Source of the DNA: the human T2T-CHM13v2.0 reference genome, Homo sapiens
Strand: one strand, 5' to 3'
NCBI RefSeq assembly: GCF_009914755.1
Contig: NC_060942.1
DNA: 64,000 nt
Shown here: positions 1 through 64,000 of the stretch, in pieces
Layout: every line of letters starts with the position of its first letter
Position numbering within the stretch: the stretch's first letter is position 1
Notes under the pieces: generated by a model
What the model saw: only the letters and a program-made list of their open reading frames with translations
Told to the model about the DNA's origin: nothing
Database searches by the model: none
Program-made: the position numbers and the translations under genes

Positions 1-599
1 GTGTTTAACCACTAAACTGAACGTTATAGCTTCCGGACTTTTTCATTTGCTAAGAGAAAAGGGAAGGTAAAATTTAGTAGGCTACAAAGGGTAAAAAGAA
101 GAAAGTGCAAACAGTAAGACTACAATTGTATTACATGGTGGTGGAACGTCGGATGAGCTGGAACATATTCAGATGGACTCATGGTCAAGGATATCTTCAC
201 TCATAGGGTCAGTGGAAAATAAACATAAACCAACATTGGGATGGCCTCTTTTTTTGATACACCAATTGGTTGAAACTGGATTCCTTCCAGACTTACAGAC
301 AGGTTCACACATGTTAGTGAGTCTTTACATCTGTTTGTACAATGACCCTCTTTCTGAGCTGCCTGACTGGGTCCCCAATCCGTGCGGGGTCACTGCCATT
401 CTTCCCTGGGAATCAAGGCTTCCTAGGAGTTTGTTAAATCCCATCCCTGGCTAAACTCGGGTCTCCAATCTCCCATCTGCTTTGTGTGTGAGAGGCTCCG
501 GGGTGTGAGAGGAAAGGCACTGAAGAGGGAGTGAAAGAAGTGGTGAGGGGGGACTGCCTACTAGCTGAGACGATATCTTATTTTTGGCGGGGGATGCTC

Positions 600-1750
600 T
601 GGAAGCGGGGAGGCTGAACTCACTTGGAAAAACTGGAGCTGTGGGGCAGACTCTCAGCGACCGGAACGACAGCCGCCAGCGCCCTTAAGTCTCCCTCCCC
701 ACCCAGTCCCCTCCCGCAGACCCCGGGGCCGGCTGAAGGGAGATCAGCAAGTCCCCGCGCAAACTGGCCGAGAATAGCTGTGACGGAGGTTGGAAGGGCG
801 TGGGGGGCAGCGACTTGGATGCAGCCCACATCCCCCCATTCCCAGCCCCAGAAAGGAGGGAGAAACAGCACCTTCCAGCAGGGGTCGCGACCTAACGCTC
901 AACAGCATCCTCTCTTCTCCGGCCGCTCCCTCATCTCCGCTCGCGCCCGGCGCCCCACTGCCGCGCATGCGCACCGCAGGCCGGCGCCATGTTGGGGCGG
1001 TTTGAAAGCGAGCGCGGGTGTCGAGCTCTGCTGTGACTGCGGAGGAAGCTGCGAGTGAGCCGAGCCTGAGGCGGGGCGGTGTCCGGGTTGGGGATGCTTT
1101 GTGGTGTCTCGCGTTGGGTAACAGGCCTGAGCTTTCGGCGGAGAGCTGTGGAAGTGTGCGGTTTTTGTTTTTGTTTTCCTTTATTTTTATTTTGGGGCCT
1201 TAGGGGTGAGTTAGGACGGAAAGGAGGGTGTCTTTTCGAGGGTTGTCCCATCCTGTGACAGCCGAGAAAAGGCGAAAGGAGAGTGGCGAGGAAAGAGGAG
1301 GAGACGTCTCCTGAGGGAGGGCGCTTGTGGAGTCTCTGTGGAAGGAAGAACACTGTAGGGGGAGTGCCCCCTGGGCGAGGGAGGGTCGCGGGACGCGGCG
1401 GAGGGGGCTCACACGGGCGTCTGCGGACCTGAGGCGGCGACAGGAAGGGGCTTGCGCTCTGGGGCTGTCGCTTCGGAACACTTCTCCTTCAGTCCATTGC
1501 TGCGCTCGCCCTGGCTGCTGAATAAATGGTTTCGGAGTGAAAAGCATCTCACTGAAGAACTTGTCTGTGTCTGTGACTGACGGGCGGTGGAACACCAAAG
1601 GGAGGGTGTCGCCTGATTGGGACTGGAAAAATTGGAATTCAGGGCGCCCGGGGTAGGGGAACGATGCGCACTGCTGGAGACGGGCGACCTTCGCTGGCCG
1701 GTCGGTGGGTTCCTGGTTTTCTGCTGCCGAGTAAACAAACGTTCCCTTTC
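600..1750. promoter_or_regulatory. CpG-island promoter of C18orf54, probably bidirectional with STARD6 on the - strand
   Basis: GC/CpG-rich block. NRF1 palindrome GCGCATGCGC 963-972, YY1-like GCCATGTT 986-993, CHR-type TTTGAA 1001-1006, GC box ~1074-1080. The STARD6 neighbour comes from recall of the locus; no STARD6 CDS is in the window. Confidence 0.85.
1005..1054 (+). other. C18orf54: Probable non-coding exon 1 of C18orf54 (start approximate)
   Basis: Lies just after the promoter motif cluster and ends at donor CGA|GTGAGC (GT 1055-1056). Confidence 0.5.
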
Positions 1751-1878
1751 CTAACTTAGCAGTCACAGAGCTATTTCCAAGAGTTGTTCTTAATTTCCTG
1801 TGCGATATTCCCATTGGCTATTTAACACTGAACATTCTGTTTTTGAATCAAAGTTAGTTAAAATTTGTTGTCAATAAG

Positions 1879-1950
1879 TTTAACATTCTGTTCTTCCGCG
1901 TGATGGATTTTCTTTTGGAGATTCGAACTGAAGCCTGTACGGAGGAAATG
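1879..1950 (+). other. C18orf54: Probable 5'UTR exon of C18orf54 carrying uORF start codons
   Basis: Acceptor AATAAG| (AG 1877-1878) and strong donor ATG|GTAAGA at 1951. Confidence 0.65.
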
Positions 1951-3652
1951 GTAAGATATATGGGATTTGCATGAGATATGTGGGGTTCAAAATAATCCTG
2001 TGGCTGAAGTGGGGAGAAGTGGGTGGGTCCCTACCCACTTTAGCTACAATTGGGGTCTGTTCAGCGATTGTTGGAAGCAGGATGATGAGTACATAGGGGT
2101 TTATTGAACGATTCTACTTTTGTATACTCTTTTGGGGAAAAGTTGGAAAACTTTTCATAATGAAACTTAAATTGTGCATTTTCTTTTTGTCTGTCCTGTG
2201 AGTTGAAATAACTAGTAAATGTTATCACCCACTTACGGAGACCAATACAACAGCTTTCTCTTTCAAGGTTTTGTAAAATAAAATCAGTAGCCTGTTCGGC
2301 ATTCAAAGACAGAAAACATTTGGTCAGGCTTATCCAAACAAATTTACTTGAGTGAGTTTAAACTTCTTTAAATAAAAGGGATACGAAAAAGGTAAAGCTG
2401 GCTTAGTTTAGCCATTCGTCAGAGATATACCAGTATTACAGAATTCAGATAAATCAATGAGACGAAACAACTGTTACCTTATGTTCTGCCATTTGCACTG
2501 ACCACGGTCAGATCTCTTGTAATGGCCATTGCATGCTCTAACGCTGTGGTAGGATGATGTTTTACTTTGTCTCTTATTTAATTAGAAAACTTTCGATGTT
2601 TTAAAGCCAAATTTAATAGTTACTAAGATTACATTAAAAGTTGTTATAACAAATATTTCTAAAATTATAGCCAAAAATTAAACATTATAACATCATAGCA
2701 TATGTTAAGTCCTCAACATTAATACTTTTTTAGTATAGGAAATCCATTCATTTAATTTTAAAAAGAATGTCATCATGGACTGAATTAGTGCCGGTTCGTT
2801 CTGTGATTTCTTAGGTTTTCAAATATACATCCTGTTACTGTACTGAGGTAGACAGGGATTCTCTCAATTTTAATAATGGAAAAACAGAAGAACACATTGA
2901 GTTGATTTTCACATTATTTAAGCTTCCTTTGAAAGAGGTGAGCTGAATCCATTTAACATAAGAATTGAAAATAGGGAGGGTGGTACCAAAAACGAAGGTC
3001 AGGAAATGATTAACTATTTTAGGAAAAGTGTATATTGCTAACTCATTCCAGAATAAGACCTGCAGTTTATTTACAGTTAAATGTTGTAAATGTACTAGCA
3101 TTTATAACATTGAAAGTGAATATTCTCCATTGTTCTTGTTTTGAATACTTCATTTGATGGCTTTAAAAAATTTATTGAGCGCTATTATCTGCAGCACATG
3201 GTAGTAGGCTTATGATTTGAAAAATATGATGTATAGGGGAATATTAGGTATTGTGATGTCATAGAATATATCACCATAAGAGAAAAGAGGTTCATAAGTA
3301 GTTTTTAGGACTTTTTAAGAAGTGAGTACTCTCTCCTTGGTATTTTCCATGTATATTCTCAGATAATTTTTGTATACATACTTCCAGCCACATAGTAGGT
3401 ACTCAAAAAATGTTTTCTAAATCATTGATGAAGGAATTCACAATAATAAATATAACAAAAATCTACAATTCCTAACAAGGAGTGTCTGTTATAGATAATG
3501 GATTTTATTATTTAAAGAAAATTACAAAAGGTTTACATATTTAGTAATTTTGTTTGTGTATGGTCACTTTTAATTGGCATCTTAACATTTCGTTTTTGTA
3601 TTACAGTTGTTTTTAAGGGAAATGAATAGAAACAATCCACTTTGAAGAAGCC

Positions 3653-3935
3653 ATGGCGAAATCAAAGACAAAACATAGACTTTGTTCTCAGGAATCTTCA
3701 GTATCTGCCCTGCTGGCAAGCTGCACCCTGAGTGGTAGTAATTCCTCTAATTCTGATGGCTCGTTTCACTATAAAGATAAGCTGTACAGATCTGCTTCTC
3801 AAGCTCTACAGGCTTATATTGATGATTTTGATCTAGGCCAAATATATCCTGGTGCAAGCACTGGAAAAATTAACATTGATGAGGATTTTACTAATATGTC
3901 ACAGTTCTGCAACTATATTTACAAACCAAACAATG
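3653..3935 (+). CDS. C18orf54: C18orf54/LAS2 coding exon 1 (exon starts 3607), [10 protein letters not shown]...YKPNN
   Basis: Acceptor TTACAG|3607, Kozak GCCATGG, donor G|GTATGC (phase 1). Protein recognised as lung adenoma susceptibility protein 2. All seven coding exons total 1602 nt = 533 aa + stop. Confidence 0.95.
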
Positions 3936-4722
3936 GTATGCTTTTATTCTTTGTTTTCTTTGTGTTCAGATGTTTTGAAGCATTTGGGAGATGTACTGTA
4001 GTATTGTAAAGTTTGACATTATTTTTGTTACTTTGGAGTAAAAATAACATAATATTGAGATCTGGGTGTTTTTGTAAAATGATTATATAATTCTCTGTGG
4101 AACAGTAATATTCACAAGATGTTAAGAGTTTGTCCATAATAAAGCTTCCTTGAAGACAAGTTTGGAAAATGCAGTTGTTGATAAGTCAATTACTACTTTA
4201 CTTAACACTTGCAGAATGACCCTAGAATAGAAAAAGTTTGTATTCAGTTCTTGGAGGGATGTGGTCAATATATTCCGGAAGCAAAGAATGAGAACAGCTG
4301 TTCTCTATGTATAATCCATGCCATTGAAGGGTTTGTAGGTGAGAAAACAAGTTATTTTTCCACCTAGTTTAATAGCATATTTTTTTCTATGCTGCAACCA
4401 ATATTGAGTGACCAATGTTACTGTGATTGTATTAGTGTATCAGATATGTCTAGATGATGAAAGTTGAAGGAACAGTAAATTAGAGAACACAGGAAAATTC
4501 AGGAGGTTGGAGAGAAACGTAGAAATTAACACAGAACGAAGAATCGTGAGAAAAAAAGCACATCCTGTTTTATCCACCTACACCTTTTTATGCTTTTAAT
4601 CAAAGCTTTAGTGAGGATAAGGGGAAAGCAGCAAAATGCCTCTTAAATTCTTAATTCTCATTTACTGTTGGATATTATAAAATATTTGTATGTAATAAAC
4701 AAAACTGTTCTTCGTTTTTCAG

Positions 4723-5511
4723 CTTTTGAAAACCTTGATCACAAAAAGCACTCAAACTTCATATCCTGTAGAAGACACACCGTTAATGACATAGACTCCA
4801 TGAGCCTAACAACTGATGATCTATTAAGACTCCCAGCAGATGGATCATTTTCTTATACTTATGTTGGACCGAGTCACCGAACGAGCAAGAAAAACAAGAA
4901 ATGCCGTGGAAGACTGGGTTCATTGGACATTGAGAAGAATCCACATTTTCAAGGACCCTACACTTCCATGGGCAAGGATAACTTTGTTACTCCTGTTATA
5001 CGCTCAAATATAAATGGAAAGCAATGTGGTAGGCTGAAAAACCCAAAACTTATGAATAGGACTAATAATTGCATTTCTGAATCATCTTTGTCTTTTCCCA
5101 AGAAATCGTCTTTCAAGGACAGTTCAGAACACAGTCTTGAAAAGAATTACCCAAGATGGCTCACTAGCCAGAAATCTGACCTTAATGTTTCAGGGATAAC
5201 TAGTATACCTGATTTCAAATACCCAGTCTGGCTGCACAATCAAGACTTGCTACCTGATGCAAATAGTCAAAGGGTTTATCAGATATTTAAAGATGATCAG
5301 TGTTCCCCTAGACATAGTCATCAGGCACAAGGAACTTCTCGGCTTATCAATAAATTAGATTGTTTTGAATATGCTTTTGAACCCTCAAACTTTTCAAATT
5401 CCTTGAGTGATGATAAAGAATTAGTTAATGAATACAAATGTGATTTTGAACATAGCCAGTGTCAATGTGAGAATCCACTTCTCCCAGGACAATCCACAAA
5501 GCCATTCAGTG
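4723..5511 (+). CDS. C18orf54: C18orf54 coding exon 2, long form (alternative internal donor after 5028)
   Basis: Acceptor TTTTCAG|, 789 nt open, donor G|GTAATA, phase 1 to 1. Confidence 0.93.
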
Positions 5512-5850
5512 GTAATACTTTGTTTATTGCTTATAGTTATTTATTTTTCTTTTTTTTAAACCAAAAGAAGTGCTGTAAAGTTGATGTGATATCTGGGAGC
5601 TTTTATGTTTTGTTTTCATGTAATACATCTTTTTGGAATGCTTATAATCTTCACATACAGCATTTTGTAACTAGAAAATGTCTTTTCTCCCATTTTTTTC
5701 TTTGCTTGAAATGTCACATTTTAACATAATTTGCTGTTATAGATGAATGTACATTCCAAATGATCAGAACTCTTGTTGACTTTGTGAGATTTTGCTATGC
5801 TTTACATTAATTTTTTTCTTCAAGGATTAATAGTCATCTTTTACAATTAG

Positions 5851-6001
5851 GTGACAAAATTGAATTGCTTATCTTGAAGGCCAAGAGAAATCTAGAGCAG
5901 TGTACTGAAGAATTACCAAAGTCCATGAAAAAGGATGACAGTCCTTGCTCATTAGATAAACTTGAAGCAGACAGATCATGGGAAAATATTCCTGTTACTT
6001 T
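5851..6001 (+). CDS. C18orf54: C18orf54 coding exon 3 ([16 protein letters not shown]...ENIPVT)
   Basis: Acceptor ATTAG|, donor TT|GTAAGT, phase 1 to 2, open frame. Confidence 0.93.
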
Positions 6002-6262
6002 GTAAGTAAGTGGCAATGGAAAAACTGTTTAGTTTTCCAAATGAAAAATGTCATGCGAATATCTGATTTATATTTAAACGAACGGTAATTAATAATATTG
6101 TAACTCCATAGAACATAGCTTTGTGTTACTTGCTTTAAATTGCATTTTTCATTTATTACCACAAGATGGTATAATGGTTCATAATCTTAGGTACTTTATA
6201 TAACATCTGTCTTTGTTACGTACTCATTTTGTTTCATTATAAAATATTGATAAGCATCTTAA

Positions 6263-6695
<433 letters not shown>

Positions 6696-8798
6696 TGAAG
6701 TTACAAATTTCTTATCATTTACTTTTTACTTTCCCTTTTAGTTGTTGTTTTCCTTAAATGATGGTACATTTTCTATTATCAGAAATGCATTATTGCTAAC
6801 CCCATATCATGCCTTAGGCTTTGATAATTTATTATCTTTAGTTGTCTAAACTTTCATTCTGTTATAGACAGAGTCTATTAGTTCCTGGATTCTTTTTGTT
6901 TTTTATTCTCAGTTGATTGTCTCTTTTCAGAATGTAGGCATTGACTATAATTCCAGTTTAGAAGCCTACGTCTGCCATTTTCTTGCTGTATTGCCTTGTA
7001 CAATTTACTTGACTTCTCTAAACTTTAAAGATGGAGAAATAACGTCTGCTTCAGGGTTATTGTGAGGATTAATTTGACTAGAAAATGAAAATGAAGTTTC
7101 TGACCTAGGATGAGCTCTCTTAGAAATTTTAGTAGTGATGATGATTATCTAGAATATTTTATTTTCTTCTTTTAGCTTCATTTCTCCTTATATATTTCAT
7201 ATATATATGTTGAGATATATATACATATTTTTTTTAAACTTGATTTGATAATGAGTTCACGTAATGCTTAACTTCTCTTATCCTTCTTGTGTCCTAGTTG
7301 CTTATTTTATCACTTGTTCTGTGTATTAATAAAGTATCATAGCTGCAATACTTTGATTTTAATTGGAACCAAAATGGGCAAGCAAGTAGTATCAGAGGTG
7401 CTTAAAATTATTGAATGCACTTAATGTATTTTATTATTTGATAATGTAACTTCTAGCTTGTATAATTAATATTATCAATAGTTTGGCTCAGTACCTTGCA
7501 TATAGTAATTCATTTTTGGAAGACTGAATTTATATTGTGAAGGGAATGTTTGTAGATAAAACTAAGGGTGAATTGCTGAGAAGGAATAGATCTCAGTTTG
7601 AGATTGACAAATTATTATCAACCTGTCATCAAAAACAAAATTGAATAGGAAGTACTCAAGGTAGTATTTTAAGTGGTAGAGCAAAACCACAATCAGATCA
7701 TTGCTTTTTTAAAGAAACTTTTTATTATGGAAAAGCTCAAATAAATTACGAAAGTAGAATAGCATAATGAACCTCTGTGTACTCTTCAACAATCTGGTAA
7801 ATGTTTTTTAATAACAGATGGGTGGCTCTACAAAGTGTTAGCAAAGAATAGGGGAAAGGACTACCTGATAGTATGAAAGAGCTTGTGAATTAGAAATCAA
7901 ATATGTCAATAAAGAAGCATGCTTATTAAGAAAAAACATCAGCATTCTGTAAATGTTAAAAAAAGATTCTTAGATATCTGAGTTCTTGAGTTACAAACAT
8001 ACCTCATAGTGTTGTAAGAATAAGAGAGAAATAGGTTGAATTCATTTTTGTGATTAATAGAATTTGATTCTCGGAGCATTCTTATTTTTGGTGGGGATAC
8101 CCTTTCTTCTACTACCCCGTGAATATCAGGAAAGAAATGGGTATTTATTAAATGTACTAGGTACATAGAAAATTAATTCAGTTTATGCAATATGTCTGTG
8201 AGATAGATGGGACTACAAATGTTGAAACTGAAATTCAGATAAATTACTTAAGGTCATATAGTGAGTGGGACTGAGATTGCATGCAGGAATGTTAAATTTC
8301 AGAATTCTCTTCCCAGAATAATCTGTTCTTTATGTTAATACCAGTTATAAAGGGGAAGTCTGTTCTGTTGCCTTCAAGTAGGAGAACATTTAACTGCCAT
8401 TCTAGTAAAAACTTTTAAGAGTTTATGGGGTTGTTGATTATTAGATGGTAACAATGTTTAATTGGAAAAATGTACTGTTTATTTCAAACAAGGTGAGCTT
8501 TTGGAGCACAGTCTGTAGTTCAGGCCTTGTTTAGCTGAATGTTAATATCTTCAGTTTCTTCATAGTGTTTTCTTAAAGCTTGAAGACAGAAGCAGGGAGA
8601 TAAGAAGGGGTTGGATTCTGGTATCAGTTTAGGGAGAAGATAAGGGAATTACCATACAACATTAATATGAATCATATCCATGATGATTATTTCTTGGTGA
8701 CTACTTGTATTTAAATGAGAATTCTTAAATTATATACTGTTTACTTTTTAGAAATTGGGAACTTAATTGCTATCTTGCATCCTTTAAATCCTGTTTAG

Positions 8799-8901
8799 CA
8801 AATCTCCTGTTCCCGTTAACTCTGATGATAGTCCTCAACAAACTTCAAGGGCAAAGAGTGCTAAAGGGGTTCTTGAAGACTTTCTAAATAATGATAATCA
8901 G
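8799..8901 (+). CDS. C18orf54: C18orf54 coding exon 4 (FKSPVPV...FLNNDNQ)
   Basis: Acceptor GTTTAG|, donor CAG|GTGGGT, phase 2 to 0. Confidence 0.92.
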
Positions 8902-9069
8902 GTGGGTGAAATTAAAAGTTTTAAAACTTATTTAAAGATATATGAATAATATGTAGATACTAATTTTTAAGTTACTTAGATAATTTAAAGCAAAAAAGAC
9001 TCAAATCTTCTCCTCTCAAATACCCATCATTCCTTCCAGAATTATTGATTATATTATTTTTTATAATAT

Positions 9070-9810
9070 TTTAAATTTTTAAATTAACACATAATAATCA
9101 TACATATCTATGGGATACATGGTGATGGGATACACTGTGAATATACAGTGATCAAATCAGGGTGATTTGCATACCATCATCTCAAATATTTATCATTTCT
9201 TTGTGTTGGGAACATTCAAAATCCTCTCTTTAAGGTATTTGGAAATATATAATAATTTATTGTTAGTTATAGTCAGCTGATACTGCTTTAGAACACTAGG
9301 ACTTATTTTTTCTATCTAGCTGTAATTTTTTTATCCTTAAACCAATCTCTCCTTATTCCTTACCTCCCTCCTACCTTTCCCAGTCTCCGGTAACCACTAT
9401 TCTACTCTCTATTTCTATGAGATCAGCTAGTAAGCTTTCCCATATAAGTGAGAACTATGATATTTATCTTTCTGCTCCTAGCTTATTTTACCTAACATAA
9501 TGTCTTCCAGAGTCATACATTTTGTCACAAATGACAGGATTTCTTTCTTTTTGAAGGCTGAACAATATTCTGTTGTCTATATATGTCACATTTTCTTTAC
9601 CCTTCTATCTGTTGATGGATACTTAGGTTGAGTCTATATCTTGACTATTGTGAATAATGCTGCAGTAAACATCAGTAAACATGGTTGTGCAGATATTTCT
9701 TTGGCATATTGATTTCATTTCCTTTGGATATATACCCAGTAGTCAGATTGCTGGATCATATGGTAGTTCTATTATATATTTAATTTTTTGAGGAATCTTC
9801 ATACTGTTTT
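9070..9810 (-). mobile_element. Old L1 (L1MA-like) 3' end
   Basis: Diverged L1M 3' motifs (ttggatatatacccagtagt...gattgctggatcatatggtagttct). Confidence 0.75.
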
Positions 9811-9819
9811 ACTGTGTCT

Positions 9820-9905
9820 GGCTGTGTGTGGTGGCTTATACCTGTAATACTAACACTTTGGGTGGCCAAGGTTGGAGGATTGCTTGAGTGTTTAATAAAA
9901 AAAAA
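9820..9905 (+). mobile_element. Alu left-monomer fragment
   Basis: ggctgtgtgtggtggcttatacctgtaat...ggattgcttgag. Confidence 0.75.
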
Positions 9906-9984
9906 GTCCATAATTGATAATACTAATTTATATTCCACAAGTGATTATTTCTTAAGGGTAAGTTGTAATGTGAAATCTTAAACC

Positions 9985-11450
9985 ATAATAATGACCTTCT
10001 TTGTCTCTTTCTACAGTTGTTGACTTAGTCTGATTTGTCTCGTATAAGTAAAGCTACTCCTACTTCCTTTTGGTTACCACTTGTGTGGAATATCTTTCTC
10101 CATTCATTCACTTTATGTGTATCTTTAAAGGTGAATGGAGTTTCTTGTAGGCAACATATAGTTGGACAATGTTATTTTTATCCATTCTGGAAGTCCATCT
10201 CAAATTTTAAGTGGGGAATTCAGTTTGTTCACGTTCAAGGTTAATATTGATAAGTGAGGACGTATTCCTGTCATTTTGTTTACTGTACTCTGGTCATTTT
10301 ATATGTTCTTTCTTCCTTTTTTCCCCTCATATTATCATTATGGTTTGGTAGTTTTCTGTAGTAATGTTTTATTCTTTTCCTTTGTGTATCTGCTCTACCA
10401 GTAAGTTTTATATTTCCATGTGTTTTCATGATGGTGCTTATCTTTTTGCTTCCAGATGTAGGATTCCCCTGAGCATTTCTTGTAAGGCAGGTCTAGTAGT
10501 GGTGAATTCTGTTGGTCTTGGTTATGTAAGAAAGAGTTTATTTCTTTCATTTCTGAAGGAAAGCTTTGCTCCATATAGTATCTTGGCTTGCGATTTTTCT
10601 TTTCAGCCCTTTGAATGTATCATCCATCCTCTCCTGGCCTTTAAGGTTTCTGCAGAGATATCTACTGTCAGTCTAATGGGAATTCCTTATATGTGACTTC
10701 ATGGTTTTCTCTTGCTGTTTTTAGAATTGCCTTTGCAGTGTAACCATAGTGTGCCTCTGGGAGGATGTTTTTGGCTTAAATCTACTGGGGGCCATTGAGC
10801 TTACTGGATTTGGATGTCATATGTATTCCCAGACGTGGGAAATTTTCAGCTATGATTTCATTAGGTTTTCTGTGCCTTTTGCCTTCTCTTCTCCTTGTGG
10901 AATTCCCATGATAATAACATTTGTTCATTTTATAGTATCCTTAAGTCTTGTAGGCTTTCTTTACTCTTTTTCCTTCTCTGACTGGGTAATTTCAAATGAC
11001 TTATCCTCAAGTTCGGAGATTCTTTTGTCTATTTGATGAAGTCTATTAAGCTCTCTATTGTATTTTAAAATTCCATTCATCGAATTCTTCACTGTGTATT
11101 TTCTGTTTGGTTCTTTTTTTATGATTTCTGTTTGTTGACTTTGTTGCTCATATTGTGAATTGTTTTCCTGATTTGGTCAAATTATCTGTCTGTGTTTTTT
11201 TGTATCATTGAGTTTTTTTAAAAAAACATGATTTTGAATTCTTTTTCCACCCATTTGCTGATTTCCTTTTCATTGGAGTCTGTTACTAGAGTTATTATAT
11301 TCCTTTGGTGGTGTCATATTTTCTTGGTTTTTCATATTTCTTGTGTTTGTTTGTTGGTATCTTGGCATCTTTCTGAATTATTTTCTGTGTGTTTTGTTGA
11401 TGTTTGCTGTGTTTTCTTAGAACAGCTATTTTGAATTCTTTGTTTGCCAG
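9985..11450 (-). mobile_element. Old L1M internal (ORF1/ORF2 junction) fragment
   Basis: Diverged L1 sequence (tctcctggcctttaaggtttctgcagag...gtctaatggg). Confidence 0.7.
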
Positions 11451-11489
11451 ATCATCTGCAGGTCTTTAGGATCAGTCACTTATTTTGTA

Positions 11490-12990
11490 GAGGTTTTCTG
11501 TTTGGATTTGTCTGAAGTTTTCTCATGATTAGAATGAGGTTATGCATTTTTGGCAAAAATACTGAAGAAGTGATGTGCTCTTCTTACTGCATTATCTCAG
11601 AGGGCTCATTATATATTGATATCATTAATATATTGATAAGTTAATGCAGTAATAGTAATATATAATAAAGATATAATATGTAAAAACTGGTTGTATTAAC
11701 TTTGAACACTTGGTTAAGGTGATCTTTATCCTTACTAAAGATACCGATTTTCCTTGTAATTATTAAATATATTATAAAGCACTTTGAGACTTTGCAGATA
11801 TCCTGTTTCTCCTCAAACTTTTGTCTACTAATTTTAGTATCCATTTGTGAATCCTATCTTTTTTTCTATATTTATTAACTGAAAACCTTGTATAATGAAA
11901 AACTATCTTTATATTTGTTTAGCAAATTATATTAGTACAGATTCACTAATTTATTTTATTCTTGGTTTAGAATGCAGTATAATTAGTTACGCTGCTGTTC
12001 AAATTGTTTCAGGTTAGGCCATTAGGAGTTCCTTCATGTTGGCTCCTGTGCCTTTTTATATGTCTGCATTCTTTTTTGAGCATTTCTTTGAGGAGCCATG
12101 GTTCTTTGTATTGGAAAATGGCACTTAGAAACTAGGATCTAGGCATTAGTTGTGCTGAGTGCTACTAGGGTGTTGTTCATTCTAAACTATGTCAGCAGGA
12201 AGACCTAGGAAACAAGTTTGCCAACCCACATATACTCACATATGTACATTTCTTTATCTGTTTATCTGTGTACATATATGTGTATATGTGTTTACATATA
12301 AATAAACACATATATGTATAAAATCATGAGTATTGATACCTCTGATTCCAGTCTAATACTGCAGTTTGTTTTAGCTTTTCCCATTCCCTATTTGTAACTT
12401 TCTCCCCATGATAATCCTTTCATTATCTACAGTAAATTTACTTGTTTGTTCAGTCTTATTATACATGCAAAGTGGTTTTAGAATTGCTAACCCATATTCC
12501 TGTAATTAACAAATGTACTAACTAGATTACATTATTTGTATATTGCTTTTTTTTTTTTTTTTTTTTTTTGGAGACAGTCTTACTCTGTCTCCCAGGCTGG
12601 AGCGCAGTGGCACAATCTCTACTCACTGCAACTTTGCCTCCCAGGTTCAAGCAGTTTTCCTGCATTAGCCTCCCAAGTAGCTGGGATTACAGGCACCCAC
12701 CACTACACCCGGCTAATTTTTGTATTTTTAGTAGAGGCAGGGTTTCACCATATTGGCCAGGCTGGTCTTGAACTCCTGACCTCAAGTGATCCACCCGCCT
12801 CAACCTCCGAAAATGTTGGGATTACAGGCATGAGCCACCATGCCCAGCTGAATATTGCTCTTTTCGTCTTTAGCCTTATAATATCATAACAAAATACTGT
12901 TTTCCAGAGTTACTTAGGTTATTTTCTTCCCAACTCTCTTTGGTGTGGTTGTGCTGTTTATTTATAATACTGCTAGTTGGTTCATTTGTC
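11490..12990 (-). mobile_element. L1MC-like 3' fragment, interrupted by an Alu
   Basis: tctcatgattagaatgaggttatgcatttttggcaa and related L1MC4-like motifs. Confidence 0.6.
12547..12849 (-). mobile_element. Alu (AluS-type)
   Basis: Full Alu with long poly-T, flanked by atattgct direct repeats. Confidence 0.95.
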
Positions 12991-12998
12991 TTTGTATA

Positions 12999-13586
<588 letters not shown>

Positions 13587-14039
13587 TATATTGGGTTGTC
13601 CTCTTGTTCTGTTTGGTTTAAATAATTTGTTTTTTGAATATATGAAATGTCACTATGGTTCTAAGAGTCAAAGATATACAGAGATGTACCCGGAGACATT
13701 TACTAGCAGGTTTCAATGACAAGTCTCAGAACAAATTGTATTATCCATACAATATTTTTAAAACATTCATTAACATTGGCACAAACAGTTCATATGTTTT
13801 CTAGTTTTCTGTCTTCTTTTGATACTCTGACCACTGCTTTGCATGAAAAGTCACTTAGCTCAGACATAAATTCCAGAGGCAGCCTTTTGTAACTATTATG
13901 GTTGGCATAAGGCAGCCGAAGTTCTAAAATAAGATAGTGGCTGGATGCAGATCATTTGGAGATTATGCCTCAGATGCTATCTCCCAGGGTGTAGGAGTAT
14001 ATCCTAACTGGATCCTTTTACCCTGTTTTTTTTTTTTCT

Positions 14040-14680
14040 TTTTAAAATGTTTCTTATATTGTTGTGTTAAAATATACATAACATAAAATTTACCATTTTA
14101 ATCATTTTTAAGTGTACAGTTCTGTGGCATTAAGTACCTTCACATTGTGTGTAGCTATCACCATCGTCCATCACCAGAACTTTATCTTCTCACACTGAAA
14201 CTTTGTACTCATTAAACTCTAACTCCCTATTTCCCCCTCTCCCTAGTCCCTGGTAAGTAGCTTTTTACTTTCTGTCCCTATGGACTTGTTACTATAGGAA
14301 CCTCGTGTAAGAAGAATCATATGTGTATCTTGTTGTGACTGGCTTATTTTGGTTAGCATAATGTCTTTAAGGATCATCTATGTTGTAGCATTTGTCAAAA
14401 TTTCCTTTTCTTTTTAGATTGAACAGTTTTCCATTGTATGTATGTACCACATTTTGTTTATTCATTCATCTGTTGTTGGACTCTTGGGTTATCTGCATCT
14501 TTTGGCTGTTGTGAATAATTTTGTTGTGAACATGGGTATACAAATATCTACCCAAGTCCCTGTTTTCACTTCTTTTGGATATATACCTAAGAGGGAAATT
14601 GCAGGATCATTCAGTAATTCTATGTTTAATTTCTTGTGGAATTCCTATACTGTTTTCTACAATGGCTATAGCATTTTACC
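14040..14680 (-). mobile_element. L1MB-like 3' end
   Basis: aaaatatacataacataaaatttaccattttaatcatttttaagtgtacagttc motif. Confidence 0.75.
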
Positions 14681-15547
14681 TTTCCGCTCCATTTCTTATA
14701 TCCTGTTCTATAACTGTGGAAGTGTCTTTAAAATCTTTTTAACCATACTGCTTACCTTGAGTATATTATGCTAATCAACAACTTTCTATAGAATTGAAGT
14801 TTAAGTAGTACTTATGGTGCACAGTCTATGCTGAAATATATTAAATTACAGACATCTGTACAGTCCTATTTGTTACTTGGTAGATAGCTGTTAGGACACA
14901 GAAACTCATTTGAAAGATGTAAAATAATAGACTGGTAAGACTTTTAAAAAGAAATTTTAAAATATCCCTCACCGATTATCTTAAAAGAATCCTGACCATC
15001 TTATGTGTCTTAAGTACTGCTGCGTTCTTTGAACACAAATAAGTCCAGGGGTAATCGAGCTATGAGTGTTATTTAGGTAGAAGGAATGTATGGCCCATGA
15101 AGAGGTGAAAAGCTAGCATTCTGTTATAAAAACATATTTTAAAGTGTGCAGAGAATACTGTATTTGAAATTTTAGTCCTTGATCAGCTGTAAAGAACATG
15201 TTGGTTTACCTGTCCTCTGAAGACCTTTCATTTCATTTACAATTTGTGATTTTAAATGTGCGAAATTAATTTGTCATAAATATAAACGTGCACTATTTAT
15301 TTCAAAACAGCAATGACTAGAAAGGATATGCCAAACTGTTAATCATGATTGTCTTTAAGTAACTTCACCTGGGGCCTGGGGATGGGGAAGTGGTGAGTTA
15401 CAATTTTGATTTTTTAAAATACTTTATTGACATACATTGTTTGGAGTTTTACATTAATTTTCTATTGGGGAAATTAATACAAAATAAAACTCTTCTTTCC
15501 CTGAGCTTGGATGGTTAACTTTATACTATCATCTGTTTTAACCTTAG

Positions 15548-15679
15548 AGCTGTACTCTCTCTGGAGGCAAACATCATGGTCCTGTTGAAGCCCTGAAACA
15601 AATGTTATTTAACCTTCAAGCAGTACAAGAACGTTTTAATCAAAATAAGACCACAGATCCAAAAGAAGAGATTAAACAA
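15548..15679 (+). CDS. C18orf54: C18orf54 coding exon 5 ([24 protein letters not shown]...EIKQ)
   Basis: Acceptor CCTTAG|, donor CAA|GTAAGC, 132 nt, phase 0 to 0. Confidence 0.92.
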
Positions 15680-16269
15680 GTAAGCACAAACATGATTTAT
15701 GAATTGAGATTTGTGAATTTGTATAAAGATTTTTTTCTACATCTTTTAATAGACCTACTTATAGTTTTATGTTAGTAAGCATGCCACATTACACATGTTG
15801 TAAGTGGCAGTAGTTTTTTTTTGTTAGGAAGTAATGTACTCACGTTTAATTCTGTTTGATTTCTGTAGGTGTTTATCTCTAAACAGATTGTTCTATTATG
15901 GTTATAAATCCAACATCTTATTTAGTTATGATGGTGTTACAACTATAGTATCAAAGGGTTGTAAGAGTTTTGTAATCCTCTACAAAATTAATCTATGTGG
16001 CCCATCTTCTGGTAGTTATATTCGAGGAGGCCTAGAAAACTTTTTCAACATTAGATTCCTTCACACACCTTTCTCCTTTGAAATTTAATTTTGTTACTGT
16101 GTGTTCATTGGCTGTTATGAATACAGTTATATCAAGTTTTATTTTAGAGCCATTTTATTTTTTCAATTTGTGTATTTCCCGGGAATTTGAAAATCTGTTT
16201 CTGTTTTAGGCTGCCATTCTATATGATGAATTTTTTCCCACAAAAGTATAGTGTTTAAGAACATAGAGT

Positions 16270-16835
16270 TTATATTTTCCCAAATATGATTGTGAATTCT
16301 GTCACTTACTAGCAAGTGCAATATTTGTGCAAATCATTTAACCCCTTTAGTTTCAGTTTCCTATTTAAAAAATTATTGATTTTTAATTGACAATATATAT
16401 AAATTTTGGGTGTACAACATGATGTTTTGAAACATCATGAAATGGCTAGGGGAGCTAATTACCTCACATACTTTTTGTGGAGAACATGTAAAACCTGCTC
16501 CATTAGTAATTTTCAAGTATACGATATGTTGTTTTTAATTTTAGTCACCATGTTGTACAATAGATCTCTTGACCTTATTCTTCTCGCCTAACTAAAATGT
16601 TGTATCCTTTGAAAAACATCTCTGCAACTCCCGTCCCCACATCCAGATTCTACATATAAGTGAGATTATTATTCAGTGTCTGTCTTTCTGTGCTGGGCTT
16701 ATTTCATTTATCAATTTCCTTTTCTGTATAGTGAGGTTGTTGAGAAGACAAATTGAGACAAACTATATAAAGTACTTAGTATAGTGCTTGGTACATGGTA
16801 AGTGCTCAATAAATGATGGCTCATTGTTTTATTGT
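16270..16835. mobile_element. MIR split by an L1MA fragment (~16365-16710)
   Basis: MIR core halves flank an L1MA 3' piece. Confidence 0.55.
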
Positions 16836-17295
16836 TATTCAGTAGATCTGTGAAATTGAGTTTTCATTACAAGTGAGTGGATCAGCTTTTGAGAACCTTC
16901 ATAGTCTGCTCATTTGAGTTGTATTTCTTAATTTCTGTCCTTACATTCTAATAATCATAACATTAATATGTAGAATGTAATCTATCTTTCTTTCCCCTCT
17001 CATTCTAAACATCATTGAGATATAAGCCTGTTCAATAAAGTCATAATTTTAAGCGAAGACTTGATTTTTAATGGACATATGTGTAGAAGTATACTTTAGG
17101 ACAGTTGAAAAATGGCTGTTAGTTGTAGTGTTTTTACAGTAAATGGAAAATAAAAATATTTAATACTCTTGAAAATTAGAATTATTTGGAAATGTAGAAA
17201 ATATTTTTTAATGTTTTAATCACATTTTCAATACCATTTAATTTTGTAGTTATATAATTTTAATATTTTGTTATATTTGGTGTTTTTAATAATAG

Positions 17296-17366
17296 GTTTC
17301 AGAAGATGATTTCTCTAAATTACAGTTGAAGGAAAGTATGATTCCTATTACTAGGTCACTTCAGAA
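17296..17366 (+). CDS. C18orf54: C18orf54 coding exon 6 (VSEDDFSK...RSLQ)
   Basis: Acceptor AATAG|, donor AA|GTAAGT, phase 0 to 2. Confidence 0.9.
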
Positions 17367-19408
17367 GTAAGTATTCTTTACTAATATGGATACAAATCCA
17401 TCTTAGCCATTTCTTTGACATATGTAAAGTTACAGGGTAGAAGTAAGTAGTTTTAAGAGTAGCACTACTAGGCATATTTAAGCTTCTTGGAGCACACTGT
17501 TTACACTAAAAAACATTGTTTTCTTTTAAACTTGTGCTTTTTCCTATTCAAAGTGTTCTAAGGACCTAATGAGATAGCCTTAGACCTCTAAAATATAATG
17601 GATATGACTCATTTTTGAGTAGTAATAGCAACAATTTATGATAGTATTTTTGTGAGTATCCTATAACAGTAACTTGTATGAAATGTGTTTTCATATATTC
17701 TCTCTAGAATAAATTTAATAATAAATGGATCGTGATTTGGAACATCATTACAGAAATCTAAAGTAGATATAATGACCTGGATATAAAGATAGGTCTAATT
17801 TTCTTAGTTACAGTGTCTTAAATAATAAAATGGAGAAAAATACAAGTTGTTTCTATAGTCATGATATTGACAGAAGAGAAGGGTATTTATTTTGGAGTTT
17901 GTTGTGTGACTATGAAGTGTCCTCAGAAGATGGAATACTGAACTTAGGAAATACTGAGATTAAAAGTTTCTACTCTAGTCACACCATTTCACTTGGCTAC
18001 CTTTTGTACTTTGAGAATTTGCTTAGGCTTCTGTGATCTAAGGAACTGGTGGAAAATAAAACACTAGACATGTAAACTTACGAATCTAATTGTCACAAAT
18101 GTGTATATAGTTTTCATAGTTAAAATGTATCATGTATGATTACTTTTTTCTCTCTACTTAATTTATTATCTTTAGGGTATAAATAATGCACCTTTGTTTG
18201 TAGCTTGCCATAGTACTGGGGTATAATGTTTCATACCTAATAGAATTCAGTGAATAATGATAGTAATAGCTAACATTGAATGTTTACCAAATTTCAGTAT
18301 TCTAAGTGCTATTGAATATAATTCATGTGATCTTCACAACCTTATGAAGTAAGTACTATTATTATTTTCATAATACAGATCGGAGAATAGGCATGGAGTA
18401 GTAAAGTAACTTGCCATAGCTAGTAAAAGAAGCGGGATTCAGATCAGGTAGTGTGATTTGAAAGTCTGTATTTTTAACACTACTCTCACTAATGATAGTG
18501 ATGAATTATTCATTGAGACTAAGAACAGGGCCTCAGTTGATCATCTAGTATGAAGACTTCATTCTGCTTTAAAATTTGAGGTGAATGACCATAAGTTTTC
18601 CATTGCTCTTTAAAGCATTATACTGCACTTGTCACAGACCTATATGTGTTTTCTGAGTTAATGTACATATCCTAGATGTTTTTCCTGGTGAAAACTAACA
18701 GTGGATTGTAAGTCATTTAATCACCACAAAAATCGATACTGATCTATAAGTGCTTTTACCATTTGCTAGAATTTTTTTAATAGTAACTTTTTTTCTACTA
18801 TAAGCAATCAATAGTCTTACCTGTATATGGAGTTTCATTTTTAGAGAGAGTAAGTTTTATGTTTTGTTAGATGGCCTTTAGTTATTAATTCTGTTGTATT
18901 AACTGGAGCAGTCTTAATTTGTCTTTACATTTCTAAAGTATTATCAGTAAGACGTTTGTACTGTAATGAAGTAAGCTTAGACTTACAAAAGTTATTTTCA
19001 GTCTGTAGATTAACTGTTTTAAGGACAATTTAAATTTAATTACATCTCAGAATTCCTTTTTCCAGGCTGCAAAATATTCTGGTTAGGTATATGGTCATCT
19101 TTTCATACTTCAAATATTTCAAATGTATTTCAAAATTTACAAAATATTTCCAAAATATTTCAAAAGTTACTGATTATACTTTGTAGGCTTTATTGGCCTT
19201 TCCTAAGGTAAAATCCTATTATGGCTCTTTACATTCCTCAAATAACAGTTTTTGTTTTTAATAATTTGGATGGCTATCCAGTTTTAAGATATATTTCATT
19301 AGCCATAGGGAACTGTAAGCTAGTAGTCTGGCCTTGTCTAGTCCCTTAAATACTCAGTTTTCTTATATTCTTCAATTAGAAATATGTGTTCTCTAGGAAG
19401 ACTCATTG

Positions 19409-19712
19409 GAGCTGGGATTACAGGTGCATGCCACCATGCCCGGCTAATTTTTGTATTTTTAGTAGAGATGGGGTTTCGCCATGTTGGCCAGGCTTGTCTC
19501 AAACTCCTGACCTCAGGTGATCCACCTGCCTCGGCCTTCCAAAGTGCTGGGATTACAGGCACGTGCCACCATGCCTGGCTAATTTTTGTATTTTTAGTAG
19601 AGACGGGGTTTTGCCATGTTGGCCAGGCTGGTCTTGAACTCCTGACCTCAGGTGATCCACCCACCTCGGCCTCCCAAAGTGCTGGATTACAGTACTGGCC
19701 ACCACGCCCAGC
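19409..19712 (-). mobile_element. Rearranged Alu: duplicated left monomer plus linker, truncated right arm
   Basis: gctgg(g)attacag recurs at 19411, 19546 and 19681 (135-bp period); no poly-A tail. Confidence 0.9.
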
Positions 19713-20115
19713 TGAATATTTTAAAATTTTAGTTATTTTACCTCTGATTGGTTAGTAACTTTGGGTGAATTATTGTCACTTAGTCAATGAAGGTGGGAAT
19801 CTCAGAAATTAACTGAAGTTGCCAAAAAAGGTGAGAGAATTGAGAGTCTTCTTATTACATTTGAGTAAAAGTATCCAAGAAGTGTATAGTACAGGGAAAT
19901 AGATATACATGCAGTAAATAATGCTACTAGTTTCCTTCCATCTCCTTGTCCTGGGTAAAGTGGAAGATGCAGTTTATTATACATTTATTGAACAACTACT
20001 GTGTGTTAGAGACTATAGAATAGAGTGTTGTAGTCATTACCTTTCTGCTCACCATAAATGGAAATTACTAACATTGGAGGTTATTACACAGCTTATGTTT
20101 TTTTTTAAAATTTAA

Positions 20116-20434
<319 letters not shown>

Positions 20435-21259
20435 CTTCCTGCACATCTTAATTACTATATTGTCACTCTGTTTTTCCTTAATATCCTTCTTATTTATTAA
20501 AGATCTGAAATATGACTAATTGATGTTTTCTGAGTGGTCCTCCAGGAACTGAAATATAGGGGAGAGAAAAACTGGAAAAATATAAATTAGAGAAGGCTTG
20601 GAAAGTTAAGGGCCTCTTTTCCTGGTTTGAGGAATGATTGAGTTTTCTCCACTGAGACCTGCAATACAATCTTGGCATTATTTCAGAGAAAAATCTAGGT
20701 TGTTGGTATAACAACACATTATATAGACTTATTGGAGTAGTTGGCAGCTTCCCCTATGATCAATAAAAATGAGTTTTGTTCAGATCTGTAACTAATCCTT
20801 AAATGCTATTTAAAAAATAGCTATCTTGAATGTAAATGTTAAAAATAATTTCTGTATTTTACTTCTTAACTAATATACACAGGATACCAAAAGCAAAGGT
20901 GTCATTTCACAGAGCTGTAGTGAAAATTACTTGAAAAAAGTGTTCTTGTTAAGTGTGATACAACTGATACCTATTGTTTCTTGTTAGGGCACTTGGCAGA
21001 CTATCTTAAAAAAAGTTAATGTCAAAAAATATAATTTTTAAAGTAAATGTTTATAGAACTTTAGATAAATTATTTTAACCCTCAATTATTCAGATCTCAA
21101 GGTTTTATAAGGAATAAGTCTCAAAGTTTATATAAATTTACTTCTCATACCAATTTTGAAGTTAATAGTCAACTTTATTTATTTATTTTTTTGCTGTCTG
21201 CATTGGCTATTCAATTCTTAATAACTGGTTTATAATGTGTTTTATACTTTTTAATGAAG

Positions 21260-21332
21260 GGCTTTGCACCATTTATCTCGCCTGAGAGACCTGGTTGATG
21301 ATACGAATGGAGAACGGTCACCGAAAATGTGA
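21260..21332 (+). CDS. C18orf54: C18orf54 last coding exon (KALHHLSRLRDLVDDTNGERSPKM*)
   Basis: Acceptor TGAAG|, phase 2, stop TGA 21330-21332; completes the 533-aa ORF. Confidence 0.92.
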
Positions 21333-24300
21333 AGAGGAAAATGAAACTGTCACCACAATGAATAGTCACCACAGAACAAATAGGCATTTTTTCTATTACT
21401 TAAACTGACAAAGTAAATATAAGCCATACATTATTTTGTGGTTGGTTCAAGGATTATATATTTCTAAAACACTAAACTTGAAAATACCCATAGGTTTTGG
21501 GACCTATCTTTATTTTGTGCCAACATACTAGAATGTGAACTGCAAGGACCCACAATATATCCTGAAGTCTTACTTTCGCCTTCTGGCCAGCAAATGTCTA
21601 ATATTTAAAGATGGATGACTTCTGTTCTTGAAGCTTACCTGGATTTAACCTTCTTCAGCATCCTCAACATTTTATTACCTGGTTCAGGATCATTAAGAAA
21701 CTTACTGGTTTTTATCCAAAATCTTTTACGTTAAATAGACTTTTTTAAAGATATAGTTAGCATCACTTTTAAACAGCTTAAAGGAATATCAAAATTGTTA
21801 TTGTGTATCTCATCTATAAGGAAGTCTGTTACTTTGAAATTTTCATAAATTTAATATTTAAGATACATTGTATTTGAAAATTGCATTAATAGTGGGGTGA
21901 TACTGTGTTAAAAGGAATGTTGTGTTGTGACATTCAAGAGAACCTCCTCATTTAATTAGTACTTTGATTCTGTGTAAGATAATCTTGGTAGTGCTTGACA
22001 GTTTCCAAACCTTTTTTTGGAGAGATATTTAAGAATTTAATATTTTGATATTAGATTGTTTCCCAGATTTTAATTTTGGGGTTGGCTCAAACTAGTGAAA
22101 ACTATGACTCAATGGCCAATTGCTTTATCAAATTTGATAACTAAAACTTAAAATGAATATGGAAAATCAGAAAGCAACTCTATTTTAGAGCTATTTTGTA
22201 AGAGTTGTGCTTTCTTTAACACCATCTGTAGTCTTAAGTTTGTCTCTAGCTAGAACTGAACAAAGCTCTATAATTTTTACCAAGCACTTATTATTAATAC
22301 TTCTTATAAGTAGTAAGCATCTTTACTAACACAACTGAGAATTAAGTCATAAAACATAACTAATACAGCACATTACTGCCTGACAAAATTAAAGAGTACT
22401 GTGTGTATGTATAACTACTACAGGTTAACACTTCACCCAAATGATAGCGTTTTTCCTCAGTAGATTATTGTCAAATAGGAATTTCTAAGCACATTGAGTC
22501 AAAGCATTTTTTCCAAGTTAATAAAGTGTTATTTACTATCTTTGTTAGAGGTGACATGTCAAACACTACAGTGAGCTCTGTGGGGTTTTTTTTTTTTTTT
22601 TTTGCCCGTGAGTTTTTTACCATGCTGCTCTGACCAGTTTGAGTGGCAATTACCAATAGATTTGTTTTCTTTATTCTATGGAGATGTTTTTACCACTGAC
22701 ACTGTTTTCTGATTATAGTCTGCTTCATAGAAAATAGCCTGCATAATCAAACAAGGAGTTACTTTGAAATTAAAGTATGCCTGGCTATTAAAAATGCAGA
22801 TTTTAGGTGGGTAAACATCAGGTAGGTCTGGGTGGGTCATGTTCTAGGCCTAGAAAAATACACTATTAGACAAGTTCTAAAGAAGGCAAGGAGATAAAGG
22901 CATCAGGTGGTAACTTCTAATTGAATATTATATGTTGATCATACATAATATATACTATGCCTGGAAATTATGACTGAAAAGCACCTATTCGGTTAGTGCT
23001 CCTATTCATGAGAACATATCTCCAATACTAAATGAGATAAGCCTGTTCTAAAATCTTATAGCCAGTATTTTAAGAAACTTGATTATACTTACCAAAGGAA
23101 CATTGTTTGTTTTCTCTTGTTTTAAATATGGAGAGGTTTAATCCTTTACATAACAAAGGAATTAATTTTAGCAAAATGATTCATTCCAACCTTCTTATAA
23201 GAAATATCTAGGAGAGTCAAGTAAGAAAAATAACGAATCTAAGTGATAAACATTCAAGAAATTCTCTAAATAAGAGATTTATTTATAATTTTAATATCTC
23301 AGGGTTCTTTTTAGGTTTCCAGGGGAAAAGAGCAGGATAACAGTGTGGAGACTGCTAAGTTGAGAATTTAAAACAAATGAGAACATAAGATTTTTAAAAT
23401 TGCATTGTGAATGTAAAATTTTTATCAATCCTTTGCTCTCTTTTAGACATATTGAGAAAATGTTAAATAGAAAAAATTAAGAAATTTTAATAAGATGTTT
23501 CAGATCTTTGAGTATGAAAAACATAACAAAAAAAGCCTAATTTCAAAAAACTATTTGAGATCAAGGGACAATGGTGTGACCAATATGAAGGGTCAAGACT
23601 GAAATGTATTGTCTTTACTATCAAGAACTCTACTTTCAGTTGTTTCTCAGACAGTTAATTTCAGCTTCATAGAGATTTCTGAGCAAATTAAGAAACACTG
23701 TTTTCCTGGGTTTGTTTTGGGTATATGTCATTATAGTTATGTTATTTCTTGTTGAAATTTATAATTGTAGGTTTTTTGTATTGTTTTAGTATTTAATGGT
23801 GTATAATGTGTTATTACATTATATGTAGTTATACCAAAATATTGCCTGAAGATAAATCATGACAAGGTCCCCTGTTTATTCCTGTGTTACAGACGCATGG
23901 AATTGCTCCTGTAGATTTGAATTTTTGTTTCATTTTTTTCTGTCCCACCCTTCACTCTCTCTGTTTCAGAACATTTTTGGTAGAAGTGCTATCCAGAAGT
24001 GAACTTGTCAAAAGGCAAGTAGCATGAAAGAAGACAGAAGAAGCAAAAGGCTAATACAGTGGATAATTTCTGAGCACTTGAAGTTTCTTCAAATGTGCAA
24101 GACTGTGTGTCTTCCTATTAGATGTATAAATTGGATATTTCATGCCTAATTAAATGTTGCGTTGGATTGCAGTGCCTATCATACAGTGATTGGAGTAAAT
24201 TGAGGCCTAATCCTGAACACATATAGAGCATATTGTTAGATATTTTTCCTGTGACATTTGAAGTTATTATTCTCCCATTTCCTTTTTCTTTTTTTGTTTA

Positions 24301-25105
24301 TAATCATATGTCCCTAAGATTGTTTTCCTTTTTTGGACCAAAAAAAAGAAAAAAAAAATCTTAGCTTTTCATCCTCCCAGTGTATTCTGCATTGTCCTTA
24401 CCCTAGATCAGCCCCTTCTGTGTTAACAGTTTTTCTCACAATGTAGCAACTTTTATCCACCCTTCAGGACCTTCACTGGGACTAGTTCATTCATTTTCAA
24501 ATAGCTATTTCAACCTTTAACATCTACTGTCTTAGTCTTTTACACAGAAGCCAGAGTGACTGGTCTTGGCAAGACTCTGTTGTGTATCACCACTCTAACC
24601 TTACTGATTTGTTTCAGCAAATTTGCTTTAGTTAAATTGCTTTACTCAGATTCCCCCAAACTTTATATGTGTATTGTCATCTTTGTGCATATTATTTCTC
24701 ATGCATGAAATACTCAATTTTTATTCTTTTATCTAACGCTTACTCTTACATTTCTTTAAAGCTCTGGCCAAGTATTTTATTTTGTCCCTAAACATTCTAA
24801 CTATCCACCAAACTGGTAAGTTGGCTTTTCTTTTTCCTCCCCCTGTCATTCATTTAGCTGTTATATTTCATTTTAATGTTTTGGGTGGTGCCTCTTATAC
24901 TATGTTGTATTCCTAGACAAGGAAATGTATATCAAAATATGTTAGATGATTGATTGTTTTATCTCCTTGATGATAGCACCTCTTATACTGCTTTACAGAA
25001 TCAGGAAAAAGTAAACTGCATTTTACATAGTGGTTTTAAATATTGATTGATTGATATTCTAAACCTGGTTTCCTATATAAAGTTGTAAGTTCAAGATAAA
25101 GAGAC
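21333..25105 (+). other. C18orf54: Long AU-rich 3'UTR of C18orf54 (end approximate)
   Basis: AT-rich stretch after the stop with no obvious Alu/L1. AATAAA 22520-22525, variant signals TATAAA 25076-25081 and GATAAA ~25095; repeats resume at ~25165. Confidence 0.65.
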
Positions 25106-25164
25106 CACATTCTTTACTCATGTGAGGTTCTGGAAATCCTTTATTTCTTTTTTAAAAACATTTT

Positions 25165-25422
25165 GATAACTTTTTTTTTAAATTTAAACCTTTTTAAGAG
25201 CAATTTCAGGCTCACAGCAAAATGAAGAAGAAAATAATCTTCACAGAGATTTCCCATAAACCTCCTGCTCCTGCACATGCCCAACCTCCCGTTTTCATTG
25301 TCTGCCACCAGAGTGGTGAACAATTGGTGAACCCACACTGAATCATCATAATCACCCAGAGTCCATAGTTCATGTCAGGGTTCACTCTTGTACATTCTGT
25401 GAGTTTGGGCAGATGTATAATA
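25165..25422 (-). mobile_element. L1MC-like 3' end, continuing at ~31010-31060 beyond the ERV
   Basis: gctcacagcaaaatga...cccagagtccatagttca...atgtataat; resumes at atacagactattttcactgccctgaaaatcctctgtgct. Confidence 0.7.
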
Positions 25423-28400
25423 AACTTTGGCTCCACCCCAGTATGCAATCCTCTCAGTGCACAGGCCAGTTGGATTCTGGGGACCCCTTCCCACCTGGCT
25501 GTCTCATTCCCCTCTAAAGTACATCTAATTGCCGTTAGAAGAAGGATAAGGATAAGGACGAAGACCCATCTTAACTGCTTCCTGATGACAGGGAGCACTA
25601 TTTTGGGAAAATGGCAGTCAGAGCTTCTTCATAGGCCTGTTTAAGGGTTCCCAGCAGAAGGGGCCATCATCGGAGGCTCCGGTTGCATGACCATTTGGAG
25701 TTTGATGGCCTAAAGGCAAGAACAGACAAACCGGGTTATTAAAAAATATATGTCAAAACGAAACAAAGGGAGAGGTAAGGACAGCTCAAAGATCCCAAGG
25801 CTTTTTACCAGTTAGCACAGCAATAGGGAGGTCAAAAGCCTGACTGGTAATAAACACTTTTACCCTTTTGCCAGCATGTTGGGCTTCTGGATTCCCTTCC
25901 CCTGAGCCCAATACTAAGCCAACCAGTTTAAGGTTTGGGAAATTAACTTTTCCTAGTGCGAAGGGTGCATCTGAGGGGAGTGTCCTGTAGCTTGGAGACA
26001 CAATTACCTATCTGTGAAGAGAGGACAGAGGAGGGAAAAAGATAAAGGCTCTTTTCAAAAGAGTCCTAGGAGCTCAGGATGCATTTGAAAGGGGTACAAA
26101 CTGAAGAAGAAAGGCCACCCATCTAGAAAGAGGGGAGCAGGCATCCCTGGTTCCCTTCTCTTTTTAGCAGATACCCGGGGTACGTGAGAGAAGGATGAGC
26201 ATTCTCCTCTTTCGTCCTTGTATCCCTGAGTCCTGGCGACCTTGGCGGGTACCGCCATGGATGTTAAAGTGACTTTCACTCATGTTAACGGGGCCTAGGG
26301 GGTGGGAATTATCCACTCTTCCCACATATGTTCTGTTTCCCCTGCTGTCCATAGCCTTGAATTCCCTAGACCTCATTTATGCCATGAATACTAGCATGGC
26401 CTTTATCTATGAAATGGGAAGCGTGGCTTAATTGACAGGAATCAGCCACGTTCACCTGTGTTGTGCCTTTTCCGTTATCATCTGTCTCTGGATCCCTCAG
26501 ATCCAGTTTTCCTTCCTAGGGCTTTGACCTGAAGCTTGGAATTGAGTTTGGGACAGAAATATGTCTCAGAGGGATTTGCACGGACTTATTACCATAAGAC
26601 AAATGCTAAGGTGAAGCTGTGGAATTGAGTCCTCCAACAAGGGAGAGAAAAGGATGTCTTGTGATACATCCAGATAACTCGTGGCTATAGTTATGCTGCT
26701 AAGATTTGGGTGCATTGTGCTTGGCTTTGTTTAGCTCCCTTGGTCTTACTTTCCCATAAAGGAAACCTCCAAGTGATGGGCATACTATTTATTCCCATCA
26801 CCTGGCAGGATTTGCAGGATAACTGCTCAGAACTAGAATATTGATCCAGATTTTTACATTACCCATCCCTGTGTTCTTTCTGAGCTGCAGCTGGAGATTG
26901 CTGGTTGGTTCACAGGAACAAGTAGGGTTAATCTAAAATGTAGGTGAAAACTTAAAAACAACTAATGAGTTTAGAATTTAATAACAAATGTATGATAAAT
27001 TTTGAAACCTAATTTTTCTGTCACCAGTCATCATTTTTGTTTAAAAAACACAAACCATCATAGGACTAAGTGGTTTCCAAAATGGACTTTAGTCTTATAC
27101 TTGGCCTGATTATTTGCATAAGGTGCAGCAAGAATAGTTATTTGTACATAGTCCTTTTGGATTGGCTTTGATGGAACACTGGTCCACAAGGAATCTCAGG
27201 TGAGACTTTTTAAGCTGAGCCCAGCCATGGGTTTGTATCCTCAAATACCTGTAAGTTGGGTGATTCTCTCCTTTTAAGGTCCCAAGATAAACTTGGAGCT
27301 CCTAGGCCTGTTACAAAGTGACATTCTTTACTGACCACAGGCCAGGAACCCTGTACAGGGACTGTGTAGGCAAGGGTATGAGGCCAGTTCTTCCTACAGG
27401 GCTTTTAGCAGCTCTGCAAGTCAAGATTGACTTCTTAAAGGGAAGCATACCCTTCCAGTCAAAGCCTTGGTAAAATAACCAGTTTCTCCAATTGCATACT
27501 GTTGAAAAAAAAATGGATCCTTATTGCACTGATGCAAATAACTGTATTGCCATAAGTTAAGAATACTCACACATAGTTTCCAAATTCTAGAGGAACCAGG
27601 CAGAGAGAAACAAACATACTCCAAATTTTGTTCACAGGAGTGTAACTTAATTAAAGGCCGTAAATAGTGCAAAATAAGTTTCCTTGACTTTGAAAAACAA
27701 AACATGGATCAGCAGTGTTCCAAGCAAAAGTCAAAAAGATTTGCTTTAGTTTCCTGAGTTCAGTCCATTTAGTGAACTCGTTTTGCCTGATATTCATGAA
27801 CACTTCAGCTCTTTTGAGTCTTGTACATTTTTCCTTTATTCCAATGTCACAATCTCCAAACTTATCAGAAACCTGTATTTGAGAGCACCTGTCACAGTCC
27901 TATGGCTTATAATAAACCATCTTTTGAAAAGGATTAAAACAAGATAATAATTGTCAATAGCAAAATGTCCAGGATGGTTAGAAACACAATTGACAAAGAA
28001 GTTTGGTTATCTCTGTGGTTTACAACCTTAATTATGATTGATAGCATATACTTAGACATTAGAATTTTAGAAGTCCCATATAATTTTGGAACATATATTA
28101 TTCACCAAAATATAACCTAAAGAAGATTGAACATCATCTTGGCAATCCCATGTGACTAAGTATGTCAAATAACCATGTTTACTTGTTTTCTGCATGTTTC
28201 AGGGGCCCTCTGATCCATCCAAAAAGCCCGGCATCAGGAAAGACAATTTCAAAACTGAAGTTTGATTTTGGGAAGCCTATTAAATATGTTAGAAGTTCAA
28301 ACCACTTGATATTATGAAATAGAATTTCATATTACCATAAGTTATTTATTTTGTCAAAATGATGACTCCAAAATTTTAAAGAAGCAAAAACCTTTTTATA

Positions 28401-31009
28401 ACCCTTTACAAATTTTGCTAAAGATGTGCTTTTATTTTAATGCTCAATTTACAGAAAAAATATATAATACCTTTTTTGAATTTAGTCAATATGTTGAAAC
28501 AGAGAACCTCTTCTGCAAGATTAATTCTTATAATCTTTTCACCACTTGTTTGACCCTTCAGCTTTATCTTATCTAATTTAAAACAATCCTTTATCCCTAG
28601 GCAAAAACTTACATTTCCATGCCTTCTTATAACCTTTTACTAAAAAACACATTTTACTGTTCTTACACACCTTGCATGTAAATATATTTCCAGTAGTTTC
28701 AGTTACATGTTATAATGGTAACTCCTAGCAATTTTAACTTTAATGTAAAACCTGGTAAGTTGTTTTAATTGTGTGCCAGGTACAACCAAGATTTGACTCC
28801 TTCCAGCATAATAGAAGGCGTGGTTAGTTCCATATGTCCCCAGGCCTTAACAGTTGTGGATCAGGCAAGTCAGATAGTTCTCAACACCCCAAAAGCAGCT
28901 TATAACCTCAAAACACTTCGCAAACTTTACATCTAACTTGCATAATTTAGTCTACTATTTACATTTTGATGGCATCTGCTTTTAACCAATAATCTTTAAG
29001 GCTATTTTATTTTTTTCTCAAAGATTAAAGTCACGTGAACTGAGAGGTACCACAGCTTTTATCTTCCCTTTAAAAAATATTTGATCTAAGCGCTGTGTTT
29101 CTTTAGGTCAAATTAATTAGAGCTCTTTTTACAGACATCATACACACAACACATACAGCTACGCAGACAGGTAGGAGAAAACTCAATCCCCTGGTGGAGC
29201 CCTGTAAGAGAGCAGGCTAGGAAAACATACAGATATCAAACCAGAAAGGACTTATTCCCTAAGGCAGGATTGCTAAACAAAGCCTTGCCGCACCCCCAGG
29301 ATGTAGAACAAGATGGAGGCCTGCAGCGAAGTTTGCTACGAACCATGCAGACATGCAAAGCACACCAGATTGGCTACAGCTGAAGATCAGCCTCACAAAT
29401 CCTTTTTCACAAAACTTTACAGAGGATATAAACAGTGATCCTTATCATTCCTAGCCTAGTAAAACATCTTCTGAAGGAAAAACCTCACTTAAAAGTTAAC
29501 TGCTGGTGGGTTGGAGAAGGGGAAGAAAAGAAACAGTTTAAAAATGCCTGAGGAAGAGCATCTTATTCTTATACAACTGGTTGCTCCACCAGGGAGAAAA
29601 ACTTAATTACTATCTGTTGGAGTTGAACCCCTTGGCAGGGGAAGGGGAAGATCTCGTGGCATTCCCCAGCCCCAGCCAGTTAGAGACAGGACCAGCTGGA
29701 TTTCCTAGGCTGATTAAGAATCCCTAAGCCTAGCTGGGAAGGTGACCACAACCACCTTTAAACAAGGGGCTTGCAACTTAGTTCACACCTGACCAATCAG
29801 GTAATAAGGAGAGCTCACTAAAATTCTAATTAGGCAAAAACAGGAGGTAAAGAGTAGCCAAGAATCTATTGCCTGAGAGCACAGCAGGAGGGACAATGAT
29901 AGGGATATAAACCCAGGCATTGGAGCAGGCAGCGGCTACCCTCTTTGGGTCCCCTCCCTTTGTATGGGAGCTCTGTTTTCACTCTGTTAAATCTTGCAGC
30001 TGCACTCTCTTCTGGTCTATGTTTGTTACGGCTCAAGCTGAGCTTTTGCTCGCCGTCCACCACTGCTGTTTGCCGCCGTCGCAGACCCGCCGCTGACTTC
30101 CATCCTCTGGATCCAGCAGGGTGTCTGCTGTGCTCCTGATCCAGTGAGGCGCCCATTGCCACTCCGGATCGGGCTAAAGGCTTGCCATTGTTCCTGCATG
30201 GCTAAGTGTCCAGGTTTGTGCTATTCGAGCTGAACACTAGTCACTGGGTTCCACGGTTCTCTTCCGTGACCCACGGCTTCCAATAGAGCTATAACACTCA
30301 CTGCATGGCCCAAGATTCCATTCCTTGGAATCTGTGAGGCCGAGAACCCCAAGTCAGAGAACACGAGGCTTGCCAGCATCTTGAGAGCCGCCCGCCGCCA
30401 TTTTGGAAGCGCCCACCACCATCTTGGGAGCTCTGGGAGCAAGGACCCCCAGCTAACACCAGGAGGGAAGGAGGAGTGAGAAGCCCCTGCTTGCCTGTCT
30501 ATCCCAAAAAAGAAAGGAAAAGGCCATGGAAATGCCCCGACCCCTGGGAGTGACAGAGGTAGGAGCACAGTTTCCCCTACCCTTAGAAGTCCAAGGATGA
30601 AAAAGGTTAGAAAGGACAGTGAGAGGTTTTGAGTCCCCATTTCATTCACTTCTAAACATTGGGCACCAAAGCTGTTGTAGGACTTACTCCTTAGTGCAGC
30701 TAAGAGCTGGGTCCTTGTGACATAGCCCTGAAATATTAGGCTTGTAGACCCTTTGAGGGGTGAGAATAATGGAATTTATCGGGCAAAAAGGAAAAAAGGG
30801 AAACAAGGACTCTGAAAAACCAGAGTCCCTGCTAGTGTGCTTCCTGCCTCCCAGATCGAATTCCAGGTTTCACCCAGGAAGAGGAAGGGCCAGGCTTTTC
30901 CTTGCTGCAAATGGCATGAACTTCTGTGGCTCCACCCCAGTGCACACTCATCCCAGTGCACAGGCCTGTTGGAATTTCTCTGGGGACCCATTTCCACCTG
31001 GCAGTCTCA
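25423..31009 (-). mobile_element. MER61/MER4-group ERV1 provirus remnant: 5'LTR 30673-31009, non-coding internal region, truncated 3'LTR 25423-25506
   Basis: Both LTR copies start TGAGAC(A/T)GCCAGGTGG on -. PBS-like TGGTGCCCAATG follows the 5'LTR and polypurine tract AGAGGGGAA lies at 25507-25515. Confidence 0.8.
29680..30458 (+). mobile_element. Solo LTR17 (HERV-W LTR) nested in the MER61-type provirus
   Basis: agagacaggaccagctggatttcctaggc...gctaaca, 779 bp, 4-bp TSD CCAG at 29676-29679 and 30459-30462, CCAAT 29793, TATAAA 29906. Confidence 0.92.
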
Positions 31010-31324
31010 ATACAGACTATTTTCACTGCCCTGAAAATCCTCTGTGCTCCGCCTGTTGGTCCCAACTCCAACTGCCTGAAAATCCATTTTAAAATGAGGT
31101 AAATTAAACCTATTTTGGAGGAGCTATTTCTTTTTTTGATGTTGCTGCTCCTGTTCATTAAATAGGAGCAACAGTTGTGTATTTTGGATGACGTTGCTGT
31201 AGCCTTCTGACCTCTTGAGCCCTCAAAACAGATTTTTTAGTTTTTAAATGTTTTCCATTTCATCAGTTATATGTTCAGTTTTACAGATTTAGGACTAAAT
31301 CTAGGAAAATTCAGTCCATTATAA

Positions 31325-31706
31325 AGAGTCAAGTCCATTTATGTTGCTACAGCAAAATGCTTGAGACTGGGTAATTTATAGAAAACATAAATATATTTCT
31401 GACAGTTCTGGAGGCAGGGAAGTCCAAGGTGCTGGCAGATGTTTGGCTGTCTGGTGATGGCTGCTCTCTGCTTCTAAAATGGCGTCTTAATGCTGCATTC
31501 TTTGGAGGGGAGGAACTTTGTGTCATTACATGATGGAAGGGACAGAAAGCAAAAGGGATCCACCAGCTTCCTTCACCAAGCTCTTTTAGAATGACATTGA
31601 TTCTGCTCATGACTTAAATACCTCCCAAAAGTCTCTGTCTTCCAATACTGTTGCATTGGGAATTAAGTTTCCAACACATGAATTTAGGGAACACATGCAG
31701 ACCACA
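31325..31706 (-). mobile_element. MaLR LTR (MLT1A/MST-like)
   Basis: agtccattt...gactgggtaatttata...ttccaacacatgaattt. Confidence 0.8.
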
Positions 31707-33352
31707 TGTGGTTTTGCATTGTGTTGCTTTTTCAAGCCTGGCTCAATGGTCACTATCAGTTTGGGTCTAATCTAGAAGCAAACCAAATAGTGATTTTAAA
31801 CAAGGGAAGTTTAATAAAAAAGTTTTAAACTAGTTGAGGGAGAGTACCCAAGAAAGGGCAGACTTGGAAGAGGGAGCCCAAAGTCTGGATTCAGACCTTG
31901 TTGAAAAAAGGGTAACTGTGGCTCGCTGGATTGCAGTGAAAGTTATGGTTTGCTCAGACCAGTGCTGGCTGGTGTTTAGTTACCAGGCAAGCAGGACGCC
32001 ACAATGGTGACTCAGTGTGTGAGAATGCAGAAAGAGTTGGGGGAGGGGCACTAGTGCTGGCAGGACATCTGGAGTGTGAGGTGTCTCTTTTGGGAGGGTC
32101 GTAGAAGGTGATCACCAGCCCGGATGAGGTCTATAAAGTCACTAAGAATAATACATTACCAGAGTGTGGCTAGGGCAGAGCTGCCCCAGATGTCTTCACA
32201 CCCACGCTTCTTATTGATGGTGCAGCTGCCAGAAAGCAGCAGGAGAGACCCTCTGGGGTGAATTGGGAGCTGAGAGACCATACATTGATAACTAGTGCAG
32301 AAGCTGATCAGGTTGTAGGAAGGTTTTGATGAGAGAGCTCATCACAATGTAAATATAAAATATCTCACTCATCCTCCTTTGCCCTCCTTGTTTTGCAACA
32401 TATTGCATAGCCTGTCCAAGAAATGTGGGCATATGGGTAAGGTAGTGAAAATACCAGGTCATTTAGAAAACTGAGGAACCGTGAAAACTCTTGAGCCAAT
32501 ATTTTCAAAATCTAATGAATGTGATAACTTCATAAAATAGTTCATGAACTAGAAATTGGGACTACTGTTTATATTCTGGAGTTACATGAATGGCACCCTC
32601 AATATAGCAGGAGCATAGAGCATTCCTTTCATTACTTTTCATCAAGATGGTCATATAGTTTTATATGAGCAATTCTGGAAGTGGAAAATTCTCTGCAGTC
32701 GGAATGCTTTGTTTCTTAGCATATACTTGCTTCAGTTAAGTCATGATTTACATTTCTGTCTTCACATTTTACTCTTAATTTTGCCTCTTAAGACAATTTC
32801 ATATACATATTTCAATCTTCCTAATTTCTGTTGAAATCAACAGAAGTAATGTTCCATCCTTTAGGCTCAATGTTTCTAAATTATTTCTTTGGTAAAAGTT
32901 TTATTTCTTCTTTACCGTTTCACCTTTCTAGATGCTTTCTAGCTTTCAATTTTTTTTTTTTAATGTGGCACCAGATGTCCAGAATTCATAGAGTAGAATG
33001 TGGGGACTCTGTTTAATAGTTTATTATAGTACTTTATTCAACTAGTATTTATTTGGCTCCTGGCACTGTTCTAGGGTTGTGTGTGTCGGGGGGTGTGGGG
33101 GGTGGTGATCACAAATAAGGCGTCGCTCTATCATGAGGAACTCAGTGGAGGAAATATGTAAGTGGAGAAATGTATACTATAACCAGGTAAGTGTTGCTTC
33201 AGAGAAATGAAGATAGAACAACTGATAAAGAAGCACAGAAGATGGATCAGCTAAGTGGCCTGGGGAAAACCAGGAAAGATTTCACTCAGGAGAGGATACT
33301 TGAGTTGATATAGAAAAACAAACAGAAGTTTGCCATCAAGGAAATTGAGTAG

Positions 33353-33676
<324 letters not shown>

Positions 33677-34059
33677 TGAAGGGTGTTTTTTCTAGCCAGG
33701 AGATAATATGTGTGCAAAGATTGAGTGGTGAAAAGCCTGCTACAGAATTTGTTGAATCAGAATAGTGTGTGCTGTAAAAGAAGTCTGGGCTTCAGAATCA
33801 GCAGATTTATGATTCCACTATTTTATTAGCTCTTTACTGAGGACAAGTGTCCTGACCTTGCCTGAGCCTTTTTTGTTTTCCCTCTCTTTTTTGATATCTA
33901 CTTTGCAGTTTTGTTTTGAGGATTAAATGAGAAAACGTATGCCTGGCACATATGAGCTCAGAAAATACTAATTGCCAAAGGGCTAATACATTTAGTTGAG
34001 GGAGACACTAGGAATAAGACATAAAGCTGCTTTTGCCTCTAAGGCAATAAAATGCCCTC

Positions 34060-34605
34060 TCCATTCTATTCTCCACACTACAGCAAGAACAATCTTTTGC
34101 AAACATGTCATGTGATGTTTATCTCTTCTTAAAATTTCCCCTGCCTTCCTTTCAGAGTAAAACGGAAATTCCTACCGTAGTCTAGAAAGTTCTATGGTAT
34201 GCCAATATCTCTCAGTCCCCTCACCTTACAAAACCAGTGCATTTTCTACCACTCCATTTGCTATATAATTCAGCCATATTGGTCTTGCTCTTCTCAATTA
34301 CTATGAACATGAGTGTCTGCTTTCAGAGCTTTGCACTGTTTCCTCCACCTGGATAGTCTTTCCTCAAATATTCCGTGATTCACTTCCTTACTTCAGGTGT
34401 ATGCTCAAACGTCATTTACCAGAGGCCAACCCTGGCCACCACCATTGCTTACGCCATTACTCTTTGCCCCTTTCCTCCTTTGTTTTTCTTTAATTAATAT
34501 TGAGGTTGGGGCCTTTGTTTGATTCACTGCTGTATCCCTAACAATTAGAAGAGCACTTAGCAGTTATGTAAAATGCTCCAAAAATACTTGTTCTCTGAAT
34601 GAATG
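34060..34605. mobile_element. L2 3' fragment
   Basis: L2-type end (ttcactgctgtatcccta...tgctccaaaaatacttgtt...gaatgaatga). Confidence 0.6.
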
Positions 34606-35822
34606 AGGCTGAGAAAGTGGCTTGGGGGCCCATCTGAGGTACTTGATATACTCAGCCAAGAATTTTAGATTTATTCTGTGGGCAGAAGGAAGGGGATTAG
34701 CATTTTTGATGCAGCCTAAAATGAATATTAATTTTTTGTTAGTCCCTATATTGATTTGTGCTTGCAGTAAGTGGAACTTTTTTTCAGATACTAAAGCCAT
34801 TTTTTTTTTCTTCTTTTTAGTAGCCAGTCCTTAAAACCTGATGCCACGGCAACAATATACTATGTTAATTTCATTAGATAGTAATGAAAGGTAGAATGAA
34901 GGCTTATTGTTTTTGTTCAGAGATAGAGCTACTCTTCGTGAGGTTTTTGTGATGTTTTAGTGTAAAACAAGTTCCCAGAATATAGTATTTTAATAATGTT
35001 AAGAGGGCTATTAATTTATTTTAGGTTGCAGTAGTAGATATTTAATTAATTGAACAATTTTTTGGGTGTGGGAGACACAAGTAAAAGAAAACAGAAATGA
35101 ACACAAAGAAGTTTCTTTTGGCAGGTGGTCCAGAAGCACTGGTGACAGTGAGGAATAATATTGTTCATGACCTGGCTCATGATGGTGCCTCTAACAATTA
35201 AAAAGTCAATGCCTCTTTAAATCACAAGTATTCAATAATTTTTTAAAGAGAAACCTGGGGAAACATAAAATTTTATTCAGAAACAGATTTGCTCATTCCA
35301 AGCCAAAGCAGAATAGTTAGATATTCTATTACAAATGAGCAAAGCAACATCAATCATACCTTAATAAAATGGTTTTAAAAAAGATGGGGGAGGAAAAAAT
35401 GAGCAAAGAGTAGCAGATATTTAAAAAATATAGTTCTCGTTCTCTTTCTCTCTTTCTCTGTCTCTGTCTCTCTGTGTGTGCACGTACATAGTTTTATGAG
35501 GCAGATTTCTTAGGAGGGTTTAAAATTTAATTGTAATCTTTTTCTTCTCTTATTAGCTGGAGTACGTTAGGCAAATTAAACCTCTGATCTTCAATTTCTT
35601 AAGGGGAGCTATGGTATCTATCTCATACGGTTGTGAAGATTAAGTGAGGTAATGCTTGTAAAGTGCTTACTTAGCACAGTTCCCGGAATATAATAAGTGA
35701 TTTGTGTTAGTTGTTGCTGGTAAAAAGAATTATGCCAGTTCATGGTGTCAGAATTTCAGCCAGTAATGACTGCCTGTAGAAACAGAAGCGTTATTAATAG
35801 TAAGAGCTGTTATGCTTTTTTA

Positions 35823-35839
35823 TTCCACTAGAGGGCACC
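35823..35839 (+). promoter_or_regulatory. CTCF core motif
   Basis: CCACTAGAGGGCAC at 35825-35838 matches the CTCF consensus CCASYAGRKGGCRS. Confidence 0.7.
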
Positions 35840-36480
35840 TTTCTCCTTCTGGAAACCTGATGTAGACATAAAGCATTATGACTCTGGCCCCAACTCACTT
35901 CACTTCCCTTTAGCATCCTCAGCCCCAGGATTCCTGTTAGACCACTAATAACTTCACATTATGCCAGGTCTCTCCCTGGTCATCCTCCCAACACTCACAT
36001 AATGGAAGGATGTTTTAGCCTTGGCATATGCTTTTTGCTAGTCTAAAGGGCGGTCCTTAAGAATGTAAAAAATGTAATAATAATTGGCTTTGGGTGTTCA
36101 GCAAGACATAAACTTGATATAGTGAGCTAGGAACAGGGATTCAAAGGAAATATCCTTATTACTTCTTACCCTGAGGCGTCCTTCTCATATGCATGATTAA
36201 ATCAAGTCTACCTAGTGGACTAAACCTGTGGTGGTAGCCTCCCCAACATCTCTCCTATTTTAAGTCAGGGAAAAAAAAAAACAGAAAATGTGGGATGCGG
36301 AAAGAGGCAGGCGGGGAGCGGGGGGTGGGGGGGAAGGATAAGATACAAACTTTGAGAACATCGCTATTTATAAATGACAAATCTTGAACTGTACCTGGGA
36401 GATGAAGTCCCTGCTCTAGTTTCTGGAAAGCCGCATTCTCTATGACCCGTGATCTTAGGTTTAAATGAAAAAGTGCAAAC

Positions 36481-36924
36481 ATGGCACCAACTGTGTACTG
36501 GAGTTCCCTGGCTATTGGAAGTTCTCACTTGTTAAGAATGAGCCAAATCCTTCCACAGGCCTCCTTATCTGGGAGACGCAAGTAAATCAAGGATCTGGTT
36601 CAATAGTTTGAACAGCATCTTCTCAGGACCACACATCTCACCTTGCATAAAAAGAGGGCAAGTTAGGAATGATTTTGATGTTGACAGATTTGTAATAAAG
36701 GTCAAAACTGAGACATGACTAGAGGTTTTCCAAAAGGTAATTAAAAATGGTCAATCAGTGGTTCTTCTGGAACTAGATTATTAGCAATCTAGTAGAAATA
36801 ATCATCCTTTTAATAAAGCAGGATCTACCCTGCCTGGAAGAGGAGGCTGTCAGTGCTGATTAACTCATTCTGATCATGCACCTTTCTAGATCATCGTAGG
36901 TCCTGAACCAGGAAGTGGGGAGAA
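36481..36924 (+). pseudogene. Candidate first two exons of an unrecognised decayed gene (36481-36657 and 36890-36924)
   Basis: TATAAA 36369, Kozak AAACATGG, frame with two stops ending HKKR at AGG|GCAAGT, then a canonical mini-exon TTCTAG|IIVGPEPGSGE|GTAAGA in matching phase. Confidence 0.4.
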
Positions 36925-37134
36925 GTAAGATCAAATCAGGGGTAGGTAAACTACAGTCTGACTCTAGCCTACTACCAGTTTTTGTATGGCCTGCCAGCTA
37001 AGAATGTTTTCTACATTTTGAAATAGTTGGATAAAAATTAAAAGATGTGTCATATTTTATGACAAAAGAAATTTAAACTTTAGTGTTCATAAACTTTTAT
37101 TGGAACATAATCACAGTTAATCATTTATGTATTT

Positions 37135-37901
<767 letters not shown>

Positions 37902-38026
37902 TAGTTGCAACAGAGGCCATATATGGTATTTTCATCACTGCACTGCTGTTCCATGCACTACGAATTAAAGTGATGTGGTTATTACTTGTCAGCGTTTTGA
38001 GTTCTGCACATATAACTGTACCGTAG

Positions 38027-38706
38027 TGTTTCCAGAACCAAGCCGGCTCTGGCTGCATTTTCTCGAGGTCCAATAATGAGAAGCAGACAAACTAGGACAG
38101 AAGGGAATTGATTGTTGTAACTGGATACAGGGAGAAGGTCAGAAATAATTCCATCAGACCAACTCAAAGTGTTATAATTTTCTTGGTGCTTATATAGGTT
38201 GGGGTTATGTGCCTACGTGCAGTATAGCATTCGCCTAAGCCTATTGGTAACTAATTTTGTTTCAACTAGAAGGTCAGAGGCAAAAAATGCTTGCTAAGTC
38301 TGATTAAAAGGGCCCCAGTACCACCAGTACCTTCAGGCCTGTCTACTGTGGAACCGGAGTGATTATTTCTATCTTATCTCCTTTATAGCTTGGTCTGGAG
38401 AGCTGCCTTGCGCTCTCCAGTGAATCTATTCAAACAGCTGCCTCTGTTACCTTGACTCTCAGACAGATCCCGGCACTAAGAATTTAAGATTGTCTCTATT
38501 ATTTTGACTTGCTCCAGGTTAGGGAGAAGCCCATGCAAGGCTCCTACTGACAATATGTTTCATTTCTAGCTTTGATGTCTGGGCACTGGTTTCCCTAGAT
38601 TTAACTATTTGCTCAATGTTAAGGCAGTGCTGTGGAAATTTGTCTGTGTAACTGAAGTACTGTGTAGACCTGTCTGTGTGATTGTCGGGGGAATTGGCCT
38701 GCCACA
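38027..38706 (-). mobile_element. Solo ERV1 LTR (MER34/MER39/LTR48-49 group)
   Basis: TG...CA termini, - strand starts TGTGGCAGGCCAATT, 4-bp TSD gtag/atag. Confidence 0.75.
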
Positions 38707-41700
38707 ATAGGATTTTATTTATTTGTTACTGCCAGTGCATACCCATCATGTCAAACAAGATGGGGAAAATGAACTTCAAATATCATACTTTTAGGCATGG
38801 TGGAGTGTAGTTTATTTTGTTATTAAATTAGGTGGCAAATCATTGTGTTTGTTATGCACTGACATTACAGCTGTGCTAAAAGAATACAAATATACATTAC
38901 CATGACTAGGCTGAAGATCTATCACAGTATTTCCAACTCACAGGAAAGCAACAGTGAGATAAACTAGAACATTTAATAGCATCACTGTAGAATTTCTTTA
39001 CAAAAATAATAAATGGAAATGAGGCCACTAAGTTTTGAGTGGCTCATTTGTGGGTCAAGTAAGGAAATCTGTTTATCAATGTTAGGTTATTTAAACTGAG
39101 TTCGACTGCAGCAACTGAAGGAATGTGTGCAGAGAAAATACACGTGTTTAAGACTATTAGCCCTTTGGGGAGAATAGTTGTTCAAAGAGTTGAAGACATT
39201 GAAAGCGACATCAATAGTCAAATAAAAAGCAGAGAAAAATTCATTTCAATGGTTTTGCTTGTCTCTTGATGAGTCAGTGATGTTACTGATACTGCTCAGT
39301 TGTTTTTTATTTAAGGAGTCAATCCCAAGTTTGAAGTGTCTAAAGAATTAATCTCTATTAATAGCCTGCAAGTTACAAGCACAGGAGGAGTATTTTTAAA
39401 GAAGTTGAGAAAAACTATCCAGTAAACTTGAAATGGAATTTGCTAAGATTTATTACAACTCATTGTGGTAAAAATATGTGTGAAGCAGAAAAAAATCTTA
39501 GTTGGACAAATTTACAAATCTTATCAAAATGTAGGATGTTGAAGCCCTATTCATGGCATTATTAGCCAGGCATGAATAATGCCTATTCATGGCATTATTC
39601 ATTAGCAAGTTCTTTGCGGAAAGTATTTGGGTCTACCATATGTTACTGAACCAATAGTATCAACAGTGAACTTCATTTGCTCTTGTGGATTTAACCATCA
39701 TCAGTTCTGCATTTTTTGGGGGTCAGAAATAGAAGTTTGATCTTCTCTCTTGCCCTACTACACAGCAGTTTGATAATTTAGTAGTTGTTAAGTTTTATGT
39801 GATACTTTTGAGTTTAGGGGAAAACTAAAATTTTTCAGAATGAGAAAAATTAGCTTCAACTATTAAGGAACACTATATGGCTTTGAAATTAACACGAGGT
39901 AGACTTCATAATGTTTCTTAATGAATTCAACTTAAAATTACAAGGTAAAACATCACATACATGCAAATATTATACTGTGGTAAAGTTATTTTGATGACAG
40001 TTAACATTTGAATCACAAGTAATGTCATCAGTTCTCATGTTTCCAAATGGTAAAACAAGAAGTGAAATCTCCACTCCTACACAGACTTGCAGTGGATGTA
40101 ATTTCCAAGATCAAATTATAGTTTCAGGAGCACTTTTGGACTTCAATTCAAATGCAAAGGGACTTCCTATATTTAAACATTCATTTAATTGTGCAATTGA
40201 GGAACTTTCACCTTACCTTCAATTGGAGGTTATTAATGTAATGACATACTGAAAAGCAAATATCAAAGGTAGAATCTAATAGAATTTCATAAATGCTTTC
40301 TAATCATGAATATGTTCAACTAAAATAATATGTTTATAGATTGACATTAGTATTGGGCAGTACCTATCTGTGTACAAAAACATTTTCAAAGATGAAATTT
40401 GCAACTGTTCATCATTAACAGATGAACATTTATGACAAGGAGCACTACTTTGAACCCCAATTAAGCAAAATGTTATCTCCTAAAGAAGAGAAAGAAGAGT
40501 TCAGTTTTTCTCATTAGTAGACTTGTATTACAAAAAATTATACTCAATTATTATTATATTTTAAATTTTATCTATAAATTTGTTTTGAAATTAATTTTCT
40601 CTCTTGGCGTGTAAGTACCTACATAATATCTTTGATTTTAGTTCTTGGACTACAAAGCCTAAACCCCTGCTCTGGCAGAGTGTTCTTAGAATATAGGGTT
40701 GAAGTAACCTTTTAAGTCATGGCAGAAATGCATATGAATACTTACATTCTTGTGGGGACTCAATTGCAGCCTAAGGCCTGAAGTTTTCTATATATTTTAA
40801 ATTCTTATTGATAGGTCTTTTGTCCCAGAGATCTCTGAAAATGGAAAGCAACACCAACCACTGTGCATTTTGATGATGAATTAAATACATAAAATTAAAA
40901 AAAGCCAACTTTTCCAAACATTTAAACAACAATTGCAAGTTGATTAATTCCCTGAAGCAATTTAGATTATACTCAAACTAGTATATCTGATTCTTTTAAC
41001 AGGAGATAAACTATACACAAATACAATCATTTCAAAACTATTTCTAAAGTTATGCTTAAACCTAAAACATCAGCACCATGATTTTGATTCATACTCATGT
41101 ATTAGATCTTATATTTTCCAAGTGTTATACTTTGATAGCTTCGTAGGGTTTTATTATTTTGATTTTTTCTCCAGGGATTTTGTAATTTCATGTGATGTTA
41201 TAGGAACTGAATATCAAGTTAATTATTGGTTGAGATATTGGACCTGCTTATAGGAACATTAGATGGAGTTGCTTTTCTTTTGACATTGAAGTTTTATGTA
41301 TTGTATCATGAGACTCTTAAGTACTTATTGTTCTTAACTTTTGAATGGTGTTTATCACAAAAATAATTTAGTCTTTAGATTTCCCATAGCCAGCAATACC
41401 CGAGCCATTGTCCTGTTATTATATTTTAATGCCTGGGTATGTTGGCCTTATGACTCTGCTGATTTTTCCTGCCCTAGATGTAGACACAACCTCCTTCCAA
41501 GGAAACAAGAGTTCTTGCTCCTCATGGTAAAGAATAGTATAAGGTACCATAGTCTGAATACTAGCAAAACATATGAGAGTGAACGTAGGGCAAAAGTACA
41601 GCTACTGCAGCTGTTGTTGGACTGTTTTTGGTAGTAATGGAGCTGGAAAATGACATGAATTCACACTGATATTTCTTATTTAGCATCTGGTACTGCTATA

Positions 41701-42809
41701 CCATTTCTATGTGTTTTAAAACCATACTGTACATGGTTTAATTGACCACTTACATTTTCTCCTATGTTAACAACACTTTTAGAAAGGTAAGAGAAGGAGA
41801 GAATGATGATGGCTGGATACATTGGTCACTTCTTGTTAGTGGTTTAGGGTAAGAAATGTGGTTGTACTGAATTATAAGTATCACATAAGAGTCAATCATT
41901 TATTCATTTAAGTCTACTAAGTGCCAGGTTTTATGCTAAGCCTTAATGATGGTGTTTCTGCTCTATGCAATCTGTAATCTGGCAGTGGAGGCATTCATGT
42001 AACCAATAATTCTACAATTATTAACTGGAAGGAACACTTTGAATGAAACATTCAGGGTGTGTTGAGAATGTATTATAGGAGCACTTAACCTAGTTCTGAG
42101 GATATTAGAGAGTTTTGATAGATGTGTGCAAGGAAAGGAAATGGCATTTAGCACGTTGGTGGTAAAAACAGTGAACCATGCTCAGAAGGAACTTGCTGTA
42201 TTTGGAGGCATTAAGTGGCCCACCCAGAAATGAAATTGCAACCATTGAAGGTTTGTTATTTTTTAAGAAATAATTTCTTTTGCTTCTAAAGCTTTGTGAA
42301 TTTACAAAAGAAGTCCATGTTTACAGACAGTGTTCATTCATACTAAGAATGCAAAAGAAGGGAGCATCTGTGCCACCACGAATGGTAGCCATAACGTCAG
42401 TGTTTGTCAGCAAATATACACGGACCATTATTCAAAACAAGTTCCTCTAAACTTGAATGATTGCCTCAGAGATCCTGCAGTCATTACCCACGATCTCACA
42501 TTATGTACTTGGGTCATTGGTATGACCATTGGGCACTGGAATGATACAGAGGTTTCTCTGCAGTGTGTTTATTTTTTCCCCAGGGTAGCTTCTATGAAAA
42601 GGAAAATTTCAGCTTACTTTTTGAGGGTAGAGATCGTGGTTTATGTTTTCTGGCATTCTCAGCTCCTCAGCACGCTATCTGTACAGAACAAGCACTTGAT
42701 GCATGTCAACCGATCCGTTAGTGTGCTGTAATGGCTTTGAAAAAGGGTGCCCTTTAATTGATTGCTTCATTCTTAGGACCATACTTGGTGTTTCTTTGGT
42801 TTTCCCATT

Positions 42810-47242
<4,433 letters not shown>

Positions 47243-47787
47243 GGTTTTGCCATTGTATCTTAAAAAATTCATCTGTGGTATGCAAGTTCAGGAGACGATG
47301 TCAAAGGAAGAGACTGTTCCAGGTGTGTGAAGCCCAGTGAAGTGTCGATAAAGTCTGAACAGTAACCTGGCTTCCAGTGGATTGATCATCTGTCAGAAGA
47401 ATTACCTAAAATCTCTAAGTTTTAACTAGAAGGAGGAGTTCATTAATGGATAGATCTTATCCCATCTCTCTGCAGTAGGTCTGTAGCAAATATGGCAGGT
47501 GAAGATTTGAAGGAAGAGTGATGTAGAGGCATTGCCAGGAGTGTGAGAAATCTAAATGTATATTTATTTTCCCCTGAATGGGAGAAGAAGAGACAACTGC
47601 TAATCCTTTCCATTTTATGATGAGTTAAAATTTTTCTCAAACACTGTCTGAAATCTCTCCTTGGATTTTTATCACAACCTTCTGAAGTGGTTCCCTCTTC
47701 TATGTTTACTATTGTGCCTAAACAGAAAAAGTATATATTCATAATTTATAAAGAGATATATCATTAATAGAAGAAACAAAGTTCTTA

Positions 47788-48181
<394 letters not shown>

Positions 48182-49071
48182 TTATATTACAACTACGTTT
48201 ATCAACACTCTATATTACCTTTTAGCCTTAGAGTATCACCATGAACATAGGACCTTTCATAGGTTTAATATATTCCAATTAACTGCAATGTAGCTATTAC
48301 ATATTTGAAGCTCAGTTTGTCACAGTCTGGCTTTGTGTGAGCCCTTGAAAGCCTCTATTGTGTTGACATTCTTGAAAGCATCATTGCTTTCTGACAACAA
48401 CAGAATGTTCTGGATTCTATTGATTTTTTTTTCCTACCCTAGATGTAGACACAATCTTCTTCCAAGGAAACAAGAGTTCTTACTCCTGAAGTGAGTTGTT
48501 GGCAAGGAGTGGGGTTTATGACTTTACCCATTTATCTGAAGAGTGAATAAGGCACAGGAATCTATATTCTTTGCCTAAGGGCACATATTTTATTACCAAT
48601 AAAACTGAGACTAGCATAGAACTCTAGGCTAAACTCCAGACAAGGCTTATGTGATCACCTTATTAATTAAAATGGCTCCCTCTGACATCACACACTCCTG
48701 CCTCCCCCTGCTTAATTTTTTCTTATAGTACTTATCACTTTTTAACATAGTATTATTAATTAGTTCTGACTCCTACTAGAATGTAAGCAACATGAGGGCA
48801 GGGAATTTTTGTCTGTTTCATCTACCAGTAAAACTGAAGCATCTGGAACAGTGTCCTGGACATCGCGAGTCCTCAGTCAATATTTGTTGAGTGAATGCAC
48901 ATGAGCTATAACAGAACTTTTCTGTAGCTAGACTCAGCTGGTCTTGTCCATATGATCACTCAGTAGCCATCCTGAAGTTTGACTTACCTTCTATTATGCC
49001 ATTAGATTGGCATTATACATTATATATGGAGTACTTATTTGGGGAAACGAATTGCTGGAATGTTGAATATC

Positions 49072-49361
49072 TTTTTTATTTGAGACAGTCTCACTCTGTC
49101 ACCCACGTTGGAGGGCAGTGGCACAGTCTTGGCTCACTGCAGCCTCCTTCTCCGAGGTTCAAGTGATTTTCGTGCTTCAGCCTTCCGAGTAGCTGGAATT
49201 ATAGGCATGTGCCACCACACCTGGCTAATTTTTATATTTTAGGTGGAGACAGGGTTTTGCCTTGTTGCTCAGGCTGGTCTTGAACTCCTGTGCTCAAGCG
49301 ATCTGACCACCTCGGCCTCCCAAAGTGCTGGGATTACAGGCATGAGCCACAGTGCCAGGCC
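49072..49361 (-). mobile_element. Alu (old, J/S-type)
   Basis: Alu consensus; TSD tgaatatcttt. Confidence 0.93.
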
Positions 49362-49835
49362 TGAATATCTTTATTATTATGTCCAATGGAATCTTAAAAA
49401 ATGGGAGTGTTGGGAAGCTAGCAATTTGATGTTATTTCTCAAAATAATTATATCACCAACTCAAGTGGCAGAGCTAGACAGTCATTTAATCCAGTCATAA
49501 TTGTATACAGTTGAGGAAACTGACCTAGGACGGTTAAGGAACTAGCCTAAAGTCATATTGCTATGTAGAGTAGAGCTGAATGAATAGAACATTTTCATTT
49601 TTTTTAACTTCACAAGGTTAGGGGTCCTTCCCAGCATTCTCTGATGCCTGTATTAGAAGCCCACACCCACCCAATGCCTGCCGGGTTAGGGTTCTCCTGA
49701 GAGCAAGGGTGTTTCGGGAATAGGTAATGGCGGGGGTGGGAGCAGCAGGAATTTGTATTGAGCCTCTCCTGCAAAGGAATTTAAATGTATGGCATTGATT
49801 TTGAGGTGATAAAATATTTAAAGTTCTTATTTAAG

Positions 49836-50285
<450 letters not shown>

Positions 50286-51439
50286 TATTTAAATTTTATC
50301 TATGGGACCAGTAATGTGATTTTCCCATCTTGTTTTCAGGATACCATAAAACATGTTTTTTTTCCTGTTCAATTTTCCTTGTATATTTGTTAGCTGGAAT
50401 GAATCATACATTGTAAAATCTTTGAGGCAAGGGTCCGTGTCTTCTAAATTTACTAACTCTTCCCAGTGTCTGTTATCTACTACCTTCTCATACATCTCTG
50501 ATATCCAGTGGTCATATGAAAGTTGAACAATAGATAAGAAACATTTGCATAATGAGAATATTGATCAGTCCTGTTAGTAGTAGACATTTCAAAGGAAGTA
50601 ATTAGAAAGAATTGCCCAACATTGCCTTATCAGCCTTTTCCACCTGAATGGTTATAAAGATAGACTAACATAGAGATGGGGGAAATTTCTTATTGGAACT
50701 TAGTAGCATTGCTTTTTCTCCTTTACCAGTATGGTATAAAGAAGAATCTACTTGGCTCAGTTTTTCTGAGAAAAACAATATTCTTTTGTGATTGGATATA
50801 TTCCAGGAAAATAAACTCAAATCATATAATGAAGAGTTATATCTTATATATTCAGTTTCTCCCTTTGACAGATATTGCAATCAGCAGCTCTTTGTACTTG
50901 CCAAATTTATTATTAGTTATGTCTAGCCCTTGTGATGGAGATAAACATTTCAAATAATAAAAGTTGTAGCATACCCTAGTGAGAAATAAGAGCTAGAAAA
51001 GTTATCAATATGTTTTCATTTTAGTTTGTGGTAAAAAATAGACCTACCAAATGTAAAATGGTAGAATACAACAGAACTTTATTGCTTGTATATGCAAGAG
51101 TTTGAAAAGGGTGTTTTTCCCTGGTCTGGTGGGTTTCCTTTACAGTGACCTGGGGACTCAGGCCCCTTCCGTCTAATGGATCTGCCCTTCCCACCAGGGC
51201 ATCACTGCATTCACCTGCTGAAAGTGTGAGGGGGAATAGTGGGGGATTACCTTCTTTTTTTAAAAGTCTGAGCCTGGAAATAGCACACAGCATTACTGCT
51301 CATAGTCTGTTGATTAAAACTCAGCCACATGGCAAAACCTGACTGTAAGGGATGGTGGGAAATATAGAGTAGCCATGTGCCCAGGGAAAAGATGTCATGG
51401 ATGTTTTTCATGATTTTCCTTCCTCCTTTCCCTTTTCTT

Positions 51440-52330
51440 TCAATTTTTATTTTGAGATAATTTTAGACTTTAGACTTTAGAGTTGCAGAGATATTCCCTG
51501 AATAACTTTCTTTCAGCTTATCCTTATGTTAACATCCACATAATGATAAAAGAATTTTCAAAACCTGGCACAATACTATAAACTATAAACCTTACTCAGA
51601 TTTCACTAGTTTTTCCTGTAATGTCATTTTTATGTTCCAGGATCCAATTCATTTAATTGTCACATTTCCTTAGTCTCCTCCAATCTGTAATAGTTCTTGT
51701 CTTTCTGTTTTTTATAATCCTGTCACTTTTGAAGAGTCAGTAATTACTGTTCAGTAGTTTGGTAAAATGTCACTCAATTTGTTTTTTTTTTATGTTTTCT
51801 CATGATTAGATTGAAATTAAGCATTCTAGGGAAGGCTACCATAGACTGGAGGGGATCTGCCCTTCTCAGTGCACCAAATTGTGGGTATGTGATGTCGATG
51901 TGTATTATAGGTGATGTTAACCTTGATGACTTGGCTAAGGTGGTGTCTACCAGAATCCTCCACTATAAAATCACTATTTTCCAGACAGGTGCAGTGGCTC
52001 ACTAGAAGTGCCAGGCATGGTGACACTAAAGTGCCTGGAATCCCAGCACTTTGGGAGGCCGAGGTGAGAAGATCACTTGAGCCCAGGAGTTCAAGACCAG
52101 CCCAGGCAACATGGCAAGACCCTATTTCTACAAAAAAATTTTTAAAATAAAATAAAATTACTATTTTCCCTTGGCAATTATCAGATATTTTGGAGAGATA
52201 ATTTAAGAATATGCAAGTATTGTTTACAGTTTACCTTTCAATTAGTAATTTTAGTACCCATCAAGGGATCTTGCCGCAGCAATTTTTACTGTGACATTCT
52301 AATGATAATTTTCTGTTTCCTTCATTAAAA
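51440..52330 (-). mobile_element. L1MC-like fragment with nested Alu monomer (~51985-52158, +)
   Basis: L1MC4-like motifs; FLAM/AluJ left monomer inside. Confidence 0.65.
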
Positions 52331-53976
52331 AATAAAATTTTGGTGGCTATCTGATGGTTACATAGATATTAAGGATCCTTGCCCTCCTCTCCATGCCCCC
52401 CATTTTGGAGATTAAAGGGACTGTGGTTTAAATGATGTTAAGCCATCATTTAAAGATGACAAAAGGGTTAAAGGATAAGGGACACTGCCACAGCTCTGTA
52501 GTGCTTAGATGTGGTCCAAATGGGAAGCTTCCTGGAATGGCAGTAAGAAAGCCGGGGTTTCAGTTACAACTCTCTTATTAGCTGAATGTAAGGAGCTGTT
52601 TTTACTCTAATTTTCTAATTTGTAAAATAAGAGTAATTCTATACATTGTCCAAAGTAATGTGTAAGGATGCAGTACTTTGAATTACTAGGAAGGGTAATA
52701 TCTGTTTTATGAATTTGGAGTGTCCTTATTATACCAATTAAAATATAGGTATTATCGAAGTGGAGCAAGCCTACTTGTGCTTATTTAAAAGGAACAAGAC
52801 TAACATTTGTTGTACATTTACTATATGCAGGCCCAAGCTTTGAATCCATTAACTAATTTAATCCTCTCAGACTTTTATGAGAGCAATGTTATTAGCCCCA
52901 TCATATAGATGAATAACTTGAGGCCCAGAGAGGCTAAATAACATGCCCCAGGCCACACAGTCGATAAATGGTGGGGTTAGGAATTGAACCATGGTGGTCC
53001 AGCTCCAGAGTTTGGACTCTTCACCACTTCACTATGTACTTGTGCCCTGGTTGCAGAACGGATGTTCATCTAGTACATGCTAGCGTGGCCATATCAGCTA
53101 ACTGCTTCTGTTCTGAAGTATTTAAGTTCTTGAATATTTAAGTAAATATTTTGTTAAAAATTTATATTTAACAAGGTTGTTAAATAGGTTGTTAAATATT
53201 TTGGGCATAAGCCTGGGTACTGGTAAATAAAAATATTTGTATGTCCTAGTTATGTTTGAACTGAGCATGTATTCCATTTGAAATAAGTGAACTTCAGGAA
53301 ATATTTTTGGTGTTTATGATTGGAAGAACAATAATTTAAACATTGAAGTGAAAACAGAAGTATTGGACATGTATTTGTTAATTGTTCTTCCCAATTTTGA
53401 GGCATTAGTCCACGTTTGTCCATGGCCACAGCATATAAGTAGTATGGCTCTTGTTTAAAGGTAATTATTAGGTGGGTGATTGGATATGTTACAAGGAAAT
53501 CTAAGTAGGGTCACCAGTTTTCTATTCTTTCTATACATCTGGCACTTGCTTGGTGATTTGGCTCCTATTGTAGAATCTGGTTCAGTTTACAATTCTGCCT
53601 ATTTTCTTAGCAGCCTGCCAAGCATTTCTGAGTGGTCTAGAGAACTCACTGCATTTCTCTGGTTTATGTGAAGAACTGGTGTCCCCTTTATTGGTGGTGG
53701 TGCAAGAGTCCTCTGCACTACACCATAGAATTAACTTCATGTGCATTAAAATGATTTAAAAAATATTCCTGCTTTCAGCTGTATGGCTTCAATTCACCAT
53801 GAACCATTTACATGTATGTCAAAGGCATGACGTTCTCCTGCAGCAAATAGAAATTGTAGGGAAAGCTCTGGCTGACAGTGGGAGAGCTGGGCTTTCGTTT
53901 TGGCTCTGCCAGTGACTTACTCTGTTACCTTGGGGAAAATCCTTAGCCTCTTTGGGCTCCTTATCTGCAAAGATCA

Positions 53977-54272
<296 letters not shown>

Positions 54273-55827
54273 GATCAAAATGACCTTATCCAGCTGCAGC
54301 TTTCTCTGATTCAGTGCTTCAGTGAGTTTTAGTGTAGTTTAGTTAATGATTTGTTTGTCTTGCCATTTAAATGAATGCTAAGCACAGCCCCCAGATAATG
54401 CTTATGACACAAGGCTGCATTTTCACATTTCCAAGAAATAACAGTAAATGGTGAAGTTGTGTAAAACTTGTTTTGAAGATTCACATAGTACTATTGTCAG
54501 ATAAGACCAAAGAAAAGTGGTCACACTATATTTCATGGAGTCAAAAAGACCACTCACTTTAAAACATATCTCATTTTCAGAGATATTAAAATGTGGAGAA
54601 ATATGTATTTTAGATTTGATCAAATATGATATGAAAGCCCCAAGGTCATCTCTCCATCACTTGATCATAGATTAACCTGCAGCCTTTCTTGGAGCCTAGG
54701 CTGCCTGATACAGATAGGGTCTACATTCTTACCACATGGTCTGTCATAGAGCTGCTTAGAGGCAAGTCAGAAATTTGGACTAGAATGTAATTGACTAAGT
54801 GTGCCCACCTAGTGTGGCCATGTTGGGATGTGAAGCCTCAGCTCACAGTTGCAATTTCAGTGAAGACTTGCCTTCTTTCTCGATACAATCAGTCTTCTGT
54901 ATACTCACAGGACTTTGTATATATTTCTACATAACACTTAGCACATTTTGTTGTAGTTATTTGCTTTCTTTTCTGCTTCTTCTCCTAAATTATGAGCTAC
55001 TCAAAATTCTCTTAATGTTGTACAGGAGTGGTGTACAGCCTGCAATATAGTAGGCACACATCATGTTTATTGAAGGAGTAAAGGTCCAAAGGTATGAAGG
55101 AAAGAAGGGTGGCTGACTGTTTTGTGGATTATAGTAGGGGTTTTTAGATTACTCAGCCACCATTCATCACCAGGAAAAAAGATGCAAAATGAATTTTATG
55201 TAAAGATTAACTTTTAGGTAACAGGATTATTTCATAAACTATTAGGAAAACTACATTATTAAGAAATAAGACTGATTTGAGTAAAAAAGAAAGAGTTTAC
55301 TAGGCTAAGCCCCCACCATCAGATGCCAAAAAGAACCAATGTCATGGAAGAATATTATGACAAAAGGTGCTTTGCTCCAACACTAAACTGGCTCTGTCTG
55401 TGATTTGGGGCAGTTACCACACCTCCCTATACCTCAGCTTCCTCTTCTGTAAAATGGGAATAATAATAGCACCTGATAATCACTGTAGGAATGATATCAC
55501 ATAATGTTTGTAAAACACTCAGGACAGTACTTAGCACATAGAGAAGGAGATAAGTGTGAGTTATTATTGTTACTATCTCTATATGTGTCATCAGTGGGCA
55601 AAGAGTTGGGGACCAAAGGATGTGTTTTATTGGTCTTTCATTTGGCAATTCTTTCAAGGATTTTTTTTTAACCCAAGATTATGATTGAATAGATAATTTA
55701 CTTATTTCATGTCCTTCACTTTCAGCTCTATACAAGTATGCCCTTACTTAAGAATCCTCATTCTTCTCCTCTGGGATCTCCCAGTTTGCTAGAGCTATCT
55801 TTTCCTCTCCCCTCCTTTCTTTTTCAG

Positions 55828-55935
55828 TGAATTGATTGTTCCTCTTTGCCAATGGACAGCTCAGCATTTGAAATGCATGAAGATGCAACACAGAATAGTT
55901 TGTCTATGGGGACGATAAACACTATCTCTAGAATG
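55828..55935 (+). pseudogene. CUPIN1P: Cupin pseudogene, first coding exon (ATG 55852; MDSSAFEMHEDATQNSLSMGTINTISRM)
   Basis: Polypyrimidine acceptor TTTTCAG|55828, CCAATGG start context, donor ATG|GTAAGG, phase 0. Symbol from recall of the locus. Confidence 0.7.
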
Positions 55936-56117
55936 GTAAGGTGGGGATTTATATCTTGTGATTTGTTCCCTCCAAGACCTTACACAGAGCTCAGGCAAGA
56001 ACCCCTCTTTAGATCAGTTCTTCTTAAGTGACCCTCTTCAGAAAGATAGCGTCTCCTCTTATGAACATTTCTTGATTTGCCCCCTCTCATAAACTCTAAA
56101 CTCACACCCATTTAGCT

Positions 56118-57320
<1,203 letters not shown>

Positions 57321-57682
57321 TTAATACAATAACAAATATTGTTTTGTGAAACTTTTGTTTCAGTAGTGTGTGTGTATTTACGTGTGTGTGTGTTTGTGCA
57401 TGTATATCTGTACATGTACTGGATCACAGGGGGAAATGTATTTCTTGATGTGAATGTAGTTAAAAAAAAAAAAAGTTTGAGAAACACTGATCAAGGAAGT
57501 GTTTAATCACTTAATCCAGTGATTAAGGAAGAAATACTAATGTCTAGCAAAGCATTACTCTTAGATATATAAAGTTATATGCTATCATTTTCTTTTAAAA
57601 ATGTAAATGTGACCTTACAGTTGTGTGTAAATGTAAACTTTCCTTTGAGAATGCTGGATCATGAGTATTACATTTTAATGAT

Positions 57683-57810
57683 CTGGTTTGGTGTTGTGCA
57701 CTTGTATAGTCCCAGCTACTTGGGAGGCTGAGGCAGGAGGATCTCTTGAGGCAGGAGTTAGAGGCCAGCCTAGGCAACACAGCAACACTCGATTTCTAAA
57801 ACAAAAAAGA
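57683..57810 (+). mobile_element. Alu monomer fragment
   Basis: tagtcccagctacttgggaggctgaggcaggaggatc. Confidence 0.75.
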
Positions 57811-58325
57811 GAATTTAATGATCCTGAAATGATATGCAGTGATAGTACTTTGATTTAGTGGAATAACAGAGGAATCAGGAGAAATTCTTTCTACACCTAT
57901 AATTACAGATAATAGTGTGGCTTTCCACAAGTCATTGCTCCACCCTGGGCTTCAATTTCCTCATCAGGAAGATGAGACATAGAAGCTAAGCTGGAATCTT
58001 TAGTATTCTTTACAATGCAGCATTTCGGTGTTTATATCTTGAGGCTAGTTCCCCTTAAGACCCTTAACACAGAGCTCAGGAAAAACTCTTTAAGCCAGCT
58101 ATCATCTTAAGAAATGTAGTACCCCCTGCTCTGATCATGTCCTGATTTAACGTGAAATAATTAAAAGATACATTTTAAGTATACTTTAAAAAATAGCTCT
58201 TTTCATCATGTTTGTCAGTGAATTTTAGTTGAAGTTAGTTTAAAGAAAAATTTAAGAACCGAGAAAGGAGGCAATATTTCTAATGTGTCTTAAGTAGAGA
58301 ATAATGGCTTTCTAATTTTCCCTAG

Positions 58326-58551
58326 GCAAAGAACAGGCTGTGGTCACGGGTGAACATTTTCCTGGTGTGTCTCTTGGCCTGCATCATTACCACAGCAGTA
58401 GGAGTGCTCATGCTCTCCTTGGTCTATATTAGCAACTCATGCAGACATTCATTTCAAACCTGAAGCCTGGCCTCTGCAAACAATGACTCCCATAGTATCA
58501 AAAGCTATTGATCCAGAATTTCAGTTTCTTAATCACTTACCTAAATCTAAA
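58326..58551 (+). pseudogene. CUPIN1P: Cupin pseudogene exon with CLLAC-motif transmembrane segment; frameshifted
   Basis: CCTAG|AKNRLWSRVNIFLVCLLACIITTAVGVLMLSLVYISN; 226 nt (3n+1); the other frame ends AIDPEFQFLNHLPKSK|GTATGA. Confidence 0.85.
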
Positions 58552-59040
58552 GTATGAATTACACACATTAGGAAAAATAATTATTCTTAATGGCAACTTT
58601 AAAACCACCTTCTCATTGTATGTTTACTAAGCTTTATTCTCTATTGGAAGGGATGAACTGTGAGCCAGGATGAAGGAAGGTGAGAGATAGAGAAGAGGGG
58701 AGAGTTGCGTTGTTGACCTCAGACAGAAATGTTCTTCAGTAGACAGTTCCATGTCTGACTAGAGTAGAGAATTGCACGTGGACAAATGGAAATTCCTCTA
58801 TTCTCTTGCCACCCTAGGTGTCTCTTTAAATGTCTAACAGGGTCTAGACTGATAGCACTGCGTGTGTTACTATTGCCATTCCTGGACTCGTACAGACCTA
58901 TTCCTCCTCTTCCTTTCTGGGATTCCAAAACTCACCTCACCACCATTGCCTTTTCCCTTTTGCCTCCTTCTTACTCTATAGGCCCCATGCTCTTAGGAGG
59001 TGGCCTCCATGCTTATGGTGGCTTGTTTATGGTTTTCCGG

Positions 59041-59247
59041 GTGTTTGACTTCCTTGATGGTACAATCCAGTGGGCCCGGTACAGGAACAATGTCAAAGAC
59101 TATCTCAGCAATGAAGAAGAGGCCTTTGGCACCAGCTTGAACAGTCAGAGATCACAAATGACTCTGGGGACACTTAGGATAAAAAGCAATGGCCTCCAGG
59201 CCCTTCACTGGCACTTCAACGCCAGTGAACATGACTGTCTTGCTCAG
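59041..59247 (+). pseudogene. CUPIN1P: Cupin pseudogene exon carrying cupin motif 1 (HWHFNASE)
   Basis: 69 open codons VFDFLDGTIQW...GLQALHWHFNASEHDCLAQ|GTATAA; the expected phase-0 acceptor reads TTTTCCGG rather than AG. Confidence 0.85.
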
Positions 59248-61341
59248 GTATAACTAGTTTGCCCACACTCTCCTCTTAAGAATCTATGTTTTTTGTCCTG
59301 AGAGTAGTATTTTAGTTGTTACAAAATCTGCTTAACTAAGAGATAGACAAACATTCAGGCTTTGGCTATATATTCAACTAGATTAGTTAGCAGTGCCTAT
59401 AAGCATTAGTCTGTTTGTTTAAATTATTTTTGGCATCACTTTGAACTCTTTTCTTCAGTATGAAATCATTTTTCACACACTATTGTTAAAATAAGATCAC
59501 TGTTTGGTCCTCTGAGCCAAAGCTAAAACCGGCAGCTCTGATCTAATGATCAAAGAAACAGCAGCTTTTCTCTAAAGAATATAACAGCAACCAGAATAAC
59601 AAAGTAGTTTGCTGTGTTCAGTCAGTCTGGAGTCTCTAAGATCAGGCCAATTGGATGCCCTTTTGTGGTTCAGACTTTTCAGAATGTTCTTGAAGTCTAG
59701 TGAAATAGAGATAGCTGGAGGTAAAATGAGTGTCCTTACTTGAATTTCAAATAATTCATTAATTCCCTAAAGTATTTATTGGCTTCCTTCTGCATTCCAG
59801 ACACTGGGGAAGCAGTAGTGACTAAGCCCTCACAGAACTTTCAGAGTTTAGTCTTTCCCTGGTGATCTAGTTAAAGACGCATAGCCAATTTTACGTGATG
59901 TTTTTGTTGTAGTTAATAAAGCCTTCTTTTTTATTCTTGGACAATGCGTTCAATTTTAGAATTTACAACAGAGAGAGAGATTAGAGTTTCCTTTATATGA
60001 GACCAAACTATTCTTTTTTTTCTTATAAGAGAACAGGAAGTCAGAGAGATTAGTTGGGTTTTCTAAAGATAAACCGTAGTCACTGGATTCACTGGGACAA
60101 AGCTCATGTTTTCTGACTTCTTGTCTTTTTCCACATAGACAAAATATGTGAAAGAGGGTAATCTCTAAAACATTCATTTTCATGGTCTTGACTGAGCAGT
60201 GGCAGAGCAATAGGAAAAAGAAAAGGCAGCTCAGTGGACTTTCCTGGGGGGAGACCCCTAAAAAGAAACTGCAAGCTAGGGAAATTCACCTGGAGCCTTC
60301 TCTAGTTGAAAATAGGCCCTGGGACCTAGCTCAGCCTGAGAAGGTTGTTCACACAATCCTGAGAGTTCATAATGTGAGCTATATGGAGTTGAATATTCTC
60401 TAGATACCCAGAAAATTGTGGGATTACTGTTTCTCACAATCAGGGTAAGAAACCAAGCAACAGGATGTGAAGAAGTCCATCTATTCCAGTCGTCCAGGGA
60501 TATTGCTTCTGCTTCTGAGTGTCTTCGTGGAAGCTTTGGAAGGGACCCTGAGAGTACGGTGGGCAAGCTGACTGGTGTGCCTGGCTTCACCACAAAGATC
60601 ACATTGACTCCCATGCTATCTCTGCTTTGTATCTGGAGTAATTGGTGCCCTGATATGAATAGGTACACATTGCTGCTGCTCCCTGCTTGTGGATGAAGAG
60701 AGAGCTCTTTAGAGGGCCACCTTTCCCCTGTATATTTAATACCCATCTGGATTCGAGTTATACATGTCTATGTAGACAGAACGAAAACTTCTTTTTCATC
60801 CGCCCCTGTGGCTGCTCCACTATGTGACCATGAGTCTCTGGTAAAACAGAAATAATGGTATCTTCTCTGCCTACCTCACGGGGTAATACTGAGGAACAGA
60901 TTAGAGAATGAGAAAGTATAGAATTTTATAGAAGCAGAATCAAAATATGGGTTAGTATGAATAAAAAGTATAGACTTTGGAGCCAGACTGCTTAAGTCCA
61001 AATCTTGGCTTTTCCATTGATTAGCTGAGTAATCTTGGGAAAATATGTTCTCTCCATAGTTTTCTTTTTTGTAAAATAGGGATAATAATATTACCATGCT
61101 TCATAGGATTGATGTAAGGAATAATCAAGCTGAATCAAGTAAAGTGATCACATGAATACCTGACATATATTAAAGGCACTACATGTTAGCTGTTATTGTT
61201 AAAATTGTATGCACACTTTTTCTTGTCTGGAAAGCACACACATATCTGTATGTATACATACACACAAACGCATACACTTGTACCTGTACAACCAACTAAG
61301 AACATGCACACATCCTCCCCAAGTGGCTTCAGTCTTTTTAA

Positions 61342-61628
<287 letters not shown>

Positions 61629-61917
61629 TAAAACATGCAGTCTTAATAGGAGGTGATATTGCCCCCAAGGGGGCAACAACTTTTGAGGGAGACAAAAGTC
61701 TTACCCTTTTTATGTATAAAGAATAGATATGCATAGAGTATATAAACAATGGATTTATACGGTATACTGATCTACAGTATATGTACAGTATTAAAATTGC
61801 ATAGGGTGGTAATAGAAAAAAAGTCTAAAAGCATACCTTAAAGGGAAAGTAATGAAAAGATGTTGAGAAACATTGCTCCAAAGTGATGTTGGTTATGTTT
61901 TTCTGCTTATATTTTAG

Positions 61918-62139
61918 GGAACAGCATAGATTGGGGTGGTTGATGATGATGGTGAAGTAGTTACACGCACAGTGTTATAGCTGGCCAAGTAATCTTCTTC
62001 CCTAAAAATATACTATACTGGATAAAGAATGTGGGGAATGAAGATTGTTTTTTCTTGCTCTTCTTTTCCACACATGATGAACTTCAGACTTTGAATGTTG
62101 ATGATGTATTTTTTTCTGTAACTGAGACATTGCTTCCAG
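61918..62139 (+). pseudogene. CUPIN1P: Cupin pseudogene exon carrying cupin motif 2; nonsense and frameshift lesions
   Basis: TTTTAG|GTA*IGVVDDDGEVV/THSVIAGQVIFFPKNILYWIKNVGNEDCFFLLFFSTHDELQTLNVDDVFF; donor CAG|GTAACT. Confidence 0.87.
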
Positions 62140-62153
62140 GTAACTTAAAGTAG

Positions 62154-62235
62154 GTACCATATCTGAAAACACGTATCGCCCTGAAGGTATGTATTATGTA
62201 CCATATCTGAAAACACATATCACCCTGAAGTTATG
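62154..62235. repeat. Tandem duplication, period 44 bp
   Basis: gtaccatatctgaaaacac(g/a)tatc(g/a)ccctgaag(g/t)tatg at 62154 and 62198. Confidence 0.9.
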
Positions 62236-63512
62236 ACACAAAGAGAGCATGAGTATTTGTGTTTCTGGGGCAGCAGTCAGCTAAGTCCAGGGAAAATTGA
62301 CTAATAGGTATATATAATAAAAGTTGGATAATGGGCTCAAAAGTACATCTTATATTCTTCCTAATGACAAAATCTTGTTGAAATTGAGTTGTTTTTTATT
62401 TCCTTTAATTTTAGTCTTCCATAGGAAACTATAATGTATTGGCAGAAAGATTATGATATAATTAACAGAAAACTTGCTATAATTTGTATCTCTCAAGAGT
62501 CATAAACTCACCCATTCTTTCTATGGGAAGAAATTTGCTGCAGATAATGCAATCATGTTTTCAATGGTTGATTGAGGCTTCAATGTGGATTTAGGAACTA
62601 AACTTCTCTGGTATAGATAATTATATTAATGAAAAGACTGGATGCCTGTGAGAGTTCTCTTTTCATTTGTTTTTAAATGCTCAACTGGTTATATTGTATC
62701 ATTGCCATTTCTTAGCTTGTGAGGACCTAGGTAAATTCCTCAACCAACTTAGATTTGAATTCCATCATCTGTAAGATGGGGAGAATAATGCCACTGACAT
62801 TATAAGGTTGTTGTGAGGAAGAAGTGACATAATAAATGTAAAAGGCATAGAAAATTGCATGTTCTTGGTGAGGGCTGCATAAATGTTAATTATTATGATG
62901 ATTGTATGAATTGCTAAGTAGGATGTTGGCTAATGGGGTTTCTTTTTCCTTTTTCTTTTGTAAGCATCAAAATGCCCTTACCTTTAGTGCACTCAGAATT
63001 TGTAACAGAATTATAATGGATTATGACAGCCACATTTTCGTTTTAATGCAAATGAAATGCACTATGTGTTAAGTGGATGTGGAAAGGTAATTTATCTCCA
63101 AACTTTTTTTTGGCGGGGGGGGGGGGGGGGGTGATTTACTTCTTAATGCAAAAAGAAGCAAATGGGAGGAATTTTTCGTTTTGCTTCAGTTGTTAATAAC
63201 ATAAAATGACTCAGTCCTAATGGCTTTCTGGGCACAGTTGCTACAGAGAAAACCATGAAGATCCTGCAAGGTAGTTTCTGAGTTTAATGAGACAGAAAGA
63301 TTCAAGATGTGCATGAAAAGAGGCTAAGAATATTTCAGAAGTGGTAAAGATGTTATCACCATGATGGAAGATCTGGAATGCTTGCTTAGGTTTTCAGTTT
63401 TGCATCCTCAGGTAATGCATAGTGAAAGGTGCCGCCCTTGGCAGAGTGTGAAATAACAGATTGCCTCTCAGTGCAATGTGAATGTGGGTAGCTGGGGAGA
63501 CATGGAGCATCA

Positions 63513-63640
63513 GTAGGGTGGCCATATTCCAGTTTGTCCAGGGTATCCCTGATGTATACTTGTTTTCTTGGTGAAATTATTGATCACCGTCTTTAACTCT
63601 CCAGAAAACCTGGTTTGGATGATCAATTATATGGGTACCA
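63513..63640. mobile_element. MER96-like hAT MITE
   Basis: tagggtggccatat...atatgggtacca, imperfect terminal inverted repeats. Confidence 0.5.
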
Positions 63641-64000
63641 TAAGAAAAGACAAGCTGTGTAGCATGTTTCTCTAATGATTTGACTGTGGTTCTTCCAGAG
63701 TTTCATGGGTTTCCCTCGGGAAACCAACAATAGTATACACAGATGGAATGAGCTTAGCTCTAAGAAGCCTGTACCTTTCTCCATCTTGAAAGAAAGAACT
63801 AAAACCAGACTGGAATTTATTCATTATGTCATCATAGCAAAAGTCTTGTTTTATGTTTTTAGAAGTGAAAGCTATAATAAATCGGAAAAGGGCATTGTGA
63901 TTTTTCACAAATTATATTTCAAGGATTAGACTTTACTTTGTCATGTTTGTGTGTGAGCATTTGTGTACAAATATAGTCTTTAACCCTTTTAAGGAAGATT

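What the first reader, a model, noticed from the sequence alone, without database searches (positions are those of the whole stretch)
58326..58440. DYNAP-type CLLAC membrane anchor fused to the cupin: a lost type II ectoenzyme?
Seen: WSRVNIFLVCLLACIITTAVGVLMLSLVY, a ~24-residue hydrophobic helix ~35 aa from the start Met, preceded by basic residues (KNR). Established: the CLLAC motif defines a chordate domain found in DYNAP (C18orf26), which maps nearby on 18q21.2. Inference: the ancestral product had a short cytosolic N-terminus, a signal-anchor and a luminal or extracellular cupin. DYNAP may be a tandem duplicate that kept the anchor and lost the enzyme domain, which would explain the origin of a poorly understood gene.
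Basis: partly seen in the sequence, partly recalled or inferred. Interest (0 to 1): 0.75.

Follow-up and report, generated by a model that had tools for sequence, protein, structure and literature searches.

The report
Membrane anchor of dead cupin gene
This stretch is the still-readable membrane-anchor exon of CUPIN1P, a broken human gene whose intact versions in other land vertebrates tether an oxalate-decarboxylase-like enzyme to the outer face of membranes; the neighbouring DYNAP genes reuse the same anchor.

Summary
Window 58326-58463 (+) reads AKNRLWSRVNIFLVCLLACIITTAVGVLMLSLVY..., and it matches Pfam CLLAC (PF15675) at 52.2 bits against a cut-off of 25. It is exon 2 of the annotated unitary pseudogene CUPIN1P, joined in phase 0 to a 28-codon exon 1.

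Intact orthologues of about 470 aa (mammals including a lemur, birds, reptiles, amphibians) have a short N-terminus, the CLLAC helix, a stalk and a bicupin. All eight metal ligands are invariant. The closest sequences and folds are MncA and oxalate decarboxylase OxdC. DYNAP, which carries the same anchor, is a type II protein by experiment (PMC8329785). The "lost type II ectoenzyme" reading therefore holds.

The human copy is thoroughly dead, with frameshifts, stops, a lost splice acceptor and two lost metal ligands.

The DYNAP-origin idea is only partly supported. The genome holds four CLLAC exons, all within 183 kb on one strand, with aligned phase-0 acceptors. Homology is confined to the 30-residue anchor. 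No cupin relics lie near DYNAP. CLLAC-only proteins were seen only in therian mammals, which favours a CUPIN1-to-DYNAP direction.

The architecture is already in public databases; nothing relevant turned up in the papers searched.

The parts
55852..55935 (+). CUPIN1P exon 1: start codon plus 28 codons (MDSSAFEMHEDATQNSLSMGTINTISRM), the cytosolic N-terminus. Donor GTAAGG at 55936, phase 0.
   Evidence: sequence. (tblastn with lemur CUPIN1 P0003: 22 of 38 identical over the aligned stretch, which runs past the exon end into the intron)..
58326..58551 (+). CUPIN1P exon 2: juxtamembrane basic residues, the CLLAC signal-anchor and the stalk. Acceptor AG at 58324-58325 (phase 0); donor GTATGA at 58552.
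   Evidence: Orthologues read ...EKKRQWSL..FLVCLLAC...SLVY..NSQPHS..DPKFQFLNHLPKSK|VFEF. The human sequence matches in two frames (58329-58451 and 58438-58554).
58341..58427 (+). CLLAC domain proper (WSRVNIFLVCLLACIITTAVGVLMLSLVY): the transmembrane helix. It is intact in human.
   Evidence: PF15675, 52.2 bits, E 4.4e-14. E 3.5e-10 genome-wide; helix 36-65 in the lemur orthologue model.
58437..58463 (+). Frameshift directly behind the helix. There is a net deficit of 8 nt against the length of the lemur protein (NNSQPHSD), and the resulting in-frame TGA is at 58461-58463.
   Evidence: The deficit is inferred from a protein alignment only; no lemur DNA was available.
59039..59247 (+). Exon 3 (59041-59247, first cupin motif ...LHWHFNASEH). 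The expected acceptor AG reads GG at 59039-59040, behind a pyrimidine tract. Donor GT at 59248.
   Evidence: sequence. (orthologues start this exon with VFEF; the whale model P0077 reads ...FQ|VFEF); 59 of 70 identical to lemur.
61918..62139 (+). Exon 4 (second motif of the N-terminal cupin). TAG at 61927-61929 stands where orthologues have Trp179. There is a 1-nt deficit near 61965. Asn194 is Ser, so the conserved sequon is lost. Metal ligand His209 is Tyr (NILYWIKN).
   Evidence: (Cupin_1, E 7.3e-7). The exon end at 62139 (GT at 62140) is my reading and was not checked against orthologous DNA.
62917..63086 (+). Exon carrying the first motif of the C-terminal cupin. It has an 8-nt surplus at 63007-63014. 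TGA at 63024-63026 stands where orthologues have Arg359. Metal ligand His364 is Arg.
   Evidence: The 5' exon boundary was not determined. Orthologue residues 254-325 found no match in the window. The remaining exons lie beyond the window (chr18:54624439-54627719) and carry more stops.

Best explanation
Window 58326-58551 is exon 2 of CUPIN1P, a unitary pseudogene. Its first 34 codons still encode an intact CLLAC-type transmembrane helix.

In the intact gene (CUPIN1 of other tetrapods, about 470 aa) this helix is an uncleaved signal-anchor. The roughly 35-residue basic N-terminus stays in the cytosol. The helix spans the membrane. A roughly 40-residue stalk and a two-domain cupin (bicupin) lie in the lumen or outside the cell, giving type II topology.

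The bicupin keeps both 3-His/1-Glu metal sites and is closest to the manganese proteins MncA and oxalate decarboxylase OxdC. The protein was most likely a Mn-dependent ectoenzyme or Golgi-luminal enzyme acting on oxalate or a similar small carboxylate. The substrate is inferred, not shown.

In human the gene is dead, and the anchor exon is a neutral relic preserved no better than the other exons.

The three DYNAP-type genes or copies 119-183 kb downstream, on the same strand, carry a homologous anchor exon with the same phase-0 acceptor. They most likely took it from the CUPIN1 lineage by tandem duplication in early mammals, before the marsupial-placental split. They joined it to unrelated cytosolic exons and a Thr/Ser-rich mucin tail. 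Whether the duplicated unit was the whole gene or only the anchor exon remains open.
For: Identity of the exon:
- Pfam CLLAC at 52.2 bits.
- Exon-by-exon match to lemur CUPIN1.
- HGNC/VGNC orthology is stated in PMC8574622 (passage read).

Architecture:
- 68 of 78 relatives carry PF15675 plus PF00190. They come from eutherians, marsupials, platypus, birds, lizards, frogs, a caecilian and a newt.
- All 28 non-mammal rows in the anchor survey carry cupin domains (my count).

Topology:
- DYNAP is type II with its C-terminus outside the cell (PMC8329785; PMC4540312).
- K+R is higher on the N-flank in 18 of 22 orthologues, with 2 ties and 2 reversed.
- The sequon N194-V-T is present in 21 of 22.
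- The AlphaFold model has mean pLDDT 89.2: residues 1-31 disordered, helix 36-65, bicupin from about residue 90.

Enzyme likeness:
- H162, H164, E169, H209, H362, H364, E369 and H407 are invariant in 22 orthologues, as is R159; R359 is at 90% or more.
- PDB profile hits: OxdC at E 9.3e-21, Sll1358/MncA at 6.1e-17, globulins at 1e-9, germin at 9e-5.
- Foldseek: MncA at E 2.4e-30 (TM 0.82) and OxdC at 6.5e-30.

Death in human.

Link to DYNAP:
- 4 of 4 genomic CLLAC hits sit in one 183-kb cluster on the + strand.
- The acceptors align and are phase 0.
- Anchor profiles match at E 4.2e-21 with 63% identity.
- Every CLLAC-only protein with an organism name is a therian mammal, including the bilby and the tammar wallaby.
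- In the anchor tree the DYNAP-type rows form one clade (96/90). That clade sits with amniote CUPIN1, apart from amphibian CUPIN1 (87/93).
Against: - No enzyme activity, metal content, localisation or topology of any CUPIN1 has been measured. Nothing on it turned up in the papers searched.
- The orthologue proteins are mostly automatic gene models.
- In the HMM alignment, the equivalent of OxdC's lid acid (Glu162; that number is recalled, though PDB titles name an E162A mutant) is not clearly conserved.
- The N-terminal parts and stalks of CUPIN1 and DYNAP-type proteins show no homology, and no cupin relic lies near the DYNAP-type anchors. Nothing beyond a 90-bp exon ties the genes together.
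- The anchor tree rests on 32 columns. 27 of its 49 inner branches are unresolved, and it was rooted on divergent sequences that are not monophyletic in it.
- Absence of CLLAC-only proteins outside therians comes from word-seeded searches. 120 of 136 hits were listed, so this is weak negative evidence.
- One divergent bicupin (P0199) has a DYNAP-like anchor. This suggests a route through a full-length paralogue rather than directly from CUPIN1.
Confidence: 0.8

Rival explanations
1. DYNAP-type genes descend from a full-length tandem paralogue of CUPIN1, not from the anchor exon alone. That paralogue first lost its metal ligands and gained a mucin tail, and later lost the bicupin exons.
For: - The representative search with the CUPIN1 profile found a separate clade of six proteins (P0196, P0198, P0199, P0201, P0205, P0206). 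The clade has 98 SH-aLRT support in the bicupin tree.
- Four of the six have CLLAC-like anchors. All have degenerate metal motifs (HWN, NWN, AWT). P0198 and P0199 have C-terminal Thr-rich tails.
- P0199's juxtamembrane segment and anchor (..ENCCRCWEPWKTFLAC..) resemble horse DYNAP (..ENCCNNWSLWKFFLAC..).
- P0199 scores 39.6 bits on a DYNAP-type HMM against 20.7 on a CUPIN1 HMM. The other seven divergent proteins score higher on the CUPIN1 HMM.
- P0199 falls inside the DYNAP-type clade of the anchor tree.
Against: - This rests on one protein from an unnamed source, and its taxon is unknown (the atlas searches returned only clusters labelled Chordata, not the protein's own taxon). It could be a gene-model artefact or long-branch attraction (its end branch is 1.96).
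- The other three anchors of this clade do not group with DYNAP.
- No second bicupin relic exists in the human genome at the sensitivity reached (one search ran with a stricter first look).
- In DYNAP-type genes the mucin tail lies in the same exon as the anchor, not behind a cupin.
Confidence: 0.25
2. The direction is the reverse. A DYNAP-like anchor gene is the older one, and CUPIN1 captured its anchor exon.
For: Exon shuffling can go either way. Phase-0 boundaries on the anchor exon's 5' side, and on its 3' side in CUPIN1, would allow it.
Against: - The anchor-plus-bicupin form is present in amphibians, lizards, turtles, birds, platypus, marsupials and eutherians.
- CLLAC-only proteins were seen only in therian mammals.
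- DYNAP-type anchors nest among amniote CUPIN1 anchors.
Confidence: 0.04
3. The resemblance between the CUPIN1P and DYNAP helices is convergence or a chance likeness between hydrophobic segments.
For: Transmembrane helices have biased composition and can give spurious matches.
Against: - 63% identity over 30 columns, hhalign E 4.2e-21.
- Only 4 hits in 3.1 Gb, all clustered on one strand.
- The acceptor sites align.
- 0 of 14 control genomes match.
Confidence: 0.01
4. The human exon is not a mere relic. Exons 1 and 2 still encode a 73-residue type II microprotein (28 + 45 codons, stop at 58461-58463), a minimal DYNAP-like anchor.
For: - The start codon, the exon-1 donor, the exon-2 acceptor and the frame through the helix are all intact.
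- A database ORF (P0001, from a 2681-nt contig) matches the intron 2/exon 3 read-through. This suggests the locus is transcribed in human or a close relative.
Against: - Identity to lemur is 30 of 41 in the anchor part, against 30 of 39 (stalk), 59 of 70 (exon 3) and 46 of 62 (exon 4). There is no extra conservation.
- The stop lies 88 nt upstream of the exon-2 donor, so a spliced transcript would be a target of nonsense-mediated decay (inference).
- No expression or peptide evidence was examined.
Confidence: 0.04

Closest known systems
CUPIN1 (cupin superfamily member 1) of non-anthropoid mammals and other tetrapods, e.g. cat P0020 (470 aa) and lemur P0003 (472 aa)
   Same: Orthologous exon by exon. 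Same start (MDxSAFEMHEDA), same CLLAC helix, stalk and bicupin. Orthology to human CUPIN1P is stated by HGNC/VGNC curators (PMC8574622).
   Different: The human copy has frameshifts, at least four premature stops, a GG where the exon-3 acceptor should be, two metal ligands replaced, and about 70 residues without a match.
DYNAP / dynAP (dynactin-associated protein, C18orf26) and its paralogues LOC124908007 and the copy at chr18:54770108
   Same: The CLLAC anchor is homologous (E 4.2e-21, 63% identity). The phase-0 acceptor sits at the aligned position. Same strand and chromosomal cluster. Type II orientation is shown for DYNAP.
   Different: DYNAP-type proteins have about 90-115 cytosolic residues from two further exons, with no detectable likeness to CUPIN1 exon 1. 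Their anchor exon runs on into a Thr/Ser-rich tail and the stop codon, instead of splicing to cupin exons. They were seen in therian mammals only.
Bacterial Mn bicupins: Bacillus subtilis oxalate decarboxylase OxdC (1j58, 5vg3) and Synechocystis MncA/Sll1358 (2vqa)
   Same: Two-cupin fold (Foldseek E 2.4e-30 to 8e-29, TM 0.74-0.82 by target length). Profile E 9.3e-21. HxH..E plus H ligands in both domains, and an Arg three residues before the first His (R-x-x-H-x-H), are conserved.
   Different: 16-20% identity. CUPIN1 has a eukaryotic N-terminal signal-anchor and stalk, a conserved N-glycosylation sequon and three invariant ectodomain cysteines. Its lid segment is shorter and has no clear SENS-type motif. 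Its activity is unknown.
Plant germins (oxalate oxidase) and 11S/7S seed globulins
   Same: Cupin_1 fold. Germins are secreted Mn enzymes; globulins are bicupins.
   Different: The matches are much weaker (E 1e-9 for globulins, 9e-5 for germin). Germins are monocupins. By recalled knowledge, globulins lack the metal ligands.

Membership tests
Pfam PF15675 CLLAC-motif containing domain | HMM score at or above the gathering cut-off (25 bits) | tested here: met
   52.2 bits, E 4.4e-14, profile positions 2-30 of 30. In the genome-wide six-frame search: 51.6 bits, E 3.5e-10.
Pfam PF15675 CLLAC-motif containing domain | C-L-L-A-C motif inside a single hydrophobic helix | tested here: met
   FLVCLLACIITTAVGVLMLSLVY. 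Helix 36-65 in the orthologue model.
CUPIN1 orthologue group (human member: pseudogene CUPIN1P) | Exon-by-exon collinear match to intact CUPIN1 at the annotated locus | tested here: met
   Lemur P0003 matches window 55852, 58326-58554, 59038-59247, 61918-62150 and 62917-63089, and then chr18:54624439-54627719, all on the + strand and in order. The hub's annotation gives CUPIN1P as 55852..67722.
CUPIN1 orthologue group (human member: pseudogene CUPIN1P) | Open reading frame and splice sites intact (functional member) | tested here: not met
   Frameshifts at about 58437, 61965 and 63007-63014. Stops at 61927 and 63024, with more beyond the window. GG in place of the acceptor at 59039-59040.
Type II (N-in, C-out) signal-anchor membrane proteins | One long uncleaved hydrophobic segment near the N-terminus, with more positive charge on the N-terminal flank | tested here: met
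   Hydrophobic run of about 25 residues. K+R is higher on the N-flank in 18 of 22 orthologues (2 ties, 2 reversed). The human flank is AKNRLWSR.
Type II (N-in, C-out) signal-anchor membrane proteins | C-terminal domain exposed to the lumen or exterior, shown by experiment | not testable with these tools
   Shown only for the paralogous anchor in DYNAP (FACS with a C-terminal antibody; PMC8329785, passages read). For CUPIN1 there is only indirect support: the sequon N194-V-T in 21 of 22, and three invariant ectodomain cysteines.
DYNAP (dynactin-associated protein) family | Long cytosolic N-terminal region of the MDRKxGKY... type, encoded by two exons | tested here: not met
   hhalign of the N-terminal parts gives E 0.25 with 1 aligned column. 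No DYNAP exon A- or B-like sequence was found in the window.
DYNAP (dynactin-associated protein) family | Anchor exon continues into a Thr/Ser-rich tail and the stop codon | tested here: not met
   In CUPIN1 the anchor exon ends in a donor and splices to cupin exons. The stalks show no homology (E 0.66).
Mn-dependent bicupins of the oxalate decarboxylase / MncA type | Two cupin barrels in one chain | tested here: met
   For orthologues: Cupin_1 and Cupin_2 domains are stored for 68 of 78. The model has pLDDT 89.2. Foldseek top hits are 2vqa, 5vg3 and 1j58.
Mn-dependent bicupins of the oxalate decarboxylase / MncA type | 3 His + 1 Glu metal ligands in both barrels | tested here: met
   Met in orthologues: H162, H164, E169, H209, H362, H364, E369 and H407 are invariant in 22. 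Not met in human, where H209 is Tyr and H364 is Arg.
Mn-dependent bicupins of the oxalate decarboxylase / MncA type | Substrate-polarising Arg before the HxH motif and a lid Glu (OxdC Arg92 and Glu162; the numbers are recalled, and PDB titles name R92A and E162A mutants) | tested here: inconclusive
   Arg: R159 is invariant and R359 is at 90% or more, and both align to the OxdC Arg in 'RELHWH'. Lid: CUPIN1 has HDELQT and G(D/N)QLQT where OxdC has SENST. The alignment carries a gap, so no firm equivalent can be named.
Mn-dependent bicupins of the oxalate decarboxylase / MncA type | Bound Mn and oxalate-degrading activity | not testable with these tools
   No experiment exists for any CUPIN1 in the papers searched.

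The most novel reading that the evidence does not exclude
Tetrapods other than anthropoid primates carry a so far unstudied Mn bicupin, held by the CLLAC anchor on the cell surface or in the Golgi lumen. It degrades oxalate or a related small carboxylate. That would contradict the usual statement (recalled, not checked here) that mammals have no oxalate-degrading enzyme. Humans lost this enzyme. The DYNAP family, including the oncogenic dynAP and a mucin with an open frame of at least 1160 codons, would be what remains of decayed tandem copies of this gene: orphaned anchors that grew mucin tails, with P0199-like proteins as the surviving intermediate.
Probability: 0.15. Interest if true: 0.8.

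Novelty: already known. Interest (0 to 1): 0.35.

Why it matters
For the human genome this is bookkeeping. The exon belongs to an annotated unitary pseudogene, and its CLLAC-plus-cupin architecture is already stored in Pfam-annotated protein records. NCBI even names bird and frog orthologues "dynactin-associated protein".

Two things are worth keeping:
- CUPIN1 is a strongly conserved vertebrate protein (59-90% identity from lemur to amphibians). It looks like a membrane-tethered oxalate-decarboxylase-type metalloenzyme, no paper in the searched library describes it, and humans lack it. If it does act on oxalate or a related acid, it bears on species differences in handling such metabolites and on the use of animal models.
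- It gives the poorly understood DYNAP genes a concrete origin. Their only conserved, family-defining part is an anchor exon shared with CUPIN1, present since before the marsupial-placental split. The near-invariance of this helix across paralogues (S35, F40, L41, C43, L45, A46, T50, T51 invariant in CUPIN1) suggests it does more than anchor. Possible roles are acylation of the two cysteines on the cytosolic side, oligomerisation or sorting; these are inferences.

Tried and rejected
1. My first exon model was wrong. It ended exon 2 right after LVY, started exon 3 at 58982 or 58997, and assumed a lost GT donor at 58429. Orthologue proteins and tblastn show that exon 2 runs to 58551 and exon 3 starts at 59041.
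2. The first structure job, on 22 close orthologues, gave mean pLDDT 51.1 and pTM 0.36. That is too poor for a fold search. It was replaced by an 86-row alignment that includes bacterial bicupins.
3. hhalign of the N-terminal cytosolic parts found nothing, and hhalign of the post-helix stalks found nothing. An apparent likeness seen by eye (FEMHEDA against NVEHSEN; SDIHF against SIVIQ) is therefore not supported.
4. I looked for cupin relics next to the DYNAP-type anchors and for CUPIN1 exon-1-like sequence there, searching the whole genome with lemur CUPIN1 and with P0198 and P0199. Only CUPIN1P exons and the anchors matched. One search ran with a stricter first look. After more than 100 My of neutral decay (my estimate) absence says little.
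5. The taxon of the divergent bicupin clade could not be found. The representative library has no names, and both atlas calls returned only the chordate CUPIN1 cluster and weaker rows.
6. Four "CUPIN1-like" representatives that I suspected to be fish (P0191, P0194, P0197, P0200) nest inside amphibian or bird CUPIN1. No protein that could be assigned to fish was found. P0203 is basal, and its origin is unknown.
It was repeated with a 45-residue first row.
8. Earlier findings of this scan were not open to the session.
9. Literature searches for CUPIN1P, CLLAC, CUPIN1/Gm36255, OxdC-like/bicupin and DYNAP+cupin gave one relevant paper, on HCOP nomenclature. Listings were inspected only as far as shown: 20 of 53 for CLLAC, 15 of 69 for CUPIN1.
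Full report
**What is in the sequence**

On the + strand a pyrimidine tract and cccTAG end at 58325. The frame from 58326 reads AKNRLWSRVNIFLVCLLACIITTAVGVLMLSLVYISNSCRHSFQT and stops at TGA 58461-58463. Upstream, ATG at 55852 opens 28 codons (MDSSAFEMHEDATQNSLSMGTINTISRM) that end at a GTAAGG donor at 55936. Both boundaries are phase 0, so the joined frame puts the Trp at residue 34 and the hydrophobic run about 38 residues from the Met.

Pfam-A gives one hit for the 45-residue translation: CLLAC (PF15675), E 4.4e-14, 52.2 bits against a cut-off of 25, covering 29 of the 30 profile positions.

A six-frame search of the whole 3.1-Gb assembly with the same model found 4 matches among 150 scored candidates. 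All are on contig 18, + strand, at 54618341 (this exon), 54737745, 54770108 and 54800942. None of the 14 control genomes matched.

**Which gene, and its true exon structure**

The hub annotation places the pseudogene CUPIN1P at 55852..67722. A search with the next exon's translation returned 78 proteins among 94 candidates. By their stored Pfam annotation, 68 of them carry CLLAC together with Cupin_1 in proteins of about 410-550 aa. They come from eutherians (a lemur, carnivores, rabbit, horse, camels, bats, aardvark, rodents, pig, ruminants), marsupials, platypus, birds, lizards, frogs, a caecilian and a newt.

Source names for these proteins are chaotic: "cupin superfamily member 1", "legumin J-like", "oxalate decarboxylase OxdC-like", "dynactin-associated protein", and "lung adenoma susceptibility protein 2 isoform" (the last is, by recall, the neighbouring gene C18orf54).

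HGNC/VGNC curators state that the CUPIN1 genes of horse, dog, cat and cow are orthologues of human CUPIN1P (PMC8574622, passage read).

The orthologue sequences corrected my first exon model. The lemur reads ...ISRM|EKKRQWSLVSIFLLCLLACTITTAVGVLILSLVYVNNSQPHSDIHFTPEAWPLQT...DPKFQFLNHLPNSK|VFEFAGGTIQWARY.... Human exon 2 therefore runs from 58326 to 58551 (donor GTATGA at 58552), and exon 3 starts at 59041.

**State of the human copy**

tblastn with the lemur protein and direct reading show the following:
- Exon 2 matches in two frames (58329-58451 and 58438-58554). This is a frameshift directly behind the helix, a net 8-nt deficit judged from the protein alignment.
- The exon-3 acceptor reads GG at 59039-59040.
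- Exon 4 has TAG at 61927-61929 where orthologues have Trp179, a 1-nt deficit near 61965, Asn194 changed to Ser, and metal ligand His209 changed to Tyr.
- The exon at 62917-63086 has an 8-nt surplus (63007-63014), TGA at 63024-63026 where orthologues have Arg359, and metal ligand His364 changed to Arg.
- Orthologue residues 254-325 find no match.
- The exons beyond the window carry further stops and a frameshift.

Identity to the lemur is 30 of 41 in the anchor part, 30 of 39 in the stalk, 59 of 70 in exon 3 and 46 of 62 in exon 4. The anchor is no better preserved than the rest, so it is a neutral relic.

No anthropoid primate appears among the intact proteins, while a lemur does. This suggests, but does not prove, a loss on the anthropoid stem.

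**What the intact protein is**

An alignment of 22 tetrapod orthologues is 59-90% identical to the lemur. It has these columns invariant:
- In the anchor: S35, F40, L41, C43, L45, A46, T50, T51, L60, V61.
- All eight canonical cupin metal ligands: H162, H164, E169, H209 and H362, H364, E369, H407.
- R159, three residues before the first His of the N-terminal barrel. Its C-terminal counterpart R359 is conserved at 90% or more.

A profile of this alignment against all PDB sequences hits B. subtilis oxalate decarboxylase OxdC best (E 9.3e-21, both domains). Next come Synechocystis Sll1358/MncA (6.1e-17), 11S globulins (about 1e-9) and germin oxalate oxidase (about 9e-5).

A first AlphaFold run on the 22 sequences was poor (pLDDT 51). 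With 86 rows including bacterial bicupins, the model reached pLDDT 89.2 and pTM 0.79. Residues 1-31 are disordered, a helix covers 36-65, the stalk has low confidence, and from about residue 90 there is a confident two-barrel domain. Foldseek against the PDB ranks MncA (E 2.4e-30, TM 0.82 by target length) and OxdC (6.5e-30) first, ahead of seed globulins.

The ectodomain is therefore a Mn-type bicupin of the oxalate decarboxylase/MncA kind. The lid acid of OxdC has no clear counterpart, and no activity is known. The substrate is an inference.

**Topology**

The helix is too long for a cleaved signal peptide and sits about 35 residues from the N-terminus. K+R is higher on the N-terminal flank in 18 of 22 orthologues, with 2 ties and 2 reversed. 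The sequon N194-V-T is present in 21 of 22. Three ectodomain cysteines are invariant.

For the paralogous anchor there is experimental evidence. dynAP is described as a type II single-pass protein of the Golgi and plasma membrane. Its C-terminal region was detected outside cells by flow cytometry with a C-terminal antibody, and its Thr/Ser-rich region is probably O-glycosylated (PMC8329785, passages read; PMC4540312, one passage).

Taken together, a cytosolic N-terminus and a luminal or extracellular bicupin is the well-supported reading. It has not been shown directly for CUPIN1.

**Relation to DYNAP**

The three other CLLAC exons are these:
- DYNAP's last exon: ...NDWSMWKVFLACLLACVIMTAIGVLIICLVNNKGSANSSIVIQ..., then a Thr/Ser-rich tail and the stop.
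- LOC124908007: the same pattern followed by an open frame of 1160 codons of Thr/Ser/Ala-rich tandem repeats.
- An unannotated copy at chr18:54770108, whose frame stops after 70 codons.

A DNA alignment of the four exons places the acceptor AG|G in the same column. Reading the DYNAP exons shows a 55-codon middle exon with phase 0 at both ends, and a phase-0 acceptor before the anchor exon, as in CUPIN1P.

Profile-profile comparison gives these results:
- E 4.2e-21 and 63% identity over the 30-residue anchor (59 CUPIN1 rows against 32 DYNAP-type rows).
- Nothing for the N-terminal cytosolic parts (59 against 20 rows, E 0.25, one aligned column).
- Nothing for the stalks (44 against 32 rows, E 0.66).

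Whole-genome searches with lemur CUPIN1 and with two divergent bicupins found cupin-like sequence only at CUPIN1P. What the genes share is thus one anchor exon and its upstream intron position.

**Direction and age**

A search with DYNAP's last exon gave 34 proteins. All but one unnamed fusion model are CLLAC-only, and every named one is from a placental mammal.

A profile of the four human anchors gave 136 hits, of which 120 were listed. By my count:
- 36 listed rows carry cupin domains as well, and 84 carry CLLAC only.
- All 28 non-mammal rows (birds, turtles, frogs) carry cupins.
- Every CLLAC-only row with an organism name is a mammal. These include elephant and aardvark and two marsupials, the bilby and the tammar wallaby.

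The marsupial proteins are true DYNAP-type. They have ...CTNPGVLGHS... in the N-terminal part, WSLWKIFLVCLLAC..., SIVIQLPQ after the helix, and a Thr-rich tail.

A tree of the anchor has few columns (32) and 27 of its 49 inner branches are unresolved. It puts all DYNAP-type rows in one clade (96/90). That clade sits with amniote CUPIN1 anchors, apart from amphibian ones (87/93), and is weakly sister to platypus CUPIN1 (84/75).

The simplest reading is that the anchor-plus-bicupin gene is the older form, at least as old as tetrapods. The DYNAP type arose from its lineage by tandem duplication before the marsupial-placental split and then multiplied.

**An unexplained lead**

The exhaustive representative search with the CUPIN1 profile gave 732 hits at E <= 0.001 and 36 at E <= 1e-30. 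Besides CUPIN1 clusters and bacterial bicupins, it found six divergent animal-type proteins. They form one clade in a bicupin tree (SH-aLRT 98), whose position relative to amphibian and amniote CUPIN1 is unresolved.

These proteins have degenerate metal motifs. Four of them have CLLAC-like anchors, scoring 18-27 bits on Pfam. Two have Thr-rich C-terminal tails.

One of them, P0199, has a juxtamembrane segment and anchor of the DYNAP type. It scores 39.6 bits on a DYNAP-type HMM against 20.7 on a CUPIN1 HMM, while the other seven divergent proteins score higher on the CUPIN1 HMM.

Its source organism could not be learned, so it remains a lead.

**Comparison with what is known, and verdict**

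The exon is a member of PF15675 and of the CUPIN1 orthologue group, as a dead member. It is not a DYNAP-family member, because the DYNAP N-terminal exons and mucin tail are absent. Its orthologues work like type II-anchored Mn bicupins.

The architecture is already stored in public protein annotation, and the gene is named. The searched literature holds only the nomenclature remark of PMC8574622, nothing relevant in the 20 of 53 listed rows for "CLLAC", and nothing linking DYNAP and cupins. The two dynAP papers I queried contain no occurrence of "ortholog", "homolog" or, in the one paper where that term was queried, "evolution".

I rate the feature itself as already known, and the interest as moderate to low. 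The part worth pursuing is an uncharacterised, strongly conserved, OxdC-like ectoenzyme that humans have lost, together with a concrete origin for the DYNAP anchor.

Noticed in passing
L002 (chr18:54736245-54739334), anchor at chr18:54737745; window-relative about 177745: LOC124908007 is a DYNAP-type gene. It has DYNAP-like exons A and B (chr18:54728581 and 54735759). Its CLLAC exon runs on into an open frame of 1160 codons of Thr/Ser/Ala-rich tandem repeats, so it is a type II-anchored giant mucin.
   Followed up: partly
L004 (chr18:54768608-54771694), and chr18:54781645-54781728: A third DYNAP-type anchor exon (DYSLWKIFLICLLSCVITAAIGVFIVCLV...) stops after 70 codons, and the Thr-rich sequence continues in another frame. 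It is probably an unannotated pseudogene. A separate fragment resembling DYNAP exon A, with a TAA inside, lies 11 kb further on.
   Followed up: partly
proteins P0196, P0198, P0199, P0201, P0205, P0206 (representative library, source unknown): This is a clade of animal-type bicupins with degenerate metal ligands. Some have CLLAC-like anchors and Thr-rich tails. P0199's anchor is of the DYNAP type. The taxon is unknown.
   Followed up: partly
window 58768-59253 (+): A 161-codon open frame runs from intron 2 through exon 3. A database ORF (P0001, 155 aa, from a 2681-nt contig of an unnamed source) matches it almost letter for letter. This hints that a retained-intron transcript of the pseudogene exists in human or a close relative.
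   Followed up: no
window 56348-57208 (-): A 286-codon open frame lies inside intron 1, within a stretch masked as repeat (56113-57322). By recall it looks like the C-terminal part of a LINE-1 ORF2. This was not tested.
   Followed up: no
proteins P0112 (elephant, 298 aa) and P0113 (Pyrenean desman, 354 aa): These gene models contain two CLLAC anchors each. They are most likely fusions of neighbouring tandem DYNAP-type genes, which shows that the cluster is multi-copy in other placentals too.
   Followed up: no
names: Orthologues of one gene are named 'dynactin-associated protein', 'legumin J-like', 'oxalate decarboxylase OxdC/OxdD-like', 'lung adenoma susceptibility protein 2 isoform', 'cyclic AMP-dependent transcription factor ATF-4' and 'cupin superfamily member 1'. 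The automatic names are misleading for this family.
   Followed up: no
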